Part shown: positions 1 through 29,651 of the stretch, piece after piece | Position numbering within the stretch: the first letter of the stretch is position 1 | How the letters are laid out: the number at the start of each line of letters is the position of its first letter | Translations under genes and position numbers: made by a program | Source of the DNA: a virus | Lineage: Duplodnaviria > Heunggongvirae > Uroviricota > Caudoviricetes | Reading direction: 5' to 3' (one strand) | IMG/VR virus record: IMGVR_UViG_2563366842_000009 | Length of the DNA: 29,651 nt | Notes under the pieces: model-generated | What the model was told of the DNA's origin: nothing | Databases searched by the model: none | What the model saw: the letters and a program-made list of their open reading frames with translations, nothing else

Positions 1-14
1 AACACGAGCAAACA

Positions 15-47
15 GATAAAAAAGGGCCAGCCAATTGGCCAGCCCTT
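15..47 (-). terminator. Near-palindromic hairpin (aagggccagccaattggccagccctt, 22..47) flanked by an A-run on the plus strand, i.e. a U-tract for minus-strand transcripts; candidate intrinsic terminator downstream of int or of a flanking host gene
   Basis: 11 of 13 stem positions pair when folded; aaaaaa immediately 5' on the plus strand. Confidence 0.4.
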
Positions 48-171
48 CTTAACAGGATGTCGCTTAAGCGAAACCTTAGTTAAGACGCTCCTATTAACAC
101 CCCATACCAAACAAGCACTTATCATATAAAACAACTAGTTAAAGTAATTTTTAATGCAATGAATTGCAGTG

Positions 172-1221
172 CTATGAAACCTCTGCCGCCACATTGTCGC
201 CAACATACAGCGATAACGGATTGAGGGTGACAGCTTGTTCAAGGTGGTCAGGAGCAAAGTGTGCATACTTCATTGTTTCTCGAATATTGGCATGCCCGAG
301 AATTTTCTGCAGCACCAGTATATTCCCGCCGTTCATCATAAAATGTGCACCAAAAGTATGACGCAAAACGTGCGTCTTCTGCCCTTCCGTCAATTCAATA
401 TTCGTTAGTTTGAGCATCTTTTTAAACTCCTGATAGCAGGGTTTAAACATTCTGCCTTGACGTTCGGACAACTCGTCGTACAGCCATTTAGGGATAGGAA
501 CTGTGCGATTCTTCTTACCTTTGGTTTTGGTGAACGTCAGTTTATATGGAGAAAGTTGCGGGCGGGTCAATCTCTCCGCTTCCCCCCATCGAGCGCCGGT
601 TGCAAGGCACACCTTAACAATCATGGTGAGGTCTTCTTTGCCGTATTGCTCGCAGGCTCGAAACAGCTCAGGGAGTTGAGACAAAGTCAGCCATGACATT
701 TCTTTCTCAGCTTCTTTGAATACTCGGATCCCATCAAGTGGATTGGGTAGGCTCCATTCCCCTAACCGGCGGAGCTCATTAAACACTGCTTCTAGGTATT
801 GTTGTTCGCGATTGACGGTTATAGGTTTGGCGATCCATTTCGAGGGGTCTTTATGATAACCATTGTCTATTTCACCACGTAATCGACGGTCACGATAATG
901 AGCCCAGTCTTTCGCGGTAAGGCGAGATGCAATCGGGTCGCCAAGTCCATTACATACGATTTGAAGCTTTGCAAACCTCGACTTACTGGCGACTAACGCT
1001 TGACCGTGCAAATTGTGCCAAAGCTGAATAATCTCGCTTAAGCGTCGGCGGTCTTCTTTCTTGCCGAGCCACGGCTTATCTTCACTCTCGCTTTTGGTAA
1101 ATGCTTCGAATGCCTCGGCCTCACCTTTGGTATTGAATTGCCGACGTATACGCCGCCCTTCTCTACCATTTGGATAGAGCTCGCATAACCATTTGCCATT
1201 TTTTTGCTTACTTACAGTCAT
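172..1221 (-). CDS. int: Phage integrase, tyrosine recombinase (P2/186 Int family)
   Basis: 349-aa ORF at the prophage end adjacent to the repressor; C-terminal catalytic region with LRHTFGAHF, LGH and a Tyr-containing tail typical of tyrosine recombinases. Confidence 0.9.
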   Translation of the reverse strand: MTVSKQKNGKWLCELYPNGREGRRIRRQFNTKGEAEAFEAFTKSESEDKPWLGKKEDRRRLSEIIQLWHNLHGQALVASKSRFAKLQIVCNGLGDPIASRLTAKDWAHYRDRRLRGEIDNGYHKDPSKWIAKPITVNREQQYLEAVFNELRRLGEWSLPNPLDGIRVFKEAEKEMSWLTLSQLPELFRACEQYGKEDLTMIVKVCLATGARWGEAERLTRPQLSPYKLTFTKTKGKKNRTVPIPKWLYDELSERQGRMFKPCYQEFKKMLKLTNIELTEGQKTHVLRHTFGAHFMMNGGNILVLQKILGHANIRETMKYAHFAPDHLEQAVTLNPLSLYVGDNVAAEVS

Positions 1222-1243
1222 AATGTCACCGAAGCAACTCTAA

Positions 1244-1582
1244 TTATTCGCAAAGTGCTGTTGCGGCATCCATTACAGGATCCAAAGGAATTTTTACACC
1301 TGCATACTCTGGACTGTCTTTCCAAACAGCATCAATATTGCTCCCCTCAAGCTTTCCAGACTTTACTCCATCAATAGCAAAACCATTTAATGGGTATCGG
1401 TCATCAGTTGCTTTGTCGTACACAAAGGCATACTTACCGTTGACGCAAGACACCGTAGCTTTTTCAAAAGTTAACGGCCAATCATCACCAAACTTAGTGC
1501 CGTCTAAATCCTGTGTTTTTTCAGAGGCTAAGGAGCCAAAAGAAAAGGTAAGAAGCATAGCTAAAAAGAGTTTACGTTTCAT
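1244..1582 (-). CDS. Small secreted (signal-peptide) protein, cargo/moron between cI and int; function unknown
   Basis: Start taken at the internal Met (MKRKLFLAMLLTFSFGSLA|SE...) with an AAGGGA RBS 8 nt after the repressor stop; the track ORF extends to 1654 but that overlaps the repressor 3' end. Hydrophobic N-terminal signal peptide with an SLA cleavage-like site, no lipobox Cys. Local GC is visibly lower than the backbone. Confidence 0.6.
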   Translation of the reverse strand: MKRKLFLAMLLTFSFGSLASEKTQDLDGTKFGDDWPLTFEKATVSCVNGKYAFVYDKATDDRYPLNGFAIDGVKSGKLEGSNIDAVWKDSPEYAGVKIPLDPVMDAATALCE

Positions 1583-1590
1583 AATTTCCC

Positions 1591-2451
1591 TTATACGTGT
1601 TTTTCCAATGTGAAAACTACAACCCCGGCAGGCGTAATGTCGGTAATGTTGCATTCAAACTCAGCAGACTTATTTGACAACCTGACTTTTCCACCAGGTA
1701 AACGAATTACATCAAAAACATCAAGAGCGCCGTCGATATCAATTAACCAGCGGCCATTACTTATATTCGAAGCAGAACAGTCGACAAGCCAAGAGGCGGC
1801 CACACCGTCAACAAAAATCAATTCCCCTGAGTTAGAAGGAATCATTGAGGGGTCAGGCTGCCACGTTCCTGCGTCCTTAAGCTCACCAGATTCGAGGCGA
1901 GATTTTTTAATAGAAAAACCAGATGTGACACCTTCCCTGTTAGCTCGCATTTGCCCCTTGCCTGTTGCTAACCATTCCAGTGACGTATCGGTATCAAGAG
2001 CGCATGTAACAACAACATCACCGGGGAAAAAATCTCGCCTTACCCATGTGCTAATTGTGCCAGAGGAAATGCCGAGCAAATCACCAAGCTCCTTTTGCAT
2101 GGTAAAGCCGTACGCATCAAGAATCCTACGCAAAACGGTTTTACCACCATTCGTCATAATCTCGTCATAAAGCTCTTTGCCTTTTAACTTGCAACCGGCA
2201 CGCTCGCAATTTGCATTTGCAAGCTCTCCATTTACAAGCCAATTGATATCAGCTCCCGTGTCAAGACAACACCTAACTATGACGTTGCCAGGTATTGCAT
2301 CACGCTGAACCCAGCCGCTAACGCTGTGTTTAGCGATACCTAGCAGGTCAGCCAAATCCTTTTGCATCTTGACGCCATAGGCTGACATTAAGCGTTCCAA
2401 TACGCCGTTCGTTGCACTAACACGCCACTGAACATCAAGCTCAGAACTCAT
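1591..2451 (-). CDS. cI: CI-type immunity repressor (186 CI family) with a tandemly duplicated N-terminal HTH domain
   Basis: 286 aa. Two adjacent segments (about aa 16-78 and 106-166) are clearly paralogous (VLERLMSAYGVKMQKDLADLLGIAKHSVSGWVQRDAIPGNVIVRCCLDTGADINWLVNGE vs VLRRILDAYGFTMQKELGDLLGISSGTISTWVRRDFFPGDVVVTCALDTDTSLEWLATGK). The C-terminal part resembles the 186 CI C-terminal domain as I recall it (...WLVDI.GA......LPG.K......FEC...). Divergent from the Apl-like gene, upstream of int as in 186. Confidence 0.8.
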   Translation of the reverse strand: MSSELDVQWRVSATNGVLERLMSAYGVKMQKDLADLLGIAKHSVSGWVQRDAIPGNVIVRCCLDTGADINWLVNGELANANCERAGCKLKGKELYDEIMTNGGKTVLRRILDAYGFTMQKELGDLLGISSGTISTWVRRDFFPGDVVVTCALDTDTSLEWLATGKGQMRANREGVTSGFSIKKSRLESGELKDAGTWQPDPSMIPSNSGELIFVDGVAASWLVDCSASNISNGRWLIDIDGALDVFDVIRLPGGKVRLSNKSAEFECNITDITPAGVVVFTLEKHV

Positions 2452-2480
2452 AAAAACCCCTATAGATAATTTTATGGGTG

Positions 2481-2509
2481 TTTACAGAAAACTTTTTACG
2501 ATCTATAGT
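2481..2509 (+). promoter_or_regulatory. Candidate lytic promoter (pR analogue): -35 TTTACA (2481..2486), 17-bp spacer, -10 TATAGT (2504..2509)
   Basis: Sigma70-like hexamers with canonical spacing in the cI/apl divergent intergenic region, about 65 nt upstream of the ATG at 2573, which has an AGGAG RBS. Confidence 0.5.
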
Positions 2510-2572
2510 GGCGTTCATCGACCAAGATGCACACCACTGCACTACATTTCAAACAACAGGAGATAATGCGAT

Positions 2573-2926
2573 ATGTCAGATGCAAAATCAATCCCGCTGC
2601 ATGACACACAAAACTTACAAAATCAAACTGTATTGCTAGACGCTGGTCAGTTCAACGCGCTTGTAACCATGATGCAGCTATCCATGCAAAACATGATTCG
2701 TACAGCGATGTTAGACACCATGTCAGTAAAAGACTTCGCCGCCGCCCGTGGCGTTAGCGAGCGTCTGGTCTGGCAATGGATTGATGAGGGCGTCCTTCTC
2801 AAAGCTCCCACCAAAGATGTTACCAGCAAAGAAAAAGCCGCTAAGCGTAGCCGCACCCTTATCAACGTCAAAGCATGGCGTGACAAACTGACCCAGCAAG
2901 CTATCGATTGCCGTTATATCAACTAA
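2573..2926 (+). CDS. Apl/Cox-like small DNA-binding regulator/excisionase (putative)
   Basis: First gene of the rightward early operon, divergent from cI, the position occupied by apl in 186 and cox in P2. Contains an HTH-like segment (VKDFAAARGVSERLVWQWIDEG). No close recalled match, so assignment rests on position. Confidence 0.5.
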   Translation: MSDAKSIPLHDTQNLQNQTVLLDAGQFNALVTMMQLSMQNMIRTAMLDTMSVKDFAAARGVSERLVWQWIDEGVLLKAPTKDVTSKEKAAKRSRTLINVKAWRDKLTQQAIDCRYIN

Positions 2927-2976
2927 CAGTCATCGCTTAACTGAACTTGATTTTGCAAGTTAAAGGGAGTTACAGC

Positions 2977-3486
2977 ATGTTAGATTTTCGTGTTTCGTCA
3001 CATGCGCACTTTGACGAGGCCTGCAGAAAATTCGCAGCTACTCATAACGTGAAAGAACTAGCGAATAAAGCCGGAATCAAGCCGCATACGCTTTACAACA
3101 AACTCAACCCAGAACAGCCGCACCAGTTAACGCCGCGTGAAATCTGGACACTGACAGACCTGACCGAAGACTCGACTCTCGTCGATGGTTTTCTGGCGCA
3201 GATCCATTGTCTGCCATGCGTACCGGTCAACGAGCTGGCAAAAGAGAAATTGCAATCCTACGTCATGCACGCAATGAGTGAACTAGGCGAACTGGCAAGC
3301 GGTGCAGTTTCCGGCGACCGCCTCACGCCAGCCAAAAAACAAAACATGATTGCTAGCGTAAATGCGGGGATTCGCATGTTGTCATTATCGGCAATGGCGC
3401 TGCATGCACGCCTGCAGACTAATCCCGCTATGTCGAGCGTAGTCGATACTATGAGCGGTATTGGCGCATCGTTTGGTCTGATTTGA
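2977..3486 (+). CDS. cII: CII-like lysogeny-establishment transcriptional activator (186 CII family)
   Basis: Start chosen at ATG 2977 with AAGGGAG RBS, giving 169 aa. Strong similarity to 186 CII as recalled (LNPEQPHQ.TP, TDLTEDSTLVDGFLAQIHCLPCVPVNELAK, C-terminal NPAMSSVVDTMSGIGASFGLI). Confidence 0.85.
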   Translation: MLDFRVSSHAHFDEACRKFAATHNVKELANKAGIKPHTLYNKLNPEQPHQLTPREIWTLTDLTEDSTLVDGFLAQIHCLPCVPVNELAKEKLQSYVMHAMSELGELASGAVSGDRLTPAKKQNMIASVNAGIRMLSLSAMALHARLQTNPAMSSVVDTMSGIGASFGLI

Positions 3487-3493
3487 GGTGCGT

Positions 3494-3721
3494 ATGCTGA
3501 AAAGTGAACCGTCATTCGCGTCTCTGCTCGTTAAGCAAAGCCCCGGCATGCATTACGGCCACGGCTGGATCGCAGGTAAGGACGGCAAGCGCTGGCACCC
3601 GTGCCGCTCACAGTCCGAATTATTAAAAGGGCTGAAAACAAAGTCGCCGAAATCGTCAGGTTTTTTAATTATTCGTATTGTCCACTTTGTAATTAAAGGA
3701 GTGAAACATGTCACGCGATGA
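3494..3721 (+). CDS. Hypothetical early protein
   Basis: ORF immediately after cII with GAGGTG-like RBS before ATG 3494; the 3' part runs into an AT-rich island, so the true extent is uncertain. Confidence 0.35.
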   Translation: MLKSEPSFASLLVKQSPGMHYGHGWIAGKDGKRWHPCRSQSELLKGLKTKSPKSSGFLIIRIVHFVIKGVKHVTR

Positions 3722-3908
3722 ATTAAGAATTGTTTTGGGTGCCATGATTCCAAATATGGAGGAAGGTTTTGAAATTAAAACCCGCGACGGCGCAATACTT
3801 CGCGTTGACCCTGAGTGGGAGTGCTGCAAAGAATTTAAGGATGGATTAAAAGCCGAAATCATCAAGCAGTTAAAAAGCAAGCCTGCTGTTGTATTTGGAT
3901 ATAGTTAA
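3708..3908 (+). CDS. Hypothetical small protein (66 aa) in a low-GC island
   Basis: Strong RBS (AAAGGAG) 6 nt before ATG 3708. Surrounding DNA (about 3640..3960) is markedly AT-rich and bounded by ttaattaattaa, suggesting inserted cargo. Confidence 0.5.
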   Translation: MSRDELRIVLGAMIPNMEEGFEIKTRDGAILRVDPEWECCKEFKDGLKAEIIKQLKSKPAVVFGYS

Positions 3909-3974
3909 TTAATTAAACGTAATTACTTGGCGTAAACCCGCCGGGCATTCTTTTGCCAAAAATCAGGAGGATAT

Positions 3975-4208
3975 ATGAGTCGAACTATTTATTTATCAAC
4001 GCCGAGTAGTGCTGGCGACCACGTGCTGGAGTCTTTGTTTAAAGAAGCCAAAAAAGAAGAGCGCAAAGACCGCGCTCTCGCCGTTTCAATCCGTCTCGAA
4101 GCTCTGGCCGTTCACATTACCAATTCAGATATGACCGGCAAAGAAGCGGCCGAACTGTTGCGCCGTGAAGCAGCCCGCTTTGAGAACGAGTCACAGGAGC
4201 TGCACTAA
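3975..4208 (+). CDS. Hypothetical early protein (77 aa)
   Basis: AGGAGG RBS before ATG 3975; stop overlaps the next start (TAATG), indicating translational coupling. Confidence 0.6.
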   Translation: MSRTIYLSTPSSAGDHVLESLFKEAKKEERKDRALAVSIRLEALAVHITNSDMTGKEAAELLRREAARFENESQELH

Positions 4209-4429
4209 TGGCCGACGCAATTGATTTAGCACAACAGCGTGAGCAGGAAGACCGCGAGCGCCACATCAGCAACGCGCGCAGCCGTATCGCTGCGCCCTCT
4301 CGCTTCCTCTGCGAAGAATGTGACGCACCAATCCCGGAAGCTCGCCGCATTGCGATTCCGGGCGTGGCCTTTTGCGTGACATATCAGCAAATCGCGGAGC
4401 TCAAACACAAACACTACAGGGGCGTTTAA
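4208..4429 (+). CDS. TraR/DksA-family zinc-finger protein (P2 Orf82-like)
   Basis: 73 aa with CEEC...FCVT Cys motif and an N-terminal acidic coiled region; similar small proteins are conserved in P2-like early operons (recalled). Confidence 0.6.
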   Translation: MADAIDLAQQREQEDRERHISNARSRIAAPSRFLCEECDAPIPEARRIAIPGVAFCVTYQQIAELKHKHYRGV

Positions 4430-4819
4430 ATGGTTAATAAACACTTAACAGACAAGCGCGCGCGTCTGCGCAGGGCCGCTCAAGACTACCAATCTACATT
4501 ATCGTGGTATCAAGAAAACCTCGATAGTCCAAATGCAGAACAGGATTGCGATGAGGCAACCGCGGCATTTAAGCGCGAAATCGGCCATCGAGAGACAGAC
4601 ATTATTGCTGACCTGTTGGATGAAATAGACGAGCTCCGGGAATACCGAAAAGCTCGCATTGTTCCTGATGGCTGGATAGCAGTACCTTCGGAGCCTACTG
4701 GCGATATGCTGGCGCGAATCAAGCTTTCTGATATTTGGACAACCGAAGCGCTAACCACCAGATACAAAGACATGCTACGCGCCGCCCCTCGCGCGCCATA
4801 TGAGGGGATAAACAAATGA
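4430..4819 (+). CDS. Hypothetical early protein (129 aa)
   Basis: Translationally coupled ORF in the early operon. Confidence 0.55.
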   Translation: MVNKHLTDKRARLRRAAQDYQSTLSWYQENLDSPNAEQDCDEATAAFKREIGHRETDIIADLLDEIDELREYRKARIVPDGWIAVPSEPTGDMLARIKLSDIWTTEALTTRYKDMLRAAPRAPYEGINK

Positions 4820-5088
4820 GCATTAATATCAGTATTGGCGACAAATGGGTTATTACCAGCGACCAGTATCAATTCATCCTGAATGAAAAGAAGGTCGTTA
4901 AGTCTGGTAAAAAAGCTGGCGAGGAATGGCTCGACACCATCGGTTATTACCCCAAGATTAACCAGCTTATTTCCGGGCTGATTCATCATCATATTCAGCA
5001 GTCATCAATTACCACGCTTGACGCAATGGCATCTGAAATTGAGCGTATCGGAGAAATGTGCGCCTCCTCTATCAAGGCGGCGACATGA
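4816..5088 (+). CDS. Hypothetical early protein (90 aa)
   Basis: ATGA overlap with the preceding ORF; coupled early-operon position. Confidence 0.55.
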   Translation: MSINISIGDKWVITSDQYQFILNEKKVVKSGKKAGEEWLDTIGYYPKINQLISGLIHHHIQQSSITTLDAMASEIERIGEMCASSIKAAT

Positions 5089-5366
5089 GAAAAACACATC
5101 AACTAAAAATTCGGCCTGAGTTTTTTCAGGCTGTCATCAATGGAACGAAAAAAGCCGAGTTTCGTCTTGCTGACCGTGCTTTTGCTGTAGGGGATTTACT
5201 TTGCTTAAACGAGTATGGCCACTGCGAGTATGACCCGCAAAAGGTCGGGTTTACAGGGGCATTTGTCTACGTGCTGGTGACTCATGTAACTGACCTTAGC
5301 GAGTGGGCTCCTGGCTATGTGATGCTAAGCATACAGCGTAGGCAAATGGGGGAACTATGCGGGTAA
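5085..5366 (+). CDS. ASCH/DUF3850-like small protein
   Basis: Start at ATG 5085 (AAGGCGG RBS); the N-terminus (HQLKIRPEFFQAVINGTKKAEFRL.DR.F.VGD) resembles the ASCH-like DUF3850 fold as recalled. Confidence 0.55.
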   Translation: MRKTHQLKIRPEFFQAVINGTKKAEFRLADRAFAVGDLLCLNEYGHCEYDPQKVGFTGAFVYVLVTHVTDLSEWAPGYVMLSIQRRQMGELCG

Positions 5367-7591
5367 GCGTTAATTATGCTTACCCGTGGAACACTCCACG
5401 GTCGGCAATAGCCAGCCCATATCTTACCTATAACCAACAGCATCGCCGCGACCGTATGTTCGCGGCTTTGCTGCATGCGAGAAAGGTGCTTTCTCTGCAG
5501 CCTGAGTGCGTGCGATTTGACGTTTATCGCACCGCTGAAGTGCTGGAACAAAATCAGGGCAGTCAACGAGCCAATGCTTTTTTAATCAACTTCTGCAAAA
5601 AGGCATTGCCGCGTCTTGAACTGGTCGCAAAAAAATATGAGTGTGCAGGCATTAGCAGCGATGTATCAGGCGCTGTTTTCGGTGGTCATTTCGATACGAA
5701 ATATATGCAGTATCTGGCATCACGTATGGTCAATATGGTCGCCAGATACAACCGCCTCCCGGATATGTCGCGTGCCGACATTGACCTGCTTTCTGCTGAT
5801 ATCGCTAATTTTATTCGTGCTGAACTGGCAGAACATGATGACGCTGATTCACATTTCGGCGAGTTGGCGACATTACATGGCTGGTACATGCGCGCCGGAT
5901 TAATTGCGCTGCAATTTGGTGTTACTCCTCCTCATTGGGCGGGACTGACAACAAAATACTTTGACCAGGACAAAGCGGCGCCAGCAATCATGCGCATGTT
6001 TAATGAGGTTTGGTGGCGTGGCCGTCTGCGACGCATTGCTGCGTCATGGCGCGAACATCTGCAAATTGCAGTCGGTAATGTCAGCAAAAAACGACACGCC
6101 TACGCGAGTAAAAATTGTGTGACCGACTGGCGCGAGCAGAAGCGCCGCACGCGTGAATTTCTCAAAGGGCTGGATCTCGAAGACGAAGACGGCAACCGCA
6201 TCAGCCTGATTGAAAAATATGATGGCTCGGTCGCCAACCCTGCGATACGTCGCTGCGAGCTGATGACCCGCATCCGTGGGTTTGAAAATATCTGTAATGA
6301 ACTCGGTTATGTCGGGGAGTTTTACACCCTGACCGCGCCGTCTAAATATCACGCCACAACTAAAGCAGGCTACCGTAACAGCAAATGGAACGGAGCCAGC
6401 CCGTCGGACACGCAGAGTTATCTCACTGGCCTTTGGGCGCGCATACGCGCCAAGCTACACCGTGAAGAAATCCGCATTTTCGGCATCCGTGTTGCCGAGC
6501 CTCATCACGACGGGACGCCTCACTGGCACATGCTTATGTTTATGCTGCCGGAAGACGTTGAGCGTGTGCGCCTCATTATTCGCGATTATGCGTGGGAGGA
6601 AGACCACCACGAACTGAGAAGCGATAAAGCCAAAAAGGCACGTTTTCATGCCGAAGCCATTGACCCGGAAAAGGGCAGCGCTACCGGCTATGTCGCTAAA
6701 TACATTTCCAAAAACATCGACGGATATGCTCTTGATGGTGAAACCGATGACGAAAGCGGTGAGCTGCTGAAAGAGACAGCTCCCGCCGTATCAGCATGGG
6801 CGGCGCGCTGGCACATCCGTCAGTTCCAGTTTATCGGCGGTGCGCCGGTGACGGTCTACCGTGAATTACGTCGTCTCGCTGATACCGAGACCGCGCACGG
6901 TCTGAGCGTTGAGTTTGCTGCCGTCCATGATGCCGCTGACGCCGGTGACTGGGCTGGTTACGTTAATTCGCAGGGTGGTCCGTTTGTCCGTCGCGATGAT
7001 TTACAGGTGCGCACGCTGTATGAGCCGCGCCCCGAGTTTAACCAGTATGGTGAGGAAACCGTCTGCATTCGTGGCGTCTACGACTCTGCTGTCGGTGCTG
7101 GCACCCCGATTTTAACCCGGTTAACGCAGTGGAAAATTGTGCCGAAGCGTGCCGTTGATTTGGCCGTTGACGTTAAGGGCGCTCCTGCGCCCTCTCGGAG
7201 TTCTGTCAATAACTGTACGGGAAGCGAAAGCGATCCACCGGAACTCGATTTATCAAAACCCCTGAGTCGACGTGAAAGACGAGAGCTGACCAACCGACTC
7301 AGGAAGCAAAAGCCAGCAATACGGCGAAAATTCATCCACGGAACGGATGAGCAAAACGCAGCTATAGCTAAAACTATCGACGAGATACAACTGACAACCG
7401 GCATTACAATCGGCCGTGGCGAAGCCCTGCACCTGATGGCCGGTGGTAAAAGTTGTTTTGATGGCAAATGGCTACGCGGAACGGCCAAAGGAGAAATATT
7501 CTTAGCAGCACCATCGCATCAGGCTAAGGCTAGAAAAATCCTTTATCGTGTTGCTGCGATGGCTGAGGCATCAAAACCAATGCCTGAGTAA
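5357..7591 (+). CDS. A: Rolling-circle replication initiator endonuclease (P2 gpA family)
   Basis: 744 aa. HUH-type metal-binding motif (TPHWHMLMF) and catalytic tyrosine motif (GYVAKYISKNIDG) characteristic of P2 A / phiX174 A-type replicases; size and position match P2 gpA. Confidence 0.9.
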   Translation: MRVSVNYAYPWNTPRSAIASPYLTYNQQHRRDRMFAALLHARKVLSLQPECVRFDVYRTAEVLEQNQGSQRANAFLINFCKKALPRLELVAKKYECAGISSDVSGAVFGGHFDTKYMQYLASRMVNMVARYNRLPDMSRADIDLLSADIANFIRAELAEHDDADSHFGELATLHGWYMRAGLIALQFGVTPPHWAGLTTKYFDQDKAAPAIMRMFNEVWWRGRLRRIAASWREHLQIAVGNVSKKRHAYASKNCVTDWREQKRRTREFLKGLDLEDEDGNRISLIEKYDGSVANPAIRRCELMTRIRGFENICNELGYVGEFYTLTAPSKYHATTKAGYRNSKWNGASPSDTQSYLTGLWARIRAKLHREEIRIFGIRVAEPHHDGTPHWHMLMFMLPEDVERVRLIIRDYAWEEDHHELRSDKAKKARFHAEAIDPEKGSATGYVAKYISKNIDGYALDGETDDESGELLKETAPAVSAWAARWHIRQFQFIGGAPVTVYRELRRLADTETAHGLSVEFAAVHDAADAGDWAGYVNSQGGPFVRRDDLQVRTLYEPRPEFNQYGEETVCIRGVYDSAVGAGTPILTRLTQWKIVPKRAVDLAVDVKGAPAPSRSSVNNCTGSESDPPELDLSKPLSRRERRELTNRLRKQKPAIRRKFIHGTDEQNAAIAKTIDEIQLTTGITIGRGEALHLMAGGKSCFDGKWLRGTAKGEIFLAAPSHQAKARKILYRVAAMAEASKPMPE

Positions 7592-7664
7592 TTCATATCC
7601 ATATCATGCACATACAGCAATCACCCTATTCATTTTTTTCTTCCCATCTTTTACCAATACGTGC

Positions 7665-7684
7665 TACTGTATAAACATACAGTA
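7665..7684. promoter_or_regulatory. LexA (SOS) box TACTGTATAAACATACAGTA
   Basis: Perfect CTGT-N8-ACAG dyad with flanking TA/TA, about 20 nt upstream of a GGGAGGG RBS and ATG 7705; corresponds in position to the LexA-controlled p95/tum promoter of 186. Confidence 0.8.
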
Positions 7685-7704
7685 CACCCTATGGGAGGGA
7701 TTTC

Positions 7705-7887
7705 ATGGTTGGCGAACATTTCAGCCGAACGCAGCAAAAGTGGGCTTGTGTGCAATTTATCGCCGAGGTATCTCTGATTGCAAACTGCAAGCCATCAGAC
7801 TTAAAGCTCGCGCTCACTCTCATTGCAGACCTAGCAAACAGCGAAAATAACGAAACCGAAGATGATATTTTTTATAAGGCTGATTAG
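7705..7887 (+). CDS. SOS-operon ORF 1 (60 aa), possible N-terminal part of a Tum-like antirepressor
   Basis: Immediately downstream of the LexA box with a strong RBS; ends at TAG 7885..7887, in the same frame as the DinI-like ORF that starts one codon later. Confidence 0.55.
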   Translation: MVGEHFSRTQQKWACVQFIAEVSLIANCKPSDLKLALTLIADLANSENNETEDDIFYKAD

Positions 7888-7890
7888 ATT

Positions 7891-8124
7891 ATGAGAATCA
7901 ATATCACGTTGGATAAAGAGCAAAAAATTAGTCAGGCAACGTTGGATGCACTAGAGGCTGAGCTGTACCGCAATCTTCAACCTATTTACCCAAAGACTGC
8001 TATCCGCATTCGCAAGGGCTCCGCAAATGGTGTTGAGCTAAGCGGTTTGAAACTGGACGAAGATAAAAAACGAGTAATGGAAATCATGCAGCAAGTATGG
8101 GAAGACGATAGCTGGCTGCATTAA
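7891..8124 (+). CDS. DinI-family protein (Tum C-terminal-like module)
   Basis: 77 aa aligning along its length with E. coli DinI as recalled (MRI.[IV]T..K......A.DAL..EL.R......P......R.......LS........K.R..EI.Q..WE....W); low-GC region. Confidence 0.8.
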   Translation: MRINITLDKEQKISQATLDALEAELYRNLQPIYPKTAIRIRKGSANGVELSGLKLDEDKKRVMEIMQQVWEDDSWLH

Positions 8125-8130
8125 TAAACG

Positions 8131-8165
8131 CCGCCAGCGCTGAAACTCGCTTTCAGTGCTGGCGG
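8131..8165. terminator. Hairpin between convergent genes (15-bp stem with 1 mismatch, loop ctcgc); candidate bidirectional terminator
   Basis: ccgccagcgctgaaa / tttcagtgctggcgg inverted repeat located between the DinI-like stop (8124) and the stop of the minus-strand 312-aa gene (8198). Confidence 0.5.
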
Positions 8166-8197
8166 GGTTGAACAACGAGCTACGCGAGGCGTTAGTG

Positions 8198-9136
8198 TTA
8201 ATTTAGTTTTAATGAATGGTACTCAACCGAGTCGACCTTAGATTTGATATATGTACAATCATTTACAGAGAGTAATGCTGCTAGTAAGCGACATACCAGA
8301 GCCTGCATTTCTCGTAATATATCATCACCATATTGACCGCCATTAACACTGGAGAAACCAAGCGGTTGACCATAGAAAATAGCCTCATGAAAATTATCAT
8401 TGCGGATGGTTGTAATATTTTTTTTGCCTGTTACCCATGAAGGACGTGGTATGCCATAGGTTTCGCACAGCCACTTTAACCGCCTGGAATGATTTAACGT
8501 TTTTTCAGGGCACTTGTTTTTTTCTGCCCACGCTAAAGCAAAGCAACCATCCAATGCCATATAAAGATAATGGAACTTTTCAAATGAAAGGTATTGTGGG
8601 TTGTGAGATAAAAATAGTGCGTGCACCACTGCCGCTATTTTTATTGGTGATTTCTCTTTTTTTTGCTCGCTAGATATGTAATTGAGAGCCAATTCTATGA
8701 TTGCTTTTTCAGAGCATCTGCCGAGAGTAAAGTCTGTTAACTTAGCAGGCTTGATGGGGGTTGCATCTAAAAAACCAGCTTCGGTGGTTGTTAATCTCAT
8801 CCCCCTGAAAAAAGACAGGCACCACACAACAAAGTTGAGAGTTTCTAGCGAGGATGTATTTTTTAATTTTAGTATGTGCGTTTTTGGTAATCCGAATACT
8901 CGGCAACTATAAGGCATTGTGGATATGCCGCCATTAAAGTTATATATCTCTTGGTTTCCGGGGTATATCCAGCCATTAACAACATTTTTGTCATTGTTAA
9001 CGCGCTCTACTTTCTCAGCGAGGCCGGGTAAAGTAAGTAAAGAAAAATTTTCAGTCTCAATGTTAACTTCTACTGGATAGTATCCAAACTCAGATCCAAT
9101 CTCATCGGGCTGCTGTTCGGTAACTTCACCTTGCAT
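8198..9136 (-). CDS. Orphan 312-aa protein in the A-cos accessory hotspot; candidate anti-phage defence or abortive-infection protein, function unknown
   Basis: Good RBS (GGAG 6 nt before ATG at 9136); low GC relative to the phage backbone; no signal peptide or obvious transmembrane segment; occupies the old/tin position of P2. Contains an R-N-x-x-x-H motif (RNDNFH, 8387..8404), which is only weak evidence for a HEPN-like RNase. Confidence 0.7.
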   Translation of the reverse strand: MQGEVTEQQPDEIGSEFGYYPVEVNIETENFSLLTLPGLAEKVERVNNDKNVVNGWIYPGNQEIYNFNGGISTMPYSCRVFGLPKTHILKLKNTSSLETLNFVVWCLSFFRGMRLTTTEAGFLDATPIKPAKLTDFTLGRCSEKAIIELALNYISSEQKKEKSPIKIAAVVHALFLSHNPQYLSFEKFHYLYMALDGCFALAWAEKNKCPEKTLNHSRRLKWLCETYGIPRPSWVTGKKNITTIRNDNFHEAIFYGQPLGFSSVNGGQYGDDILREMQALVCRLLAALLSVNDCTYIKSKVDSVEYHSLKLN

Positions 9137-9373
9137 ATCTTTCTCCGTTCAAAAATAGGCTCGATAGTTATGGAGAGGCTATCATGTTTGGAAATAGCCA
9201 ATGTTCGTGATTTTTGTAAATTTAAGGTGATTTATCAATAAATAAGCTGTGCATGCAACAGGTGCATGGTTTTGCATGCGTCAGGCTTGCCCGTTCTGGT
9301 AGTGCGCCGCCAGAGCTGGCACGGATCCAGAGTGGTCATGCAACTGCATTAAAACCGACCCATAAAGCGGGCA

Positions 9374-9392
9374 GGCGTGGCGGGGAAAGCAT
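9374..9392. other. Candidate cos site (19-nt cohesive-end sequence GGCGTGGCGGGGAAAGCAT)
   Basis: Matches the 186 cohesive-end sequence as I recall it, differing at 2 of 19 positions from the recalled P2 cos; lies about 180 bp downstream of the portal gene Q, as expected for P2-family phages. Confidence 0.6.
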
Positions 9393-9533
9393 TGCGCGCC
9401 AGAGGTGGTGCGTAATAATAAAAATTATCGTCTGAGCGCGCCATGATGGCGCGTTTATGGTCGCTTTCGATTCGTTGGTGGTTGGGTGTGGTAGTGCGCG
9501 TGCGGCGCGTCTGAGGCGTGATGGTGGCGGGGT

Positions 9534-9557
9534 ATGAAAAAACCGCCATAATGGCGG
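9534..9557 (-). terminator. Short hairpin (ccgcc-ataat-ggcgg) followed by a U-run on the minus strand; candidate terminator of the leftward P-Q operon
   Basis: Immediately downstream of the Q stop on the minus strand; plus-strand aaaaaa gives a T6 tract on the minus strand. The stem is short (5-6 bp). Confidence 0.4.
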
Positions 9558-9569
9558 CTTGAGGGGGAG

Positions 9570-10616
9570 TTATTCCGGGTTATCGAGGGTGTACTCTTTG
9601 AACCTGATGACCTCCATGCCGAGCCAGTCGTTTACCTCCCTGAACCTGTCCTGCAGCGGCGACAGCTCGTTACGCACAAATACCTTTGCCACCTTCTCAA
9701 CGTCACCGAGCGAGCCGATATTCTCGGGCTTACCGCCCATTAGCTGGAAAGGTACGCGGTGCGCATCCATCAGGTCGGCGGCACTGGCTTTCTTGATATT
9801 GAAAAAGTCATCCTTTGTGGCGACCTCGCTCAGTGGCACGATTTTTATGCCGTCCGGTTTTCCACCGGGGGCGTAGAAAAACAGGTTCTTAAAGTTGCCG
9901 AGCCCTTTCGAGTTGCGCATCGCCTCGCGTAGTGATTCGACGTCGGTCGCACTCTGCGCCGGGTCGGTTACATACATGATGTAACCCGCGTGCGCGCCGT
10001 TCTGGTAATACTTGCGGCGGAACAGCGTTGCGGATTCATTCAGCCAGGCAGAATTAAGCGCGCTGAGATATTCCGGCAGGCCGTAAATCTCCTGATTAAT
10101 GTCAGGCTCCAGCAGGTGAAACACGGTATCAGGCGCGAACTCATGCGGCTGAGTGAAGTTTTCCACAAACCAGAAAATTGAATCATCAACCCCACGGCGG
10201 GTGTATTTTGCTGGTGATGCCAGCAACTTGATTAACTGGCCGGTGACGCTGTGGCGCTGCTCAAGAAAAGCGTTGCCGAAGACCAGATAGTCGAGCGCAA
10301 AACGGCTGAAATCCTGACGGGACAGCAGCGGGTGCGGAATGTAGGTGCTCGCGAGCACGTTGCGTTTAACGTAAATCGGTGAGCTGTGATGCACGGCAGA
10401 GCGCAGGCTCTTTGCCAGCCCGGAAAAGCTGACCGGCGGCTCGTACCATTTGCCGTTACTGATGCACTCGACATAATCCAGAATGTCGCGCTTATCGAGC
10501 ACCGGAACTGGCTCACCGAAGGTGAACGCTTCCATTTTTTGCGGTGCGCTGGCTTTCAGTTGCTGTGGTGCGCGTGTTTTCTGCGCGGCGGCTTTGCGGG
10601 ATTTTTGCTTACCCAT
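9570..10616 (-). CDS. Q: Portal protein (P2 gpQ family)
   Basis: 348 aa; extensive recalled similarity to P2 Q (MEAFTFGEPVPVLD.RDILDYVECISNG.WYEPPVSF.GLAKSLR.AVHHSSPIYVKRN.LAST...). Start overlaps the stop of P. Confidence 0.95.
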   Translation of the reverse strand: MGKQKSRKAAAQKTRAPQQLKASAPQKMEAFTFGEPVPVLDKRDILDYVECISNGKWYEPPVSFSGLAKSLRSAVHHSSPIYVKRNVLASTYIPHPLLSRQDFSRFALDYLVFGNAFLEQRHSVTGQLIKLLASPAKYTRRGVDDSIFWFVENFTQPHEFAPDTVFHLLEPDINQEIYGLPEYLSALNSAWLNESATLFRRKYYQNGAHAGYIMYVTDPAQSATDVESLREAMRNSKGLGNFKNLFFYAPGGKPDGIKIVPLSEVATKDDFFNIKKASAADLMDAHRVPFQLMGGKPENIGSLGDVEKVAKVFVRNELSPLQDRFREVNDWLGMEVIRFKEYTLDNPE

Positions 10617-12385
10617 TAGTTGAACTCCAGAATAGATTTAGGCTGCATGCCGCTACCGGCAGAAAGCGGTTCGTTTAACAGGGCGTGCATGGTCGCCCAT
10701 GCGATATCGGCGTGACTGGCTTCCTCGGTGCGGCTGGCCTCGTAGGTGGCACTGCGCCCGCTGCTGGTCATGGTTTTGCGAATAGACATAAACGACTGCG
10801 TGACGTCGGTTGCCCCGGCGTCGTACTCCAGACAGCCACGGCGAATGGTGTCTTTCGCCTTGAGTACCATCGCGGTTTTCATCTCAGGTGTGTAACGGAT
10901 GCCGCGTGCTGCCGGGTAGAATGAGCGCACCAACTGGAACACGCCGAGGCCGAGGCCGGTTGCGTCAATGCCGATGTATTCGACGTTGTATTTCTCGGTC
11001 AGCTTGCGGATGCCCTCTGCCTGCGCGGCAAAGTCCATGCCCTTCCACTGGTGGCGCTCCAGCATGCGGAACTTGCCACCCGAGACCACCGGCGGCGCGA
11101 GCACGACGCACCCGGCACTGTCGCCAGTGTGCGACGGGTCGTAGCCAATCCAGACCGGGCGAGAGCCGAAAGGATGGTCGGCGAACGGGGCAAAATCCTC
11201 CCATTCTTCCATCACATCGACCATGCAGCGCTGCAGCTCCTCGAACGGGAATACCGATGCCTTATCGTCGACAAACTCGCACATAAACAGGTTTTTAAAA
11301 TCATCATCACTGTTTTCGCGTTTGAGCTGGTCGAGGTCGAACAGGGTGCAGCCCCCGGCAAGGGCGTCCTCAATGGTGACAATCTGCCGCCACTGGCCAT
11401 CGTCGCAGAGCTGACCACCGGCGAGCGCGCGGTGACTGATGTCGATTTCGATGCGGTCAGCGGCACTGGCGCGCCCCTTGTTGAACAGCTCACCCGACCA
11501 GAAGGGGTAAGCCCCGTGCGCCAGTGTTGAGGGGGTCGAAAAGTAGGTTGAGCGCAGGTGCTTCTGCGATGCCATGCCCGAGGCGACTTTGCGCAGTTTC
11601 TGAAAGTTCGGGATCCAGAATATTTCATCGACATACAGGTCGCCGTTATGGCTCTGCGCGGTGTTGGAATTGGTACCGAGAAAAATCAGTTTTGCGCCGT
11701 TGTTGCCGATGACAATTGGGTCGCCGGTCAGGTCGACGTCGACCAGTCGCGCAAACTGGATGATGTATTCGCGGAACACGTAAGCCTGCGTTTTACTGGC
11801 TGACAGAAATATCTGGTTATGGCCGGTTTTGAGCGCGCGCAGCAGCGCCTCGCGGGAGAAATAGAACGTCGCGCCAATCTGGCGTGATTTGAGAATGTCG
11901 CGAATACGGTGTTCCAGCCCTGCGCGGTACCACTGCAACTGATACTCGAAAGACTGGTCGAAAAATAATTCCTCCAGTTTCTCGATAGCCTCGTCGCTGA
12001 AAAAATTCTTTTTCGGCTTTTTGCGCTCCCCTTTGTTGCGGTTGGCGACGTTGGGGTTAAGGTCGGCCTCGTTGCCGGTCTGGCTGTAGCGGTTGACGCG
12101 CGCCAGCCGCTCAATCTGCCGCCCGAGCAGGTCAATCTCTTTGAAATCGCCGCCTGTCTTTTGCGGCTTGGCGATGAGCTGAATCAGCCTGGCCTCAAGG
12201 CTGCTTTCAACGCGGGAAATCGGCGCGATGCCGTCCCAGCCGTCGCGCTGCTTCCAGCTCTGCACGGTCGGGCGCTTGACCTGCAGCATTTCGGCAATCT
12301 GTGGCACGGAAAAGCCCTGCCAGTAAAGCAGCGATGCCTGTCGTCGCGGGTCATGCAACAAGGTTGTATCGGTGGAAATGGTCAT
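10616..12385 (-). CDS. P: Terminase large (ATPase) subunit (P2 gpP family)
   Basis: 589 aa, size and sequence consistent with P2 P; divergent from O as in P2. Confidence 0.9.
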   Translation of the reverse strand: MTISTDTTLLHDPRRQASLLYWQGFSVPQIAEMLQVKRPTVQSWKQRDGWDGIAPISRVESSLEARLIQLIAKPQKTGGDFKEIDLLGRQIERLARVNRYSQTGNEADLNPNVANRNKGERKKPKKNFFSDEAIEKLEELFFDQSFEYQLQWYRAGLEHRIRDILKSRQIGATFYFSREALLRALKTGHNQIFLSASKTQAYVFREYIIQFARLVDVDLTGDPIVIGNNGAKLIFLGTNSNTAQSHNGDLYVDEIFWIPNFQKLRKVASGMASQKHLRSTYFSTPSTLAHGAYPFWSGELFNKGRASAADRIEIDISHRALAGGQLCDDGQWRQIVTIEDALAGGCTLFDLDQLKRENSDDDFKNLFMCEFVDDKASVFPFEELQRCMVDVMEEWEDFAPFADHPFGSRPVWIGYDPSHTGDSAGCVVLAPPVVSGGKFRMLERHQWKGMDFAAQAEGIRKLTEKYNVEYIGIDATGLGLGVFQLVRSFYPAARGIRYTPEMKTAMVLKAKDTIRRGCLEYDAGATDVTQSFMSIRKTMTSSGRSATYEASRTEEASHADIAWATMHALLNEPLSAGSGMQPKSILEFN

Positions 12386-12550
12386 TGATGCCTCGCCGTA
12401 GTGGATTCAGGGCAAGGCTACTTAATGGCCGTCAGTGATTCGCTAAGGTGCTGTTGTGTGGGCGATTGTCCAGCCGTCGTTAGTGGTCTGGCGTGCCCTG
12501 AGTCTGGAAACTGGCGTTGACCAGTAACCCTAACCTCAGGACTCCTGACA

Positions 12551-13405
12551 ATGGCAAAAAAAGTCTCAAAATTCTTTCGCATCGGCGTCGAGGGTGATAC
12601 CTGCGACGGGCGCATTATCAGCGCCAGTGATATTCAGGAAATGGCCGAAACCTATGACCCGCGCGTCTACGGTTGCCGTATCAACCTTGAACACCTGCGC
12701 GGCCTGCTGCCTGATGGCATATTCAAGCGTTATGGCGATGTGGTCGAGCTGAAAGCCGAGAAAATTGACGACGATTCTGCGCTTAACGGCAAATGGGCGT
12801 TGTTCGCTAAAATCACCCCGACCGATGACCTTATTGCGATGAATAAAGCCGCGCAGAAGGTCTACACCTCAATGGAAATTCAGCCGAATTTTGCCAATAC
12901 CGGCAAATGCTATCTCGTTGGTCTGGCTGTGACCGATGACCCGGCAAGCCTTGGCACCGAATACCTCGAATTCTGTCGCAATGCAAAACACAATCCGCTT
13001 AACCGATTTAAGGCTAACCCTGAAAACCTGATTTCAGCGGCAACGCTTGCAGAGCTTGAGTTTGAAGACCAGCCGGAAACGGTATTTACCGCCCTGACTG
13101 ACAAGGTGAAAGCCATTTTCAGCCGTAAGCAGGTCAGCGACGATGCGCGCCTGAATGATGTGCATGAAGCGGTGACCACCGTCAGCGAACATGTGCAGAC
13201 CAACCTGACCAAACAGGACGAGCGCCTTTCTGCTATGGAAACCGCGTTTGCCACCTTGAGTAAGGAGCTGACCGGCAAGGTTGAAGAAACCAGCCAGGCA
13301 TTTTCCGCCCTGAAAACCACCCTCGATAAAACCGAAAGTTTCAGCCAGCCGCGACGCACGAAAGCCAGCGGCGGTGGCGGCGATGAGCTGCTGACCGACT
13401 GCTGA
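12551..13405 (+). CDS. O: Capsid scaffolding protein (P2 gpO family)
   Basis: 284 aa, same length as P2 O as recalled, first gene of the rightward head operon. Confidence 0.9.
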   Translation: MAKKVSKFFRIGVEGDTCDGRIISASDIQEMAETYDPRVYGCRINLEHLRGLLPDGIFKRYGDVVELKAEKIDDDSALNGKWALFAKITPTDDLIAMNKAAQKVYTSMEIQPNFANTGKCYLVGLAVTDDPASLGTEYLEFCRNAKHNPLNRFKANPENLISAATLAELEFEDQPETVFTALTDKVKAIFSRKQVSDDARLNDVHEAVTTVSEHVQTNLTKQDERLSAMETAFATLSKELTGKVEETSQAFSALKTTLDKTESFSQPRRTKASGGGGDELLTDC

Positions 13406-13481
13406 TAAACCGCAGACCCGAAACCGGGCGGCAACCCCGCCCGATGCAGTGACTAACCGATAAATTCAAACAGGAAATACT

Positions 13482-14549
13482 ATGCGCCCGGAAACCCGTT
13501 TTAAGTTCAATGCCTATCTGAGCCAGCTCGCCAAACTGAACGGCATCAGCGTTGATGACGTCAGTAAAAAATTCGCCGTCGAGCCGTCCGTCACGCAGAC
13601 GCTGATGAACAAAGTGCAGGCGTCATCCGCGTTTTTGCAGACGATTAACCTTCTGCCGGTCGCAGAAATGAAGGGTGAAAAAATTGGCGTCGGTGTGACC
13701 GGTACTATCGCCAGCACGACCGACACCTCGGGCGATGATGAGCGTAAGACCGCAGATTTCACCGCGCTTGAGTCTAACAAGTACGAGTGCGACCAGATTA
13801 ACTTTGACTTCCATCTGAAATATAAAACCCTCGACCTGTGGGCGCGTTACCAGGACTTCCAGCGCCGTATTCGTGACGCCATTGTCCAGCGTCAGGCACT
13901 GGATTTCATCATGGCCGGTTTTAACGGTACTACCCGCGCCGCCACCTCTGACCGCACCAAAAATCCGATGCTGCAGGATGTGGCCGTCGGCTGGCTGCAG
14001 AAATACCGCAATGAAGCCCCGACGCGCGTGATGAGCAACATCACCGACGCTGACGGTAAGGTCGTTTCAGCAGTGATTCGCGTCGGTCGAAACGGCGACT
14101 ATGAGAACCTCGACGCGCTGGTGATGGATGCGACCAACAACCTGATTGATGAGGTTTATCAGGATGACCCGAAACTCGTTGCCATCGTTGGCCGTAAACT
14201 GCTGGCCGACAAATATTTCCCGCTGGTGAACAAACCTCAGGAAAACAGCGAGGCGCTCGCGGCAGATATCATCATCAGCCAGAAGCGAATCGGCAACCTG
14301 CCTGCTGTGCGTGTGCCGTACTTCCCGGCGAATGCCGTGTTAGTGACCACGCTGGAAAACCTCTCTATCTATTTTATGGATGAGAGCCACCGCCGCAGCA
14401 TTGATGAAAACCCGAAAAAAGACCGTGTGGAAAACTACGAGTCGATGAATATCGACTATGTGGTCGAGGCGTATGCCGCCGGGTGCCTGCTGGAAAACAT
14501 CACCCTGGGCGATTTCACCGCACCTGCAGCACCGGAAAGCGGAGCCTAA
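13482..14549 (+). CDS. N: Major capsid protein (P2 gpN family)
   Basis: 355 aa, following the scaffold gene; length and position match P2 N. Confidence 0.9.
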   Translation: MRPETRFKFNAYLSQLAKLNGISVDDVSKKFAVEPSVTQTLMNKVQASSAFLQTINLLPVAEMKGEKIGVGVTGTIASTTDTSGDDERKTADFTALESNKYECDQINFDFHLKYKTLDLWARYQDFQRRIRDAIVQRQALDFIMAGFNGTTRAATSDRTKNPMLQDVAVGWLQKYRNEAPTRVMSNITDADGKVVSAVIRVGRNGDYENLDALVMDATNNLIDEVYQDDPKLVAIVGRKLLADKYFPLVNKPQENSEALAADIIISQKRIGNLPAVRVPYFPANAVLVTTLENLSIYFMDESHRRSIDENPKKDRVENYESMNIDYVVEAYAAGCLLENITLGDFTAPAAPESGA

Positions 14550-14552
14550 ACC

Positions 14553-15305
14553 ATGACGAGTCCCGCACAGCGTCACATGATGCGGGTCTCGGCCTCTCAA
14601 GCCGCGCAGCGGGAGCAAGCCCCGCTGCGCCATGCAACCGCCTATGAGCAGATGCTGGTTAAGCTGGCCGATGACCGTCGCACGTTAAAAAACATCCGTT
14701 CAAACGAACGTAAAGCCGAGAAAAAGCGCGAGCTGCTGCCGTTCTATGCGCCGTGGGTCGCCGGTGTGCTGGCTGATGGCCGTGGTGCGCAGGATGACAT
14801 TGTCATGACCGTCATGCTGTGGCGTCTCGATGCCGGTGATATCGCTGGCGCGCTGGAAATTGCCCCCTACGCGCTGAAATACGGCCTCACTTCTGACCAT
14901 CGCCGCACCACACCTTACATGCTGGTTGAGGAAGTGGCACTTGCCTCGCAGCGTCTGCGCGATGCCGGTGAGTCTGTCGACCTTTCCTGGCTGCAGACCA
15001 CTATCGACCTGACCGACGGCGCAGACGTTCCCGATATGGTGCGCGCCCGTCTGCATAAGGTGACAGGCCTGACCCTGCGTGATGCCGGTATGAATGCAGA
15101 GGCGCTGGCGCAGTTTCAGCGCGCGATGCAGCTCGACCGCAATGCCGGTGTGCGCAAGGAGATTGAGCGACTGGAACGGGCATTGAAGCCAAAGCCAGAG
15201 GCCGCACCCCGTAAAACGACTAAACCGCGCACGCGCAAACCTGCCACCAGACCGGCAGCAAAGCGCGGGCGTCCACCAAAGGCGGCAAAACCGCCGGTTA
15301 ACTGA
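14553..15305 (+). CDS. M: Terminase small / endonuclease subunit (P2 gpM family)
   Basis: 250 aa with a basic Pro/Lys/Arg-rich C-terminal tail; position after N as in P2. Confidence 0.85.
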   Translation: MTSPAQRHMMRVSASQAAQREQAPLRHATAYEQMLVKLADDRRTLKNIRSNERKAEKKRELLPFYAPWVAGVLADGRGAQDDIVMTVMLWRLDAGDIAGALEIAPYALKYGLTSDHRRTTPYMLVEEVALASQRLRDAGESVDLSWLQTTIDLTDGADVPDMVRARLHKVTGLTLRDAGMNAEALAQFQRAMQLDRNAGVRKEIERLERALKPKPEAAPRKTTKPRTRKPATRPAAKRGRPPKAAKPPVN

Positions 15306-15393
15306 ACGCTCCCCGAGCCGGGCGGCACGCCGGTCAAAGCAGGCAAAGACCTGACGGCGACCGGCGTCCACCGCCCAACCTGATGAGGTTGTC

Positions 15394-15900
15394 ATGACGA
15401 CAGTGATACTGAACCAGCCCGATGAACCGCAGGACGTACCGGGCGTGGTGATTCCCGCACCGGAGACGGGCGGTGCAGTGATTAAAAACACGTTCTTTTT
15501 CCCTGATGTGGATCCGAAGCGCGTGCGCGAACTGATGCGCCTTGAGCAGACGGTTTCCGATGCGCGCCTGCGCAATGCCATCAAGACCGGCATGGCCGAG
15601 ACCAATGCGGAGCTTTACGACTACCGGCTGCGCCAGACTGCCGCCGGGTTTAAGCAACTGGCCGACGTGCCTGCCGAGGAAATCGACGGCGAGAATGTGC
15701 GCGTTTTCCACTACCTCAGCGCCGTGACGGCGATGGCGACCGCCACCCTGTATGAGCGTTATCGCGGCGTTGAGGCCACCGGCAAGGGTGACAAAAAAGC
15801 CGACAGTGTGGAAACCACCATTGATGACCTGTGGCGGGATATGCGCTGGTCAGTTGCGCGTCTGCAGGACAAGCCGCGCTGCATAGTGGGTCAGCTCTGA
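15394..15900 (+). CDS. L: Head completion/stabilisation protein (P2 gpL family)
   Basis: 168 aa; synteny and size match P2 L. Confidence 0.85.
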   Translation: MTTVILNQPDEPQDVPGVVIPAPETGGAVIKNTFFFPDVDPKRVRELMRLEQTVSDARLRNAIKTGMAETNAELYDYRLRQTAAGFKQLADVPAEEIDGENVRVFHYLSAVTAMATATLYERYRGVEATGKGDKKADSVETTIDDLWRDMRWSVARLQDKPRCIVGQL

Positions 15901-16103
15901 TGAAAGTCAGGGCAATGCAGGGCGACACCCTCGATGCGATTTGCGCCCGGTATTACGGGCGCACTGAGGGCGTGGTCGAGACGGTGCTGCAGGCTAATCC
16001 GGGTCTGTCTGAGCTGGGAGTCATTCTGCAGCATGGTACCGAGATTGACCTGCCCGATGTGCCGTCTTCACCAGTAACTAACACTATCAATCTTTGGGAG
16101 TAA
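15900..16103 (+). CDS. X: Tail protein X (P2 gpX family)
   Basis: Start at ATG 15900 overlapping the L stop (ATGA); 67 aa MKVRAMQGDTLDAICARYYGRTEGVVETVLQANPGLSELG... closely matches P2 X as recalled. The track ORF beginning at 15831 is an upstream extension. Confidence 0.9.
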   Translation: MKVRAMQGDTLDAICARYYGRTEGVVETVLQANPGLSELGVILQHGTEIDLPDVPSSPVTNTINLWE

Positions 16104-16106
16104 ACC

Positions 16107-16403
16107 ATGACAGAAGGGGAAAAAGGCGTCCTGTCACTGTTTGTGATTGGCGTGATGATTGTTGTCGGGAAAGTGCTGGCAGGTGGTGAGCCCATCACCC
16201 CGCGCCTGTTTGTCGGACGCATGCTGCTCGGCGGTTTCGTTTCGATGGTCGCCGGTGTTGTTCTGGTGCAGTTTCCGGATATGTCACTGCCTGCCGTGTG
16301 CGGGATTGGATCCATGCTCGGCATTGCCGGTTATCAGGTGGTGGAAATCGCCATACAGCGCCGCTTTAAGTCACAGAAAGGGGAAGACAATGCCGGTCAT
16401 TAA
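16107..16403 (+). CDS. Y: Holin (P2 gpY family)
   Basis: 98 aa with hydrophobic transmembrane segments and a charged C-terminus, directly upstream of the endolysin. Confidence 0.85.
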   Translation: MTEGEKGVLSLFVIGVMIVVGKVLAGGEPITPRLFVGRMLLGGFVSMVAGVVLVQFPDMSLPAVCGIGSMLGIAGYQVVEIAIQRRFKSQKGEDNAGH

Positions 16404-16887
16404 TACTCACCAGAATATCGCCGCCTTTCTGGACATGCTGGCGTATTCCGAAGGAACAGCGAACCATCCGCTGACGAAAAACCGTGGCTATGACGTCATT
16501 GTCACCGGTCTTGATGGTAAGCCAGAGATTTTCACCGATTACAGCGACCACCCTTTCGCACATGGCCGACCACCGAAAGTGTTTAATCGCCGTGGTGAGA
16601 AATCCACGGCATCGGGGCGTTACCAGCAGCTTTATCTGTTCTGGCCGCACTATAAAAAACAGCTCTCGTTGCCTGATTTCAGTCCACTGTCGCAGGACAG
16701 GCTCGCGATCCAGTTAATCCGGGAACGCGGTGCTATTGACGATATCCGGGCGGGGCGTATTGAGCGTGCTGTTTCCCGTTGTCGCAATATATGGGCGTCA
16801 TTACCGGGTGCCGGTTACGGCCAGCGCGAGCACAGTCTCGAAAAGCTGGTCACTGTCTGGCGCACGGCTGGCGGGGTGGTGGCATGA
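16390..16887 (+). CDS. K: Endolysin / lysozyme (P2 gpK family)
   Basis: Start at ATG 16390 (MPVINTHQNIAAFLDMLAYSEGT...), overlapping the holin 3' end; the track ORF from 16159 carries a spurious N-terminal extension. Sequence matches P2 K as recalled. Confidence 0.9.
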   Translation: MPVINTHQNIAAFLDMLAYSEGTANHPLTKNRGYDVIVTGLDGKPEIFTDYSDHPFAHGRPPKVFNRRGEKSTASGRYQQLYLFWPHYKKQLSLPDFSPLSQDRLAIQLIRERGAIDDIRAGRIERAVSRCRNIWASLPGAGYGQREHSLEKLVTVWRTAGGVVA

Positions 16888-17297
16888 AAGTCCTGATAAC
16901 GCTGCTTGTGCTGGCTGTGCTCGGGTTGCTGTGGTTGCGCCATGAGAACGGCAATTTATCCCGCTCTTTTGAGGCGGCAAATCGTGTCGCGAGCGAGCAA
17001 AAGACGACGATTGGCATGCTGAAAAATCAGCTCAGTGTTGCCGGTCAGCTCGCCCGACGTAATGAATCCGCGCAGGTGGCACTGCGCGAGCAGCTCGCAA
17101 AGGCAAGTGCAGAAGCCAGCCGCCGTGAGCAGACGATAACGAGGTTACTTAATGAAAATGAAGCCTTTCGCCGCTGGTATAACGCTGCTCTGCCTGATGT
17201 TGTGCGTCGGTTGCACACCCGCCCTGCCTGCGCCAGCGCCGGTGATTGTGGTCAACGGATGCCCGAAGGTGAGCCTTTGCCCGATGCCGGGAAATGA
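16884..17297 (+). CDS. lysB: i-spanin (LysB / Rz-like)
   Basis: Start at ATG 16884 (ATGA overlap with K stop); N-terminal TMD (MKVLITLLVLAVLGLLWL) followed by a coiled-coil region and C-terminal ...RRLH.RPAC....DC.QRMPE.EPLPDAG as in P2 LysB. Confidence 0.85.
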   Translation: MKVLITLLVLAVLGLLWLRHENGNLSRSFEAANRVASEQKTTIGMLKNQLSVAGQLARRNESAQVALREQLAKASAEASRREQTITRLLNENEAFRRWYNAALPDVVRRLHTRPACASAGDCGQRMPEGEPLPDAGK

Positions 17298-17442
17298 CCC
17301 GAAAACAAATGGTGACCTGAGCGCGGATATTCGCCGTCTTGAGGGCGCGCTGACTGCCTGTGCGCTGCAGGTCAAAACCGTCAAACACTGTCAGGATGAA
17401 CTCGATGCAAAAGCACAAAAGCCTGCGCAAAGCGCTGATTAA
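17152..17442 (+). CDS. lysC: o-spanin lipoprotein (LysC / Rz1-like), embedded in and overlapping the 3' end of lysB in another frame
   Basis: Lipoprotein signal with lipobox (LMLCVG|C), Pro-rich mature region with several Cys; classic embedded/overlapping spanin architecture. Confidence 0.8.
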   Translation: MKMKPFAAGITLLCLMLCVGCTPALPAPAPVIVVNGCPKVSLCPMPGNDPKTNGDLSADIRRLEGALTACALQVKTVKHCQDELDAKAQKPAQSAD

Positions 17443-17872
17443 CGCCGTGCCGCAGCTCCGAAATAACCCCGATATGCTGCGCCTGTTTGCCGACAACGGC
17501 CATACCGATTCCCGACTGGCGAGCTCGCTGTCGTTTGAAAAGGTGTACGTGCTTAACGTGGTGGTGACTGACTTCACCGGCGACCTCGACTTGATATTTG
17601 TGCCGGTGCAGGCGTGGCTGCGTGAGCATCAGCCGGACATTATGACCACCGACGCCGGGAGGGATAAAGGATTCACCTGGATGATTGATATCAATAACGA
17701 CGATTCGCTCGATATCAGTATCAGCCTGAGACTCACCGAGCGCACGCTCGTCAAAGAGGTCGACGGCGCACTGCACGTCAGCTATGCGCCGGAGCCGTCG
17801 CTGCCTGAACCCGTGACGCGCCCGGTCGAGCTGTACGTTAACGGTGAGCTGGTGAGTAAGTGGGATGAGTGA
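17405..17872 (+). CDS. R: Tail completion protein R (P2 gpR family)
   Basis: Start chosen at ATG 17405 (155 aa, matching the P2 R length); strong recalled similarity (NPDMLR.F.DNG, SLSFEK.Y.LNV.VTDFTGD.DL, PDIMTTD, ELYVNGELVSKWDE). Confidence 0.9.
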   Translation: MQKHKSLRKALINAVPQLRNNPDMLRLFADNGHTDSRLASSLSFEKVYVLNVVVTDFTGDLDLIFVPVQAWLREHQPDIMTTDAGRDKGFTWMIDINNDDSLDISISLRLTERTLVKEVDGALHVSYAPEPSLPEPVTRPVELYVNGELVSKWDE

Positions 17873-18314
17873 GTTAACCGCACTGCAGGAGCGCCTTGCC
17901 GGTCTGATTGCCAGCCTGTCACCGGCGGCGCGTCGTCAAATGGCGGCTGAGATTGCGAAAAAGCTGCGCGCCAGTCAGCAACAGCGCATTAAGCGGCAGC
18001 AGGCACCCGACGGCACCCCGTATGCCGCGCGAAAGCGCCAGCCGGTGCGGAGCAAGAAAGGGCGCATTAAGCGCGAAATGTTCACCAGACTGCGCACCAG
18101 TCGCTTTATGAAAGCCAAAGGCAGCGACAGTGCGGCGGTGGTGGAGTTTACCGGCAAGGTGCAGCGCATGGCGCGGGTGCATCAGTACGGGCTCAAAGAC
18201 CGGCCAAACCGCAACAGCCGCGATGTGCAGTACGAGGCGCGCCCGTTGCTCGGTTTCACTCATGACGATGAGCAGATGATTGAAGACGTCATTCTCAGTC
18301 ACCTCGGCAAATAA
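17865..18314 (+). CDS. S: Tail completion protein S (P2 gpS family)
   Basis: 149 aa; overlaps the R stop; matches P2 S. Confidence 0.9.
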   Translation: MSELTALQERLAGLIASLSPAARRQMAAEIAKKLRASQQQRIKRQQAPDGTPYAARKRQPVRSKKGRIKREMFTRLRTSRFMKAKGSDSAAVVEFTGKVQRMARVHQYGLKDRPNRNSRDVQYEARPLLGFTHDDEQMIEDVILSHLGK

Positions 18315-18382
18315 ATATTGTGTGAGCCATCACCGGAGCCGCGCGAATTGGCGCGGCTCCAGACCAGAGGCATTCTTGCACT

Positions 18383-19024
18383 ATGAATACGTTATCCACT
18401 CTACAGGAGCTCGCGCGCGCAATTCGCAACCTCATCCGCTCAGGTGTGGTGACTGAGGTCGATACCGTGCAGGGGCTGTGCCGCGTACAAAGCGGCGGGA
18501 TCCAGACTACATGGCTGAACTGGCTTACTACCCGCGCCGGTCGTTCTCGTACATGGTGGGCTCCCTCGGTCGGTGAGCAGGTACTGCTGCTGGCGATTGG
18601 TGGTGAGCTTGATACCGCTTTCGTGCTGCCGGGAATTTTTTCCGACGATAACCCCGCCCCGTCAGCCTCGGCGGATGCGTGGCATGTGGTGTTCCCTGAT
18701 GGCGCGGTTATGGAGTATGAGCCGGAAACCGGTGCACTGACGGTCAGCGGCATCAAAACTGCCGATGTGACGGCATCGGAGTCCATCACCGCCACCGTGC
18801 CGGTGGTGCTGGTTAAAGCGGCAGAGCGTATCACCCTCGACACCCCGGAGGTGGTCTGCACCAACAAACTGACGACGGCGACGCTTGAGGTGCGGAAAGG
18901 CGGCACCATGCGGGGAAACATCGAACATACCGGCGGTACGTTGAAATCAAATGGTGTGCAGGTTGATGACCACGGTCACGGTGGCGTGCAACGGGGCGGG
19001 AGCTGGACGGAGGGCACCAAATGA
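18383..19024 (+). CDS. V: Baseplate spike / assembly protein V (P2 gpV family)
   Basis: 213 aa; first gene of the baseplate operon; synteny. Confidence 0.85.
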   Translation: MNTLSTLQELARAIRNLIRSGVVTEVDTVQGLCRVQSGGIQTTWLNWLTTRAGRSRTWWAPSVGEQVLLLAIGGELDTAFVLPGIFSDDNPAPSASADAWHVVFPDGAVMEYEPETGALTVSGIKTADVTASESITATVPVVLVKAAERITLDTPEVVCTNKLTTATLEVRKGGTMRGNIEHTGGTLKSNGVQVDDHGHGGVQRGGSWTEGTK

Positions 19025-19368
19025 CGGCGCGCTATATGGGGATGAACCGCAATACCGGCATTGCTATCCGTGACAGTGAGCATATCAGCCAGAGCATGCG
19101 CGACATTCTGCTGACGCCGGTCGGCTCGCGGGTAATGCGTCGTGAATATGGCTCGCTCCTGTCTGCGTTGATTGATATGCCGCAAACCCCGGCGCTCAGG
19201 CTGCAAATCATGGTGGCGTGCTATTCCGCGATCCAGAAGTGGGAACCACGCATCAGGCTTACATCCATCAGTTTTGAGCACGGCGACACTGGCGAAATGT
19301 ATGTCGATATTACCGGGATGCGTACCGATACCGGTACGTCAGTTTCAACCACTGTTTCACTGAGTTAA
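19021..19368 (+). CDS. W: Baseplate wedge protein W (gp25-like)
   Basis: 115 aa, ATGA-coupled to V; same size as P2 W. Confidence 0.85.
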   Translation: MTARYMGMNRNTGIAIRDSEHISQSMRDILLTPVGSRVMRREYGSLLSALIDMPQTPALRLQIMVACYSAIQKWEPRIRLTSISFEHGDTGEMYVDITGMRTDTGTSVSTTVSLS

Positions 19369-19374
19369 ACCACT

Positions 19375-20283
19375 ATGGCAACTGTTGACCTGAGTCTGCT
19401 ACCTGTTCCTGATGTGGTCGAGGAACTGGACTATGAAACTATCCTTGCGGAGCGCATTGCGACGCTGATTTCGCTCTATCCAGAAGACCAGCAGGAAGCC
19501 GTCGCCCGGACGCTCGCGCTTGAGTCTGAGCCGGTTGTTAAGCTACTGCAGGAAAACGCCTACCGTGAGGTTATCTGGCGTCAGCGTGTCAATGAGGCTG
19601 CGCGCGCAGTCATGCTGGCTTATGCCATAGACAGTGACCTCGATAATATCGGGGCGAATTTCAATGTTGAGCGCCTTGTCGTCACGCCTGCTGACGACAC
19701 CACTATTCCACCCACCCCGGCAGAGATGGAACTCGACGCCGATTATCGTCTGCGCATACAACAGGCTTTCGAAGGAATGAGCGTGGCAGGCTCTACGGGG
19801 GCTTATGAATTTCATGGCCGCAGTGCTGACGGGCGTGTCGCTGATATTTCTGTTATCAGCCCATCCCCTGCGTGCGTCACGATATCAGTGCTCTCGCGTG
19901 AGAATAACGGCGCGGCGTCTGATGAACTTCTGAGCATTGTACGCAATGCGCTTAATGGTGAGGACGTGAGGCCGGTTGCTGACCGTGTAACTGTGCAGTC
20001 GGCTCAGATTGTTGATTACCAGATACGCGCAACGCTTTTCATTTATCCGGGGCCGGAAAGTGAGCCGATTCGCGCAGCAGCTGAGGCGAAGCTCAAAGCC
20101 TATGCCAGCGCTCAACACCGGTTAGGGCGGGATATTCGCCTGTCGGCCATCTATGCCGCGTTACATGTTGAGGGGGTGCAGCGTGTCGAGCTGGCGGCGC
20201 CAGTGGCTGACATTGTGCTTGATAAAACGCAGGCCTCCTTTTGCACTGACTATCAGATAGTGATTGGTGGCTCTGATGAGTGA
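19375..20283 (+). CDS. J: Baseplate protein J
   Basis: 302 aa, same length as P2 J; synteny. Confidence 0.85.
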   Translation: MATVDLSLLPVPDVVEELDYETILAERIATLISLYPEDQQEAVARTLALESEPVVKLLQENAYREVIWRQRVNEAARAVMLAYAIDSDLDNIGANFNVERLVVTPADDTTIPPTPAEMELDADYRLRIQQAFEGMSVAGSTGAYEFHGRSADGRVADISVISPSPACVTISVLSRENNGAASDELLSIVRNALNGEDVRPVADRVTVQSAQIVDYQIRATLFIYPGPESEPIRAAAEAKLKAYASAQHRLGRDIRLSAIYAALHVEGVQRVELAAPVADIVLDKTQASFCTDYQIVIGGSDE

Positions 20284-20809
20284 TGCGCGCCTGTTACCTG
20301 TAGGCTCATCACCTCTTGAGGTGGCTGCTGCCCGTGCCTGTGCAGATATTGAAAACACACCCATTCCGTTACGCCGTCTGTGGAGCCCTGACACCTGTCC
20401 TGCAAACCTTTTGCCGTGGCTGGCGTGGGCGTTTTCCGTTGACCGCTGGGATGAGAACTGGCCGGAAGAAACCAAGCGGGACGTTATTCGCAGTGCGTAT
20501 TACATCCACTGTCACAAAGGGACGATAGGCGCTGTGCGGCGTGTGGTCGAGCCGCTCGGTTACGTCATTAACGTTACTGAGTGGTGGGAGAATGACGACC
20601 CGGCAGGCACTTTTCGTCTTGATATCGGTGTACTGGAAAGCGGTATCACCGAAGAAATGTATTTAGAAATGGAGCGGTTAATTGCGGATGCAAAACCCGC
20701 AAGCCGTCACCTGATTGGTCTGAATATTATCCAGGACATAGCGGGCTATATGTACACCGGCGGTGTGGCATATGACGGCGACATTATTACGGTTTACCCG
20801 GAAGAGTGA
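20276..20809 (+). CDS. I: Baseplate/tail fibre attachment protein I
   Basis: Start at ATG 20276 overlapping the J stop; 177 aa, about the P2 I size. Confidence 0.8.
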   Translation: MSDARLLPVGSSPLEVAAARACADIENTPIPLRRLWSPDTCPANLLPWLAWAFSVDRWDENWPEETKRDVIRSAYYIHCHKGTIGAVRRVVEPLGYVINVTEWWENDDPAGTFRLDIGVLESGITEEMYLEMERLIADAKPASRHLIGLNIIQDIAGYMYTGGVAYDGDIITVYPEE

Positions 20810-20815
20810 GGAATA

Positions 20816-22735
20816 ATGAGCAAAAAATTCAAAACAATTATTACCACTGCCGGTGCTGAAAAGCTGGCTGCTGCCACTGTGCCGGGTGGTAAAAAAGTGA
20901 ACCTTACTGCGATGGCTGTCGGTGATGGTGGCGGCACGCTGCCGGAGCCAAGCGCCGGTCAGACAACGCTCATTAATGAAGTCTGGCGTCATGCGCTGAA
21001 TAAAATCAGCCAGGACAACAAAAAGAAAAACTATATCGTGGCAGAGCTGGTCATCCCTCCTGATGTGGGAGGCTTCTGGATGCGCGAGCTGGGTCTGTAT
21101 GATGATGCAGGCGCGCTGATTGCCGTTGCCAATATGGCTGAAAGTTACAAGCCGAAGCTGGCCGAGGGGTCGGGGCGTGCGCAGACCTGTCGCATGGTGA
21201 TTATTGTCAGCAACGTTGACTCGGTAGAGTTGTCCATTGATGCAACAACGGTGATGGCAACGCAGGATTATGTTGACGACAAACTCGCCGAGCATGAACA
21301 GTCCCGCAAACATCCTGACGCCACGCTGAACGAAAAAGGTTTTGTCCAGCTCAGCAGCGCCACCGACAGCACGTCTGAGAACCTCGCAGCGACGCCGAAA
21401 GCGGTTAAGGCGGCGTATGACCTTGCCAGTGGTAAATATACGGCTCAGGACGCGAGCACAGCGCAAAAGGGCATTGTGCAACTCAGTAGCGCAACTGATA
21501 GCAGTGACGAAGGGAAGGCTGCAACCCCGAAAGCGGTTAAGGCTGCGTATGACCTTGCGAATGGTAAATATACAGCTCTGGATGCGAGCACAACGCAAAA
21601 GGGTATTGTTCGCCTCAACAGTGCAATTGACAGTGATGCTGAAAATCTTGCAGCGACATCGAAAGCAGTAAAAATAGCGATGGAAAATGCAAATGCAAGA
21701 CTCGCTAAAGACAGAAATGGCGGTGACATTCCTAATAAGCAGTTATTTATTCAAAACATAGGCATGCAGGATACTGTAAATAAGGCTGACGGAGCTATTC
21801 AGAGGTCTGGCGACAACATGACAGGCCCTCTTGGTCTCACACGAACATCCTCCTTTGGTGTGGCTACTGAGAACGCGCTAGGTGGAAATTCCATTGCCAT
21901 CGGTGACAGCGATTCAGGGTTTAAGTCAAATGGTGACGGTAACATTGCGCTGATGGCAAATGGTGTTCTTGCCGGGTATTTTTCGGAAAATGAATTACAG
22001 CACCGGAAAAAAATGCTGACAAAAATTTTTCAGGCCATTGCAGAAAACAACTGGACGGAAGGTGCCGGAGGTTTTGGTTCGCAACTTGGAAGTGGCGCAC
22101 CTTTTATCAGTCCGCGAATAACCCGACCAAATGATGACAACAATTATTTCCCTTTCTGGAAGCAAATTGTCTCTCTTGTCTCTGGTTATCCCGTTGCCGC
22201 TTCAATGGGGTTAATGACGACCGGGAAAACAAATTTCCCTCAGATTGTTATTCATGCGAAAACAGATTTTGATGTCAATGACAAGCTATGGGTTTTTGAT
22301 GTGGCATCAGGAGAGTTCAGAAGCCCAGGCCGTTTGTTAGGTACTGAAATATTTCTTTCAGGAAAGACGCGAATTGCGGCCGATGGAAACATTAACAGTG
22401 ATGTATGGGGCGGCTGGCTGAGTGATTATTTAAACAATACCTATAATAAAAAAAATACGGCAACACTGGGGTTCTCAGGCTGGAGCCGTGATGAGTCAAC
22501 GGGGCTGATTATGCAGTGGGGTAACGTGGATAACGCTAACGGAACCTACTCATTTCCACGGGCATTCAGTGATACCTGTTTTGCTGTCTTTGCGACGAAC
22601 AAAGACGGACAGGGTGGTGCTATTGATAATGCTTATGGCTATCCGGTAAGCAAAACGCAATTCCGTCTGGCCTGTAAGGCGAACTCTGGCGCTGATACAG
22701 CATACGGCATTTCATGGTTTGCACTGGGGTACTGA
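20816..22735 (+). CDS. H: Tail fibre protein H with internal tandem repeats and a divergent low-GC receptor-binding C-terminus
   Basis: 639 aa; conserved N-terminus (baseplate-proximal), three tandem 44-aa repeats (KG[FI]VQLSSATDS...[26 protein letters not shown] 21335..21712), AT-richer C-terminal half. Confidence 0.9.
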
Positions 22736-22737
22736 TA

Positions 22738-23157
22738 ATGACTGAACAATATTACTACAGCTATTCGGCGAAAGGTTTTTTCTGGCTGTGTGAAGATGAG
22801 CTAAAGGGGAATGATATTCCCGCTGACCTTATACCCGTCAGCGAGGAAGAGCACGCCGCAATGTTTCTTGGTCAGGAACGGGGTAAATACATTAACCATA
22901 CGCCTGATGGACCAGTTCTGGTTGACCAGCCGGATTACTCGCCAGAAGAACTCATTGCGCAGGCGGAAAGCAAAAAGTCACGTCTGATGCAGACGGCTAA
23001 CGCAGAGATTGCCCCATTGCAGGATGCAGTTGATTTGGGGATTGCGACGACAAAAGAGATTGCCGCGTTGTCTGAATGGAAGAAATACCGGGTTATGCTG
23101 ATGCGTATTGATTGTCGGGCGATTCCTGATATTAACTGGCCTGACGCACCGGTATGA
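22738..23157 (+). CDS. G: Tail fibre assembly chaperone (P2 gpG / Tfa family)
   Basis: Start at ATG 22738 just after the H stop; C-terminal region ...[13 protein letters not shown]...WPDAP typical of Tfa chaperones. Confidence 0.8.
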
Positions 23158-23160
23158 AAG

Positions 23161-23186
23161 AAGCGGGTTAAACCCGCTTTCTTTTT
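23161..23186 (+). terminator. Intrinsic terminator after G (stem aagcgggt / acccgctt, then TCTTTTT)
   Basis: Perfect 8-bp stem with a 3-nt loop, followed by a T-run, immediately after the G stop codon. Confidence 0.7.
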
Positions 23187-23285
23187 ACCCTGCTGTTGTA
23201 TCACCCCTTGCCCAACGCCGACAAATAGCCCACCGTTACAGCACAACAGAAAATACGCTCACCCCTTAACCACGGAGTTAACCGG

Positions 23286-24464
23286 ATGAGTGATTTTCAC
23301 CACGGCGTACAGGTGCTTGAAATTAACGACGGCACCCGCGTCATTTCCACTGTTTCGACCGCTATCATCGGCATGGTCTGCACGGCAAGTGATGCGGATG
23401 CGAAGCTATTCCCCCTCAATGAGCCGGTACTGATTACCAATGTGCAAAGCGCCATTGCGAAAGCCGGTAAAAAAGGCACGCTGGCAGCCTCTCTGCAGGC
23501 CATCGCCGACCAGGCTAAACCTGTCACTATTGTTGTGCGCGTTGCCGAAGGTACCGGCGACGACGCAGAAGCGCAGACCGTTACCAACATCATCGGTGGC
23601 ACGGATGAGAACGGCAAATACACCGGTATTAAAGCGCTGTTGACTGCCGAAGCGGTTACCGGCGTTAAGCCGCGTATTCTCGGCGTGCCGGGTCTCGATA
23701 CACAGGAGGTGGCGGTCGCACTTGCGTCAGTCGCTATCAAACTACGCGCATTTTGCTATGTCAGCGCGTGGGGCTGTAAAACCATTTCCGAGGCGATGGC
23801 CTATCGCGAGAATTTCAGCCAGCGCGAACTGATGGTCATCTGGCCTGACTTCCTCGCATGGGATACCACCGCAAACGCCACTGCCACGGCATACGCCACC
23901 GCCCGCGCACTCGGTCTGCGTGCCTACATCGACCAGACTATCGGCTGGCACAAAACGCTGTCTAACGTTGGCGTACAGGGCGTCACTGGCATCAGTGCCT
24001 CAGTCTTTTGGGATTTGCAGGCATCCGGCACCGATGCTGACCTGCTCAACGGGGCCGGAGTCACAACGCTGGTTCGCAAGGATGGTTTCCGCTTTTGGGG
24101 AAACCGCACCTGCTCTGATGACCCGCTTTTCCTGTTTGAGAACTACACACGCACCGCGCAGGTACTGGCCGACACGATGGCTGAGGCGCACATGTGGGCG
24201 GTCGATAAACCCATCACTGCATCGCTCATCCGTGACATTGTCGACGGTATTAACGCCAAATTCCGCGAGCTGAAATCTAACGGTTACATCGTGGACGGTG
24301 AATGCTGGTTCGATGAGGAATCGAATGACAAGGAAACCCTCAAGGCCGGGAAACTGTATATCGACTACGACTATACACCGGTTCCCCCACTGGAAAGCCT
24401 GACCCTGCGCCAGCGTATCACCGATAAATATCTGGTGAATCTGGCCGAATCGGTCAACAGCTAA
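23286..24464 (+). CDS. FI: Contractile tail sheath protein (P2 gpFI family)
   Basis: 392 aa; N-terminus MSDFHHGVQVLEINDGTRVISTVSTAIIGMVCTASDAD... matches P2 FI as recalled. Confidence 0.95.
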   Translation: MSDFHHGVQVLEINDGTRVISTVSTAIIGMVCTASDADAKLFPLNEPVLITNVQSAIAKAGKKGTLAASLQAIADQAKPVTIVVRVAEGTGDDAEAQTVTNIIGGTDENGKYTGIKALLTAEAVTGVKPRILGVPGLDTQEVAVALASVAIKLRAFCYVSAWGCKTISEAMAYRENFSQRELMVIWPDFLAWDTTANATATAYATARALGLRAYIDQTIGWHKTLSNVGVQGVTGISASVFWDLQASGTDADLLNGAGVTTLVRKDGFRFWGNRTCSDDPLFLFENYTRTAQVLADTMAEAHMWAVDKPITASLIRDIVDGINAKFRELKSNGYIVDGECWFDEESNDKETLKAGKLYIDYDYTPVPPLESLTLRQRITDKYLVNLAESVNS

Positions 24465-24479
24465 GGAGCCTGAAACAAC

Positions 24480-25001
24480 ATGGCACTACCCCGCAAACTT
24501 AAATATCTGAACATGTTCAATGACGGCCTTAGCTATATGGGCGTTGTTGAATCCGTGACGCTGCCGAAGCTGACCCGCAAGCTCGAAAACTATCGCGGCG
24601 GCGGCATGAATGGCGCGGCGGCGATTGACCTCGGCCTCGACGATGATGCACTTACCGTCGAATGGTCTGTCGGTGGCCTGCCTGATGTGGCGCTGTGGGC
24701 GCAGTATGCCGCGCCGGGTGCTGATGCCGTGCCGCTGCGTTTTGCTGGCTCTTACCAGCGTGACGACACTGGCGAAATCGTGGCAGTCGAGGTGGTCATG
24801 CGTGGCCGTCATAAAGAAATCGACGGCGGCGAGAATAAGCAGGGTGAAAACACCTCGACCAAACTGTCGACCGTTTGCACCTATTACCGCCTCACGATTG
24901 ATGGTAGCGACATTATCGAAATCGACACCGTCAACATGGTCGAGAAGGTGAACGGCGTCGACCGTCTGGAACAGCACCGCCGCGCAATCGGGCTACTGTA
25001 A
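24480..25001 (+). CDS. FII: Tail tube protein (P2 gpFII family)
   Basis: 173 aa directly after the sheath gene. Confidence 0.9.
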   Translation: MALPRKLKYLNMFNDGLSYMGVVESVTLPKLTRKLENYRGGGMNGAAAIDLGLDDDALTVEWSVGGLPDVALWAQYAAPGADAVPLRFAGSYQRDDTGEIVAVEVVMRGRHKEIDGGENKQGENTSTKLSTVCTYYRLTIDGSDIIEIDTVNMVEKVNGVDRLEQHRRAIGLL

Positions 25002-25064
25002 TTCCCTGACCGGTCAGCACCGCTGGCCGGTTATTACTCCCATTCAAAGCAGAGAAAAAACATC

Positions 25065-25400
25065 ATGGCAAAAGCACCACGCAAAACCCCTGAATTTGTT
25101 GACCCGGCTGGCAATGAAATTGACACCGTAAACCCGAATGTCGTGACCCTCGACAAGCCGATTAAGCGTGCTGGTCAGACGATTGAAAAGGTCACCCTGA
25201 TTGAACCGAACGCAGGCACCCTGCGCGGCGTCAGTCTGGCGGCAGTGGCGCAGTCCGAGGTCGATGCGCTGATTAAGGTGCTGCCCCGCATGACCTACCC
25301 GGCACTCACCACGCAGGAACTTACCGCAATGAACCTGCCCGATATGCTGTCACTGGCCGCTAAGGTGATTGGTTTTTTGTCACCGGCTTCGGCGGAATAG
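25065..25400 (+). CDS. E: Tail assembly chaperone E (zero-frame product)
   Basis: 111-aa ORF between the tube and tape-measure genes, containing the slippery heptamer TTTTTTG near its 3' end. Confidence 0.85.
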   Translation: MAKAPRKTPEFVDPAGNEIDTVNPNVVTLDKPIKRAGQTIEKVTLIEPNAGTLRGVSLAAVAQSEVDALIKVLPRMTYPALTTQELTAMNLPDMLSLAAKVIGFLSPASAE

Positions 25401-25552
25401 ACTTCCCGCCCGACCTGTCGACCGATGACCTGATGGCGGATATCGCAGTGATATTCCACTGGCCGCCATCAGAGCTCTATTCCCTGAGCCTGTGCGAGCT
25501 CATCACATGGCGCGAAAAGGCGCTGCAGCGTAGCGGAAACCACAATGAGTAA
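25065..25552 (+). CDS. E': Tail assembly chaperone E+E' (-1 programmed frameshift product; shift at TTTTTTG 25373..25379)
   Basis: After a -1 slip at T6G, the reading frame continues ...FFVTGFGGIDFPPDLSTDDLMADIAVIFHWPPSELYSLSLCELITWREKALQRSGNHNE, which matches the P2 E' C-terminus as recalled, ending at TAA 25550..25552 overlapping the T start. Confidence 0.8.
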
Positions 25553-27986
25553 TAACCTGAGGCTTGAGGTATTGCTGAAAGCGGTCGACCAGGCGACCCG
25601 ACCGCTTAAATCTATCCAGACCGCGAGTAAAACCCTGTCGGGTGATATTCGCACCACACAAAAAGGGCTGCGTGACCTGAATGGTCAGGCGTCGAAAATC
25701 GACGGCTTTCGTAAGACAAGTGCGCAACTGGCCGTAACCGGTCAGGCGCTTGAAAAAGCGAAACGTGAAGCCGAGGAGCTTGCCACCCAATTTAAAAATA
25801 CCGAACGGCCAACGCGTGCGCAGGCGCAGGTGCTTGAATCGGCAAAACGTGCGGCTGATGGTCTGCAGGTCAAATACAACAGCCTCACCGAGTCGGTAAA
25901 ACGCCAGCAACGCGAACTGGGTGCTGCCGGAATCAATACCCGCAACCTTGCTAATGACGAGCGAGGATTAAAAAACCGCATCAGTGAAACGACAGCACAA
26001 CTCAACCGGCAGCGCGAGGCGCTGGCGAAGGTCAGCGCACAGCAGGCGCACTTAAACCGCGTGAAAGAACGATATAAATCAGGTAAGGAGCTTGCCGGTA
26101 ACATGGCCGCAGCAGGCGCTGCCGGGGTAGGTATTGCGACAGCGGGAACGATGGCCGGGGTTAAATTGCTGATGCCCGGTTATGACTTTGCGCAGAAAAA
26201 TTCCGAGCTGCAGGCTGTGCTCGGGGTCGATAAGCAGTCGCCAGAAATGGAGGCGTTACGCAAACAGGCACGCCAGCTCGGTGACAATACCGCCGCTTCT
26301 GCAGATGATGCAGCCAGTGCGCAAATTATCATTGCAAAAGGTGGCGGTGATGCGGCAGCTATAGCGGCCATGACACCTGTGACTCTCAACCTGTCACTTG
26401 CGAACAGAAAAACAATGGAGGAAAACGCGCAACTGTTGATGGGGACAAAAGCCGCCTTTCAGCTTTCTAATGACGCGGCTGCGCATATCGGTGATGTTCT
26501 TTCAACCACGATGAACAAAACCACCGCTGATTTTCAGGGACTAAGTGACTCATTAAGTTACCTTGCCCCTGTTGCGAAAAATGCTGGAGTGAGTCTTGAA
26601 CAAGCGGCGGCGATTACCGGCACACTTCATGATAATAACATCAGGGGGTCAATGGCTGGGACGGGCGGCGCTGCTGTTATAACGAGACTACAGGCACCCA
26701 CAGGCAAAGCATACGATGCTCTCAAGGAGTTGGGAGTTAAAACCTCGGACAGCAAAGGCAATACGCGCCCATTATTTACCATCCTGAAAGAAATGCAGGC
26801 CAGTTTTAAGCGCAACAATCTTGGTACCTCACAAAAGGCCGAGTACGTGAAAACGATATTCGGCGAGGAGGCTATGAAGTCTGCAAGTGTCCTTATGGCG
26901 GCAGCAGCAAGCGGAAAACTCGATAAGCTAACTGCCACGATAAAGGATTCAGACGGTAAAACAGAGGAACTGGTCAAGGTTATGCAGGATAACCTCGGCG
27001 GCGACTTTAAAGAGTTTCAATCCGCTTATGAGGCCGTCGGCACCGACCTCTACGACCAGCAAGATAGCTCATTGCGTCAGCTAACTCAGACAGCAACGCG
27101 GTATGTGCTAAAGCTTGATGACTGGATCAAAGACAACAAGGAGTTAGCGGAAACTATCGGCATCATCGCCGGTGGTGCACTGGCTCTGATTGGTATCATC
27201 GGCGGTATTGGCCTCGTTGCGTGGCCGGTTGTTATGGGGATTAACGCCATTATCGCTGCTGCTGGCGTGCTGGGTACGGTCTTTACTGTCACCGGAGGTG
27301 CCATTGTGACCGCACTCGGCGCGATTACCTGGCCGATTGTCGCAGCGGGGGCGGCGATTGTGGCCGGGGCGCTACTCATCCGTAAATATTGGGAGCCCAT
27401 CAGCGCATTTTTCTCGGGAGTGATTGAGGGCATCATGAGCGCCTTTGCCCCTGTCGGGGAAATGTTCGCTCCACTGGCTCCCATTTTTGATGGTCTCGGC
27501 GAGAAACTGCGCGGTGTCTGGCAGTGGTTTAAAGACCTGATAGCACCGGTCAAGGCCACGCAGGAAACGCTCGATAGCTGCAAAAATGTTGGCGTCATAT
27601 TTGGTCAGGCGCTAGCCGATGCTCTGATGTTGCCTCTGAATATTTTCAATAAGCTGCGTGGTGGCCTCGATGTAATTCTCGAAAAACTAGGCCTCGTTAA
27701 AAAAGAATCGAGCAGCATTGATAAGGAAACAGCGAAAGTACCGCCGGTTGGTCAGGGTGGAGGATATATTCCGACGACCAGTTCGCTTGGTGGATATCGG
27801 GCTTATCAGCCCGTCACGGCTCCCGCTGGCCGTACCTACATTGACCAAAGCAGCCCAACCTATCAAATCACCCTGTCGGGTGGTGGCGCTCCGGGCGGTC
27901 AGTTGGGTAATCAGTTGCAGGATGCGTTAGAAAAGTATGAACGCGACAAGCGAGCCAAAGCCCGCGCCAGCATGATGCACGATTGA
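25545..27986 (+). CDS. T: Tail tape measure protein (P2 gpT family)
   Basis: 813 aa, coiled-coil-rich, with a long Gly/Ala/Ile-rich hydrophobic segment typical of tape-measure proteins; synteny. Confidence 0.9.
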   Translation: MSNNLRLEVLLKAVDQATRPLKSIQTASKTLSGDIRTTQKGLRDLNGQASKIDGFRKTSAQLAVTGQALEKAKREAEELATQFKNTERPTRAQAQVLESAKRAADGLQVKYNSLTESVKRQQRELGAAGINTRNLANDERGLKNRISETTAQLNRQREALAKVSAQQAHLNRVKERYKSGKELAGNMAAAGAAGVGIATAGTMAGVKLLMPGYDFAQKNSELQAVLGVDKQSPEMEALRKQARQLGDNTAASADDAASAQIIIAKGGGDAAAIAAMTPVTLNLSLANRKTMEENAQLLMGTKAAFQLSNDAAAHIGDVLSTTMNKTTADFQGLSDSLSYLAPVAKNAGVSLEQAAAITGTLHDNNIRGSMAGTGGAAVITRLQAPTGKAYDALKELGVKTSDSKGNTRPLFTILKEMQASFKRNNLGTSQKAEYVKTIFGEEAMKSASVLMAAAASGKLDKLTATIKDSDGKTEELVKVMQDNLGGDFKEFQSAYEAVGTDLYDQQDSSLRQLTQTATRYVLKLDDWIKDNKELAETIGIIAGGALALIGIIGGIGLVAWPVVMGINAIIAAAGVLGTVFTVTGGAIVTALGAITWPIVAAGAAIVAGALLIRKYWEPISAFFSGVIEGIMSAFAPVGEMFAPLAPIFDGLGEKLRGVWQWFKDLIAPVKATQETLDSCKNVGVIFGQALADALMLPLNIFNKLRGGLDVILEKLGLVKKESSSIDKETAKVPPVGQGGGYIPTTSSLGGYRAYQPVTAPAGRTYIDQSSPTYQITLSGGGAPGGQLGNQLQDALEKYERDKRAKARASMMHD

Positions 27987-27999
27987 GGAGACACAGCTT

Positions 28000-28485
28000 A
28001 TGATGCTTGCACTAGGAATGTTTGTGTTTGAACGCCGCACCCTGCCTTATCAGTCGATGCAACACTCGAAGGGTTACCGCTGGGTGTCTAATGACAGGGT
28101 TGGTAAACCTCCCGCTTATCAGTTTCTCGGTGAGGGGGAAACCTCCATTCAGCTTGCCGGTACACTTTACCCTGCCATTACCGGTGGCCGTATATCACTG
28201 AGGGCTGTTGAACTGATGGCCGACGAGGGCAGAGCGTGGCCGCTGATTGAGGGTACCGGCAATATCCTCGGGATGTATATCGTCGATAAAGTCTCGACTA
28301 CACACACCGAGTTTTTCAGTGATGGCGCGGCCAGAAAGATTGATTTCACACTTTCGCTGAAACGGGTCGACGAATCACTGGCGGCGATGTTTGGCGACCT
28401 GAATAAGCAGGCAGGCGAACTGCTTGGCTCTGCCGGTAATCTGACCGATAAGCTGCAGGGTATGCTCGGAGGGCTGACCGCATGA
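28000..28485 (+). CDS. U: Tail protein U (P2 gpU family)
   Basis: 161 aa; follows T; ATGA-coupled to D. Confidence 0.85.
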   Translation: MMLALGMFVFERRTLPYQSMQHSKGYRWVSNDRVGKPPAYQFLGEGETSIQLAGTLYPAITGGRISLRAVELMADEGRAWPLIEGTGNILGMYIVDKVSTTHTEFFSDGAARKIDFTLSLKRVDESLAAMFGDLNKQAGELLGSAGNLTDKLQGMLGGLTA

Positions 28486-29651
28486 TGACGGGCATGACCA
28501 TTGACGCCGGGGCAAGCCTTGCACCGGCATTTATGCTGACACTGAACAGCCAGGACATTACCAGCAATTTTAGTGACCGGTTGATTTCTCTCACTATGAC
28601 CGACAACCGGGGTTTTGAAGCTGACCAGCTAGACATTGAGCTCGACGATACTGACGGCAAAGTCGAGTTACCACTGCGCGGCGCGGTGCTGACGCTGTGG
28701 CTTGGCTGGCAGGGTTCGGCACTTCTGAATAAGGGCGATTTCACGGTTGATGAGATTGAGCACCGAGGCGCGCCTGATACGCTGACCATTCGTGCGCGTA
28801 GCGCAGATTTTCGCGGAACACTCAATTCACGGCGTGAGGAATCATGGCACGACACCACTCTCGGTGAGCTGGTCAGCGCCATCGCAAAACGCAATAAACT
28901 GACGGCCAGCGTCGCGGATTCGCTGAAAAAAATCCCGGTACCGCATATTGACCAGTCGCAGGAGTCCGACGCAGTATTTTTGACCAGACTGGCTGAGCGC
29001 AACGGGGCGGCAGTATCAGTGAAAGCGGGGAAATTGCTGTTTCTGAAAGCCGGTAGCGCAGTGACGGCCAGCGGTAAACCCGTCCCACAAATGACACTGA
29101 CCCGCGGTGATGGTGACCGTCATCAGTTTGCCATTGCCGACCGTGGGGCTTATACCGGCGTAACGGCAAAATGGTTGCACACCAAAGACCCTAAGCCGCA
29201 AAAGCAAAAGGTAACGCTGAAACGTAAACCAAAAGAGAAGCACCTGCGCGCACTGGAACACCCGAAAGCAAAGCCGGTCAGCAAAAAGACAAAAGCCAAA
29301 AAAGAGCAGGAAGCGCGCGAGGGTGAGTATATGGCCGGTGAGGCTGATAACGTGCTGGCGCTGACGACGGTCTACGCTTCAAAGGCTCAGGCGATGCGAG
29401 CAGCTCAGGCTAAGTGGGATAAGTTGCAGCGAGGCGTTGCGGAGTTTTCAATTACGCTGGCGCTCGGTCGAGCTGATTTATTCCCTGAGACACCAGTGCG
29501 CGTGTCGGGCTTTAAGCGTGTCATAGATGAGCAGGCATGGTTAATCAGTAAGGTAACTCACAATCTGAATAATAATGGATTCACGACGGGCTTAGAGCTT
29601 GAGGTTAAGCTCTCCGATGTGGAGTACAGCTCAGAGGAAAGCGAAAGCTGA
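28482..29651 (+). CDS. D: Tail protein D (late tail gene, P2 gpD family)
   Basis: 389 aa, complete, with the stop codon forming the last 3 nt of the window; contains a Lys-rich segment (KPKPQKQKVTLKRKPKEKH...). Confidence 0.85.
   Translation: MMTGMTIDAGASLAPAFMLTLNSQDITSNFSDRLISLTMTDNRGFEADQLDIELDDTDGKVELPLRGAVLTLWLGWQGSALLNKGDFTVDEIEHRGAPDTLTIRARSADFRGTLNSRREESWHDTTLGELVSAIAKRNKLTASVADSLKKIPVPHIDQSQESDAVFLTRLAERNGAAVSVKAGKLLFLKAGSAVTASGKPVPQMTLTRGDGDRHQFAIADRGAYTGVTAKWLHTKDPKPQKQKVTLKRKPKEKHLRALEHPKAKPVSKKTKAKKEQEAREGEYMAGEADNVLALTTVYASKAQAMRAAQAKWDKLQRGVAEFSITLALGRADLFPETPVRVSGFKRVIDEQAWLISKVTHNLNNNGFTTGLELEVKLSDVEYSSEESES

Follow-up and report, generated by a model that had tools for sequence, protein, structure and literature searches.

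A predicted attachment site of PSP3/186-like prophages at the 3′ end of the ribosomal protein gene rplS

The prophage of phage P2 has the layout attL–int–…–D–ogr–attR, and the heterobivalent P2 integrase depends on IHF and on Cox. In a lambda-type attL, the core is accompanied by a phage-side IHF site and arm-type Int repeats, and excision needs a directionality factor. A 2011 survey of P2-like integrases reports that P2-type integrases mostly insert between genes, that tRNA genes, with long blocks of identity, are the usual target of 186-type integrases and that of coliphage 186 as well, and that the arm-repeat consensus is tgccGCCActt in 186-type phages and tgTGGaCa in P2-type phages (PMC3448106). 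The attB of coliphage 186 lies in a tRNA-Ile gene. Streptococcal GBSInt3-type prophages occupy the 3′ end of rplS, with the core GATTCCGGCAGGGGACAT. For PsP3, the host-location and integration-site columns are blank in the table of Nilsson et al. (2011), and the searchable literature yielded no account of phage attachment at rplS in enterobacteria or of where PSP3 integrates.

The stretch of DNA analysed here (29,651 nt, IMG/VR record IMGVR_UViG_2563366842_000009; hereafter the window) carries a P2-family prophage: int on the minus strand, a DUF2511 gene, a gene for a CI-type repressor, early genes, gpA, portal, terminase, head and tail genes and gpD, which ends exactly at 29651. The order is that of P2. 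The stop codon of int occupies 172..174, and its product has the domains of a tyrosine integrase (Pfam Int_N, E=1.2e-30; Phage_integrase, E=2.5e-19). As in coliphage 186, a 186-type tyrosine integrase gene stands by a gene for a CI-type repressor (ORF 1591..2451, minus strand; Phage_CI_repr, E=1e-52; Phage_CI_C, E=2e-20), in contrast to the C-type repressor of P2. DNA identity in the int region to phages PSP3, SEN1 and SW9 is ~79–88% (window 1..1300), and int DNA similarity to 186-type Yersinia phages is only ~68% over ~220 nt. Our analysis indicates, with high confidence, that the left end of the window is the attL of a ~30.0-kb PSP3/186-like (Eganvirus) prophage in the 3′ end of rplS (Table 1).

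Table 1. Features of the attachment region. Positions refer to the window, or to the contig named by an L number.
Feature	Position	Strand	Basis or remark
Host yfiB–rplS intergenic spacer, bacterial arm of attL	1..75		E. coli genome comparison
Native intrinsic terminator of rplS (trmD operon)	19..50	−	Terminator scan and folding; function predicted
attL core TTAGTTAAGACGCTC, 15-bp direct repeat	76..90		Common to attL, attR, attB and attP
int-proximal phage arm of attL, non-coding	91..171		Variable 91..116, conserved ~117..165
Candidate IHF site AAACAACTAGTTA	129..141	+	One mismatch to the loose consensus WATCAANNNNTTR (pattern scan)
Two tandem putative arm-type Int repeats	184..191 TGCCGCCA, 195..202 TGTCGCCA	+	11 bp apart, in the int 3′ end
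int	172..1221	−	Tyrosine integrase, 186/PSP3 type, 349 aa
Candidate recombination directionality factor (Cox/Apl analogue)	2573..2926	+	117 aa, divergent from the CI-type repressor gene
Strong bidirectional phage terminator (predicted)	L008 5544..5570	both	Folding
attR copies in E. coli lysogens reading TCAGTTAAGACGCTC	L002 5690..5704; L098, L099 and L100 ~2491..2505		

Host DNA accounts for the first 90 positions of the window. Positions 1..90 were matched in every complete Escherichia coli genome compared (5426/5426) at 97–100% identity, and the match continued to 171 in only 68 of them; homology to host DNA goes no further than 90. In K-12 C600 the matched stretch falls between yfiB and rplS; in both K-12 C600 and ET490, yfiB ends one base before window position 1 and the minus-strand rplS begins, stop codon first, at the equivalent of 76..78. 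Because of the positions of yfiB and rplS in K-12 C600, we read 1..75 as the intergenic spacer and 76..90 as the end of rplS. On the minus strand, 76..90 reads GAG CGT CTT AAC TAA, that is E-R-L-N-stop, the last four codons and the stop codon of the gene for ribosomal protein L19. An attachment site of the tRNA or tmRNA type was considered and rejected: ARAGORN found no tRNA or tmRNA gene in the whole window, no Rfam match was found in 1..3000, and the core lies in the 3′ end of rplS.

The 15-mer at 76..90 has no second copy in the window, even with two mismatches allowed, which places attR outside the right end. Nor does any significant repeat of 1..171 occur elsewhere in the window, the longest recurring word being an 11-mer, at chance level. 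The right junction was read in contig L008, retrieved from Logan accession SRR640126 through an exact match to the gpD protein; this is an assembly distinct from that of the window and may come from another isolate. The first 5170 bases of L008 equal the last 5170 bases of the window with 0 mismatches, though in that region identity to complete E. coli genomes reaches 91.6% at best. Past the gpD stop codon, L008 carries the zinc-finger gene ogr (Pfam Ogr_Delta) with its terminator, three TGYCGCCA repeats, a bidirectional terminator, a copy of the core and rplS. This second copy of TTAGTTAAGACGCTC occupies L008 5609..5623 and is followed by an intact rplS-trmD-rimM-rpsP-ffh; in window-equivalent coordinates it begins 439 nt beyond the window end, giving an integrated unit of ~30,014 bp.

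The 15-mer is the sole sequence common to both junctions, and the adjoining bases differ on each side. When window 1..90 is joined to L008 from 5624 onward, the K-12 locus is rebuilt with five mismatches in 1590 bases. At attP, where the ogr/pag and int arms join, the free phages PSP3, SEN1 and SW9 have exactly this 15-mer; phages Midge and RCIP0057 have at this point a variant with one synonymous change in the Leu codon, TTAGTTCAGACGCTC, as in the Enterobacter-type rplS allele. By these comparisons the attL core is 76..90, and the left end of a PSP3/186-like prophage is in the last codons of rplS. The attP of the Salmonella Eganvirus phages PSP3, SEN1, SW9 and SI22 resembles the locus in core, int-proximal arm, arm repeats and the terminator on the ogr/pag side; the difference is that the window holds the integrated, attL form, in E. 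coli.

An earlier note on this DNA, made from the window alone, had put the int 3′ end at 172 and attL within 1..171, had seen no tRNA or tmRNA 3′ end there, and had regarded the core as undefinable and attR as lying beyond the window. The position of int, the absence of a tRNA or tmRNA end and the location of attR all agree with our results. The core does fall within 1..171, and the functional attL probably runs further; the core is indeed undefinable from the window taken alone, and became definable, as 76..90, once attB, attP and attR from outside were compared. The note had also suggested comparing an uninterrupted host locus and searching past 29651 through ogr for a direct repeat: the former comparison yielded the yfiB–rplS spacer and rplS end, and the latter, in L008, the 15-mer. 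A direct repeat elsewhere, which the note would have counted against its placement, did not appear in the window, where the 15-mer is single and other repeats reach 11 nt at most.

The window is cut at gene boundaries, starting after the yfiB stop codon and ending at the gpD stop codon, and several IMG/VR contigs begin at the identical offset from the core. Because of this cut, ogr, the ogr-side arm repeats, the phage terminator and attR (~75–455 nt further right) are absent, and 75 nt of host DNA are included. For annotation, the prophage should be taken to run from window position 76 to ~439 nt past the right end, and 1..75 should not count as phage.

The phage side of the junction, 91..171, is collinear with the attP of PSP3, SEN1, SW9, Midge and RCIP0057 and with attL sequences from lysogens of other genera. 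The block AAAACAnnTAGTTAA in it is conserved, in non-coding DNA, even in the Pectobacterium, Brenneria and Symbiopectobacterium relatives. Conservation of the non-coding DNA from ~117 to 146 extends to Pectobacteriaceae relatives, and this interval holds AAACAACTAGTTA, which is preceded by an A/T-rich tract and may be bound by IHF. The two tandem repeats at the end of int (window 181..204 reads ctcTGCCGCCAcattgTCGCCAac) fit the 186-type consensus tgccGCCActt, with GCCGCCA and not the P2-type tgTGGaCa. The window has 11 copies of the motif TGYCGCCA where 3.2 are expected, with 184/195 as the only adjacent pair, and three further copies in the same orientation stand in the ogr-proximal arm (L008 5492, 5513 and 5524), so that, as in coliphage 186, direct repeats of this type flank the core on both sides. 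The repeats are kept in relatives down to ~74% Int identity, where they read GCCGCCActtTGCCGCCAct, and those of distant relatives read ctGCCGCCActtTGCCGCCAct; because the pair at 184..202 lies in coding sequence, its conservation is not independent evidence. Since 186-type arm repeats lie inside the coding end of int, the functional attL probably spans ~76..205.

We conclude that the prophage very probably entered the 3′ end of rplS, an essential gene, through conservative site-specific recombination, with host DNA at 1..75, the common core at 76..90 and phage DNA from 91 rightwards. The tyrosine integrase would presumably be positioned by the 186-type repeats on both arms, the pair at 184..202 and the three beside ogr, and a bend at the conserved IHF-like site presumably helps to position it. 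Excision, by recombination of attL with attR, would require the Cox-like protein of 2573..2926. At attR, the phage supplies the identical last codons of rplS, in many relatives its own TGA stop codon, and a predicted strong bidirectional terminator of its own. The predicted arrangement of the core with a phage-side IHF-like site and arm-type repeats, and the presumed need for a directionality factor in excision, resemble a lambda-type attL.

The product of 2573..2926 is likely to be the directionality factor, a role suggested by a weak PHROG match to ‘Cox-like excisionase and repressor’ (E=6e-5); a Pfam search returned no family for it. Its PsP3 counterpart has been called a singleton in the literature, unlike other Cox/Apl proteins.

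The most durable of the alternatives accepts the junction as placed, and holds that the prophage is ‘grounded’, with attL a relic past recombining. In its favour, failure to be induced is frequent among the P2-like prophages of E. coli and is a property of P2 itself. We nevertheless consider a relic unlikely, given that the int ORF is intact, with its 349-aa product 100% identical in many genomes of three host types, that the 15-bp repeats are perfect, and that no damage is seen in the arm repeats or the IHF-like block, which match those of viable phage isolates. The site is presumed to be active.

The bacterial arm of attL contains a conspicuous hairpin, reported in the earlier note at 22..47 within the interval assigned to attL. 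The hairpin is real, with a full stem at 19..50; what did not hold is any assignment of it to the phage or to the attachment site, since every uninterrupted E. coli locus has it, with the exact sequence, between the convergent yfiB and rplS. Folded as minus-strand RNA, the stem has 14 pairs, two of them G.U, at −22.3 kcal/mol (z=−4.3; none of 200 shuffles as good), followed by the U-run UUUUUUAU. The plus-strand RNA is weaker, at −14.7 kcal/mol, with two C.A mismatches at the G.U positions. In uninterrupted genomes the hairpin stands 25–56 nt downstream of the rplS stop codon and has the G+C-rich stem-loop and U-run of an intrinsic terminator. From the stronger minus-strand fold we therefore take it to be mainly the terminator of rplS (trmD operon); it may be weakly bidirectional and also serve yfiB. 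In sum, the hairpin is a predicted host yfiB/rplS terminator outside the phage and the att core, and in the lysogen this native terminator would be displaced to a position downstream of int.

Elements that target palindromes or terminators offer a second alternative, in which recombination would take place at the hairpin (22..47), or the hairpin would belong to the phage end, and the junction would lie at or to the left of it. In its favour, when the free phages SW9, SI22 and SEN1 are aligned to the window by blastn, the alignments run left through the hairpin to positions 11–16. The alignments are carried that far because the phage arm is homologous to the host flank: the 80 nt of phage DNA beside the attR core align to the host flank 1..75 with a score of 15.5, against 4.5 ± 1.9 for shuffled controls, of which 0/2000 scored as high. 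What blastn extends through is diverged homology of the phage terminator arm to the host flank, gapped and matching at ~50–54 of 75–80 positions, and on reading the sequences we rejected an identity block of ~80 bp. Exact attP/attB identity is limited to 74..90. With the exact hairpin also found in every uninterrupted locus, a junction at the hairpin is very improbable, and we retain the core at 76..90.

The two remaining alternatives can be set aside with near certainty. Although the element has short flanking direct repeats, as would a transposase-like insertion with target-site duplication, the 15-mer is already present in free phage genomes at the arm junction and is single copy in the empty site, the adjacent gene encodes a tyrosine integrase, and many genera use the same site; because free phage and empty site have the core, as does each end of the prophage, conservative site-specific recombination and not duplication is indicated. 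That the prophage reaches left of position 1, with the true attL outside the window, which the earlier note had allowed for, could be entertained since the window begins only 75 nt from the core, but the stop codon of host yfiB immediately precedes position 1, and to the left of position 1 yfiB, dgcN, yfiR, yfiL and aroF follow in the order and sequence of prophage-free K-12, the left-hand genes being likewise as in K-12 in contig L014 (GCA_000351885.1, scaffold KB732889.1), which was found through an exact Int match and is identical to window 1..5000.

Comparison of lysogens narrows the position of the exchange within the core. In four of the five E. coli lysogens inspected (ET490, SF-468, TUM14697 and I4), the attR copy reads TCAGTTAAGACGCTC (TCAG); the attL of ET490, the only attL read among these four, has TTAG. 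Because the phage base at 77 remains on the attR side and attL has the host-type base there, the exchange must lie to the right of 77, within 78..90. In Int relatives of 72–80% identity, from Pectobacterium, Kosakonia, Pantoea, Franconibacter and Symbiopectobacterium, the attL has the phage-type base at the equivalent of 90, and identity is shared only up to position 89. Together these observations suggest an exchange region within 78..89, and by extension the present integrase would presumably act in the same interval. Inverted core-type Int sites could not be defined around the core; an AGCG(T)…(A)CGCT symmetry is spaced differently in attB and attP. Exact attP–attB identity amounts to 15 bp here, 13 bp for the ET490 prophage and 17 bp for PSP3, SEN1 and SW9 against K-12, a range of 13–17 bp against E. 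coli K-12 and S. houtenae; for SW9 it reaches 36 bp against the S. enterica flank of contig L009.

In the same four of five inspected E. coli lysogens, rplS ends in a phage-supplied TGA that replaces the native TAA. By its alignment to 1..75, the phage arm beside attR (L008 5530..5608), with its terminator, is homologous to the DNA that follows rplS in the host, though diverged from it. The native rplS flanks of Salmonella enterica, Pectobacterium and Brenneria match the window-type, SW9, Midge and RCIP0057 arms at 57–68 of 80 positions and the SEN1 and PSP3 arms at 54–61 of 80, while the match of the phage arm to the E. coli flank is lower, at ~50 of 75. This resemblance to Salmonella, Pectobacterium and Brenneria flanks hints at the host history of the phage lineage.

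Such a host-derived patch would let rplS keep its coding end and gain a terminator that would also shield ogr and gpD from antisense read-through. It is also conceivable, if doubtful, that lysogeny tunes the ribosomal operon by exchanging the rplS 3′ UTR and terminator, and often the stop codon (TAA to TGA), for a copy from another lineage. Were that so, with expression of L19 and the trmD operon or the stability of its mRNA altered, the phage homologue of the flank, from a Salmonella/Pectobacterium-like source, would be a ‘repair patch’ under selection, and its divergence would be a record of the past hosts of the phage. The locus illustrates how phages that target an essential gene bring a replacement 3′ end.

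Use of this site extends well beyond E. coli. The identical 349-aa Int is found at the end of rplS in three host backgrounds, namely E. coli, Salmonella enterica and a third flank type (contigs L012 and L015); the flank of the L009 type was assigned to Salmonella enterica by its similarity to S. houtenae and S. Kentucky records. In Salmonella, rplS (STM2673) is followed directly by yfiN, without yfiB, and attL there abuts yfiN/dgcN. Int relatives of at least 68% identity use the same core in about a dozen genera of the Enterobacterales: Escherichia, Enterobacter, Citrobacter, Yokenella, Kluyvera, Pectobacterium, Brenneria, Kosakonia, Pantoea, Franconibacter, Chimaeribacter and Symbiopectobacterium. 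The junction of core and int arm is carried by 32 IMG/VR contigs. In place of the rplS core, Int relatives at 58–62% identity (Rahnella, Acerihabitans, Martelella and Pantoea; L045..L050) are followed by a shared sequence beginning aaaaaagaccgaatacgattcctatattcggtc; these presumably use a different attachment site.

What is new here is the attachment site assigned to the PSP3 group, the 3′ end of rplS, in what is otherwise routine site-specific integration. The site is an exception to the tRNA-gene tendency of 186-type integrases: coliphage 186 uses a tRNA-Ile gene, whereas the present prophage uses the 3′ end of a protein-coding gene with an identity block of 13–17 bp. The streptococcal GBSInt3-type prophages share the same gene and the same end of it, but differ in unrelated hosts, in the core and in the type of integrase, and the streptococcal and enterobacterial use of rplS is convergence on a conserved essential gene, not homology. 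As the same core is present in about a dozen Enterobacterales genera, it is potentially useful as a broad-host, single-copy integration site.

A further observation concerns the variable ‘cargo’ slot of the prophage, between gpA/DinI (DinI at 7891..8124) and the portal gene (9570..10616), where an ORF of 312 aa lies on the minus strand at 8198..9136. In P2-like phages the equivalent slot often carries anti-phage defence genes. Searches of Pfam and PADLOC gave no match for this ORF, and its sole match was phrog_5937, of unknown function. Its GC content is 0.39–0.40, against 0.52–0.57 in its neighbours.

Follow-up and report, generated by a model that had tools for sequence, protein, structure and literature searches.

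The window we analyzed, by which we mean the whole 29,651-nucleotide stretch of DNA, is a PSP3-type, 186-like prophage (Eganvirus, Peduoviridae) integrated beside yfiB in E. coli. Over positions 75-3500 it shares 92% identity with Salmonella phage PSP3; its first 74 positions match the E. coli chromosome beside yfiB/dgcN and not PSP3, and the window ends at the stop codon of tail gene D. Our subject is a gene on the minus strand at 1244..1582 (ATG at 1580-1582, TAA at 1244-1246), which encodes a 112-aa DUF2511 protein with a YebY-type fold and a predicted export signal. On one side of it lies the gene for the cI immunity repressor (1591..2451, minus strand; 286 aa), which carries two Phage_CI_repr HTH domains and a Phage_CI_C domain in Pfam searches and is 98.6% identical to PSP3 CI. 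On the other lies int (172..1221, minus strand; 349 aa), a tyrosine integrase gene with Pfam Int_N and Phage_integrase domains. An initial annotation of this DNA had described, between cI and int and on the same strand, a signal-peptide protein of about 112 aa with two cysteines and a YPLNG motif, and all of these features are present in the sequence. The interval it gave, 1222-1590, placed the gene correctly, although it covers the entire gap from the cI stop to the int start, within which the single same-strand open reading frame occupies only 1244-1582.

The gene was also said to be low in GC, and a composition count bears this out: its GC content is 41.0%, compared with 52.7% for the window, 47.2% for int, and 46.2% for cI. 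Its GC content at third codon positions (GC3) is 32.7%, while those of cI and int lie at 42-48% (42.2% and 48.0%), such that its base composition differs from that of its neighbors. The suggestion that the product might belong to a small periplasmic family of unknown function was borne out by a Pfam search, which returned DUF2511 (PF10709) at 62.9 bits against a gathering cutoff of 21 (E = 3.8e-17; profile positions 6-87 of 87). The protein also matches phrog_2950 over its full length (E = 9.5e-52). Across 50 related sequences, pairwise dN/dS is about 0.10-0.15 at dS values of 0.4-1.5, and in roughly 40 homologs that we checked, the signal-peptide architecture is kept while its sequence varies. 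Given these two profile matches, the low dN/dS, and the retained signal-peptide architecture, this is a real gene and no chance open reading frame. NCBIfam holds no model for the window protein, for a Klebsiella homolog, or for YebY, and scans for Rfam families and tRNAs found none anywhere in the window.

The junctions of the gene with its neighbors are tight on both sides. The cI stop is separated from the DUF2511 start by 8 nt (TAA-GGGAAATT-ATG), and the Shine-Dalgarno sequence AAGGGA overlaps the cI stop. The initial annotation had put a ribosome-binding site 8 nt after the repressor stop; this is indeed the distance to the ATG, but it is not the position of the ribosome-binding site. We therefore describe 1583..1593 (minus strand) as a translational coupling junction made up of the cI stop (1591-1593), the Shine-Dalgarno sequence (TAAGGGA), and a spacer of 5-6 nt. 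The arrangement of TAAGGGA or TAAGGAG, then N5-6, then ATG is kept in nearly all related loci, and so is a Shine-Dalgarno-like CTCGGTG element in the 22-nt spacer between the DUF2511 stop and the int ATG (1222..1243, minus strand).

We scanned the operon strand from cI to int and found no promoter-like and no terminator-like site. A promoter of the gene's own within the 3' end of cI was considered and rejected, as the only candidates were 8/12 consensus matches overlapping the start codon. Upstream of cI, our scan picked out an unmapped candidate pL (TTGATT-17-CATTAT; 2563..2591, minus strand), with 8 of 12 consensus positions matched. Facing this weak candidate is a candidate pR for the rightward lytic operon (TTTACA-17-TATAGT; 2481..2509, plus strand), and the pair resembles the mapped convergent promoters pR/pL of 186, Pe/Pc of P2, and PR/PL of K139. 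The first noncoding terminator-like site downstream of the three genes is a strong hairpin followed by a T run, found by the same kind of scan in host DNA just past int (19..50, minus strand). In 186 and K139, the lysogenic operons mapped to pL and PL are annotated as spanning cI to int. We consider it very probable that the DUF2511 gene is the middle cistron of a leftward lysogenic operon, with cI as the first gene and int as the last, and that it is coexpressed with cI. Coexpression in the lysogen is expected because there is no intervening promoter- or terminator-like site and because the ribosome-binding site that overlaps the stop of cI is conserved, and in this respect the earlier placement of the gene in the leftward cI-int transcription unit was well founded. 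As translation of a middle cistron would start from a Shine-Dalgarno sequence that overlaps the cI stop, the DUF2511 protein would appear whenever cI does: from the pL transcript once the lysogen is established and, before that, from the CII-dependent promoter while lysogeny is being set up.

We next turn to the protein itself. Its first 20 codons (1523..1582, minus strand; MKRK / LFLAMLLTFSFGSLA) have the features of a Sec signal peptide, with an n-region of MKRK (+3), an uncharged hydrophobic core of 15 residues, and SLA followed by S at -3/-1; these features were judged by our own heuristic and by homology, not by SignalP. The preprotein would be cleaved after about residue 19-20, between SLA and SEK. 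A heuristic scan of the protein found neither a lipobox nor a second hydrophobic segment. The mature protein, of about 92 aa, has a pI of 4.4 and contains no histidine and one methionine. Its sole cysteines, Cys46 (codon at 1445..1447, minus strand) and Cys111 (1250..1252, minus strand), align with Cys48 and Cys113 of E. coli YebY and are at least 90% conserved in 126 family sequences. The YPLNG motif at residues 63-67 (1382..1396, minus strand) was placed by sequence and family alignment, and its tyrosine is the sole invariant column among the 126 family members. A periplasmic location is well supported as an inference from these features.

Fold comparisons agree with this picture. A phmmer search of the PDB gave a sole match, E. 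coli YebY (7N0J; E = 2e-7), with both cysteines, Trp35, and the YPLN residues aligned between the two proteins. Our first AlphaFold model, built from 16 close sequences, had a moderate pLDDT of 70.5, and a Foldseek search with it retrieved only YebY and MlbQ. It was superseded by a second model, built from 126 diverse sequences, with a pLDDT of 90.7 (94-98 in the mature domain and about 62 in the signal peptide). The predicted structure has the alpha/beta fold of YebY and MlbQ and in its fold is near-identical to YebY. A Foldseek search of viral predicted structures (BFVD) returned nothing at E <= 0.001. YebY has been shown by experiment to be periplasmic and monomeric and to be stabilized by a Cys48-Cys113 disulfide (PMC8689200). 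Taken together, the gene is almost certainly a genuine PSP3-type prophage gene for a 112-aa preprotein, exported by Sec to yield an acidic, soluble periplasmic domain of about 10 kDa with the YebY/MlbQ fold and a Cys46-Cys111 disulfide. That a soluble, exported, disulfide-bonded periplasmic protein is made together with cI is, we infer, well supported.

The resemblance to YebY raises the question of whether the prophage protein is its ortholog. The initial annotation had named homology to a housekeeping periplasmic protein with no phage-related phenotype as something that would count against its reading, and this partly applies: homology to YebY is real, at about 30% identity with a shared fold, but orthology is not supported. 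Identity between the window protein and E. coli YebY is 30-32%. In a rough neighbor-joining tree without support values, the YebYs of AZY operons cluster tightly, with 70-90% identity across genera, whereas the prophage DUF2511 lineages are deep, with about 30-37% identity to one another and to YebY. NCBI naming follows the same division, with phage-type proteins called "DUF2511 domain-containing" and AZY-type proteins called "YebY family." Because the AZY YebYs form a separate tight clade and the prophage copies are only about 30% identical to them, the window protein, judged from its sequence, is a member of DUF2511 and not a YebY ortholog. The genetic settings differ as well. YebY, the product of the third gene of yobA-yebZ-yebY, has CopC/CopD partners, belongs to a slowly evolving chromosomal clade, and is reported to modulate copper import (PMC11923076), while the window gene has cI and int. 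MlbQ (PDB 2MVO/6QFP), from the actinobacterium Microbispora, is a long-linker lipoprotein whose gene lies with ABC-transporter genes for immunity, whereas the window protein lacks a lipobox and its gene neighbors cI and int.

We examined how constant the position of the gene is across 49 PSP3-type loci, made up of 3 genome loci, 44 viral contigs, and 2 annotated phage regions; the 3 genome loci came from a scan of a collection with one genome per species. The order cI-DUF2511-int was found in all 49, from E. coli, Salmonella, Klebsiella, Enterobacter, and Pantoea, and it recurs in two remoter lineages (Yersinia and a metagenomic contig), giving 51 of 51 loci in which the region is intact. Exact-protein look-ups of the most divergent clade members, from Klebsiella (46% identity), Pantoea (53%), and E. 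coli (47%), revealed the same order, and these loci sit in complete 186-like early regions. A PSP3-type cI (at least 74% identity) and DUF2511 occur in exactly the same set of 10 phage records, and among the phage records examined, DUF2511 is missing only from those with other cI types.

The divergence of the gene follows that of cI. Mean pairwise amino acid distances are 0.258 for DUF2511, 0.251 for cI, and 0.082 for int, and DUF2511 distances correlate with those of cI at a Mantel r of 0.70 and with those of int at 0.50. Neighboring dN/dS values are 0.13-0.18 for cI and 0.02-0.04 for int, and dN/dS gave no arms-race signature for DUF2511 at the level of the whole gene. Synonymous distances place recombination breakpoints between DUF2511 and int: among loci L036-L044, for example, int has a dS of 0.10 while DUF2511 is saturated, and in PSP3 the pattern is reversed. 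Given the constant order, the purifying selection, and a divergence that tracks cI more closely than int, we conclude that the DUF2511 gene is an old, fixed member of the PSP3-type immunity module and no recent self-contained moron.

A moron, in the sense of Hendrix and colleagues, is a self-contained insert expressed in the lysogen. The gene shares with morons a deviant composition, but it has no promoter and terminator of its own and its presence is not sporadic. The earlier view of a recent insertion of the classic moron type therefore does not hold: besides lacking its own promoter and terminator, the gene is found in every PSP3-type module examined, down to 46% identity, and diverges with cI. 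Rather than an inserted moron, we would call it the conserved middle gene of a PSP3-type lysogenic operon.

The slot between repressor and integrase varies among related phages. As the initial annotation had stated, the two genes are adjacent in 186 and P2: in 186, which lacks DUF2511, cI and int overlap by one base, and in P2, no gene lies between C and int. Two relatives of the window prophage have an additional 134-aa signal-peptide protein encoded between cI and DUF2511, four have a 168-aa bPH_3+SHOCT protein encoded between DUF2511 and int, and Klebsiella phage 4LV2017 has a 349-aa gene of no assigned function in the slot. In Vibrio phage K139, the order is cI-orf2-glo-int with a mapped PL, and glo is annotated as "periplasmic protein; involved in phage exclusion." Glo has been described as a soluble periplasmic exclusion protein (PMC3952083), so the layout has the precedent for a periplasmic exclusion factor that had been claimed for it, and in K139-like Vibrio phages this slot is a defense hotspot (Rousset et al. 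2022, PMC9122126). K139 Glo (NP_536629) is, like the window protein, small, with a signal peptide and two cysteines, and its gene likewise belongs to a P2-family phage, downstream of cI and directly upstream of int in the lysogenic operon. K139 differs in that orf2, which encodes a BRCT domain, is also in the slot and in that Glo has no DUF2511 domain. We tested for homology between the two proteins and rejected it, as hhalign gave a probability of 9%, confined to the signal-peptide region.

Beyond the PSP3-type clade, the DUF2511 family is strongly phage-associated. An exhaustive profile search recovered at least 789 clusters (50% identity) at E <= 1e-3; the PSP3-type clade makes up a single cluster at 163 bits, and the next cluster scores 90 bits. 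The Yersinia locus is a 186-like prophage with cI (single HTH)-DUF2511-int, the metagenomic contig has the order cI-DUF2511-int, and a prophage remnant in Winslowiella has cI-DUF2511-bPH/SHOCT 3.5 kb from the host copC-copD-yebY genes. In Stutzerimonas, a P2-like prophage has DUF2511 downstream of a repressor-type HTH gene, and Ectopseudomonas has the same neighbor in a locus where no P2-like structural genes were seen. DUF2511 follows a 111-aa gene without a Pfam match in a P2-like prophage of Pseudomonas, sits between P2 tail genes V and S in Alloalcanivorax, and lies beside Imm61 and DpdA genes in Mycolicibacterium. Of the four homologs from the Pseudomonas, Stutzerimonas, and Alloalcanivorax groups, which lie within or next to P2-like prophage genes (in Ectopseudomonas, only next to the repressor-type HTH gene), three are located downstream of a gene of that repressor type.

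What might such a protein do for the prophage? Our preferred reading, which we hold tentatively and by analogy, is that it may be a periplasmic binding protein of the exclusion or immunity type. Such a protein would capture a component entering the periplasm from outside and thereby protect both lysogen and prophage; the likeliest target would be part of a superinfecting phage and, less likely, a periplasm-acting toxin. We favor this reading because the gene would be expressed along with the repressor from a slot that in other phages is occupied by exclusion and defense genes (K139 Glo), because DUF2511 recurs in prophage lysogeny modules, because MlbQ, the one member to which an activity has been assigned, is proposed to protect by capturing an incoming agent, and because soluble periplasmic exclusion proteins exist. 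One of these is T4 Spackle (gp61.3), a small phage protein, soluble in the periplasm, which keeps out superinfecting phage by binding the gp5 lysozyme of the virion (PMC7677548). PADLOC-DB 2.0 gave no match at E up to 0.1 for the window protein or for two neighboring cargo proteins, and Glo is not homologous, so it is from position and cell compartment only that exclusion is argued. Whole-gene dN/dS, with no sign of an arms race, counts against exclusion, defense cargo is usually variable, unlike this strictly conserved gene with its fixed slot, and YebY, the only studied Gram-negative homolog, is tied to copper import and not to phage (PMC11923076). That last point leads to an alternative that we regard as rather unlikely, in which the phage protein, like YebY, acts on YebZ and YobA, the CopD and CopC of the host, and dampens copper uptake. 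An altered copper load, NDH-2 activity, or mar induction would then amount to lysogenic conversion of metal physiology. Homology and the near-identical fold speak for such a role; YebY coexpressed with the importer YebZ lowers copper accumulation, and enterobacterial hosts have the AZY operon (PMC11923076). The Winslowiella remnant even carries its DUF2511 gene close to copC-copD-yebY, yet the AZY and prophage copies there are just 30% identical, and the low identity to YebY and the separate AZY clade hold for the window protein as well. Moreover, copC and copD are absent from all prophage loci examined, and the mature protein, without histidine and with a single methionine, lacks metal-ligand residues. 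Copper binding by YebY itself is weak and was judged probably not physiological, and the same study classes the recombinase/CI setting as "unrelated to copper homeostasis" (PMC8689200).

Two further readings seem to us less probable still. MlbQ, a lipoprotein of lantibiotic self-resistance, is proposed to bind NAI-107 (PMC8689200), and the prophage protein could similarly sequester a periplasm-acting antimicrobial, such as a bacteriocin, a microcin, or a type VI effector, giving the lysogen a competitive edge. The Mycolicibacterium homolog adjoins a gene of the Imm61 immunity family, and small size, export, and disulfide bonding are typical of immunity proteins. We nevertheless consider this quite improbable: the protein has no lipobox, no ABC-transporter or toxin gene lies near the DUF2511 loci, no cognate toxin is known, and lantibiotics normally fail to reach the Gram-negative periplasm. 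It is also conceivable, although very improbable, that the gene serves the phage cycle itself, conditioning the envelope while lysogeny is established or affecting induction and lysis, or that the reading frame is kept mainly for the spacing and coupling of cI and int translation. A gene fixed in every PSP3-type module does look core-like, it is tightly coupled on both sides, and int expression in P2-like phages needs read-through of the repressor gene (186 and K139 annotations). However, purifying selection acts across the whole mature protein and its signal-peptide architecture, beyond the length of the reading frame; 186 and P2 do without DUF2511; and a periplasmic protein is unable to act directly on the cytoplasmic components of the switch. 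Overall, the structural reading given in the initial annotation was right, and its functional reading, a lysogenic-conversion or exclusion factor acting in the periplasm, is plausible by analogy.

Neither the gene nor its context is new. The exact window protein is already in NCBI as WP_001550174.1 and is 96% identical at the amino acid level to gp28/orf28 of Salmonella phage PSP3 (NP_958085; phrog_2950), whose RefSeq equivalents are WP_001550174.1 and WP_000823621.1. PSP3 gp28 lies between cI and int with identical spacers; PSP3 is a sister phage, and the gene is the same one, with no difference of substance. This ortholog has been annotated for about 20 years, as [quoted passage not shown] and a homolog in phage Midge is annotated as "putative periplasmic protein." In addition, a 2021 paper had already remarked on yebY homologs flanked by genes for a recombinase and a phage CI protein (Hadley et al.). 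Given the RefSeq entry, the PSP3 annotation, and this remark, the DUF2511 gene is already known both as an object and in its context. A phylogenetic study of P2-like regulatory regions does not mention it (PMC3448106). Our literature search found no experiment on the window protein or on any phage-borne DUF2511 protein. Of 5426 complete E. coli genomes, 62 (about 1%) contain the cI-DUF2511-int block with a coverage of at least 80%.

If the window protein does prove to be an exclusion or immunity factor, it would be a second soluble periplasmic one in the P2 family, after K139 Glo, and it would supply a phenotype for DUF2511, which as a Pfam family comprises at least 789 clusters (50% identity). 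It is also conceivable, although we think it unlikely, that DUF2511 proteins are at root secreted proteins of P2-family prophages, mostly encoded right after the immunity repressor, made in lysogens, and acting as periplasmic exclusion or immunity binders, and that YebY is a domesticated offshoot; if so, the role of YebY would need rethinking. The most useful lead to come from this locus is that DUF2511 turns up repeatedly in P2-like prophages, and the DUF2511 genes of the remoter P2-like prophages offer a testable lead for the poorly understood YebY of E. coli.

The CI repressor encoded directly upstream of the DUF2511 gene (1591-2451, minus strand) is 286 aa long and carries two tandem Phage_CI_repr helix-turn-helix (HTH) domains followed by Phage_CI_C, whereas the CI of phage 186 has 192 aa and a single HTH. 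Across the phage collection, we found that this double-HTH type of CI and DUF2511 co-occur perfectly. A Yersinia prophage differs from this pattern in that its DUF2511 gene is paired with a single-HTH cI.

The gap between cI and int in relatives houses additional genes besides DUF2511. A family-less signal-peptide protein of 134 aa lies between cI and DUF2511 in locus L005 (4570-4974) and also in L030, and a bPH_3+SHOCT protein of 166-168 aa lies between DUF2511 and int in L045-L048 (~5355-5861) and L059/L060 (5475-5975). PADLOC returned zero matches for either protein. The DUF2511 protein itself also varies: P0001, a cluster representative with 91% identity to the protein studied here, ends in …ATALWE, with Trp where the C-terminal Cys would be, and its putative disulfide would therefore be absent. 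This allele occurs on eight contigs and may be a sequencing variant or come from a copy that is decaying.

At the left end of the window, positions 1-74 belong to the host and form the 3' flank of yfiB (dgcN-yfiB); they contain a terminator hairpin with a 14-bp stem (19-50). The prophage is integrated at this site, and the same OmpA-family/GGDEF gene pair adjoins several related prophages. Directly 3' of the replication gene lies a 77-aa ORF (7891-8124, plus strand), which looks DinI-like, as in a 186 Tum-like region. The interval from gpA to the portal gene, the hotspot in which P2-like phages classically carry old/tin cargo, holds a 312-aa ORF (8198-9136, minus strand) with no match in Pfam or PADLOC. 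The first rightward gene, in the apl/cox position (2573-2926, plus strand), encodes 117 aa, which align along their whole length with phrog_3554, a family of unknown function; similarity to Cox-like excisionases is weak (E 6e-5), consistent with the published status of the PSP3 protein in this position as a singleton (PMC3448106).

DUF2511 genes also lie within or next to P2-like prophage gene sets in Ectopseudomonas, Stutzerimonas and Pseudomonas. In two of these cases an HTH repressor gene precedes DUF2511, and in one of the two a gene for a secreted SNase/Excalibur nuclease adjoins it. A DUF2511 gene of Alloalcanivorax is located between tail genes V and S (L061-L062 and L066-L069 for these four genera together). 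In Winslowiella toletana (L059/L060), a degraded prophage retains cI-DUF2511-bPH/SHOCT and an integrase fragment. Because this remnant immediately adjoins the host copC-copD-yebY operon (1-1483 versus 4149-5339), two DUF2511 paralogues with 30% identity are separated there by 3.5 kb, an adjacency of prophage and copper operon that may reflect either coincidence or an integration-site effect.

What the first reader, a model, noticed from the sequence alone, without database searches (positions are those of the whole stretch)
1591..2451. Immunity repressor with a tandem duplication of the CI-type N-terminal DNA-binding domain
The 286-aa repressor contains two adjacent paralogous copies of the roughly 60-aa 186-CI-type HTH domain, followed by a 186-CI-like C-terminal domain. 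As I recall it, 186 CI (about 192 aa) has one such domain. A single polypeptide with two DNA-binding modules would change operator geometry and immunity specificity.
Basis: seen in the sequence. Interest (0 to 1): 0.6.

Follow-up and report, generated by a model that had tools for sequence, protein, structure and literature searches.

The report
Phage repressor with two DNA-reading heads
This is the immunity repressor of a PSP3-like (186-family) temperate phage; it really does carry two copies of the DNA-binding domain, and comparison with relatives suggests the outer copy sets which phage is repressed while the inner copy binds two shared helper sites flanking the switch.

Summary
ORF 1591..2451(-) encodes a 286-aa CI with two Pfam PF07022 HTH domains (D1 aa 14-76, D2 aa 103-166) and one PF16452 C-terminal domain. 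It is 98.6% identical to Salmonella phage PSP3 CI. The copies share 52% aa and 32% third-codon-position identity, so this is an old duplication, not an assembly artefact.

The architecture is widespread and has arisen at least three times in the family. I found no description of it; one 2011 comparison ascribed the extra length to a longer C-terminal domain.

Comparative evidence suggests a division of labour:
- D2's recognition helix (ISSGTISTWVRR) is nearly invariant. Single-domain relatives with that helix carry AACTTG-N6-CAAGTT at pR.
- In this window that palindrome lies where 186 has FR (2944-2961) and FL (2208-2225, inside cI). Lineages with an ISTATISTW D2 helix carry AATTCG-N6-CGAATT at both sites.
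- D1 falls into at least six types and is exchanged together with the pR operator as one cassette.

The inferred model is that D1 reads the immunity-specific pR operator and D2 reads FL/FR. No binding was tested. I rate it a new variant of a known kind, of moderate to good interest.

The parts
1591..2451 (-). cI, 286-aa immunity repressor (stop codon included)
   Evidence: ORF. 98.6% identical to PSP3 CI. Pfam 2x PF07022 + PF16452.
2224..2412 (-). D1, the N-terminal extra HTH domain (aa 14-76); recognition helix AKHSVSGWVQRD
   Evidence: Variable among relatives, with at least 6 helix types. AF2 predicts it folded, pLDDT about 80-86.
2146..2223 (-). D1-D2 linker (aa 77-102): a flexible stretch followed by the conserved helix KGKELYDEIM
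   Evidence: AF2 gives pLDDT below 50 for aa 78-90 and a helix at 92-101. G91, K92, Y95, G102 and G103 are invariant.
1954..2145 (-). D2, the inner HTH domain (aa 103-166); recognition helix ISSGTISTWVRR; collinear with the single NTD of 186 CI
   Evidence: The helix is nearly invariant across the tandem group. The same helix occurs in single-domain relatives.
1594..1914 (-). C-terminal oligomerisation domain (aa 180-286), 186-CI type
   Evidence: PF16452, E = 1.6e-20. Aligns to 2fjr and 2fkd. AF2 predicts a beta domain with pLDDT about 88-92.
2481..2509 (+). Predicted lytic promoter pR: TTTACA (2481-2486), 17-nt spacer, TATAGT (2504-2509)
   Evidence: 10 of 12 consensus matches. Both hexamers are conserved at this position in all related loci.
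2461..2507 (.). Candidate type-specific pR operator: inverted TATAGAT arms at 2461-2467 and 2501-2507, with the dyad centre in the -35 hexamer (about 2484)
   Evidence: TATAGAT occurs only twice in 29.6 kb, both here. Repeat I2. Dyad score 15/27, against a null of 9.7 +/- 1.7 with 99th percentile 14.
2208..2225 (.). FL-like palindrome AATTTGCATTTGCAAGCT inside cI (codes for linker residues ELANAN)
   Evidence: 10/12 arm matches to AACTTG-N6-CAAGTT; one of only two hits at or above 10/12 in the window. Same position in many lineages. The Leu77 codon is CTT in 59/59 sequences.
2944..2961 (.). FR-like perfect palindrome AACTTGATTTTGCAAGTT, between the orf30 stop and the cII start
   Evidence: 12/12 arm matches. 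Conserved upstream of cII in most lineages. Same place as the annotated FR of 186.
2576..2628 (.). Two partial copies of the D2-type motif (TTGATTTTGCA at 2576-2593 and TTGATTTTGTAAGTT at 2611-2628) in the 5' end of orf30; possible weak sites over pL
   Evidence: (repeat D5). Below the significance threshold on their own.
2573..2926 (+). orf30 homologue, the likely Apl/Cox analogue (first gene of the lytic operon)
   Evidence: phrog_3554, plus a weak match to phrog_575 'Cox-like excisionase and repressor' (E = 6.4e-5). Position as in PSP3.
2977..3486 (+). cII (CP76 family)
   Evidence: PF06892, E = 7.9e-46. PSP3 annotation.
1244..1582 (-). DUF2511 (YebY-like) gene between cI and int in the lysogenic operon
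   Evidence: PF10709. PSP3 orf28 is 339 nt.
172..1221 (-). Integrase
   Evidence: PF24624 + PF00589.
7667..7887 (+). LexA-box-like sequence CTGTATAAACATACAG (7667-7682) and tumA (7705-7887), the presumed SOS-controlled antirepressor of this CI
   Evidence: tblastn gives 100% identity to PSP3 TumA; the LexA-box pattern was found in the same call. PSP3 annotation reads 'UV induction of prophage'.

Best explanation
This is the CI immunity repressor of a PSP3-like (Eganvirus, 186-family) temperate phage. An old internal duplication gave it two 186-type HTH domains ahead of the 186-type oligomerisation domain. Proposed mechanism, with status marked. (1) Inferred: the C-terminal domain oligomerises as in 186 CI. 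(2) Inferred from covariation: D2 keeps the ancestral specificity and binds two flanking palindromes of the form AACTTG-N6-CAAGTT. One lies inside cI at 2208-2225 (FL-like) and one just upstream of cII at 2944-2961 (FR-like). They sit about 270 and 470 bp from pR, as FL and FR flank pR in 186. (3) Inferred from cassette structure: D1, tethered by a flexible linker, binds the type-specific operator overlapping pR. In this window that operator is the inverted TATAGAT pair at 2461-2467 and 2501-2507, centred on the -35 hexamer. D1 therefore sets immunity specificity. (4) Consequence: immunity can be exchanged as one small cassette (pR operator plus D1) without touching the distant FL and FR sites. 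This explains the mosaic pattern among relatives. (5) Inferred: induction is by the LexA-controlled antirepressor TumA. TumA is identical in phages with three different D1 types, so it probably contacts D2, the linker or the CTD rather than D1.
For: Identity and architecture:
- establish the protein, its domains and its 186-type context.

D2 conserved, D1 variable:
- In 83 non-redundant tandem CIs, D2 is 67-100% identical to the window protein and its helix 3 is nearly invariant. D1 is 38-100% identical and falls into at least 6 helix types.

D2 linked to the palindrome:
- 21 distinct single-domain CI loci have GLSSGTISTW[IV]RR as the helix of their only HTH. All carry AACTTG-N6-CAAGTT (at least 10/12 arm matches) centred at -47 from cI, which is at pR.
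- In the window the palindrome occurs at or above 10/12 only twice in 29.6 kb (null 0.95), at 2944-2961 (12/12) and 2208-2225 (10/12).
- Across 23 tandem lineages there are 1.52 hits per locus against 0.17 expected. Nearly all fall at -346..-524 (upstream of cII) or +217..+235 (in cI).
- Lineages whose D2 helix is ISTATISTW carry AATTCG-N6-CGAATT at both positions instead.
- The Leu codon inside the FL-like site is CTT in 59/59 sequences, although CTT is 32% of all Leu codons in these genes.
- 186 has annotated FR and FL at the equivalent places. Their role in looping on the CI wheel is described in PMC3675496.

D1 linked to pR:
- Window versus SW9 is 100% identical in DNA from -500 to -80. 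Identity then drops to 27-70% from the pR -10 through D1, and recovers to 73-83% in D2.
- L016 and L017 have identical D2 helices and identical CTDs. They differ in D1 helix 3 (S34A, G40S) and the N-terminal arm, and their operators differ symmetrically in both arms.
- Type-specific repeats flank the -35 hexamer in each lineage. TATAGAT occurs only twice in the window, both in this operator.
- The 18-mer centred on the pR dyad scores 4/12 by hand count and nothing at pR reaches the 9/12 listing threshold.
- D1 keeps the scaffold residues of D2: Q30/Q119, W47/W136 and R50/R139 are all invariant.

Flexibility and induction:
- AF2 predicts three folded domains with low-confidence linkers at aa 78-90 and 170-177 and pTM 0.38.
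- TumA and the LexA-box-like sequence are; TumA identity across D1 types is.
Against: - No binding experiment exists for this protein or any tandem relative. Every domain-to-site assignment is comparative.
- D1 and the pR operator are adjacent on the DNA, so their co-inheritance could be plain linkage.
- Sequences in the covariation counts are phylogenetically related, so the counts overstate independence.
- The distal TATAGAT arm is imperfect in PSP3 itself (ATATGTAG) and in many close relatives (CTGTAG). Dyad scores in several lineages are only at the 95th percentile of the null. The exact D1 site is therefore not defined.
- Pantoea lineages with an unchanged D2 helix have a degenerate FR (GTTTGATTATTTAAG).
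- Some single-domain relatives with the ELSSGT or DLSSGT form of the helix have different arms at pR (CCTC/GAGG or CCTT/AAGG) while keeping AACTTG...CAAGTT upstream of cII. The helix alone does not fix specificity.
- The FR-like palindrome lies within the presumed pR transcript and could also act as an RNA hairpin.
- pL was not located.
Confidence: 0.6

Rival explanations
1. Both heads work together at pR. Each half of a roughly 40-50 bp dyad operator holds one sub-site for D2 (the conserved TAGATC next to the -10) and one for D1 (variable), so a CI dimer places four HTH domains on pR. The FL/FR-like palindromes are additional D2 sites.
For: A dyad centred on the -35 hexamer recurs in several lineages with inner and outer symmetric blocks. 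L020 scores 18/27, with outer AGATCCG/AGATTTG and inner TTTTCATAT blocks. TAGATC next to the -10 is conserved in almost all lineages whatever the D1 type.
Against: TAGATC is unlike the AACTTG/CAAGTT arms tied to the D2 helix by the single-domain relatives. The conserved block overlaps the -10 hexamer and a GATC, so it may be conserved for promoter reasons. The right-hand arm shows no conserved D2-like block. In L016 versus L017 both inner and outer sub-sites change while D2 is unchanged.
Confidence: 0.2
2. Only D1 binds DNA. D2 is kept as a docking surface for the TumA antirepressor or as a structural spacer, and the conserved palindromes are read by another protein (CII or the Apl analogue) or act as RNA structures.
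For: TumA is 100% identical in phages with three D1 types but nearly identical D2. The FR-like palindrome lies in the orf30-cII intergenic region of the presumed pR transcript.
Against: The same palindrome sits at pR, beside the -35 hexamer, in 21 distinct single-domain loci whose only HTH has the D2-type helix. Both the FL-like and FR-like sites change arms together with the D2 helix. D2 keeps every HTH scaffold residue. A palindrome inside the cI coding sequence with a frozen CTT codon is hard to explain by CII or Apl.
Confidence: 0.1
3. D2 does all the operator recognition, as the single NTD does in 186. D1 is a non-DNA-binding accessory, for example a decoy for foreign antirepressors or a modulator of oligomerisation, and it varies because it is under diversifying or relaxed selection.
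For: D2 plus the CTD is collinear with the whole of 186 CI. The 186 HTH is reported to recognise two distinct sequences (title of Shearwin et al. 2002, reference 5 of PMC3675496), so a single domain can serve several site types.
Against: Phages with near-identical D2 have completely different DNA from the pR -10 to the cI start, and pR has no D2-type motif. D1 keeps the conserved Gln, Trp and Arg of the HTH scaffold while its helix-3 specificity positions vary in discrete types. That is the pattern of a DNA reader with changing specificity, not of a decaying domain.
Confidence: 0.08
4. The internal repeat is an assembly or annotation artefact, or a fusion of two genes.
For: None found.
Against: The copies share 54% nt and 32% third-position identity, with a longest shared run of 11 nt. 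The same uninterrupted ORF occurs in isolated phages PSP3, SEN1 and vB_EcoM-613R3. It is also present in 42 of 5,426 complete E. coli genomes (at least 80% of cI plus the intergenic region covered, 95-99% identity) and in more than 100 protein clusters.
Confidence: 0.01

Closest known systems
Coliphage 186 CI repressor (PDB 2FJR, 2FKD) and its pR / FL / FR switch
   Same: Same Pfam domains (PF07022, PF16452). D2 plus the CTD aligns collinearly with residues 9-182 of 186 CI. Same gene order: the lysogenic operon (cI ... int) lies opposite apl-like and cII genes. 6-N5/6-6 palindromes sit inside cI and just upstream of cII, where 186 has FL and FR. A tum-type antirepressor lies behind a LexA-box-like sequence.
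   Different: There are two HTH domains per chain instead of one. The D1 and D2 domains are 38% and 37% identical to the 186 NTD. The Apl analogue is unrelated in sequence to Apl (PMC3448106). A DUF2511 gene is inserted between cI and int. In 186 one HTH serves both the pR and the flanking sites; here the two classes of site appear to be split between two domains (inferred).
Salmonella phage PSP3 CI (NP_958086) and relatives SEN1, SW9, SI22, Midge, RCIP0057
   Same: PSP3 and SEN1 CI are 98.3-98.6% identical to the window protein. SW9, SI22, Midge and RCIP0057 share D2 and the CTD. All share an identical TumA.
   Different: SW9/SI22 and Midge/RCIP0057 carry different D1 types and different DNA from the pR -10 to the cI start. 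They are predicted to be heteroimmune; this was not tested.
Single-domain 186-family CI proteins with the helix GLSSGTISTW[IV]RR (e.g. Chimaeribacter prophage L025; IMG/VR loci L107-L128)
   Same: Their single HTH is 70-79% identical to D2 in the complete single-domain representatives P0133, P0135 and P0136. They use the same palindrome, AACTTG-N6-CAAGTT.
   Different: They are 196 aa with one HTH. The palindrome is at pR itself (-47), not only at flanking positions.
Monomeric two-domain immunity repressor of cluster A mycobacteriophages (PMC9283540)
   Same: It is a phage immunity repressor that uses two DNA-binding domains in one chain (title and abstract).
   Different: It is unrelated in sequence, its two domains are not paralogous copies, and it acts as a monomer on an asymmetric site. 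Here an oligomerisation domain follows the two heads, and the heads appear to read separate sites.
Engineered single-chain 434 repressors and eukaryotic POU domains (from my own knowledge, not checked here)
   Same: Two HTH-type modules joined by a flexible linker, one of which can be changed to give a new composite specificity.
   Different: These are artificial or eukaryotic, and both modules bind one contiguous site. There is no homology.

Membership tests
186-type phage CI repressor (Pfam Phage_CI_repr + Phage_CI_C) | N-terminal Phage_CI_repr (PF07022) HTH domain | tested here: met
   Whole-protein E = 1.3e-52 with two stretches. Aligns to 186 CI chain 2fjr_A.
186-type phage CI repressor (Pfam Phage_CI_repr + Phage_CI_C) | C-terminal Phage_CI_C (PF16452) domain | tested here: met
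   E = 1.6e-20 over aa 180-274. Aligns to 2fkd and 2fjr. AF2 predicts a beta-rich domain with pLDDT about 90.
186-type phage CI repressor (Pfam Phage_CI_repr + Phage_CI_C) | One HTH domain per chain, as in the solved 186 CI | tested here: not met
   There are two full domains, aa 14-76 and 103-166. This is the variant feature; it does not remove the protein from the family.
186-type phage CI repressor (Pfam Phage_CI_repr + Phage_CI_C) | The C-terminal domain assembles dimers into a 14-mer wheel | not testable with these tools
   Only a monomer model was possible. The wheel is described for 186 in PMC3675496.
186-type lysis-lysogeny switch | cI heads a leftward lysogenic operon ending in int, opposite an apl-like gene followed by cII (CP76) | tested here: met
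   The Apl analogue has only a weak Cox-like match.
186-type lysis-lysogeny switch | Distal CI operators FL (inside cI) and FR (between apl and cII) flanking pR | tested here: met
   Met at the sequence level only. Palindromes lie at 2208-2225 and 2944-2961, the only two hits at or above 10/12 in the window. Positions are conserved across lineages and equivalent to the annotated 186 FL and FR. Binding was not tested.
186-type lysis-lysogeny switch | Face-to-face pR and pL promoters | tested here: inconclusive
   pR is predicted at 2481-2509. No pL-like consensus was found by the scan or by eye.
186-type lysis-lysogeny switch | SOS induction through a LexA-controlled Tum antirepressor rather than CI self-cleavage | tested here: met
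   Met at the sequence level. tumA is at 7705-7884, 100% identical to PSP3 tumA, with CTGTATAAACATACAG at 7667-7682. The PSP3 annotation reads 'UV induction'. No peptidase S24 domain was found in CI.

The most novel reading that the evidence does not exclude
Duplication of the HTH domain split the two recognition tasks that a single 186-type head performs. The inner copy kept the shared flanking sites (FL, FR) needed for long-range cooperativity. The outer copy became free to diversify at pR. The result is a compact, exchangeable immunity cassette (pR operator plus D1). The same architecture arose independently at least three times in the family, which suggests a general route by which temperate phages evolve new immunities without rebuilding a distributed operator set.
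Probability: 0.4. Interest if true: 0.72.

Novelty: new variant of a known kind. Interest (0 to 1): 0.58.

Why it matters
The 186 switch is one of the few genetic switches understood at the level of protein wheels, DNA wrapping and looping. A natural variant in which two recognition tasks sit on two separate heads would be a ready-made tool for dissecting that mechanism, because pR binding and FL/FR looping could be mutated independently.

It would also explain how heteroimmune phages in this group arise by swapping a cassette of about 350 bp, and it gives a concrete example of subfunctionalisation after domain duplication in a transcription factor.

Practically, the D1 helix type plus the pR operator could be used to predict immunity groups of PSP3-like prophages. 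These are common in E. coli, Salmonella, Klebsiella, Enterobacter, Pantoea and Pectobacterium.

Tried and rejected
1. Assembly artefact or gene fusion: rejected.

2. A shorter, 186-sized isoform from internal Met99: rejected. The Met is not conserved; it is Leu or Gln in several lineages.

3. First idea that D2 reads the conserved TAGATC next to the pR -10: demoted to a rival once the single-domain relatives showed that the D2-type helix goes with AACTTG-N6-CAAGTT.

4. Search for distal copies of the D1-type left arm within +/-1.5 kb in nine lineages: nothing above the null. A 10-mer search in the window gave fewer hits than chance.

5. pL promoter: not found.

6. Literature search for any description of the tandem CI: none found. 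Dodd & Egan 2002 (PMC2941640) is not held, so the A-type/B-type site definitions of 186 could not be checked. I rely only on the title of Shearwin et al. 2002 and on PMC3675496.

7. NCBIfam has no model above cut-off for this protein.

8. The AF2 monomer gave no defined inter-domain arrangement (pTM 0.38), so no geometry was derived and no fold search was run.

9. The Klebsiella tandem lineage was examined only briefly. Whether it shows the same division of labour was not established.
Full report
**What is there**

The minus-strand ORF 1591..2451 encodes a 286-aa protein. Pfam finds two stretches of PF07022 (Phage_CI_repr, whole-protein E = 1.3e-52) and one PF16452 (Phage_CI_C, aa 180-274, E = 1.6e-20).

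A local self-alignment pairs aa 14-76 with aa 99-165. It scores 182, against 27 +/- 4 for shuffles. The solved 186 CI (2fjr) aligns collinearly with aa 105-279 only, so aa 1 to about 100 is the extra piece.

I call the outer domain D1 (aa 14-76, window 2224-2412) and the inner one D2 (aa 103-166, window 1954-2145). They are 52% identical in protein, 54% in DNA and 32% at third codon positions, and the longest shared exact run is 11 nt. This is an old, diverged duplication and cannot be a read-collapse artefact.

AlphaFold2 on a 40-sequence alignment gives three confidently folded domains. They are joined by low-confidence linkers at aa 78-90 and 170-177, and the relative arrangement is undefined (pTM 0.38).

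**Whose protein it is**

The protein is 98.6% identical to the annotated CI of Salmonella phage PSP3, 98.6% to vB_EcoM-613R3 and 98.3% to SEN1. The surroundings are a 186-type switch:
- int (172..1221), a DUF2511 gene and cI run leftward.
- An Apl analogue (2573..2926, weak Cox-like match) and cII (CP76 family, 2977..3486) run rightward.

The window also carries tumA (7705-7884), 100% identical to PSP3 tumA, directly behind a LexA-box-like sequence, CTGTATAAACATACAG (7667-7682). Induction is therefore presumably by an SOS-controlled antirepressor, as in 186.

**How common is the architecture**

- The 5.8-billion-protein search returned 731 hits. The best 120 clusters are all 267-290 aa except one 208-aa sequence lacking the C-terminal domain (P0116). 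They come from Klebsiella, Enterobacter, Salmonella, Escherichia, Citrobacter, Pantoea, Brenneria, Kosakonia and others.
- 42 of 5,426 complete E. coli genomes carry cI plus the adjacent intergenic region (at least 80% covered, 95-99% identity).
- An exhaustive profile-free search of 50%-identity representatives gave 421 clusters. Among the 150 listed representatives plus six reference CIs, 105 proteins have one HTH domain, 23 have two and one has three.
- A neighbour-joining tree and pairwise identities of the isolated domains place D1 and D2 of each tandem group nearest to each other or to single-domain proteins of the same neighbourhood. The groups are the PSP3-like group, the Klebsiella Felsduovirus/Elveevirus-like group, and the P0185/P0197/P0198 group. 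This points to at least three independent duplications. The tree rests on 64 columns and is only indicative.

The tandem form is thus a recurrent minority variant of the family, not a rarity.

**Literature**

I found no paper that describes the duplication. [quoted passage not shown] The domain analysis here shows that is not the case.

**D1 varies, D2 does not**

I collected 103 related loci and aligned 83 non-redundant tandem CIs.
- The D2 recognition helix is ISSGTISTW[VI]RR almost everywhere, with ISTATISTW in Pectobacterium lineages and IPSGTMSAW in a few others. D2 identity to the window protein stays at 67-100%, even where the C-terminal domain falls to 36%.
- D1 falls into discrete types: AKHSVSGWVQR (PSP3 and this window), PSNSVSTWVQR (Midge), HANNVSSWLAR (SW9), YANNISSWLAR, AKSNVA[GS]WLQR and PLPTISNWVKR.
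- D1 keeps the invariant scaffold residues that D2 has (Q30/Q119, W47/W136, R50/R139). It looks like a working HTH whose specificity positions change.

**What D2 probably reads**

While looking for 186-like flanking operators I noticed the perfect palindrome AACTTGATTTTGCAAGTT at 2944-2961. It lies between the orf30 stop and the cII start, exactly where 186 has its annotated FR site. Six lines of evidence tie this palindrome to D2.

1. Single-domain relatives. A Chimaeribacter prophage CI with one HTH of the D2 type (L025) has nearly the same sequence in front of its own cI. I fetched relatives of that protein. In 21 distinct single-domain loci with the helix GLSSGTISTW[IV]RR, a palindrome with at least 10 of 12 arm matches to AACTTG-N6-CAAGTT is centred at exactly -47 from the cI start, beside the pR -35 hexamer. 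Some also have a copy at +277, the FL position.
2. The window. Only two 18-mers reach 10/12 in 29.6 kb (0.95 expected). These are 2944-2961 (12/12) and 2208-2225 (10/12), the latter inside cI.
3. Other tandem lineages. Across 23 of them there are 1.52 such hits per locus against 0.17 expected. Nearly all are either just upstream of cII (-346 to -524) or at +217 to +235 in cI.
4. Codon use. The in-gene site encodes the D1-D2 linker (ELANAN and variants). Amino acids in the palindrome's spacer vary, but the arms are kept, and the Leu codon is CTT in 59 of 59 sequences although CTT is 32% of Leu codons in these genes. That argues for selection on the DNA itself.
5. Covariation. Lineages whose D2 helix is ISTATISTW have AATTCG-N6-CGAATT at both positions. 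In L020 the FR-like site scores 12/12 and the FL-like site 11/12 to this pattern. These lineages have no CTTG-type site at the 10/12 threshold.
6. Absence at pR. The 18-mer centred on the window's pR dyad matches only 4/12 arm positions (my count by eye) and nothing there reaches the 9/12 listing threshold.

Two partial copies lie in the 5' end of orf30 (2576-2593 and 2611-2628), where pL would be expected. They are not significant on their own.

**What D1 probably reads**

The predicted pR is TTTACA (2481-2486), a 17-nt spacer, then TATAGT (2504-2509). Both hexamers are conserved in all relatives, while the DNA between and beyond them changes with the D1 type.
- Mosaic boundary. Window versus SW9 is 100% identical from -500 to -80 relative to cI. 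Identity drops to 27-70% from the pR -10 through D1, and rises again to 73-83% in D2. The pR operator and D1 therefore behave as one exchangeable cassette bounded by conserved DNA.
- A natural swap. L016 and L017 encode CIs that differ at about 17 positions. Their D2 helices and C-terminal domains are identical, while D1 helix 3 (S34A, G40S) and the N-terminal arm differ. Their operators differ symmetrically in both arms (CCG...CGG versus CGC...GCG).
- The window's own operator. TATAGAT occurs exactly twice in 29.6 kb, at 2461-2467 and inverted at 2501-2507, with the dyad centre in the -35 hexamer.
- Other lineages. A dyad at that centre recurs: window 15/27, L020 18/27, L082 17/27 and L100 16/27 matched pairs. 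The null is 9.7 +/- 1.7 with a 99th percentile of 14. Other types show type-specific repeats about 21 bp apart (Midge type AAATCGA, SW9 type TTGTTG). That is the two-turn phasing reported for the three 186 pR operators (PMC3675496).

The exact D1 site is not defined. The distal arm is degenerate in PSP3 itself.

**Model and its status**

- Shown: the architecture, its age, its spread, the cassette structure, the positions and conservation of the palindromes, and the two covariation patterns.
- Inferred: D2 binds the FL-like and FR-like sites; D1 binds the pR operator and sets immunity; the C-terminal domain oligomerises as in 186 and brings the sites together.
- Also inferred: TumA acts on a part of CI other than D1. 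TumA is 100% identical in PSP3/SEN1, Midge/RCIP0057 and SW9/SI22, which carry three D1 types.

The title of Shearwin et al. 2002 (reference 5 of PMC3675496) states that the single 186 HTH binds two distinct recognition sequences. If the pR and flanking sites are the two classes (my recollection, not checked), the tandem proteins would have split that double duty between two heads. The benefit would be that immunity can change through one small cassette without co-changing sites 270 and 470 bp away.

Main caveats are linkage between D1 and pR, phylogenetic non-independence of the counts, and exceptions. Pantoea lineages have a degenerate FR with an unchanged D2. Some single-domain relatives with the ELSSGT/DLSSGT form of the helix have other arms at pR. 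No binding data exist.

**Verdict**

The protein is a member of the 186 CI family with one variant feature, two heads per chain. As a sequence it is long known and common. As a mechanism it appears undescribed, and the comparative data give a specific, testable model. I rate it a new variant of a known kind, interest about 0.58.

Noticed in passing
window 1244-1582 (-): A DUF2511 (YebY-like, predicted periplasmic) gene sits between cI and int in the lysogenic operon, so it is presumably expressed from the prophage. The same neighbourhood (recombinase - yebY - PF07022 protein) is mentioned in passing in PMC8689200. Its function in the phage is unknown.
   Followed up: partly
window 2499-2502 (GATC in CGATCTATAGT), and the same position in nearly all related loci: A GATC (Dam site) directly upstream of the pR -10 hexamer is conserved across almost all D1 types and hosts. 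It could be part of an operator, or it could make pR methylation-sensitive.
   Followed up: no
window 2516-2572 (5' leader of the lytic transcript): A roughly 60-bp block is identical or nearly so in phages of different immunity (window, Midge, SW9). It contains GTGCA repeated 10 bp apart (GTGCAGTGGTGTGCA). These may be binding sites for the Apl analogue, by analogy with the phased Apl sites between pR and pL in 186.
   Followed up: no
window 2573-2926 (+): The first lytic gene (PSP3 orf30 homologue) has no Pfam family and only a weak Cox-like PHROG match (E = 6.4e-5). PMC3448106 calls the PsP3 protein a singleton among Cox/Apl proteins. Window and SW9 are 100% identical in DNA across it, which indicates very recent recombination at the pR -10.
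   Followed up: partly
window 7667-8121 (+): A LexA-box-like sequence is followed by tumA (60 aa) and a separate tumB/dinI gene. This is the split form of 186 tum noted in PMC3121763. In the phage collection this TumA occurs only in genomes with a tandem CI, apart from a 44%-identical match in a Yersinia phage.
   Followed up: partly
proteins P0260 (323 aa) and P0212 (525 aa): P0260 has three PF07022-like HTH domains in a row and no recognisable CI C-terminal domain. P0212 is a long array of at least six HTH repeats separated by acidic linkers. Multiplication of this HTH type evidently goes beyond two copies.
   Followed up: no
L004 (Klebsiella phage ST437-OXA245phi4.2), +301 from the cI start: The independently duplicated Klebsiella-type tandem CI has a perfect palindrome, GTCACAACAATTGTGAC, in the DNA coding for its D1-D2 linker. 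This is the same placement as the FL-like site here. Single-domain Cartapus has GTTCTCATAATGAGAAC at +256.
   Followed up: partly
L130-L148 (single-domain CI loci): These single-domain relatives keep AACTTG...CAAGTT upstream of cII but have different arms (CCTC/GAGG or CCTT/AAGG) at pR. One head would then serve two site classes, as reported for 186. They may represent the state before the duplication.
   Followed up: no

Follow-up and report, generated by a model that had tools for sequence, protein, structure and literature searches.

The stretch of DNA analysed here, which we call the window, is 29,651 nt long. An AT-rich island lies at 3640–3960, in the early operon between cII and the replicase gene A. 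The island and its surroundings comprise the following features, given in window coordinates:

3494–3721, plus strand: fil, encoding a 75-aa cell-division inhibitor (Pfam Phage_186_Fil, E 5e-24, residues 5–55; 100% identical to 186 Fil)
3615–3640, no strand: left cassette junction, inside fil, where identity to relatives with other cassettes drops from 0.9–1.0 to 0.3–0.5
3697–3701, plus strand: Shine–Dalgarno sequence AGGAG of dhr, inside the fil reading frame, read from the sequence
3708–3908, plus strand: dhr, encoding 66 aa (7.5 kDa, pI 5.4; 66/66 identical to 186 Dhr, AAC34180)
3905–3916, no strand: (TTAA)x3 block, occurring once in the window and containing the dhr stop codon; right cassette edge
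3926–3955, plus strand: tR1, a predicted intrinsic terminator with its stem at 3926–3945 followed by CATTCTTTTG (terminator scan and fold hairpin)
3975–4208, plus strand: orf79 homologue (Pfam DUF2732, E 4e-22; Orf79 in the 186 annotation); right-hand conserved flank

The AT-rich island described by the initial annotation is real: GC falls to 0.393 there, whereas the window as a whole has 0.527 and the early operon 0.504. A value this low is reached by 1.4% of 321-bp segments taken anywhere in the window and by 1.7% taken within the operon. The same annotation took the early operon to be otherwise GC-rich and the island to be bounded by ttaattaattaa. Neither description held: positions 4801–5000, for example, have 41.5% GC, and the motif exists as one copy only, at the 3′ edge (3905–3916), with just TTAATTA, at 3665, at the 5′ edge. 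The island does encode a small protein, at 3708–3908, but it is not one gene. It runs from the 3′ tail of fil (its first ~80 bases) through dhr and the (TTAA)x3 stop block up to tR1, which takes up its last ~35 bases. GC at third codon positions (GC3) is 0.39 in dhr and 0.46–0.62 in the neighbouring genes, as determined by a windowed GC and codon-composition check. The (TTAA)x3 block is palindromic, reading identically on the two strands, and gives a TAA stop in every frame of each. An antisense ORF at 3665–3880 on the minus strand (71 aa) was discarded as a by-product of the AT-rich coding region, and Rfam identified no RNA family in positions 1–10000.

The ORF at 3708–3908 has the strong ribosome-binding site ascribed to it, AGGAG at 3697–3701, six bases before the ATG. 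Its product is identical to Dhr of coliphage 186 over the full length in BLASTP (66/66, E 1e-49), and PHROG 6069, the Dhr family, matches residues 1–66 (E 2e-48). At the DNA level, 497 of 501 positions at 3480–3980 are identical to phage 186, and blastn of 3300–4300 against phage records returns coliphage 186 and Salmonella phage BIS20 at ~94% identity, with fil, dhr, cII and Orf79 under the match. The same gene goes by the name ‘protein dhr’ in phage BIS20 and in some NCBI records. The 186 GenBank record (U32222) annotates this region as follows:

23952–24179: fil, ‘overexpression blocks cell division’
24166–24366: dhr, ‘inhibits host DNA replication’
24384–24412: tR1, terminator
after tR1: Orf79, unknown function, not essential

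The window shares with the 186 dhr locus (U32222 / NC_001317, 24166–24366; ‘depresses host replication’; PF26872) the same protein and length, the 14-nt overlap of fil and dhr, tR1 and orf79. The gene order cII, fil, dhr, terminator and DUF2732 likewise matches the 186 record. By sequence comparison, the island ORF is phage 186 dhr, a gene that is not new: the 186 record already carries annotations for the gene's phenotype and for the terminator next to it. The initial annotation had anticipated an accessory early protein of host takeover but missed that phage 186, a model phage, already has this gene named and defined by experiment. We consider it very probable that the island holds the dhr module of a temperate phage of the 186-like (Eganvirus) type. 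A search of a limited set of literature found no paper on Dhr; its effect on host replication, and the dispensability of dhr to the phage, are taken from the GenBank note for phage 186 and from background literature. The observation that Dhr depresses host replication reportedly goes back to Richardson and Egan in 1989.

The tR1 stem has seven pairs, five of them G–C, with a T-run next to it in the terminator scan, and the hairpin site maps onto 186 tR1 at 24384–24412. It is a likely terminator by these features; termination and antitermination read-through stand in the 186 annotation. The first gene past tR1 is the orf79 homologue, with the ribosome-binding site AGGAGG at 3965–3970. The early promoter is pR according to the 186 record, and no promoter was detected upstream of dhr, the sole weak site lying inside the ORF versus 1.3 expected from shuffles. 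Farther downstream, a DUF3850/ASCH-like ORF (RNA-binding fold) at 5085–5366 on the plus strand stands just before the replicase gene A and overlaps its start; in phage 186, a much longer orf84 fills this position.

Dhr forms a small family. Among 5.8 billion proteins there are 75 Dhr clusters, all at least 74% identical to the query, and the named ones are all from Enterobacteriaceae. Dhr gave no hit in Pfam, NCBIfam or PADLOC, where the Pfam copy searched did not include the PF26872 model; in a precomputed table, the PF26872 tag (Phage_186_Dhr) is carried by all 75 homologues at 74–98% identity. Seven matches came from an exhaustive profile search against 1.84 billion cluster representatives, among them three proteins of 65–69 aa with 29–36% identity. 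Of these three distant relatives, two are encoded in the early operons of further P2-like prophages, and the third is on a 998-bp contig with no informative context. One of the two prophages has the order Fil, Dhr, DUF2732, and its Dhr relative ends in TTAATTAATT, with a tR1-like hairpin next; in the other, the relative follows Cox and precedes a Dam methylase and an A-type replicase. In L093, a distant prophage of the P2-like kind, the (TTAA)x3 motif lies at 4195–4206 and closes a Dhr relative of 36% identity. Every homologue with readable context sits in a P2/186-like early operon. The family is evidently narrow, and the module is old and confined to the P2/186-like group wherever its context can be read.

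The fold of Dhr is predicted to consist of a helix (residues 3–17), a β-hairpin (21–33) and a second helix (38–57). A first AlphaFold model, built with close homologues alone, was poor (pLDDT 63.8); with the distant relatives added, the best model reached pLDDT 85.5 and pTM 0.61, the other four scoring 62–73. Foldseek found nothing in the PDB with the first model, and searches with the improved model gave no informative match. Residues I14, P15, M17, G20, F21, I23, P35 and F43 are invariant across the family. The pair C39–C40 is invariant in close relatives and absent from distant ones, and so gives no mechanistic clue. No signal peptide or membrane segment is visible in Dhr.

We propose that Dhr is made as part of an early takeover of the host. 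dhr stands fourth in the early lytic operon driven by pR (an apl-like gene, cII, fil, dhr), in its promoter-proximal segment; as tR1, the first early terminator, comes after it, dhr would be carried on the shortest early transcript and made straight after infection or induction. The protein, acidic, soluble and without enzyme-like features, most probably acts by binding a host replication component stoichiometrically. Chromosome replication would be depressed while the phage replicates by rolling circle via its own A protein, the purpose presumably being to free replication resources. With Fil blocking division, Fil and Dhr together would halt the host cell cycle once the lytic promoter fires. 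Our best guess, offered tentatively, is that Dhr acts at the initiation stage at oriC rather than on fork progression. Phage 186 itself reportedly depends on host dnaA and dnaC, in which case Dhr is unlikely to act by simply inactivating either of their products.

Small phage proteins that stop host replication by binding one of its proteins are known from other systems: ORF104 of Staphylococcus phage 77 acts on DnaI and ORF240 of phage G1 acts on the sliding clamp. Like Dhr, they are small early proteins recorded as inhibiting DNA synthesis in the host, but no sequence or fold similarity to Dhr was found, and the likeness would be an analogy of action only. The initial annotation had expected either an anti-defence or a host-takeover role for a small early cargo protein, and it is host takeover that the identity to 186 Dhr, an annotated inhibitor of host replication, favours; the anti-defence half is without support. 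An anti-defence protein might well look like Dhr, which is small, acidic, expressed early and encoded in a variable slot, as many anti-defence genes are, and whose family is listed as ‘unknown function’ by PHROGs. However, its sole recorded phenotype is inhibition of host replication, and Pfam, profile and structure searches revealed no similarity of sequence or fold to any described protein. The neighbouring fil also encodes an inhibitor of host physiology, which fits a takeover module. We therefore regard it as improbable that Dhr is mainly an inhibitor of restriction or abortive infection, with the depression of replication a side effect.

The position occupied by dhr varies among related phages. 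We surveyed 80 viral contigs anchored on an Orf79 homologue, locating cII, Fil, Dhr and Orf79 in each, and found three types of occupant:

dhr: 22 of 80 contigs; slot of 328–331 bp; GC 0.38–0.41; Fil of 75 aa
112–113-aa gene, Pfam DUF5347: 52 of 80 contigs; slot of 414–429 bp; GC 0.44–0.49; Fil of 66 aa
123-aa gene, PHROG 17301: 6 of 80 contigs; slot of 482–483 bp; GC 0.42–0.50; Fil of 65–66 aa

The flanks of the slot have GC 0.50–0.57 in all three types. The initial annotation had read the ORF as cargo rather than as a core gene conserved at this position across 186-like phages, and that reading agrees with the survey: dhr stands there in just 22 of the 80 186-like contigs and unrelated genes stand there in the others, so dhr is evidently accessory, not core. 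Among complete E. coli genomes, megablast detects the cII–fil junction in 108 and the dhr island in 53 at its sensitivity; in the phage collection, the whole 3300–4300 query is covered by 10 of 95 matching records.

The edges of the cassette can be placed closely. Through cII, contig L025 hardly differs from the window, but its cassette is of the DUF5347 type, and its identity to the window is lost at ~3615–3640 and regained at ~3910–3925. The drop at the left junction recurs in comparisons with DUF5347-type and 123-aa-type relatives and falls inside fil, such that codons 1 to ~45–50 are conserved flank and the tail, 3644–3721, is part of the exchangeable cassette; Fil homology to the window beyond residue ~50 is limited to loci with dhr. 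On the right, the aligned junctions all retain the tR1 hairpin (GGCGTAAACCCGCC with its T-run) and the Orf79 ribosome-binding site, whatever the cassette type; tR1 is therefore flank, not cargo. Variants of TAATTAA are found at the right junction of all three types, just ahead of tR1. The (TTAA)x3 block may guarantee a translation stop whichever cassette is present, or may anchor recombination. The last 25 residues of Fil, encoded at 3644–3721 in the window, vary with the cassette: with dhr, Fil has 75 aa and a basic hydrophobic tail (pI 12), and with a DUF5347 or 123-aa gene it has 66 aa.

The DUF5347 genes (PF17282) of PSP3-like, EtG and Midge phages and the 123-aa ORF share with dhr their position (fil codon ~50 to tR1), operon and AT shift. 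Unlike dhr, they are longer (112–123 aa), are accompanied by the shorter, 66-aa Fil and are unrelated in sequence: hhalign detected no relation between Dhr and the alternative cassette proteins, with a probability below 1%. Between DUF5347 and the 123-aa ORF themselves, hhalign found a weak C-terminal resemblance (E 0.004, probability 8%). In PSP3 (L003; NC_005340, 25321–25696), no gene is annotated between fil and orf33; the gap there matches a DUF5347 cassette in length and composition but contains just a 38-aa ORF, which suggests a disrupted gene or a sequencing frameshift.

Two features of the island could be taken to mean that it is a foreign moron which arrived recently, carries its own expression signals and is expressed in the prophage state to benefit the lysogen: its composition (GC 0.39, with flanks of 0.53) and the polymorphism of its position among relatives (22 dhr, 52 DUF5347, 6 ORF123). 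We consider this highly improbable. First, no promoter signal above chance accompanies dhr, which instead overlaps fil translationally inside the CI-repressed pR operon. Second, the low GC is shared by alleles that have long diverged. All 19 distinct dhr alleles have GC3 of 0.36–0.46, and some of them are separated by 28.5 synonymous and 8.5 non-synonymous differences. Mean GC3 is 0.40 for dhr and 0.42 and 0.47 for the other two cassette types, compared with 0.49–0.59 for the flanking genes. Because dhr alleles are synonymously saturated yet remain low in GC3, and because the other cassettes are also AT-shifted, low GC does not mark recent import; it is a lasting property of slot occupants, and AT-richness is a weak argument for a recent arrival. 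Third, distant relatives of Dhr lie in the same slot of other P2-like phages, which, together with the synonymously divergent low-GC3 alleles, indicates that the association of dhr with the slot is old.

A reading in which the ORF is mere coincidence and the island serves as non-coding regulatory DNA (a site of pausing, attenuation or H-NS binding ahead of tR1) can be practically dismissed: although the island is AT-rich and directly upstream of a terminator subject to antitermination, and all three cassette types are AT-shifted, no Rfam match was found, dhr is a genetically defined gene in phage 186, its median dN/dS of 0.03 over 146 allele pairs reveals strong purifying selection, and its length of 66 codons is constant in all alleles.

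The window itself belongs to a 186-like (Eganvirus) phage other than 186. Its cII is just 80% identical to that of 186, its repressor has 286 aa and two HTH domains where 186 CI has 192 aa, and over the whole window its nearest matches are PSP3, SEN1 and SW9, at ~90% identity across ~85% of the first 25 kb. It follows that the dhr cassette of 186 is here embedded in a different mosaic. The CI-type repressor (1591–2451, minus strand) matches the Phage_CI_repr HTH domain twice and carries a CI C-terminal domain, which points to a DNA-binding domain duplicated in tandem and to an immunity type unlike that of 186.

The window has other AT-rich segments. A DUF2511 (YebY-like) ORF at 1244–1579 on the minus strand, between the integrase and the repressor, has a signal-peptide-like N terminus, lies in an AT-rich patch (GC ~0.40) and looks like a lysogenic-conversion gene; in the distant P2-like prophage L093, a DUF2511-type gene adjoins the integrase too. 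The largest AT-rich block, at 7564–9300 (GC 0.37–0.42), follows the replicase gene A and contains a DinI-like gene (7891–8124, plus strand), a 60-aa ORF (PHROG 1993) and, on the opposite strand, a 312-aa ORF at 8198–9136 that belongs to PHROG 5937, of unknown function, and has no Pfam or PADLOC match. As a candidate for true cargo, this block is stronger than the dhr island.

Our analysis adds to the existing annotation the exact boundaries of the cassette, the three slot occupants, the coupling of the Fil C terminus to the cassette and the role of tR1 as the right anchor. A broader reading, possible but doubtful as a whole, is that the interval from fil codon ~50 to (TTAA)x3 is a dedicated exchange slot of P2/186-like phages, anchored on the fil core and tR1, in which at least three unrelated small genes swap, each with its own Fil C terminus. 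The DUF5347 and 123-aa genes would then be counterparts of Dhr, as inhibitors of host replication or host physiology or as counter-defence genes, and the tail of Fil would be adapted to the gene that it accompanies.

The finding stands but is an ordinary one: a gene already known, in a mosaic context that is likewise ordinary. Its use lies in the molecular target of Dhr, whose family is small, tightly conserved and easy to test. The DUF5347 and PHROG 17301 genes of the slot, both conserved, are natural candidates for the same host-takeover kind of role.

Follow-up and report, generated by a model that had tools for sequence, protein, structure and literature searches.

The phage DNA analyzed here (a stretch of 29,651 nucleotides from a member of the Caudoviricetes, IMG/VR record IMGVR_UViG_2563366842_000009, which we refer to as the window) carries, directly upstream of its replicase gene, five small genes whose stop and start codons run into one another, and the question raised by this locus is what these genes are and why they are joined so tightly to each other and to the replicase. 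The original prediction of five small ORFs chained by overlap or abutment, the last of which overlaps the replicase start, agrees exactly with the coordinates and junctions that we find. All lie on the plus strand: gene 1 (3975–4208, 77 aa), gene 2 (4208–4429, 73 aa), gene 3 (4430–4819, 129 aa), gene 4 (4816–5088, 90 aa) and gene 5 (5085–5366, 93 aa), followed by gene A (5357–7591), which encodes a rolling-circle replication endonuclease (PF05840, 440.7 bits; phrog_91, 942 bits). The four junctions within the chain are, in order, TAATG (1-nt overlap), TAAATG (abutting), ATGA (4 nt) and ATGA (4 nt), and gene 5 overlaps A by 10 nt (A start at 5357; junction sequence ATGCGGGTAA). For gene 5 we favor the ATG at 5085 over the GTG at 5058 that would give a longer ORF, because an identical 93-aa DUF3850 protein is present in NCBI and the same 282-nt gene is found in phage Midge. 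The only strong free-standing Shine-Dalgarno sequence of the chain is that of gene 1 (AGGAGG, 5-nt spacer), and every chain gene has a purine-rich stretch 4–8 nt upstream of its start.

Several lines of evidence indicate that these are real genes. Four of the five proteins exceed a Pfam gathering score, and the remaining one, that of gene 3, matches a PHROG profile at 2.5e-55. The dN/dS values against relatives, calculated for the four genes with same-length comparators, are 0.12–0.19 (0.19 for genes 1 and 4 and 0.12 for gene 5, with gene 2 in the same range), while for gene 3 the loci offer no diverged DNA sequence of equal length for such a comparison. Identical sequences for all five proteins have already been deposited in public databases. 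The minus-strand ORFs that lie across or beside the chain (4510–4992, 4117–4350, 4226–4444 and 5315–5566) gave no match in the PHROG search and are treated as shadows. A scan of positions 2400–8200 against Rfam assigned no family, the best hit being a sub-threshold archaeal snoRNA at chance level (22.9 bits vs. 45), and a scan for internal promoters gave a single weak 9/12 site, located within dhr, with fewer sites in total than in shuffled sequences. A PADLOC search likewise matched genes 1–4 to no defense-system protein, and gene 5 gave just a marginal 23-residue match to PDC-M11B (E = 6e-4), from which nothing meaningful can be read.

The window represents a phage 186-like (Eganvirus) element, in which the chain corresponds to the orf79–orf84 segment of 186 with two genes exchanged. 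The 186 order Orf79-Orf80-Orf83 is kept in genes 1, 2, and 4 (93.5, 78, and 74% identity, respectively), in agreement with the annotation of 186 (U32222), and the same is true of the flanks, with 81% identity for cII, 100% for both Fil and Dhr, and 85% over the N-terminal 300 residues of A. The segment is also bounded by the same terminators. A tR1-type intrinsic terminator (3926–3954, plus strand) between dhr and gene 1 is identical to 186 tR1 at 29 of 29 positions and is detected as well by a terminator scan (stem 3926–3945, then a T run), and a tM1-type terminator (5445–5472, plus strand) inside the 5′ coding region of A is identical to 186 tM1 at 28 of 28 positions, with a predicted hairpin of –21.8 kcal/mol (z –3.2). 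The window matches the 186 segment tR1-orf79-orf80-orf81-orf83-orf84-A-tM1 in its position after cII-fil-dhr and in its stop/start overlaps. It differs in that the positions of Orf81 and Orf84 hold unrelated genes, the DnaQ/RNase T-like exonuclease Orf81 being replaced by the 129-aa helical protein of gene 3 and the PAPS-reductase-like Orf84 (334 aa) by the 93-aa DUF3850/ASCH protein of gene 5. Both replacements are common mosaic ones that occur in many related prophages. The junction with A is also different (10-nt overlap in the window vs. 4 nt in 186, with another hairpin and unlike first few A codons), and the immunity region, which encodes a CI with two HTH and a Cox-like protein of 117 aa, differs from that of 186.

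The arrangement of the chain is therefore not new, and this is an ordinary early-gene stretch of a 186-like phage. The original prediction had allowed that the locus would be routine if it simply held the conserved 186 early genes of known function, and that is largely what we find with respect to conservation, given the Orf79, Orf80, and Orf83 orthologs in the 186 order and the identical tR1 and tM1, but not with respect to function. U32222 labels the 186 orfs of this segment “unknown function; not essential”, so that conservation and description have not brought a known function with them. A literature search on 186 orf79–84 found nothing relevant. As it stands, the result is a re-identification of described, non-essential 186/P2 early genes in a mosaic relative and in itself matters little.

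The same scaffold is recognizable at greater distance in the Pe operon of P2 (cox-orf78-B-orf80-orf81-orf82-orf83-A-orf91), where the genes for the DUF2732 protein, the TraR-like protein, the DUF5405 protein and A follow one another in the same order as in the window, with overlaps of 1, 1, 4, and 11 nt and with a putative terminator before the DUF2732 gene, although the proteins share only 35–48% identity with those of the window. P2 differs in having Orf81 between the DUF2732 and TraR genes, in having nothing on either side of Orf83, and in the placing of its DUF3850 homolog, Orf91, which is coupled to A at the 3′ end and not, as in the window, at the 5′ end. A closer counterpart is found in Escherichia phage Midge (PV287706) and in a prophage of E. 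coli MRSN346647, both of which have the order DUF2732-TraR-DUF5405-DUF3850-A and, like the window, a 10-nt overlap and the same hairpin. The parts in common are ~91–92% identical at the nucleotide level. In both, a DUF5347 gene takes the place of the dhr of the window, and the first cargo slot (see below) is empty because gene 3 is absent.

Comparison of 83 related chains shows an architecture of three conserved scaffold genes (DUF2732, TraR-like, and DUF5405) and two exchangeable slots that flank DUF5405. Only the scaffold genes are present in 25 of the 83, and the others hold many combinations of cargo, so that gene swapping is common in this family. The cargo of relatives includes a DnaQ-like exonuclease, Lar-containing proteins, PAPS-reductase-like proteins, a DpdA-like transglycosylase and DNA methyltransferases, and that of the window is a protein with an Ead/Ea22 module in slot 1 (gene 3) and a DUF3850/ASCH protein in slot 2 (gene 5). 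Gene 1 encodes a DUF2732 protein (PF10809, 78.6 bits vs. a cut-off of 25; phrog_128) that is the ortholog of 186 Orf79 and of P2 Orf80 (35% identical to the latter) and occurs in identical form on at least 1000 contigs. Gene 4, which lies between the two main cargo slots, encodes a DUF5405 protein (PF17399, 69.4 bits vs. a cut-off of 21.6; phrog_33705 and phrog_154), the ortholog of 186 Orf83 and of P2 Orf83 (48% identical to the latter). The genes 1, 3, and 4 had been listed as unassigned, which is half right, as two of them belong to these named families and the third is without a Pfam match. Sequence searches of the PDB with genes 1 and 4 gave only chance-level matches (designed helical proteins and galectin-8), the AF2 model of gene 4 (38 sequences; mean pLDDT 52) is too poor to use, and a literature search on DUF2732, DUF5405, and DUF3850 found no functional study. 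We also considered P2 Orf81 as a distant DUF5405 paralog, with which it shares the PHROG label “replication initiation protein”, but an hhalign probability of 5% leaves that relationship unsupported.

The slot 1 cargo, gene 3, is present in three of the 83 chains. Its best profile is phrog_16519, the match noted above, and it has no match in Pfam (including hits at E ≤ 0.1), NCBIfam or PADLOC. Over 85 residues it is 41% identical to a P22-like EaA protein, and its N-terminal helical hairpin module is common to mosaic lambdoid “Ead/Ea22-like” and P22 EaA proteins. Homologs of gene 3 are modular, with a shuffled C-terminal module of ~50 aa after the N-terminal one, and the N-terminal module also occurs in proteins that bear PF13935 (P0067–P0069) or are named Ead/Ea22-like in their source records. 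Because the sharing is limited to this module, we do not place gene 3 in the Ead/Ea22-like family (PF13935). As a true homolog of lambda Ea22 it was rejected (hhalign probability 1%, no PF13935 match), which leaves the shared module alone. The AF2 model (pLDDT 78.5) has helices at residues 4–29 and 36–75, that is, a plain helical hairpin. A Foldseek search of the PDB with this model produced no hit at E < 1, so that the fold gives no clue to function. The slot 2 cargo, gene 5, had been predicted to be ASCH-like, a label borne out by the profile scores (DUF3850, PF12961, 67.9 bits vs. 22.9; ASCH, PF04266, 22.8 bits vs. 21.2; phrog_986) and by a match to PDB 3iuw (E = 2.6e-7 over residues 4–83). 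Its residues G20–R27 read G-T-K-K-A-E-F-R and thus fit GxKxxExR, which we take to be the signature motif of the original description of the ASCH domain. Gene 5 is 41% identical to P2 Orf91, and DUF3850 proteins are found in 26 of the 83 chains, in either slot (in slot 2 in 23). DUF3850 has been described as PUA-like (bioRxiv 10.1101/2025.10.10.680097).

The feature of the chain that points to a mechanism is its last junction. An RNA hairpin of 13 bp with a 5-nt loop is predicted at 5358–5388 (plus strand), in which the 5′ arm contains the UG of the A start codon together with the UAA stop of gene 5 (5364–5366), and the 3′ arm is conserved A coding sequence for Y-A-Y-P. The hairpin, –19.7 kcal/mol on its own, is predicted to close the ribosome-binding site of A, and the predicted fold of 5300–5420 (–51.6 kcal/mol, z –3.9) was equaled in stability by no shuffled sequence. 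Among the starts scored in the window, those of A and genes 1–3, the predicted opening energy is 17.2 kcal/mol for A and 7.6–12.6 kcal/mol for the others. Across the related chains the median for A is 15.0 kcal/mol (n = 66) compared to 8.1 at 248 other starts, 80% of A starts exceed the 90th percentile of those other starts, and the median is at least 12.9 in nine of ten independent junction classes, although the classes are few and the sequences within one class are related. Other cargo classes form different predicted hairpins at the same place over the A start. In the DUF3850 junction class (19 distinct sequences) the changes are single-sided or wobble with no double compensatory change, and since the 3′ arm is under coding constraint from A as well, the support for the hairpin comes only from its recurrence across classes. 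The spacing of the junctions is equally regular, as nearly all of ~320 junctions in the 83 chains fall between –11 and +4 nt and very few lie beyond +4, the main offsets being –4 (86), –1 (85), 0 (60), –8 (33), and –10 (23), and they stay this tight where genes have been swapped.

Based on these data and on the 186 record, we propose that the chain hands ribosomes to A by way of upstream translation, an account that as a whole we consider probable, with the coupling in the window phage deduced from predicted structure and from 186. The region corresponds to 186 orf79-orf80-orf81-orf83-orf84-A and would make up the delayed portion of the early lytic (pR) operon in this 186-like temperate phage. 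Transcripts from pR would pass apl/cox, cII, fil, and dhr and, as in 186, enter the chain only by read-through of tR1. Ribosomes would then load at the Shine-Dalgarno sequence of gene 1 and be passed from gene to gene by termination-reinitiation at the overlapping or abutting stop and start codons. The final hand-over would be the decisive one: the A start and the preceding stop both fall within the 5′ arm of the stable predicted hairpin, which would keep the A ribosome-binding site closed. A ribosome completing gene 5 would melt this hairpin and open the site, and A would therefore be translated mainly when this happens. If A is not translated, tM1, ~90 nt into A, could end the transcript. 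With this arrangement, replicase levels would stay low and depend on upstream expression. The small proteins themselves would be dispensable accessory factors, three of them scaffold and two in exchangeable slots. The predicted hairpin and the 10-nt overlap fit the GenBank record of 186 (U32222), which states that [quoted passage not shown] and describes tM1 as the [quoted passage not shown]. A hairpin rebuilt by unrelated cargo would thus offer a concrete and testable mechanism for an old observation on A translation in 186.

Any such proposal must be weighed against the simpler view that the overlaps are mere compaction of a phage genome, with each gene including A initiating alone and the hairpin having no regulatory role. 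The purine-rich stretch before every chain start is in keeping with that view, as are the missing compensatory covariation in the DUF3850 junction class and the AUG that is predicted to be mostly unpaired in some junction classes, such as the L042-type PAPS-reductase class, and because each internal gene has a recognizable Shine-Dalgarno sequence some independent initiation is likely. Compaction does not explain, however, why the 186 record ties A translation to that of orf84, why opening the A ribosome-binding site is predicted to cost far more than at the 248 other starts on the same mRNAs, why unrelated cargo genes should each rebuild a hairpin over the A start, or why the offsets remain tight despite gene swaps, and we regard it as improbable. 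Less probable still, to the point of being hard to maintain, is the idea that all five products work as a single dedicated functional module, jointly reprogramming host transcription and modifying nucleic acid as a complex or pathway, with the coupling serving to fix their stoichiometry. Complexes of fixed stoichiometry are often tightly coupled, and the TraR-like and ASCH-like members both have to do with nucleic-acid machinery, but the members are gained and lost independently (scaffold only in 25 of the 83 chains, gene 3 in three, DUF3850 in 26), DUF3850 occupies either slot and lies downstream of A in P2, and all these genes are dispensable in 186.

The DpdA-like, PAPS-reductase-like, DNA methyltransferase, and Lar cargo of the slots points to a counter-defense role for the DUF3850 protein and gene 3, and in some relatives homologs of gene 3 in the same slot are fused to a Lar restriction-alleviation domain, as in P0015 (locus L087). 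It is conceivable, although we hold it to be rather unlikely, that the slots beside DUF5405 serve 186/P2-like phages as an unrecognized, early-expressed counter-defense hotspot for anti-restriction or DNA modification, with gene 3 as a new anti-restriction factor and the DUF3850/ASCH protein as another such factor or a new handler of modified nucleic acid. Such a hotspot would differ from the published gpA-gpQ and int-att defense hotspots, and incoming cargo would need to keep the stop/start coupling and to rebuild a hairpin over the A start. The exo-xis region of lambda (orf73, ea22 and others) resembles the window in combining small dispensable early genes and in placing a TraR homolog beside a mosaic Ead/Ea22-type protein, but it differs in its genomic position, in its coupling to the replicase and in that gene 3 and Ea22 have no detectable similarity.

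The TraR homolog of the window, gene 2, had been called TraR/DksA-like, and profile searches (zf-dksA_traR, PF01258, 33.0 bits vs. 24.9; TIGR02419, 68.4 bits vs. 59.7) and matches to the structures of TraR (5w1s, E = 4.3e-9) and YbiI (2kgo, E = 1.6e-9) confirm this. It is the ortholog of 186 Orf80 and of P2 Orf82 (48% identical to the latter). Like the RNA polymerase secondary-channel regulators F-plasmid TraR and lambda Orf73, it is ~73 aa long, carries DxxDxA at its N-terminal end, has the CxxC-x17 spacing and ends in a helix. The DxxDxA motif, which is defined as lying at the helix tip (PMC9239242), is intact in the N-terminus MADAIDLAQ (D3, D6, and A8). The zinc finger is not, as it reads CxxC-x17-CxxY (CEEC-x17-CVTY) rather than CxxC-x17-CxxC, the Tyr (Tyr59; TAT, 4382–4384) aligning with the last Cys of TraR and YbiI. 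The protein is therefore TraR-family by descent but an allele without one of the defining features. P2 Orf82 is the reverse, with four Cys but without A8 of DxxDxA. [quoted passage not shown] The suggestion that the chain modulates host transcription thus has experimental backing in a homolog, but the loss of the fourth zinc Cys weakens its extension to the window, where the activity of the TraR-like protein is for that reason uncertain and the protein may be inactive.

We give about even chances to the gene 2 allele being a decaying, loss-of-function one that is still translated in the relay but no longer acts on RNA polymerase. In the nearest relative (L005) gene 2 differs only in having Cys (TGT) at this codon, the Tyr of the window arising through a single G-to-A change, and four Cys are present in 115 of 120 cluster representatives and in all 79 TraR-like genes of other loci. 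Isolated ligand losses of this kind (Cys to Tyr, Cys to Phe) are sporadic among relatives, and the authors of the TraR study found no TraR homolog without a C4 finger (PMC9239242). Decay is less readily reconciled with the occurrence of this exact allele in two E. coli accessions, on separate contigs, with the intact reading frame and tip motif, with DksA2 and some DksA homologs that function without a zinc finger, or with the presence of Tyr at the fourth ligand on three sequence backgrounds, those of the window, P0072 (97%), and P0159 (84%). A natural TraR-family allele with Tyr at this position is a ready test of the need for the C4 finger.

The five consecutive plus-strand ORFs are present in the window exactly where the original prediction placed them, at 3975-4208, 4208-4429, 4430-4819, 4816-5088 and 5085-5366 (genes 1 to 5), followed on the same strand by the replication gene A (5357-7591, 744 aa), and they are real genes. 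Four are assigned to Pfam families above the gathering score, DUF2732 (gene 1), zf-dksA_traR (gene 2), DUF5405 (gene 4) and DUF3850 plus ASCH (gene 5), and gene 3 belongs to phrog_16519 (2.5e-55). The dN/dS values against relatives are 0.12-0.19 for the four genes having comparators, the antisense ORFs of the chain region have zero PHROG matches, and no Rfam families were found in that region. NCBI already holds identical sequences for all five proteins, those of genes 1 and 3 from at least 1000 contigs each, with Salmonella predominating. The proposed overlaps and abutments are borne out by the stop/start junctions, which are TAATG (1 nt), TAAATG (abutting) and ATGA twice (4 nt each), and the end of gene 5 overlaps the start of A, as had also been claimed, by 10 nt. 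Gene 1 has a strong, free-standing Shine-Dalgarno sequence (AGGAGG), and the other genes have weaker purine-rich stretches, each within the end of the preceding gene. The start of gene 5 is the ATG at 5085, because the 93-aa product is identical in NCBI and the same gene is annotated in phage Midge.

The window is a phage 186-like element, with the order integrase, CI repressor, Cox/Apl-like gene, cII, fil and dhr, then the chain, then A. By nucleotide search it is as a whole ~90% similar to Eganvirus SEN1, PSP3 and related phages such as SW9 and Midge, and for 3400-5600 the top match is 186, at 93.6% identity and a coverage of only 61%. Fil and Dhr do not differ from their 186 counterparts (100% identity), and the terminators tR1 (3926-3954) and tM1 (5445-5472) match those of 186 base for base. 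The 186 record (U32222) has the order dhr, tR1, orf79, orf80, orf81, orf83, orf84 and A, with overlaps all of 1 or 4 nt and tM1 ~90 nt into A. That the five might simply be the conserved 186 early genes holds for genes 1, 2 and 4, which are Orf79 (93.5% identity), Orf80 (78%) and Orf83 (74%), but not for genes 3 and 5, which have no counterpart there, their positions being held in 186 by Orf81, an RNase T/DnaQ-like exonuclease, and Orf84, a PAPS-reductase-like protein. P2 has the scaffold Orf80, Orf82, Orf83 and A in common (35-48% identity), whereas in that phage the DUF3850 homolog (Orf91) has its coupling with A at the latter's 3' end. The TraR- and ASCH-like members from which a role in host transcription or nucleic-acid modification had been suggested are recovered by profile, and that reading is supported in part. 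The chain itself is the one already known from the early genes of 186 and P2, with cargo swaps of a common kind.

The immunity region (1591-2451, minus strand; 2573-2926, plus strand) differs from the 186 type. The window CI (1591-2451) has 286 aa and two tandem Phage_CI_repr HTH domains, compared with 192 aa for 186 CI, and a 117-aa Cox-like protein (phrog_3554; 2573-2926) stands in place of 186 Apl. The adjoining cII, fil and dhr are 81-100% identical to 186, and the mosaic boundary is therefore sharp.

The gene chain was walked from DUF2732 to A in 80 IMG/VR loci encoding a DUF5405 homolog and in 186, P2, Midge, an E. coli prophage and the window, with counts taken over 83 chains. The scaffold DUF2732, TraR, DUF5405 and A stands alone in 25 of the 83. 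Slot 1, between TraR and DUF5405, holds an exonuclease like 186 Orf81 in 19 chains and gene 3, Lar-containing proteins or DUF3850 in three each, with an orphan in one further chain. Slot 2, between DUF5405 and A, holds DUF3850 (23 chains), PAPS-reductase-like proteins (nine), a C5 DNA methyltransferase (four), another methyltransferase (one) or a protein with 90% identity to SEN1_38 (four), the last carrying the PHROG label 'queuine tRNA-ribosyltransferase', i.e. DpdA-like. Less often, cargo occupies a third slot, between DUF2732 and TraR. The exact five-gene combination of the window recurs among the 83 chains only in the related locus L005. On the basis of this census the chain is one more mosaic in a family with many members, and its arrangement is not new. 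The DUF3850 gene precedes DUF5405, in slot 1 rather than slot 2, in loci L037, L050 and L061 and follows A in P2, so that the same cargo can take at least three positions around the replicase. Some DUF5405 homologs, namely P0239, P0240, P0299, P0301, P0303 and P0309, have 157 aa and a C-terminal DUF7415 domain (PF24187).

The ASCH-like label of gene 5 is upheld by profile, the product being a DUF3850/ASCH (PUA-like) protein with a GxKxxExR motif and a match to PDB 3iuw; DUF3850 has no assigned function in the literature. Of the three members originally left unassigned, genes 1 and 4 do fall in families, although these are still DUFs, and gene 3 has its PHROG only. The gene 3 protein is modular, with a helical-hairpin N-terminal module, common to many mosaic lambdoid proteins, followed by a shuffled C-terminal module. 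In locus L087, from a related prophage, slot 1 holds a 215-aa fusion of gene 3 to the restriction-alleviation domain Lar (P0015, 2501-3148); the next gene there (3145-3549, 134 aa) has no Pfam match, and both keep 0-4-nt junctions. On comparison, gene 3 had no detectable relationship to lambda Ea22.

Every sequence test places gene 2 in the TraR family, as first labelled. Its P2 ortholog, Orf82, binds RNA polymerase at the DksA site, inhibits rrnB P1 with an IC50 of 250 nM and is reported to halt cell growth on overexpression (PMC9239242); the DxxDxA motif is complete in the gene 2 protein but not in Orf82. The zinc finger of gene 2 is CxxC-x17-CxxY, with Tyr at the fourth zinc ligand (TAT, 4382-4384), where L005, the nearest relative, has TGT (Cys) in an otherwise identical protein. 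All four Cys are kept in 115 of 120 cluster representatives and in 79/79 TraR-like genes of other loci, and the TraR authors had not identified homologs without a C4 finger (PMC9239242). Judged from sequence, there is no obvious sign that the Tyr allele is an error, since the exact protein occurs under two E. coli accessions (among them WP_001550181.1) and Tyr occupies the fourth ligand on two other backgrounds, P0072 and P0159.

Junction offsets are nearly all -11 to +4 nt regardless of gene content (~320 junctions, 83 chains), the commonest being -4 (86 junctions), -1 (85), 0 (60), -8 (33) and -10 (23). U32222 notes that 'translation to end of orf84 appears necessary for translation of A protein' and describes tM1 as the 'expected terminator for lytic transcripts in absence of translation of A gene'. 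In the window, the 5' arm of a predicted 13-bp hairpin at 5358-5388 (-19.7 kcal/mol by itself) takes in the gene 5 stop codon UAA together with UG of the A start codon, and the 3' arm is the conserved stretch of A that codes for Y-A-Y-P; the 121-nt context of the A start has a predicted fold of -51.6 kcal/mol (z = -3.9). Other junction classes differ in sequence, yet each has a predicted hairpin at or around the A start. The predicted energy to open -15 to +12 around the start has a median of 15.0 kcal/mol for A starts (n=66) and 8.1 for other starts of the same chains (n=248); 80% of A starts exceed the 90th percentile of other starts, and the median is at least 12.9 in 9/10 junction classes. 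In the window A scores 17.2, and the three other starts scored (genes 1-3) 7.6-12.6. One junction class is an exception, with its AUG mostly open, and no compensatory covariation of the hairpin was found within a class. We propose that a ribosome terminating at the upstream stop would melt the hairpin and free the A start; this structure, predicted throughout and for few junction classes, would fit classical termination-reinitiation. The first few codons of A (window 5357-5390; A starts of L001-L084) vary with the upstream cargo gene, and the recombination joint therefore lies inside A. Each cargo class brings its own sequence pairing around the A start, in many cases with the conserved stretch coding for YAYPW.

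For P2-like phages, hotspots have been published at gpA-gpQ and int-att, and very few anti-defence genes have been detected in these phages (PMC9122126, PMC13586616). The early-operon slots around DUF5405 belong to neither of these hotspots. The genes they carry tend towards DNA modification and restriction alleviation, a trend that, read from position, would be the one mildly new lead here.

Elsewhere in the window, a 312-aa ORF (8198-9136, minus strand) lies between A and a 348-aa ORF (9570-10616, minus strand), which we take from position alone to be the portal gene Q. This is the location of the gpA-gpQ defence hotspot, and the 312-aa ORF is a candidate defence gene; it has no Pfam or PADLOC match and only phrog_5937, whose function is unannotated. 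Just downstream of A, a 60-aa phrog_1993 ORF (7705-7887, plus strand) precedes a gene for a DinI-like protein (7891-8124, plus strand; PF06183, phrog_189), which probably corresponds to the antirepressor Tum of 186. Between int and cI, a 136-aa ORF (1244-1654, minus strand) encodes a DUF2511 protein whose Pfam/PHROG-matched part starts at an internal Met with a signal-peptide-like sequence (MKRKLFLAMLLTFSFGSLA), and it looks like a lysogenic-conversion (moron) gene.

Follow-up and report, generated by a model that had tools for sequence, protein, structure and literature searches.

The window analysed here, that is, the whole stretch of 29,651 nucleotides, is a prophage of the 186/P2 family that resembles PSP3 (genus Eganvirus); by megablast, approximately 85% of its first 25 kb aligns to the Salmonella phages SEN1 and PSP3 at approximately 90% identity. 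The region of interest lies between replication gene A and the portal gene and carries, behind an SOS-type promoter, two short genes in a single reading frame. We refer to these genes as tumA and tumB, the names under which they are annotated in PSP3. The features of this region, together with the genes that place it within the prophage, are as follows.

172-1221, minus strand: integrase gene.
1591..2451, minus strand: cI, encoding the immunity repressor, which TumA presumably targets (a 286-aa protein with two Phage_CI_repr helix-turn-helix domains and Phage_CI_C).
2947-3486: gene for a CII/CP76 protein.
5357-7591: gene for replication endonuclease A.
7641..7646, plus strand: -35 hexamer TTCCCA of a p95-type SOS promoter, aligned column for column to the annotated 186 p95 -35 (TTCACA).
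7662..7670, plus strand: extended -10 TGcTACTGT, placed by alignment to the annotated 186 p95 -10 (TACTGT).
7665..7684, plus strand: LexA (SOS) box TACTGTATAAACATACAGTA, matching the consensus at 18/20 positions and homologous to the annotated 186 LexA site.
7693..7699, plus strand: Shine-Dalgarno sequence GGGAGGG of tumA, 5 nt ahead of the ATG, read from the sequence.
7705..7887, plus strand: tumA, encoding a predicted 60-aa antirepressor of the Tum-N type (100% identity to PSP3 TumA; phrog_1993).
7891..8124, plus strand: tumB, encoding a 77-aa DinI-family protein (Pfam PF06183; 98.7% identity to PSP3 TumB).
8127..8169, plus strand: GC-rich hairpin directly after the tumB stop, with a 15-bp main stem and three outer pairs and no U-tract.
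9570-10616, minus strand: portal gene.

The p95-type promoter was positioned by alignment to the annotated 186 promoter; a generic promoter scan of the region did not call it, as its hexamers are too weak. The -35 and -10 hexamers are separated by an 18-nt spacer in both the window promoter and 186 p95, a TTC(C/A)CA -35 is kept in most of the 28 related loci described below, and the TG ahead of the -10 hexamer can be read as an extended -10 element. The -10 hexamer TACTGT (7665-7670) is also the left arm of the LexA box. Compared with the 20-nt LexA consensus TACTG(TA)5CAGTA, this box carries two mismatches, and it is the sole match at three or fewer mismatches in the 29.6 kb, with 0 matches in 100 shuffles; the match is thus well beyond chance. 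In a scripted survey, a CTG-N10-CAG box was found 35-41 nt 5' of the tumA start in 28/28 related loci, and the GGGAGGG ribosome-binding site and the p95-type promoter layout likewise recur across these 28 loci. Translation of tumA from the ATG at 7705 proceeds through 60 codons to the TAG at 7885-7887; a single ATT follows, and tumB runs in the same frame from the ATG at 7891 through 77 codons to the TAA at 8122-8124. That the two genes share a frame is by itself a one-in-three event. A terminator scan called none after tumB; the hairpin at 8127-8169 came from RNA folding (-37.5 kcal/mol, z -4.87, with none of 200 shuffles equally stable), and it sits where 186 has the partial terminator t95a, a position that suggests a candidate terminator-like role.

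TumB matches the Pfam DinI family (PF06183) with 84.3 bits against a cut-off of 24.2 (E 7e-24; residues 15-76 on model positions 2-63 of 63), phrog_189 with E 3.3e-30 and, over residues 1-75, the E. coli DinI structure 1ghh (1ghh_A) with E 2.6e-9. Its C-terminus (...MEIMQQVWEDDSWLH) is acidic, as is the C-terminal helix of DinI, and the protein shares 47% identity with 186 Tum over residues 71-145 of the latter. Family membership suggests that TumB may modulate RecA filaments. Only 3 nt separate the tumA stop from the start of tumB, and tumB lacks a good ribosome-binding site (a distant AAGG only), so that it is probably translated by termination-reinitiation. The first approximately 40 nt of tumB (ATGAGAATCAATATCACGTTGGATAAAGAnCAAAAAAT, window 7891-7931) are near-identical even in 186, as seen in a comparison that also covered L006 and L035; many E. 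coli matches stop at window position ~7931 and continue with a different DinI allele, and at this position tumB alleles have apparently been joined by recombination.

TumA is 100% identical to PSP3 TumA (AAN08399, annotated 'UV induction of prophage'), and the identical protein is also encoded in SEN1, SI22, SW9, Midge, and RCIP0057, with Salmonella, Escherichia, and Klebsiella as hosts. It matches phrog_1993 over 57/60 residues (E 2.7e-32), a family for which the PHROGs entry lists the function as unknown; searches of TumA returned no Pfam family, no PDB sequence match, and no PADLOC match. An AF2 model of medium confidence (pLDDT 71.6) predicts two helices, at residues 8-25 and 30-51, followed by an unstructured acidic tail. 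While BLASTP did not align TumA with 186 Tum, hhalign of a profile built from 108 TumA relatives against one built from 40 N-domains of the 186 type gave a probability of 84.8% (E 6.6e-6) over 34 columns, in which columns 16-49 of the former align with columns 14-47 of the latter around a common core, C-x4-D-x3-A-L-x-L-I-A-[DE]-[LI]-A. The 186 Tum N-domain also matches phrog_1993 (E 1.5e-23), as well as phrog_698 (E 5.9e-6). Judged from these comparisons, TumA is a homologue of the 186 Tum N-domain at the profile level only, with approximately 85% probability over 34 columns.

These results bear on most of what the initial annotation had proposed. The LexA box, the two open reading frames, and the in-frame TAG that it described were all confirmed, and the hallmarks of the LexA control that it suggested are present at the level of sequence, in the form of a near-consensus box that overlaps the -10. 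Its description of the downstream frame as DinI-like was borne out by both the Pfam and the structure match, and its Tum-like reading of the upstream frame is upheld by profile homology and joint membership in phrog_1993, with pairwise BLASTP blank. The further claim that the region is a counterpart to the 186 tum locus is likewise supported.

A search of a protein collection with TumA yielded 208 clusters at 90% identity from many Enterobacteriaceae genera, 120 of which were listed; 107 of the 120 listed clusters are 59-63 aa long, the longer ones among those listed are all N-terminal over-extensions through the LexA box, and none of the 120 listed reads through into DinI. A DNA scan with one genome per species, analysed by script, provided 28 loci in 28 species. 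The tumA frame is 59-61 codons long in 27/28 of these loci, the exception being the most divergent match (L030), which ends after 37 codons, and the stop codons that close the frame are TAG (17 loci), TAA (7), and TGA (4). A DinI gene directly 3' of tumA was found in only 7 loci; five of them have an in-frame spacer of 3 nt between the two genes, and the spacers of L022 (2 nt) and L027 (13 nt) put the DinI gene out of frame, that of L027 having its own GAGGG. Approximately 20 of the 27 evaluable loci have no DinI gene after tumA and instead carry cargo (e.g., DNA methylases) or late genes. The median pairwise dN/dS of tumA is 0.098 (156 pairs), with 2 synonymous and 0 non-synonymous differences between the window and PSP3; tumA is under purifying selection. 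Matches were also found in 81 complete E. coli genomes; the rows listed for these are annotated by PGAP as 'hypothetical protein' and 'DinI family protein', with no pseudogene label among them. The N-domain of the 186 type, too, was found as a stand-alone 63-64-aa 'Tum protein', in three contigs with a DNA methylase after it in place of dinI, and the best 120 matches from a search with the 186 N-domain, mostly stand-alone or contig-truncated proteins, include no full-length form of 146 aa. The two modules are thus separable in both the TumA-type and the 186-type sub-families.

The survey speaks directly to the idea that a fused tum gene of the 186 type was cut here by a recent nonsense mutation, leaving a truncated antirepressor and possibly a prophage without SOS induction. 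Such an origin would fit two genes that lie in one frame with only TAG-ATT between them and that, if joined, amount to 138 codons, near the 146 aa of 186 Tum. The identical stop is shared, however, by PSP3 (a phage isolate whose complete genome has been deposited) and by 9 other phage records; 27/28 loci stop at the same place, with any of three stop codons, and tumA persists in approximately 20 loci that have no downstream dinI. Selection on the gene is not relaxed, PGAP calls two coding sequences in the rows listed for the matching E. coli genomes, and 186 carries a 36-nt extra linker, so that one point mutation cannot interconvert the fused and split forms. A sense codon at the stop site in relatives, which had been named as a check, was looked for, and none of the 120 listed clusters has one that leads into DinI; the product of the homologues is consistently a separate protein of approximately 60 aa. 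We thus rejected the nonsense-truncated pseudogene, which we consider exceedingly improbable.

A second possibility is that the TAG is read through, either as a programmed event or in a suppressor host, such that a TumA-Ile-TumB fusion resembling 186 Tum would act as the antirepressor or as a second product that is required. The TAG and the 3-nt in-frame junction are kept throughout the PSP3 clade (the window, PSP3, and L003-L006), L014 has an in-frame TAA-GCG-ATG junction, and 186 produces its DinI module both within the fusion and separately, all of which could speak for a fusion; by contrast, the stop varies among TAG, TAA, and TGA, spacers may be out of frame (2 nt in L022, 13 nt in L027, and 10 nt in the E. 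coli prophage DuoHS), and tumB is missing altogether after most tumA genes. The shared junction of the PSP3 clade is accounted for by close descent (TumA identity of 85-100%), and translational coupling needs a short spacer whatever the frame. Because stop type, frame, and tumB presence are all non-conserved, a readthrough or suppressor-dependent arrangement is not supported, and we regard it as highly improbable. It is also very doubtful that the TAG and 3-nt junction is functional in the PSP3 clade in a more limited sense, in that low-level UAG readthrough or amber-suppressor hosts would give rise to a minor 138-aa fusion that tunes induction and mimics 186 Tum. A weaker, evolutionary version of that proposal would hold that the two genes were separate in the ancestor and that 186 Tum arose by their recent fusion; if this is true, the locus in the window would represent the unfused precursor state.

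Among the three options that the initial annotation had left open, two genuine genes is therefore the one that stood, and neither a frame split by a nonsense mutation nor a readthrough arrangement did. The region is very likely an intact SOS-induction operon of a PSP3-like prophage that comprises two separate genes, tumA and tumB, and the TAG at 7885-7887 is the normal end of tumA. This arrangement has already been annotated and described and is not new biology.

The presumed target of TumA, a cognate CI repressor of the PSP3 type, is encoded in the same element; it is 98.6% identical to PSP3 CI and 33% identical to 186 CI. Phage SI22 encodes the identical TumA, and its CI is approximately 55% identical to the window CI in the first helix-turn-helix domain and almost the same in the second such domain and the C-terminus. 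The conserved parts of CI may be those that TumA contacts, and TumA could then cross-induce heteroimmune relatives. An open reading frame between int and cI (1244-1654, minus strand) belongs to DUF2511 and has a signal-peptide-like N-terminus (MKRKLFLAMLLTFSFGSLA); SI22 has a DUF2511 gene at the equivalent position, and this frame is probably a lysogenic-conversion moron.

On the other side of the tum operon, a 312-aa open reading frame (8198-9136, minus strand) occupies a variable slot between the operon and cos. It matches phrog_5937 over its full length (E 3.8e-200; function unknown according to PHROGs), with no Pfam or PADLOC match, and could be an uncharacterised moron or defence gene. 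Other cargo in the slot after tum includes gp37/gp38 in PSP3, orf97 in 186, and DNA methylases in L009, L024, and L032. Immediately after the tumB hairpin, at window 8167-8196, lies a 30-nt motif, GGTTGAACAACGAGCnnnGCGAGGCGTTAG, that is kept downstream of the tum operon at a variable distance in PSP3, 186, and several genomes, with copies in L001 (2512-2541), L002 (4884-4913), L003, L006, L022, L025, and L035; it seems to mark a fixed edge of the region in which cargo is exchanged. Further downstream, GGCGTGGCGGGGAAAGCAT at 9374-9392 (plus strand) is unique in the window, with no matches in shuffles, and has two mismatches to the P2 cohesive-end sequence; it is probably the cos site, located between the cargo frame and the portal gene.

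With two intact genes, induction of this prophage would proceed as follows. In an undamaged cell, LexA would occupy the box at 7665-7684, which overlaps the -10, and keep the operon off; upon DNA damage, RecA-stimulated cleavage of LexA would free the promoter and allow transcription of the operon. tumA would be translated from its strong ribosome-binding site to give a 60-aa protein of two helices, and TumA would bind CI non-covalently, such that CI would lose its hold of the lytic promoter and lytic growth would follow. tumB, probably translated by termination-reinitiation, would yield a DinI-like protein that modulates the SOS signal by way of RecA filaments and is dispensable for antirepression. 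The prophage should hence be regarded as SOS-inducible via an antirepressor rather than as defective, and the 60-aa open reading frame that annotation pipelines label 'hypothetical protein' is the likely induction trigger.

The designation of TumA as an antirepressor draws on the literature on 186 Tum and on the upstream gene of PSP3, the latter by way of a second-hand personal communication. In the passages of Lemire et al. 2011 (PMC3121763) that concern these phages, tum of PSP3 and Fels-2 is described as interrupted by a stop codon, with the upstream gene as the antirepressor; the source given there for the split tum and the PSP3 activity is Bunny et al. 2002 together with a personal communication from G. 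E. Christie. The same passages cite Shearwin et al. 1998 for the finding that 186 Tum binds CI and blocks its binding to the operator. Both genes could nevertheless be real with induction depending on another factor (TumB acting on RecA, or self-cleavage of CI) and with TumA serving some other role linked to the SOS response. A literature search (TumA, TumB, PSP3) found no direct assay of a PSP3-type TumA, and, as noted, PHROGs lists no function for the family. Against this, TumA is homologous, at the profile level, to the N-domain of 186 Tum, the rest of which is the DinI-like half, and this half alone, the 'truncated Tum' of 186, is annotated only as modulating SOS induction; the personal communication, as relayed in the passages cited above, assigns antirepressor activity to the upstream gene, and tumA and its LexA box are retained where dinI has been lost. 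In DuoHS, loss of the small upstream gene alone blocks induction (PMC12055606), and Gifsy induction is unaffected by non-polar dinI deletions (PMC3121763). A role for TumA other than antirepression is thus unlikely.

The closest known counterpart of the two-gene operon is that of PSP3 (GenBank AY135486; Eganvirus PsP3), in which the identical open reading frames are annotated as tumA ("similar to 5' end 186 tum; UV induction of prophage") and tumB ("similar to dinI and 3' end of 186 tum"). A 641-nt region is 94% identical between PSP3 and the window; the TAG-ATT-ATG junction is identical, the promoter and LexA box are near-identical (one base differs in the box), and the two genes occupy the same site, after replication gene A. 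PSP3 differs in having gp37 and gp38 downstream, where the window has the 312-aa frame on the opposite strand. Phage 186 has a homologous promoter and LexA site in the same geometry. However, its two modules are fused, with no stop, in one 146-aa Tum, whereas those of the window are separate, and it carries its extra 36-nt linker where the window has TAG-ATT. An internal GTG in 186 tum, the annotated start of 'truncated Tum - modulates SOS induction', lines up exactly with the tumB ATG, so that a separate DinI module is produced in 186 as well. The N-module of 186 is too diverged from TumA for BLASTP, and 186 CI, 33% identical to that of the window, has one helix-turn-helix domain where the window CI has two.

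A functional study is available for DuoHS, a P2-like prophage of E. coli HS, in which an in-frame deletion of tum (ECHS_RS04495) abolished induction by mitomycin C, as did lexA(Ind-) (PMC12055606). We found ECHS_RS04495 to be a 62-aa open reading frame just after gene A, behind a sequence resembling a LexA box, with a 77-aa DinI-like gene 10 nt 3' of it that is out of frame and has its own ribosome-binding site. DuoHS thus resembles the window in having split, LexA-controlled tum and dinI genes; in contrast to TumA, however, its Tum belongs to another PHROG (phrog_698, E 5.9e-38; phrog_1993 marginal, E 0.002) and is a remote relative only, with a C-x4-E-x3-LAL motif in common and no significant hhalign match to the TumA family. 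The deletion phenotype indicates that a stand-alone small upstream gene suffices to account for SOS induction. Upstream of DuoHS tum (L031 24540-24600), there are apparently two adjacent LexA-box-like sequences, TACTGTAAATATAAACAGTG and ...ACATACAGTA, where the window has one.

The dinI-gfoA and dinI-gftA operons of the Gifsy prophages, described by Lemire et al. 2011 (PMC3121763), offer a more distant parallel, in that they are LexA-controlled, combine a small antirepressor with a DinI homologue, and act in phages with non-cleavable repressors; unlike in the window, dinI comes first, the antirepressor and repressor families are unrelated, and the phages are lambdoid. Set beside these systems, the one modest addition of our survey is that the LexA box and the Tum-N module form a conserved unit across many Enterobacteriaceae genera, with the DinI module as an optional passenger that is fused in 186, adjacent in PSP3 and DuoHS, or absent.

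Follow-up and report, generated by a model that had tools for sequence, protein, structure and literature searches.

A single-gene cassette in the cos-proximal slot between the replicase gene A and the portal gene Q of a PSP3/SEN1-like prophage is a good candidate for a suicide-type anti-phage defence system. The product of its gene, 312 amino acids long, joins a strongly conserved N-terminal domain to a C-terminal half that, in a predicted structure, looks like a HEPN RNA-cutting domain. The gene lies at 8198–9136 on the minus strand, with an ATG start, in the 29,651-nt window (the whole stretch of viral DNA that we analysed). The protein is identical to WP_001550188.1, an E. coli 'hypothetical protein', and is a member of phrog_5937. 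Comparison with four E. coli and phage homologues gave dN/dS values of 0.24–0.27; because of these values and of homologues numbering in the hundreds, we take the gene to be real and under purifying selection, and purifying selection and family size rule out a non-gene reading of 8198–9136. The earlier note had called the gene low in GC, and it has a GC content of 0.394 compared with 0.527 for the window as a whole, with no 939-bp stretch of the window lower (mean 0.528, s.d. 0.050). GC3 is 0.36 in the gene and 0.68 in portal Q. The Kyte–Doolittle mean over 19 residues peaks at 1.51, with no membrane segment; judged from hydropathy, the protein is cytoplasmic, as had been proposed.

The layout of the window confirms the suggested position of the gene in the replicase-to-cos hotspot. 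On one side, the slot is flanked by the gene for a gpA-like replicase (5357–7591) and by the backbone tumA-like (7705–7887) and dinI/tumB-like (7891–8124) genes on the plus strand, which have 94% nucleotide identity to PSP3 tumA/tumB and the SEN1 equivalents. On the other side lie the cos packaging region (9244–9399) and the backbone gene for portal protein Q (9570–10616, minus strand). The cos region belongs to the backbone and not to the cargo: its alignment columns are 81% identical to P4 and to a P4-like satellite, and it holds a cos-type 19-mer, GGCGTGGCGGGGAAAGCAT, at 9374–9392 that occurs once in the window. PSP3 and SEN1 carry different genes in the same A–Q slot. Homology to their backbones ends at 8196 and restarts at 9245–9250, and the cassette therefore spans 8197–9244 (minus strand; 1,048 bp; GC 0.386), comprising the gene with roughly 108 bp of upstream DNA that belongs to it. 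We detected no antitoxin or partner gene in 8197–9244. The low GC content and these homology breaks bear out the earlier view that the gene is horizontally acquired cargo, a conclusion that we draw from composition and cassette structure. The interval 8131–9373, put forward as the gene with its native upstream region, is too wide, since 9244–9373 is conserved P2/P4 cos packaging region and not specific to the gene.

The cassette carries candidate control elements on both sides of the gene. The ribosome-binding site, described as strong in the earlier note, consists of a Shine–Dalgarno GGAG (9143–9146, minus strand) that is 6 nt upstream of the ATG and unchanged in five cassette copies. A consensus scan picked out a σ70-like promoter candidate, TTGATA-17-AAAAAT (9210–9238, minus strand), with a 9/12 match that is not above chance alone; the upstream block that contains it is 86% conserved, exceeding the coding sequence. 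Between this promoter-like region and the ribosome-binding site, the cassette alignment revealed a degenerate palindrome, TCCATAACTATCGA (9161–9174), with a perfect version, TCGATAATTATCGA, in two relatives; it is a possible operator. At the other end, a hairpin with 19-nt arms (8127–8169; ΔG −37.5 kcal mol−1, z = −4.8, with 0 of 200 shuffles folding as well) sits between the stop codon of the DinI-like gene (8124) and that of the target gene (8198). The two transcription units thus converge on a shared hairpin, as the earlier note had it for the gene and the SOS (tum/dinI) operon, and the hairpin is probably a bidirectional terminator common to both.

The evidence for a nuclease comes from the C-terminal half of the protein (approximately residues 143–300; 8237–8710, minus strand). 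Its predicted helices (143–156, 163–176, 184–206, 216–227, 241–251 and 270–288) include the all-α, four-helix up-and-down bundle core of the HEPN fold. Helix 241–251, in the bundle region, carries R245-N-D-N-F-H250-E251 (codons 8384–8404, minus strand), which has the R-x4-6-H and R-[NHD]-x3-H forms of the HEPN motif. The R-N-x-x-x-H motif had already been picked out from the sequence as a loose resemblance. Among 79 sequences, with identities down to 24%, R245 is conserved in 99%, N246 in 95%, H250 in 100% and E251 in 92%. The protein had been called unrecognised, and profile searches agree. Pfam gave no match (E ≤ 10) for the query, the family consensus or the separate domains; the query matched no NCBIfam model and, at E ≤ 10, nothing in PADLOC-DB v2.0.0; and PHROGs returned families of unknown function only. 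Scans of Pfam, NCBIfam and PADLOC that included family consensus sequences and nine over-length members yielded nothing significant. Across the 79 members, Pfam gave single sub-threshold matches only (HEPN_RiboL-PSP, E 0.074; HEPN_Apea, E 0.15) and PADLOC four lone, chance-level matches (best E 0.006). Alignment of the family profile with single HEPN sequences (DS-11, ANEX) by hhalign was uninformative. Structure prediction, which had been recommended as a check, was of mixed outcome: it gave the HEPN-like bundle, and a Foldseek search of the PDB with a first, lower-quality model found nothing significant (best E-value 0.74). A PDB match to Bcl-xL (E 0.6) and a PDB profile match of the motif region to the N terminus of E. 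coli NrdB (E 0.008) are both weak and probably due to chance. Foldseek noise also raised Cas1; the Cas1 fold with its E/H/D metal-binding residues was not found in the protein.

The N-terminal domain (approximately residues 10–140; 8717–9109, minus strand) is predicted to be β-rich with two helices. F17, G18, P21, W56, R79, T86, H87, G112, R114 and D135 are near-invariant, and D124 is invariant in 41 closer homologues. Amino acid identity is 81–84% in this domain versus 73% in the HEPN half. Such strong conservation is unusual for a recogniser of fast-evolving phage proteins. If, on a more tentative reading, the domain is an infection sensor, its conservation above that of the nuclease would suggest as trigger a small molecule, nucleic-acid feature or host factor that is itself conserved, and not a variable phage protein. 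Searching the separate domain detected no relatives and no Pfam match (E ≤ 10). A PDB match of residues ~3–57 to bacterial RyR-domain proteins was discarded as weak and probably due to chance: it reached E 0.0019 only for a duplicated chimera, single domains gave 0.16–0.46, and Pfam RyR did not match.

The gene is not the orphan that it had been thought to be. The family comprises about 658 clusters at 50% identity in Gammaproteobacteria, with 695 word-index matches, in hosts that range from E. coli to Xanthomonas; 93 of 5,426 complete E. coli genomes contain it. Among viral loci, collected through a related-loci search with a tighter family alignment, 40 of 42 have the gene in the same Q–A slot by cos, and these include alleles of 49–58% identity and both replicase lineages. 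Phages with near-identical backbones may carry the gene or lack it. In other phage types, we found it as a moron adjoining a CI-like repressor and a DUF4145 protein, amid P22-type structural genes, and beside Rha. Copies outside phages sit in integrase-bounded islands by Gabija-like, TIR, AbiH, Mrr or restriction–modification genes. One chromosomal locus has a Gabija-like OLD-TOPRIM ATPase and UvrD at 3 kb; elsewhere the neighbours are AbiH, TIR_2, DUF3800, type I restriction–modification, GmrSD and PIN_12, and further contexts include Mrr_cat, PIN_8 and a Tn7/Mu-like element. In one integrase island, SEFIR/TIR/NACHT and HNH genes are beside the family gene. These contexts are a plain tally of the sampled loci, made without statistical control, and they also include an Aeromonas copy that is surrounded by housekeeping genes, where neither mobile nor defence neighbours were obvious. 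The absence of the gene from near-identical backbones and its presence in non-phage islands exclude a phage structural or regulatory protein.

Neither had the gene gone wholly unnoticed. Table S5B of Rousset et al. 2022 lists it as P2-hotspot system #11 with 218 loci, leaving the domain and comment fields blank; it is the 11th most frequent of 169 curated systems and is missing from that study's table of cloned systems. Experiments support the gpA–gpQ locus as a defence hotspot (PMC9122126). In a 2026 P2/P4 preprint, the unknown loci that were assayed came from P4 only. The accession numbers, PHROG identifier and UniProt identifier of the protein had no match in literature text, and the invariant peptides of the family did not occur in the accessible parts of the DefensePredictor and Vassallo 2022 supplements. 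A size-matched 311-aa entry in the DefensePredictor supplement, the 'predicted novel defense gene' WP_097419291.1, is an unrelated protein.

On the pattern of other HEPN immune effectors, we propose that the target works alone as a HEPN RNase and causes abortive infection, which we hold to be the most likely reading and about as likely to be right as wrong. The cassette, self-contained and exchangeable in its cos-proximal A–Q slot, would rely on its own promoter region, ribosome-binding site and terminator hairpin. The cytoplasmic two-domain protein would be produced in the lysogen and held inactive until another phage infected the cell, an event that would be sensed by way of the N-terminal domain, whether directly or indirectly. 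A pair of HEPN domains would then make up a composite, metal-independent site for RNA cleavage, which might cut tRNA, mRNA or rRNA, so that translation halts, the infection aborts, and both the population of lysogens and their resident prophage are protected. More tentatively, the family may be a new, widespread form of single-gene abortive infection that spans Gammaproteobacteria and several types of phage, and in which a novel N-domain switch licenses a Csm6-like HEPN RNase with no partner or antitoxin. The near-invariant R79, T86, H87, R114, D124 and D135 might then, just as tentatively, belong to a sensor or ligand-binding domain.

Among known systems, the nearest in design is DS-11 (CBS-HEPN), a single protein from DefensePredictor that, like the target, has a non-nuclease N-terminal domain and a C-terminal HEPN domain and occurs in E. 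coli accessory DNA. Its HEPN domain is experimentally validated, with mutagenesis reported in PMC13092281. The DS-11 motif IRNDVMH resembles IRNDNFH in the target, and an hhalign comparison with the DS-11 HEPN profile aligned this segment alone, motif to motif and in register (14 columns, P = 0.016, probability 2.8%); family-level sequence similarity was not detected. The N-terminal domain of DS-11 is CBS, whereas that of the target is not (no Pfam match), and DS-11 has a demonstrated phenotype, whereas the target is known from sequence and a model. For Csm6/Csx1 (CARF-HEPN, type III CRISPR-Cas), the aligned length covers the HEPN part only; their CARF/SAVED sensor has no Pfam or PADLOC match in the target, and CRISPR neighbours occur in none of the sampled target loci. 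HEPN-MNT toxins (such as SO_3166, 7ae2/8xdj) and minimal HEPN proteins (AF0298, HI0074, YutE) are about 120–150 aa long and paired with an MNT nucleotidyltransferase antitoxin, whereas the target has 312 aa, of which 140 form a conserved N-terminal domain fused to the HEPN part, and its cassette lacks an MNT gene. AbiV, AbiD/AbiF (Abi_2), ApeA and AbiA with its HEPN domain are single-gene abortive-infection proteins; they differ from the target in the N-terminal domain, and the Abi_2, HEPN_AbiV, HEPN_Apea and PADLOC models do not match the target (the HEPN_Apea value above, from 1 of 79 members, is the best). The anti-T4 toxins RnlA and LsoA, which are HEPN endoribonucleases of mRNA, gave a weak structural match (r.m.s.d. 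8.7 Å); they have an RnlB/LsoB-type antitoxin gene downstream, whereas the target has neither such a gene nor a sequence match. Of the two P2 proteins Old and Tin, the former is an ABC-ATPase/TOPRIM nuclease and the latter acts on the T-even single-stranded DNA-binding protein. The old and tin genes and other gpA–gpQ cargo (Rousset et al. 2022; Odegrip et al. 2006) share with the target the cos-adjoining locus and variability among otherwise near-identical phages. Both genes are unrelated to the target in sequence and predicted fold, and have phenotypes that have been shown, in contrast to a protein seen so far through its sequence and a structural model.

Alternatively, the protein could be a HEPN toxin whose main role is addiction or stabilisation, or a selfish toxic cargo, keeping its prophage or island in place without sensing phage and aborting infection; we regard this as unlikely. 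Control would then fall to autoregulation, to a host factor or, in some lineages, to an upstream Xre-type regulator or antitoxin. Against this reading, an antitoxin-sized gene is absent from the window cassette and from most loci, and an MNT nucleotidyltransferase is a neighbour in no sampled locus. The fixed, conserved 140-aa N-terminal domain is, moreover, atypical of minimal toxin–antitoxin toxins, and many toxin–antitoxin-like modules of the P2 hotspot proved to be defence systems (PMC9122126).

It is similarly improbable that a HEPN-fold protein serves the phage itself, either in counter-defence, for example by destroying an immune signal or RNA of the host, or as a regulator of host or prophage RNA in lysogeny or induction. 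Cyclic oligoadenylates are degradable by Csm6-type HEPN domains, the gene is carried by at least three phage types and adjoins the SOS-responsive tum/dinI operon, and the high conservation of the N-terminal domain is consistent with a ligand or host target that is itself conserved. However, the gene is equally common in phage-unlinked chromosomal islands beside bona fide defence genes, and its presence varies among near-identical backbones as expected of exchangeable defence cargo. It is also convergent with tum/dinI, with the strong hairpin between, and therefore would not be co-transcribed with that operon. We likewise consider it doubtful that the HEPN likeness is all there is, namely a four-helix bundle with a fortuitous R-x4-H in a protein of other function, perhaps an N-domain enzyme or binding protein. 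Counting against the proposed RNase, non-catalytic members exist among HEPN proteins, and the profile searches above gave no significant match to a HEPN family.

If the target does act in defence, a gene that ranks among the commonest unannotated cargo of the P2 hotspot would gain a function and a likely mechanism, and RNA-targeting immunity would gain a HEPN family and a regulatory domain, both new. Through the conserved N-terminal domain one could approach its trigger, which may be common to hosts as far apart as E. coli and Xanthomonas. Should the target have no part in defence, the gene would be a useful counter-example to guilt-by-location annotation of hotspot cargo. Being self-contained and about 1 kb long, the cassette is cheap to assay. 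The hairpin at its edge is probably a recurring cassette boundary: two copies of its sequence are found in PSP3/SEN1, and it accompanies the earliest sequenced copy of the family, ORF313 of P2-EC67.

The target gene sits in a PSP3/SEN1-like Peduoviridae backbone (about 90% nucleotide identity across 84–85% of the first 25 kb), flanked by replicase A (5357..7591) on one side and portal Q (9570..10616) on the other. Together with a cos-type 19-mer, GGCGTGGCGGGGAAAGCAT, at 9374-9392, which we take to be a 186-type cohesive end, these flanks bear out the position between replication gene A and cos/Q given in the earlier note. In BLAST comparisons with PSP3 and SEN1, both of which hold different cargo in this slot, backbone homology stops at 8196 and restarts at 9245-9250. 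We therefore define the cargo as a 1,048-bp cassette (8197-9244), consisting of the target gene and about 108 bp of upstream DNA. Using the cos sequences of P4 and a Klebsiella P4-like satellite from Table S2 of Rousset et al. 2022 (PMC9122126), we found 81% column identity between these cos regions and positions 9244-9399. The interval 8131-9373, put forward in the earlier note as including the native upstream region, thus reaches too far, since 9244-9399, with the 19-mer inside it, is a conserved cos packaging region common to P4 satellites.

The gene is a 312-codon ORF on the minus strand (8198..9136) with an ATG start, which GGAG precedes by 6 nt on reading of the sequence. Its GC content is 0.394 compared with 0.527 for the window, the minimum among all 939-bp stretches (mean 0.528, s.d. 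0.050), and its GC3 is 0.36 compared with 0.68 for the portal gene. Membrane-like hydrophobicity was absent from the protein, the top Kyte–Doolittle mean over any 19-residue segment being 1.51. The own RBS, the lower GC than the backbone and the lack of an obvious membrane segment had all been described in the earlier note, and each holds. The exact database match of the protein is WP_001550188.1, annotated 'hypothetical protein'.

Searches of Pfam, NCBIfam and PADLOC with the target protein returned no match at E ≤ 10. A consensus sequence of the family and the domains taken singly likewise matched nothing in the curated libraries. None of 79 diverse members gave a significant match to Pfam or PADLOC; single sub-threshold matches to HEPN_RiboL-PSP (E 0.074) and HEPN_Apea (E 0.15) lay amid other noise. 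A PHROGs search found phrog_5937 alone, a group of unknown function. The HEPN matches listed for the protein were headed by Csm6 (9.3), AF0298 (9.3), a HEPN-MNT toxin (9.2), 4nqf (9.1) and AbiA (8.8), followed by SO_3166, YutE, sacsin HEPN, ST0689, HI0074 and others, with AbiV, Csx1, LsoA and Cas13h1 lower in the list. The sequence RNDNFH was found at residues 245-250, where an R-N-x-x-x-H motif had been noted as weak evidence for a HEPN RNase. In a deep alignment of the family, H250, E186, R283, G112 and G260 are invariant, and R245 (99%), N246 (95%) and E251 (92%) are highly conserved. Predicted fold and motif conservation make the case much stronger than first judged: membership of the HEPN superfamily is well supported, and the C-terminal half (about residues 143-300) is very likely a HEPN domain. 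We also compared the family profile by hhalign with one built for the HEPN part of DS-11; this CBS-HEPN protein needs its HEPN catalytic residues to defend (PMC13092281). The single alignment covered only 14 columns (P = 0.016, probability 2.8%) and ran motif to motif, in register (R245-R86, N246-N87 and H250-H91). The target protein is outside every described HEPN family. There is also a weak similarity between the motif region (residues 243-283) and the start of the E. coli NrdB protein (E 0.008).

The N-terminal domain (8717-9109, residues 10-140) matched no family or solved structure in our searches. Among close relatives its conservation exceeds that of the HEPN half, with 81-84% compared with 73% amino acid identity and dN of 0.09-0.11 compared with 0.16, and it contains the near-invariant polar residues R79, T86, H87, R114, D124 and D135. 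Its first ~55 residues (about 3-57) show a weak likeness to RyR-domain proteins of bacteria (single domains, E 0.16-0.46); this resemblance and that to NrdB are probably due to chance. We conclude that the protein represents a new HEPN family with a conserved, unassigned partner domain, in a known hotspot.

The gene had been called an orphan, which does not stand: a word-index search yielded 695 relatives, none of them named or assigned a Pfam domain, in Salmonella, Citrobacter, Klebsiella, Enterobacter, Aeromonas, Pseudomonas, Acinetobacter, Xanthomonas, Stenotrophomonas, Lysobacter and Providencia. An exhaustive profile search gave 658 family clusters at 50% identity; of the best 150 listed, the majority are full-length matches of about 300 residues and the others shorter, partial ones. 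No extra Pfam domains were found in over-length members. A homologue with 80-83% nucleotide identity occurs in 93 of 5,426 complete E. coli genomes, always on the chromosome. With dN/dS of 0.24-0.27 against four E. coli or phage homologues, equal in both protein halves, the target gene is functional and under purifying selection.

'Undescribed' was also an overstatement. The earliest deposit of the gene is ORF313 of P2-EC67 (AM157369.1), from the survey that originally described the variable locus, and Rousset et al. 2022 (PMC9122126), whose analysis of 18,150 gpA-gpQ loci led to 169 curated systems, list the target protein in their Table S5B as system #11, a single protein with 218 occurrences and blank domain and comment fields. 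Their Table S2 gives the protein sequences of all cloned systems (PMC9122126), and the invariant peptides of the family are absent from it; the family was therefore catalogued but not tested in that study. Accessions, PHROG and UniProt identifiers had no mention across the literature searched, and family peptides had no match in the DefensePredictor and Vassallo 2022 supplements, some of which were covered in part. The unknown genes tested in a 2026 P2/P4 preprint came from P4 only.

A scan of viral contigs identified 42 loci with a family gene, which we mapped by tblastn with the A, Q, P, Tum and DinI proteins of the window. In 40 of these the gene lies between Q and A, on the Q strand, usually about 435 bp past Q and directly adjoining cos. 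Even alleles only 49-58% identical keep this slot, as do both the ~90% lineage and phages whose replicase is just 37% identical to that of the window. The two exceptions belong to other phage types: locus L074, in which the gene runs antisense to the P22-type portal and capsid genes on either side, and the non-P2 prophage locus L075 (4259-5734), in which it comes after genes for a DUF4145 protein and a CI-like repressor (HTH_3 + Peptidase_S24), a placement in the immunity region that is classic for exclusion genes. A 37%-identical member adjoins a Rha regulator and a tape-measure gene. The allele in viral locus L038 (4611-4775 + 6001-6771), which matches the window protein at 100% identity across the residues aligned, is interrupted after residue 55 by a ~1.2-kb IS3-like ISSen4 insertion. 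Several related viral contigs have an extra ~700-bp segment between P and Q (L034 3807-4514; L038 2415-3122; L052/L053/L055 3805-4512), absent from the window, whose product shares 36-39% identity with a portion of terminase P.

Mobile or defence islands account for most of the non-phage loci sampled, by tally rather than controlled enrichment. One P. aeruginosa island carries genes for DUF932 and ParB proteins and, 3 kb away, a pair encoding an OLD-TOPRIM ATPase and a UvrD helicase; another is integrase-bounded and encodes a SEFIR/TIR/NACHT protein, HNH and a resolvase. Providencia islands contain AbiH, TIR_2 and DUF3800, or type I RM with GmrSD, or PIN_12 with IS91. Neighbours are Mrr_cat in Xanthomonas and PIN_8 in Acinetobacter; the Stenotrophomonas gene lies within a Tn7/Mu-like element, and a 30%-identical member adjoins an integrase fragment. 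Only Aeromonas veronii (L008-L011), with housekeeping neighbours, lacked mobile or defence hallmarks; there an AlkZ-like (PF06224) winged-helix gene in the same orientation (6684-7895 in L008-L010, 3268-4479 in L011) always precedes the family gene by 105 bp. These many non-phage island contexts argue against a nuclease acting on RNA or signals in the service of the phage, for example as a counter-defence or regulatory factor.

In Pseudomonas and Xanthomonas loci the family gene is preceded on its own strand, at a distance of 50-180 bp, by a small ORF (73-117 residues): L030-L033 of P. aeruginosa (7729-7950 in L030), L029 of P. viridiflava (1621-1842) and L016-L018 of Xanthomonas (ending at 7821). 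This ORF is an Xre-type HTH gene except in L016, for which no Pfam match was recorded, and could be a controller or antitoxin-like partner in part of the family. The Pseudomonas loci also have a serine resolvase immediately downstream. The recurrence of this gene and the similarity to HEPN-MNT toxins favour a HEPN toxin whose main role is that of an addiction module; the absence of any partner gene from most loci, the window cassette included, argues against one. We favour a role in defence. Building on the fold, motif, selection, position and context found here, and by analogy with characterized HEPN immune effectors, the protein would be expressed in lysogens and held inactive; an infection signal would trigger it via the N-terminal domain, and the dimerized HEPN domains would cleave RNA, causing translation arrest and an abortive phenotype. 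We give this full mechanism roughly even chances. The family is a worthwhile and cheap experimental target that would not surprise specialists.

The cassette looks autonomous, judging by its conserved promoter region, RBS and terminator hairpin. Across five copies the upstream block is 86% conserved compared with about 80% for the coding region, and it includes a weak sigma-70-like match, TTGATA-17-AAAAAT (9238..9210). A palindrome between this region and the RBS (9161-9174), perfect in vB_EcoM-613R3 and E. coli SF-468 (TCGATAATTATCGA) and degenerate in the window (TCCATAACTATCGA), may be an operator. Directly after the portal gene stop, a tight minus-strand inverted repeat (AAACCGCCAT/ATGGCGGCTT) followed by a T-run (9540-9560) is probably a Q terminator shielding the cassette from late transcription; it was not among the output of a simple terminator scan of the window.

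At its other end the target gene converges with the tumA-like (7705..7887) and dinI/tumB-like (7891..8124) genes, and the shared hairpin proposed for this SOS operon is borne out: between the two stop codons, 19-nt arms at 8127-8169 fold with dG −37.5 kcal/mol (z = −4.8; 0 of 200 shuffles folded equally well). The ~70-bp hairpin and flank (8126-8196) is a recurring cassette-boundary element, and may be a common terminator doubling as a recombination anchor in cargo swaps. It is present twice each in PSP3 (L024, 1255-1325 and 1660-1737) and SEN1 (L025, 1225-1295 and 1630-1699), one copy directly 3′ of dinI/tumB and the other about 335 bp farther, after gp37 in PSP3 and in the dinI-to-SEN1_42 spacer in SEN1. 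In P2-EC67 (L001, 1337-1379) it accompanies ORF313, with ORF226 rather than dinI as neighbour.

Follow-up and report, generated by a model that had tools for sequence, protein, structure and literature searches.

The window analysed in our study is a stretch of DNA of 29,651 nucleotides, and its gene content was found to be that of a 186/P2-like prophage. The replication gene A (rep) was present at 5357–7591 on the plus strand, followed by a DinI-like gene at 7891–8124 on the same strand (PF06183, 7.4e-24) and by a 312-aa, AT-rich hotspot cargo ORF at 8198–9136 on the minus strand. The portal gene (Q) was present at 9570–10616 (minus strand) and the large terminase gene, of the gpP type, at 10616–12385 (minus strand), with matches to Pfam Terminase_6N, Terminase_6C, Terminase_5 and HTH_23. 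The scaffold, capsid, small terminase and head-completion genes come after the large terminase gene in window order; the small terminase gene, of the gpM type, occupied 14553–15305 on the plus strand (PF05944 at 3.7e-40; phrog_74, 'terminase small subunit'). The cos site was flanked by the replication/hotspot region on one side and by the portal (Q) and large terminase (P) genes on the other, as is the cos of the P2 family.

The product of the cargo ORF showed 77–78% identity to ORF313 of P2-EC67 and to a protein of vB_EcoM-613R3, and it matched phrog_5937 (function unknown); searches of Pfam, PADLOC and NCBIfam returned no match for it. The cos-proximal hotspot of P2-like phages is a reservoir of anti-phage systems (PMC9122126), and the 312-aa ORF is a candidate for an uncharacterised defence or exclusion gene. 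On the opposite side of the cargo gene from cos, the stretch 7891–8165 contained the DinI-like gene and, 3' of it, a GC-rich hairpin at about 8130–8165. In phage 186, the SOS-controlled tum operon is found at the place matching 7891–8165, and this stretch may be the left-hand edge of the cargo hotspot.

The 19-nt cohesive end GGCGTGGCGGGGAAAGCAT, which is the cos nick region, was found at 9374–9392 on the plus strand. Window position 9374 aligned with position 1 of the records of phages 186 (U32222) and PSP3 (AY135486), in both of which cos is annotated. Since 9374–9392 aligned with the annotated cohesive end of these two phages, the site that the initial annotation had named as a candidate cos is a real cos. 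The cohesive end fits the GC-rich 5' type of the P2 family, GGCG(A/T)GGCGGGGAAAGCA(C/T), and its first 18 nucleotides were the match to the pattern used in the cohesive-end scan. The cos shared by P2, P4 and 186 is described as a 55-bp core that includes the 19-nt cohesive ends (PMC5694545, PMC3931495, PMC9594776). In the window, the core of this published length and position is placed at 9338–9392 on the plus strand (−36 to +19), with bounds inferred from the conservation profile: the columns carried more than 1.4 bits each, ranging over 1.4–1.9 bits in 58 lineage representatives among the matches listed, and the window fits the consensus. The outer edge of the core was formed by the nick-proximal boxes ATGCA-AC-TGCAT at 9338–9349 (plus strand), an inverted pair at −36 and −29, of which CATGCAAC recurred at the first of the distal boxes described below in a repeat search. 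On the portal-gene side of the nick, a conserved flank beginning with TGCGCGCC was found at 9393–9409 on the plus strand (+19 to +35; mean 1.35 bits per column).

Position and conservation of the TGCATG boxes

Three TGCATG motifs were read on the plus strand on the replication-gene side of the cohesive end, at the coordinates reported in the initial annotation. Box 1 (TGCATGCAA, 9250–9258), the outermost conserved element of the cos block, has its TGCAT start at −124 from the nick. Box 2 (gGTGCATGg, with TGCATG at 9263–9268) starts at −111, and box 3 (TTGCATGC, 9272–9279), the best conserved of the three, starts at −101. The measured distance was 114 bp to the ATG of the 312-aa gene and 95 bp to the cohesive end, in agreement with the earlier estimates of about 115 and about 95 bp. 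The cluster spans −124 to −95 and the core starts at −36, so that the cluster lies outside the published core, by 59–86 bp.

The repeat search found an inverted pair, GCATGCAA at 9251–9258 and TTGCATGC at 9272–9279, of 8 nucleotides with 100% complementarity and 13 nucleotides apart. It also found direct repeats within the cluster, namely TGCATGCAACAGG and TGCATGCGTCAGG, 23 nucleotides apart, and two copies of GTGCATG, 13 nucleotides apart. The middle box was imperfect in relatives, being TGCATT in 186 and TGAATG in P2-EC67, and P2 contained three direct TGCAT boxes without inverted arms. The inverted repeat emphasised in the initial annotation is thus present as a pair, but it is secondary, because the conserved unit is a direct repeat of three TGCAT boxes. 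Over the whole window, TGCATG was not over-represented (22 observed versus 30 expected). Three plus-strand copies within 30 nucleotides were obtained in none of 1000 dinucleotide-preserving shuffles; a count of four on both strands was reached in 28 of 1000, because TGCATGCA scores twice.

The conservation of the boxes was examined in viral contigs scanned with the cohesive-end core, which gave at least 120 loci, of which 105 unique loci were used. A set of lineage representatives (n = 58) was formed from loci whose 55-bp spacer (−94 to −40) was less than 60% identical to that of any other; this filter was meant to lessen the effect of relatedness, and a later set contained 60. Among the matches listed, box 1 was present as TGCAT starting at −124, −121 or −120 in 72 of the 105 unique loci (46 at −124 and 26 at −121 or −120), followed by box 2 at −111 or −110 in 78 and box 3 at −101 or −100 in 85. 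In the same 105 loci among the matches listed, the core contained TGCAT at −29 in 101 and ATGCA at −36 in 65. At least two boxes were found in 93 of the 105 unique loci among the matches listed and none in only 1, and one locus contained GCGT-like boxes only. The density of TGCAT in the interval −130 to −95 was 6.8 per 100 bp per locus, compared with 0.05–0.16 in the flanks, among the matches listed, and TGCAT was the top 5-mer of the distal interval, 55-fold over the flanks, in the 60 representatives among them.

The spacings were conserved together with the boxes. Boxes 2 and 3 were 10 bp apart in 47 of 56 lineage representatives among the matches listed, and the distance between boxes 1 and 2 was either 9–10 bp or 13 bp in these representatives. 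GCAT of box 3 fell at −100±1 in 51 of 57 lineage representatives among the matches listed, and the distance from box 3 to the box at −29 was 72±1 bp in 52 of 54 P2-type representatives among the matches listed. In the 58 representatives among the matches listed, the information peaked on the GCAT letters of the boxes, the core and its left flank carried more than 1.3 bits per column, the spacer from −94 to −40 had a mean of 0.21 bits per column, and the sequence beyond −131, outside box 1, had 0.11. A scan of viral contigs with the two-box pattern GTGCATN4TTGCATGC gave 121 matches, in 73 of which an exact or variant P2-type core followed at the same distance of 112 bp; the others fell in unrelated coding sequence or in another repeat family. 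Taken alone, the two-box pattern thus favours cos but is not diagnostic of it.

The boxes proved to be conserved when the cos flanks of 186-like phages were compared. In the alignment, the sequence TGCATGCAA-CA.GTG.AT..TT.TGCATGCG was invariant in all four of the window, vB_EcoM-613R3, P2-EC67 and the right end of 186. The phages vB_EcoM-613R3 and P2-EC67 share the ORF313-type cargo, and 186 contains orf97 and the mapped terminator t95b instead. The likeness to 186 was found to start right at the cluster, and many records of 186-like phages in the phage collection matched from window position 9245 or 9250 on. In 186 and in most E. coli prophages, the homologous sequence starts 0–5 bp before box 1; 248 complete E. 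coli genomes matched 9137–9400, with a typical start at 9245, which is 5 bp before box 1.

The boxes were also found beside other genes. P2 contained them at −123, −111 and −101 from the nick with old/tin as the neighbour, and the satellite P4 at −124, −111 and −101 with psu as the neighbour. The P4 sequence between the boxes and the core was unrelated to that of P2, and according to the literature P4 has only cos in common with P2. The Ralstonia phage phiRSA1, which has different cohesive ends, kept TGCAT at −129, −110, −100 and −29. Among the matches listed, 18 psu-positive loci of P4-like satellites contained all three boxes at the same offsets; portal and terminase genes were looked for in these 18 loci and none were detected, and the loci comprised two Psu lineages.

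The initial annotation had offered two roles for the cluster, of which one was an operator, or upstream activating element, where a regulator bound to the TGCATG repeats would control the promoter of the 312-aa gene. A promoter-like site for this gene was found on the minus strand at 9238–9210 (−35 TTGATA at 9238–9233, −10 AAAAAT at 9215–9210; 9/12 in a consensus scan), and the cluster lies about 47–76 bp upstream of the transcription start predicted from it, which favours an operator. The annotated old-tin mRNA starts of P2 are 33424/33426, and the −35 hexamer TTGAAT inferred from them would overlap box 1 by 2 nucleotides; terminase or other proteins bound to the boxes could thus affect cargo transcription incidentally, as a side effect. 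However, the boxes were kept beside a co-directional gene and a terminator in 186, beside psu in P4 and beside unrelated flanks, and the information fell to the above 0.11 bits just outside box 1 among the matches listed. Only 17 of the 248 matching E. coli genomes had the cargo-side sequence in common, whereas most shared the boxes, and the position of the boxes is locked to the nick and not to any promoter. An operator acting on the 312-aa gene is accordingly very improbable, and it was set aside as the primary role, the boxes being kept beside unrelated genes and not co-inherited with the cargo. The predicted promoter ends 11 nucleotides before box 1 and was conserved only in the phages with ORF313-type cargo; by this distribution the putative site is a part of the cargo module and not of cos.

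A tandem direct repeat of 20 nucleotides, GTGATTTTTGTAAATTTAAG and GTGATTTATCAATAAATAAG, with 70% identity, was observed at 9207–9246 over the predicted cargo promoter. It is a better candidate for a cargo operator than the TGCATG cluster, if any operator exists. A sigma-54 promoter (TGGCACG-N4-TTGCW) was considered for the resemblance of GGTGCATGGTTTTGCA and rejected, the spacing being one base too long; a search of 9240–9290 for a sigma-54 promoter gave no match at three or fewer mismatches.

The cluster could instead form a stem-loop that halts transcription entering cos, as a hairpin terminator or insulator. A scan reported a terminator-like site at 9252–9268 followed by GTTTTG, a 42-nucleotide segment folded at −15 kcal/mol (z = −3.5), and the mean z across lineages was −1.9, compared with −0.6 in the spacer control. 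This folding potential exists because the box GCATGC is partly palindromic. Values of z below −2 were obtained in only 42% of lineages, the P2 boxes are purely direct and lack a complementary arm, the conserved letters are those of boxes in one orientation and not compensatory pairs, and 186 has its separate mapped terminator t95b upstream. We regard a transcription-stopping hairpin as scarcely credible on this evidence. As an intrinsic terminator, the site was a weak match (a 6-bp stem with three GC pairs, then GTTTTG) whose structure is not conserved, and it was rejected. The Rfam covariance models gave two chance-level matches far below the gathering scores, none of them over the cluster.

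Passive conservation was considered as well, in which the boxes have no function of their own and are merely kept beside cos or provide no more than an anchor of homology through which cargo is exchanged. Homology in the hotspot does break off at box 1. However, the 55-bp stretch that separates the boxes from the core had drifted to background while the boxes, their spacings and their distance to the nick were kept, and an independent clade showed the same architecture with a different box sequence. Such passive retention has the lowest probability of all the explanations that we considered, and a very low one in absolute terms. The other role named in the initial annotation, a terminase recognition element, is by comparison strongly supported by the sequence evidence, namely the fixed offsets to the nick, the unrelated neighbours, the presence in P4-like satellites and the covariation between clades.

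Clade covariation and the spacer

The Pseudomonas phage phiCTX (NC_003278, 35200–35580) was found to contain YGCAG at the places of the TGCAT boxes. With the phiCTX cohesive-end core as the scan pattern, 88 usable loci were obtained, with 38 lineage representatives. In this phiCTX type, YGCAGG boxes were present at −110 and −100, with a spacing of 10 bp, and near −37 and −28, and the distance from box 3 to the box of the −28/−29 type was 71–72 bp where both were scorable. In the P2 type, GCAT was found in the distal set of 59 of 60 representatives and in the nick-proximal set of 59 of 60, and GCAG in 0 and 4 of 60, respectively, among the matches listed. In the phiCTX type, GCAG was found in the distal set of 34 and in the nick-proximal set of 33 of the 38 representatives, and GCAT in 0 and 2 of them, respectively. 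The distal and the core boxes thus change together, as expected if a single protein reads both sets. The GenBank record of phiCTX itself has 'R4, R5, R6 repeats' annotated across cos.

The candidate reader proteins also differed between the two clades. The predicted recognition helix of the gpP helix-turn-helix was RPTVQSWKQRD in the P2 type versus EKTVHSWKARD in the phiCTX type, and gpM showed about 42% identity between the P2 and phiCTX types, a correlation that extends over two clades only. Covariation of the proteins does not tell gpM and the gpP helix-turn-helix apart, because both differ between the clades. The gpP-type helix-turn-helix is N-terminal, at residues 12–69 (PF06056/HTH_23), and it weakly resembles the helix-turn-helix of the small-terminase model NF040601, below the cut-off of that model. 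A sequence search of the PDB gave no relative of gpM or gpP.

The spacer between the distal boxes and the core (9280–9337) was free in sequence and fixed in length. It contained the GC palindrome GCCAGAGCTGGC at 9309–9320, centred at −59.5. Of the P2-type lineages 15%, and of the phiCTX-type lineages 24%, had a palindrome with arms of at least 4 bp at that centre, compared with 0–2% in the background; a recurrent palindrome near −59.5 is a weak, exploratory observation from the sequences. The A/T content of the spacer was periodic at 10.5–11 bp (permutation 125/5000 in the P2 type and 5/5000 in the phiCTX type), which hints, again weakly and in an exploratory manner, at an intrinsic bend. The sequences CGCCAGAGCTGG (9308–9319) and CGCCAGAGGTGG (9397–9408) form a direct repeat that flanks the cohesive end, 89 bp apart.

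Another kind of reader was considered, a host nucleoid or architectural protein for which the boxes would be a binding array and which would bend the cos DNA, in place of terminase contact. IHF bends the DNA in lambda cosB. The boxes here are phased at about 10 bp, the A/T content of the spacer is periodic, and the replacement of GCAT by GCAG goes along with different host groups (enterics on one side, the phiCTX-type clade on the other), all of which is consistent with a host protein. On the other hand, copies of the same motif at −29/−36, within the nicking core, change in step with the distal boxes, the Ralstonia phage phiRSA1 uses TGCAT as the enteric phages do, and the IHF consensus WATCAANNNNTTR was found in 0 of 60 spacers of P2-type representatives among the matches listed. 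To our knowledge, no E. coli nucleoid protein has a TGCAT site. We consider a host-protein array unlikely, though less so than an operator or a hairpin.

Proposed terminase recognition and known cos sites

The cluster is real and very probably functional, and on the sequence comparisons it is to be assigned to cos and not to the cargo gene. Our favoured explanation, held with good confidence, is a distal subsite of the cos packaging signal for recognition by terminase, similar to lambda cosB. The array consists of three TGCAT boxes in the same orientation, about one helical turn apart and 95–124 bp from the nick on the replication-gene side. Terminase is proposed to bind these distal boxes together with the matching ATGCA/TGCAT boxes at −36/−29, through its gpM small subunit, through the helix-turn-helix at the N terminus of its gpP large subunit or through both. 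By bending or wrapping of the 72-bp spacer, the nuclease would be positioned on the 19-nt cohesive-end region. The P4-type satellites would copy both sets of boxes and so be packaged by the enzyme of the helper. If the array is needed in cis, it would therefore mark both where the indispensable part of cos ends and where, on the cos side, the cargo hotspot begins. The cargo modules, with a putative promoter of their own, abut box 1. The array may act in the initiation of packaging, like cosB, or in its termination, like cosQ.

A more specific form of this terminase reading is that the cos of the P2 family is bipartite, with distal (T/Y)GCA(T/G) boxes and the −36/−29 pair read by the same protein, possibly the gpP helix-turn-helix in place of the small subunit, and with a bent 72-bp spacer that is looped. 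We put it forward as a tentative proposal, which is more probably wrong than right. If it is true, the sequence of the boxes would be a specificity code for which satellites a helper packages, recoded from GCAT to GCAG, and the functional P2/P4 cos would comprise about 145 bp instead of the textbook 55 bp.

In lambda, cosB contains the R3-I1-R2-R1 sites next to cosN and is bound by gpNu1, the small terminase subunit; it is needed in cis for recognition, apart from the nicking site. Feiss and colleagues (1983) and Shinder and Gold (1988) are among the references of PMC9611059. The array resembles lambda cosB in that short elements are repeated, separate from the nicking site and at a set distance to it. 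The motif is 16 bp in lambda, whereas it is shorter here (5–7 bp), in direct orientation with a spacing of about 10 bp and with a copy inside the nicking core, and the spacers between the boxes and the nick contained the IHF consensus in none of the 60 cases counted above among the matches listed. The lambda cosB is on the Nu1/A side, whereas the array is separated from the head genes by the nick. In this last respect it resembles cosQ, a single short element close to cosN and upstream of it, which acts in termination: both are on the side of the nick that becomes the mature chromosome end with the late-replicated, non-head genes. Unlike cosQ, the array is phased and about 100 bp off, and it is not a single element near cosN.

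In HK97, the small terminase is reported to read a defined short cos site in a sequence-specific manner, as the DNA emerges from the tunnel of the small-terminase ring (PMC11331095). The likeness to HK97 is a defined short site in the cos region, here a candidate for reading by terminase; the difference is that the P2 family contains two co-varying sets of boxes, 72 bp apart. The distance between the two sets suggests looping or wrapping.

Judged by sequence, the distal array is probably a terminase recognition array beside the cos nick, which is a known kind of element. The window carries the cos of P2, 186 and P4, and each of these has orthologues of its boxes at the same offsets, so the array is unsurprising in principle. 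The boxes of the window differ from the P2/186/P4 cos of the searchable literature in lying outside its 55-bp core; that literature on P2/P4 cos mentions only this core and contains no description of the distal boxes, and the bipartite architecture of co-varying boxes is not described in it. A 2026 survey of 5945 P2-like genomes did not treat cos. The papers cited above for the 55-bp core credit it to Ziermann and Calendar (1990). The work of these two authors reportedly found that transduction needs more than this core, on the order of 125 bp. If so, the need for a distal region was known before, and the present comparison adds which boxes the region contains, how they are phased, that satellites have them and that they co-vary.

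In a 2022 study, transduction of a P2/P4 cosmid was about 2000-fold better with longer cos flanks than with a shorter signal, and the authors concluded that the flanks matter (PMC9594776). This result supports a distal subsite indirectly, and it speaks to the length of the flanks rather than to the boxes themselves. For the P2/P4 cosmids built on the '55-bp cos' for antimicrobial delivery, the boxes provide a concrete, testable definition of a minimal efficient signal. The searchable literature contains no structural or biochemical account of DNA recognition by P2-type terminase, and the boxes with their GCAT/GCAG recoding are targets for binding and specificity-swap work and a candidate code for helper–satellite compatibility. 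In practice, box 1 (window position 9250) bounds the P2 defence-gene hotspot on its cos side, which is useful for the annotation of cargo genes.

Similar boxes were observed in a few other places. At eight loci, IMG/VR contigs of an unrelated group contained a dense array of GGATGCRAACGCATCATGTGCATCCATTTGCATGCAAACGCATCA, with GCAT boxes about 10–11 bp apart and no P2-type cos within 160 bp; this array may serve packaging or replication in a different group of phages. In the Haemophilus phage HP1 (NC_001697, 31950–32355), CACGGAAA boxes were present at about −110, −46 and −16 from the right end of the record, and they may represent the same principle with a different motif, in one genome and with the record end assumed to be the cos end. 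Two further IMG/VR loci contained TGCAT boxes both distally and beside a divergent and apparently different cohesive-end core (...CATGCATGGAAAGTGCATGA...GGCGGGGAGAGGG / GGCGGGGGACC), and the box motif therefore reaches cos variants outside the core pattern.

Follow-up and report, generated by a model that had tools for sequence, protein, structure and literature searches.

The cohesive-end (cos) sites closest to the one described here are those of phage 186 (U32222 / NC_001317, Eganvirus ev186) and Salmonella phage PSP3 (AY135486), a relative of phage SEN1. Bases 1-19 of U32222 are annotated as cos, a cohesive end, with the top strand cut at the 5' end and the bottom strand cut at the 3' end, and bases 1-19 of AY135486 are annotated as cos, "identical to 186 cos". 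Both records begin with ggcgtggcggggaaagcat, which is also the sequence quoted for PSP3 and SEN1 in PMC5261728. The P2 record AF063097 begins with ggcgaggcggggaaagcac, annotated as cosL, and the cos sequence of P4 is that of P2, GGCGAGGCGGGGAAAGCAC. The ends of P2 cos are quoted in PMC3931495, together with a 55-bp conserved cos region needed for packaging. According to the passages of PMC3931495 and PMC9122126 that cite Ziermann & Calendar 1990, the flanking core is required for packaging, and PMC9122126 restates the cos core common to P2 and P4. In these phages, too, cos lies beside the portal gene and has an adjacent cargo hotspot (PMC9122126, PMC3931495). The core that the site described here has in common with P2 and P4 reads TGCATTAAAACCG.CCC....AAGCGGGC. 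to the left of the 19-mer and.GCGCGC to its right.

Terminases of the P2 family act on circular monomers, and the P2-family cos core also serves the packaging of P4-type satellites. The cos site of lambda is functionally analogous, in that a staggered terminase cut leaves 5' cohesive ends and the prophage carries the site internally. However, lambda differs in its 12-nt overhang, its unrelated sequence and terminase, and its concatemeric substrate.

An earlier note on the DNA studied here, a stretch of 29,651 nucleotides that we call the window, had placed an intact 186-type cos sequence downstream of gene Q. This location proved exact, 177 bp beyond the stop codon of the portal gene, which is the homologue of P2 Q:

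9374-9392, plus strand: cos 19-mer, GGCGTGGCGGGGAAAGCAT, the same sequence as cos in the 186 and PSP3 annotations

The same note had taken the sequence for the 186 cohesive end rather than that of P2 and had proposed comparison with the published sites. The GenBank annotations of U32222 and AY135486, read together with PMC5261728 and PMC3931495, bear this out. The 19-mer matches bases 1-19 of the 186 and PSP3 records at 19/19 positions, whereas it shares with P2 and P4 a 19-nt 5' overhang that mismatches at 2/19, namely at positions 5 (T vs A) and 19 (T vs C). The window therefore carries the 186/PSP3 allele. When positions 9140-9580 were compared by megablast with 50,697 phage records, the matches were 186/PSP3-like phages, and position 1 of the 186, PSP3, SEN1 and Erwinia phage EtG records aligned with window position 9374 (query base 235).

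A random G-rich 19-mer could in principle mimic 186 cos; the sequence is G-rich, and a few unrelated genomes have the 19-mer pattern at sites with no cos context. Against this, GGCGTGGCGGGGAAAGCAT is present in a single copy in the window and is unique even when three mismatches are tolerated. Shuffled sequences gave a mean of 0.02 matches at three or fewer mismatches, and about 2e-7 exact matches are expected in 2 x 29.6 kb. A chance match is refuted by these statistics and by roughly 300 bp of flanking homology to 186 and PSP3, and we consider it so improbable as to be negligible. Between the cargo region on the left and the portal stop codon on the right, the site is framed as follows:

9249-9373, plus strand: left cos flank, ungapped, with 119/125 identities to 186 and 106/125 to PSP3
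9338-9399, plus strand: conserved cos core, ATGCAACTGCATTAAAACCGACCCATAAAGCGGGCA / 19-mer / TGCGCGC, positions -36 to +26, from a profile of 80 cos-context sites
9393-9569, plus strand: right cos flank, as far as the portal stop codon, with 152/178 identities to 186 and 159/178 to PSP3
9536-9562, minus strand: intrinsic terminator of the portal/terminase operon, a homologue of 186 tW, consisting of a hairpin and a T run

We also aligned the window with the 186, PSP3 and P2 junctions in circularised form and with the uncut cos regions of three other phage records. The variable cargo region stops at GTGCATGCAACAGGTGCAT (window position ~9249); homology among 186-type phages starts there, ~125 bp to the left of the cut, and continues into the portal gene. 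The flanks are 85-95% identical to those of 186 and PSP3 and contain no disruptive indels. A 56-bp core (9344-9399) matches PSP3 at 56/56 positions, 186 at 55/56, and P2 and P4 at 49/56 each. Outside this core, the right flank has just 85-89% identity to 186 and PSP3 (85% in the case of 186), and the P2 and P4 flanks are largely unrelated.

The consensus for the wider core was derived by scanning one genome per bacterial species for GGCGWGGCGGGGAAAGCAY and retaining the 80 sites with a cos-type left flank and complete flanks. Since the 19-mer is fixed by the search pattern, only the conservation of the flanks is informative in this profile. From -36 to +26, the window agrees with the consensus of these sites, all from other species, at every position conserved at a level of at least 80%. 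Positions 9338-9399 are the presumed terminase recognition and cleavage region.

Other elements lie beside cos. On the left are repeats (TGCATGCAAC/TGCATGCGTC/CATGCAAC) at 9250-9262 and 9273-9285 (together 9250-9285) and at 9337-9344 (to 9346). On the right, 45 bp from cos, is a conserved and perfect 8-bp inverted repeat, CGCGCCAT-G-ATGGCGCG (9437-9453). The repeats and the inverted repeat can be recognised also in 186 and PSP3 and partly in P2, and they may be binding elements for terminase or a host factor. The terminator has its hairpin at 9540-9549/9551-9560, with a T run after it on the minus strand, and as a whole it lines up with "terminator tW" (164-187) of 186. A scan of the whole window against Rfam returned zero RNA families. 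Two ORFs of 60-66 amino acids cross cos, one at 9253-9435 (plus strand) and one at 9349-9549 (minus strand). Their equivalents are annotated as "hypothetical protein" in, for example, 613R3, BIS20 and E. coli ET979. Most likely, these ORFs are false gene predictions within packaging DNA that does not code for protein.

In the species-representative genomes, the two diagnostic positions of the 19-mer define three alleles in cos context: T..T, the 186 type (40 sites); A..C, the P2 type (33 sites); and a hybrid, A..T (8 sites). The T..C allele occurs outside cos context only. Hybrid sites were seen in Mangrovibacter, Edwardsiella, Kosakonia and Atlantibacter. As in the window, a reverse-oriented portal gene lies nearby, typically at ~180 bp, in 23 of the 40 T..T genomes. 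Many cos-context sites have no adjacent portal gene and probably represent P4-like satellites. Such sites, and the 49/56 match of the P4 core, raise the question of whether the cos described here belongs to a P4-like satellite with a P2-family core instead of a helper-type prophage. The genes around it bear directly on this point:

8198-9136, minus strand: cargo gene encoding a conserved uncharacterised protein of 312 amino acids, of low GC content
9570-10616, minus strand: portal protein (homologue of P2 Q and the 186 portal), 348 amino acids, 94.5% identical to 186 and PSP3
10616-12385, minus strand: terminase large subunit (homologue of P2 P and 186 Orf12), 589 amino acids, full length
14553-15305, plus strand: terminase small subunit (homologue of P2 M and 186 R), 250 amino acids, full length

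The portal ORF matches Pfam Phage_portal (E 5e-13). The large subunit carries the Pfam domains Terminase_5, Terminase_6N and Terminase_6C and is 98.5% identical to 186 Orf12 and 97.8% to PSP3 P. The small subunit matches Pfam Phage_term_smal (E 3.7e-40), with 98.0% identity to 186 R and 94.7% to PSP3 M, so that both terminase subunits are 98% identical to those of 186. The cos site occupies a 433-bp intergenic stretch between the leftward cargo ORF and the leftward portal gene, and its distance from the portal stop codon, 177 bp in the window, is 176 bp in 186, 178 bp in PSP3 and 167 bp in P2. The order of genes, which is A (5357-7591), tumA/B, cargo gene, cos and portal, is also the same in 186, PSP3 and P2.

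Thus, cos in the window is flanked by the portal gene, both terminase genes and a full structural set in 186 order. Moreover, P4 has the A..C allele, whereas the window has T..T, and the P4-type genes (alpha primase, sid, psu, delta) are absent from the window. An origin in a P4-like satellite is refuted by this gene content, and we judge it extremely unlikely. We conclude that positions 9374-9392 are very probably the cos site of a 186/PSP3-like prophage (Eganvirus, Peduoviridae) that an E. coli-type chromosome carries at the rplS 3' end.

There is no gap between the portal gene and the large terminase gene at position 10616, and the window does not have the extra 747-bp ORF found there in 186 (W, 1215-1961) and PSP3 (orf2). 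This extra ORF resembles part of terminase, with ~35% identity to residues of the large subunit encoded in the window. Klebsiella phage RCIP0057 and Yersinia phage MDG94-186 are like the window in having no ORF of the W/orf2 type. In the closest E. coli relatives, an extra hypothetical gene of ~1 kb lies between cos and the portal gene, to the right of cos (1973-2977 in Escherichia phage vB_EcoM-613R3 and 3923-4906 in E. coli ET979). The right side of cos in the window (9393-9569) has no inserted gene. The insertion in the relatives suggests a second cargo slot flanking cos.

The cargo gene on the left has a G+C content of 39%, compared with ~55% for the backbone, and it sits in the cos-proximal slot between gpA and gpQ that was described as a defence hotspot by Rousset et al. 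(PMC9122126). P2 has old/tin in this slot, 186 has orf97, and PSP3 has orf37/orf38 and not the 312-aa gene. Single-sequence and profile searches with the protein gave zero matches in Pfam, PADLOC, NCBIfam and PDB sequences. The protein belongs to phrog_5937, to which no function is assigned; among phages, seven records contain homologues, one of them the P2-EC67 variable-region record. We also found 695 bacterial homologues of ~316 amino acids, all labelled "hypothetical". Homologues in Aeromonas, Pseudomonas, Acinetobacter, Xanthomonas and Stenotrophomonas are ~50% identical to the protein, and the family is present in Enterobacterales as well. The P. aeruginosa homologue lies in an island ~3 kb from a Gabija-like pair of an OLD-TOPRIM ATPase and a UvrD helicase; the Aeromonas homologue is a solitary chromosomal gene.

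In 48 diverse homologues, R245, N246 and H250 are invariant. The stretch R245-N246-D-N-F-H250 has the form RNxxxH, an Rx4H motif of the HEPN type that fits the Rx4-6H active-site pattern of HEPN nucleases. AlphaFold prediction from the homologue alignment gave a confident model, with a pLDDT of 82 and a pTM of 0.84, compared with a pLDDT of 33 for the single-sequence model. A Foldseek search of the cargo protein model against PDB returned nothing significant. The protein probably consists of a beta-rich N-terminal domain and a HEPN-like (Rx4H) C-terminal domain. The gene is a candidate anti-phage gene. A stand-alone abortive-infection effector of the HEPN type is a reasonable but unproven reading. 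That this widespread family (~700 homologues) constitutes a new stand-alone abortive-infection or anti-phage RNase in the cos-proximal defence hotspot is a tentative and rather doubtful proposal. What novelty the locus has attaches to this neighbour; the cos site itself holds nothing novel.

The left end of the window contains the host junction, followed by the genes for integration, immunity and induction:

75-90, no strand assigned: approximate attL core, CTTAGTTAAGACGCTC, ~16 bp, at the 3' end of host rplS, from the limits of host and phage homology
172-1221, minus strand: integrase, 91% identical to PSP3 Int and 51% to 186
1591-2451, minus strand: CI repressor, 286 amino acids, 98.6% identical to PSP3 CI
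7665-7684, plus strand: perfect LexA box, TACTGTATAAACATACAGTA, preceding tumA and matched in position by an annotated LexA site in 186
7705-7887: tumA, 100% identical to PSP3
7891-8124: tumB, DinI-like, 98.7% identical to PSP3; its match to the DinI model is below the cut-off

Prophage-free E. coli genomes match window positions 1-90, and the match terminates in the 3' end of rplS (L19), while homology to phages PSP3 and SEN1 begins at position 75; these limits place the attL core at ~75-90 and make for a clean junction. The first 74 bases belong to the host and lie downstream of yfiB; the prophage is located between yfiB and rplS. Integration regenerates the rplS terminus, since the att core shares bases with the 3' end of that gene, stop codon included. 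A tRNA scan of the window found none, and the integration site is therefore not a tRNA gene, unlike that of 186 (ileY). The yfiB-rplS site holds a similar prophage in 68/5,426 complete E. coli genomes. An identical prophage was found in none of the 5,426; the best E. coli genome matches cover 89% of window positions 7600-9700 at 88% identity and have an additional gene that separates cos from the portal gene.

A 186-type CI/CII had been proposed for this element, along with a tum-like locus under a LexA box. The second part stands, and the first needs revision. CI aligns with 186 CI over only 176 residues of the C-terminal part, at 33% identity, in contrast to its 98.6% identity to PSP3 CI; its Pfam matches comprise two tandem stretches of CI-type HTH and a CI C-terminal domain. 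CII is 99% identical to PSP3 and 81% to 186. A tblastn search with 186 proteins found no homologue of Apl in the window, and a counterpart of PSP3 orf30 (99%) is present in place of Apl, which 186 has. Since CI and the orf30 counterpart are PSP3-like, the immunity is of the PSP3 type, still within Eganvirus. As in PSP3, the tum function is split into tumA and tumB, and the LexA box with these two genes forms the predicted SOS induction module. The window thus has the same immunity, integration and induction modules as PSP3, and by its gene content the element is classified as a PSP3-type Eganvirus with 186-like late genes.

Some smaller genes lie in this part of the window. The PSP3-type immunity region (1244-3486) includes a DUF2511 gene (1244-1654, minus strand) and a gene for a 117-aa protein (2573-2926, plus strand) with a weak match to Cox-like excisionases/repressors (phrog_575, E 6e-5). 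A small protein of the ASCH/DUF3850 class (PUA-like, RNA-binding type) is encoded at 5058-5366 (plus strand), upstream of and overlapping the gene A ORF, where it stands in place of 186 orf84.

To assess completeness, we compared every annotated protein of 186 and PSP3 with the window by tblastn. The proteins for scaffold, capsid, head completion, lysis, tail completion, baseplate, sheath, tube, E, tape measure, U and D are full length, with 80-100% identity, and the slippery heptamer of E/E' (TTTTTTG) is intact at 25373. The tail fibre and its assembly protein have divergent C-terminal parts, and the tail-fibre C-terminus is one of the differences from PSP3. Divergence of tail-fibre C-termini is usual. 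All seven of the hallmark proteins listed for Peduoviridae in PMC13100340 (L, M, N, O, P, Q and T) are full length and 80-100% identical to those of 186 and PSP3. Complete morphogenetic genes, as the earlier note had described them, are therefore confirmed for all such genes in the window.

An intact cos can also persist in a defective (cryptic) prophage that no longer makes particles, so that the site is never used. The gene D stop codon forms the very end of the window (29651), and the late activator (B/ogr/pag) and attR lie beyond it, where they could be missing or damaged; tblastn searches with 186 B and PSP3 pag found zero matches in the window. Furthermore, the identical element is absent among isolated phages, the closest of which are ~90% identical. 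On the other hand, the genes for packaging, head, tail, lysis, replication, immunity and integration are full length and 85-100% identical to those of functional phages, the programmed-frameshift site is intact, and the attL junction is clean. In addition, positions 75-29651 plus roughly 0.4-0.5 kb beyond the window give an element of ~30 kb, in agreement with the genomes of 186 (30,624 bp) and PSP3 (30,636 bp). We therefore regard a cryptic relic as unlikely; no feature inside the window speaks for one. A potentially functional prophage, as had been suggested, is plausible, judged on a window that stops before the late activator and attR.

If the prophage is functional, its identity with 186 predicts the following events. 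SOS induction would lead to cleavage of LexA and de-repression of tumA and tumB, and by way of TumA and TumB the PSP3-type CI would be inactivated. Int would then act at the att core to excise the prophage, which the A protein would replicate as circles. Terminase (small subunit encoded at 14553-15305, large subunit at 10616-12385) would bind the conserved core of ~60 bp around cos and make one nick at 9373/9374 in the top strand and another at 9392/9393 in the bottom strand. These nick positions are those expected from the 186 annotation, and activity in this lysogen is inferred. The product would be a linear virion chromosome of ~30 kb with 19-nt 5' protruding cohesive ends, packaged through the portal encoded 177 bp away, and this chromosome would re-circularise through its ends after injection. 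In the prophage, cos is internal and uncut because att and cos are at different places on the circular map.

The cos feature is a textbook element in its textbook position, and hence already known and ordinary; nothing here alters current understanding. The known cos-proximal cargo/defence hotspot has its right-hand limit at this site. The site also sets the ends of the virion chromosome, such that the phage genome runs from 9374 around the excised circle to 9392, which is useful for annotation. The site and the intact genes for packaging, morphogenesis and SOS induction suggest that the prophage could be inducible and could help P4-type satellites that have the common cos core.
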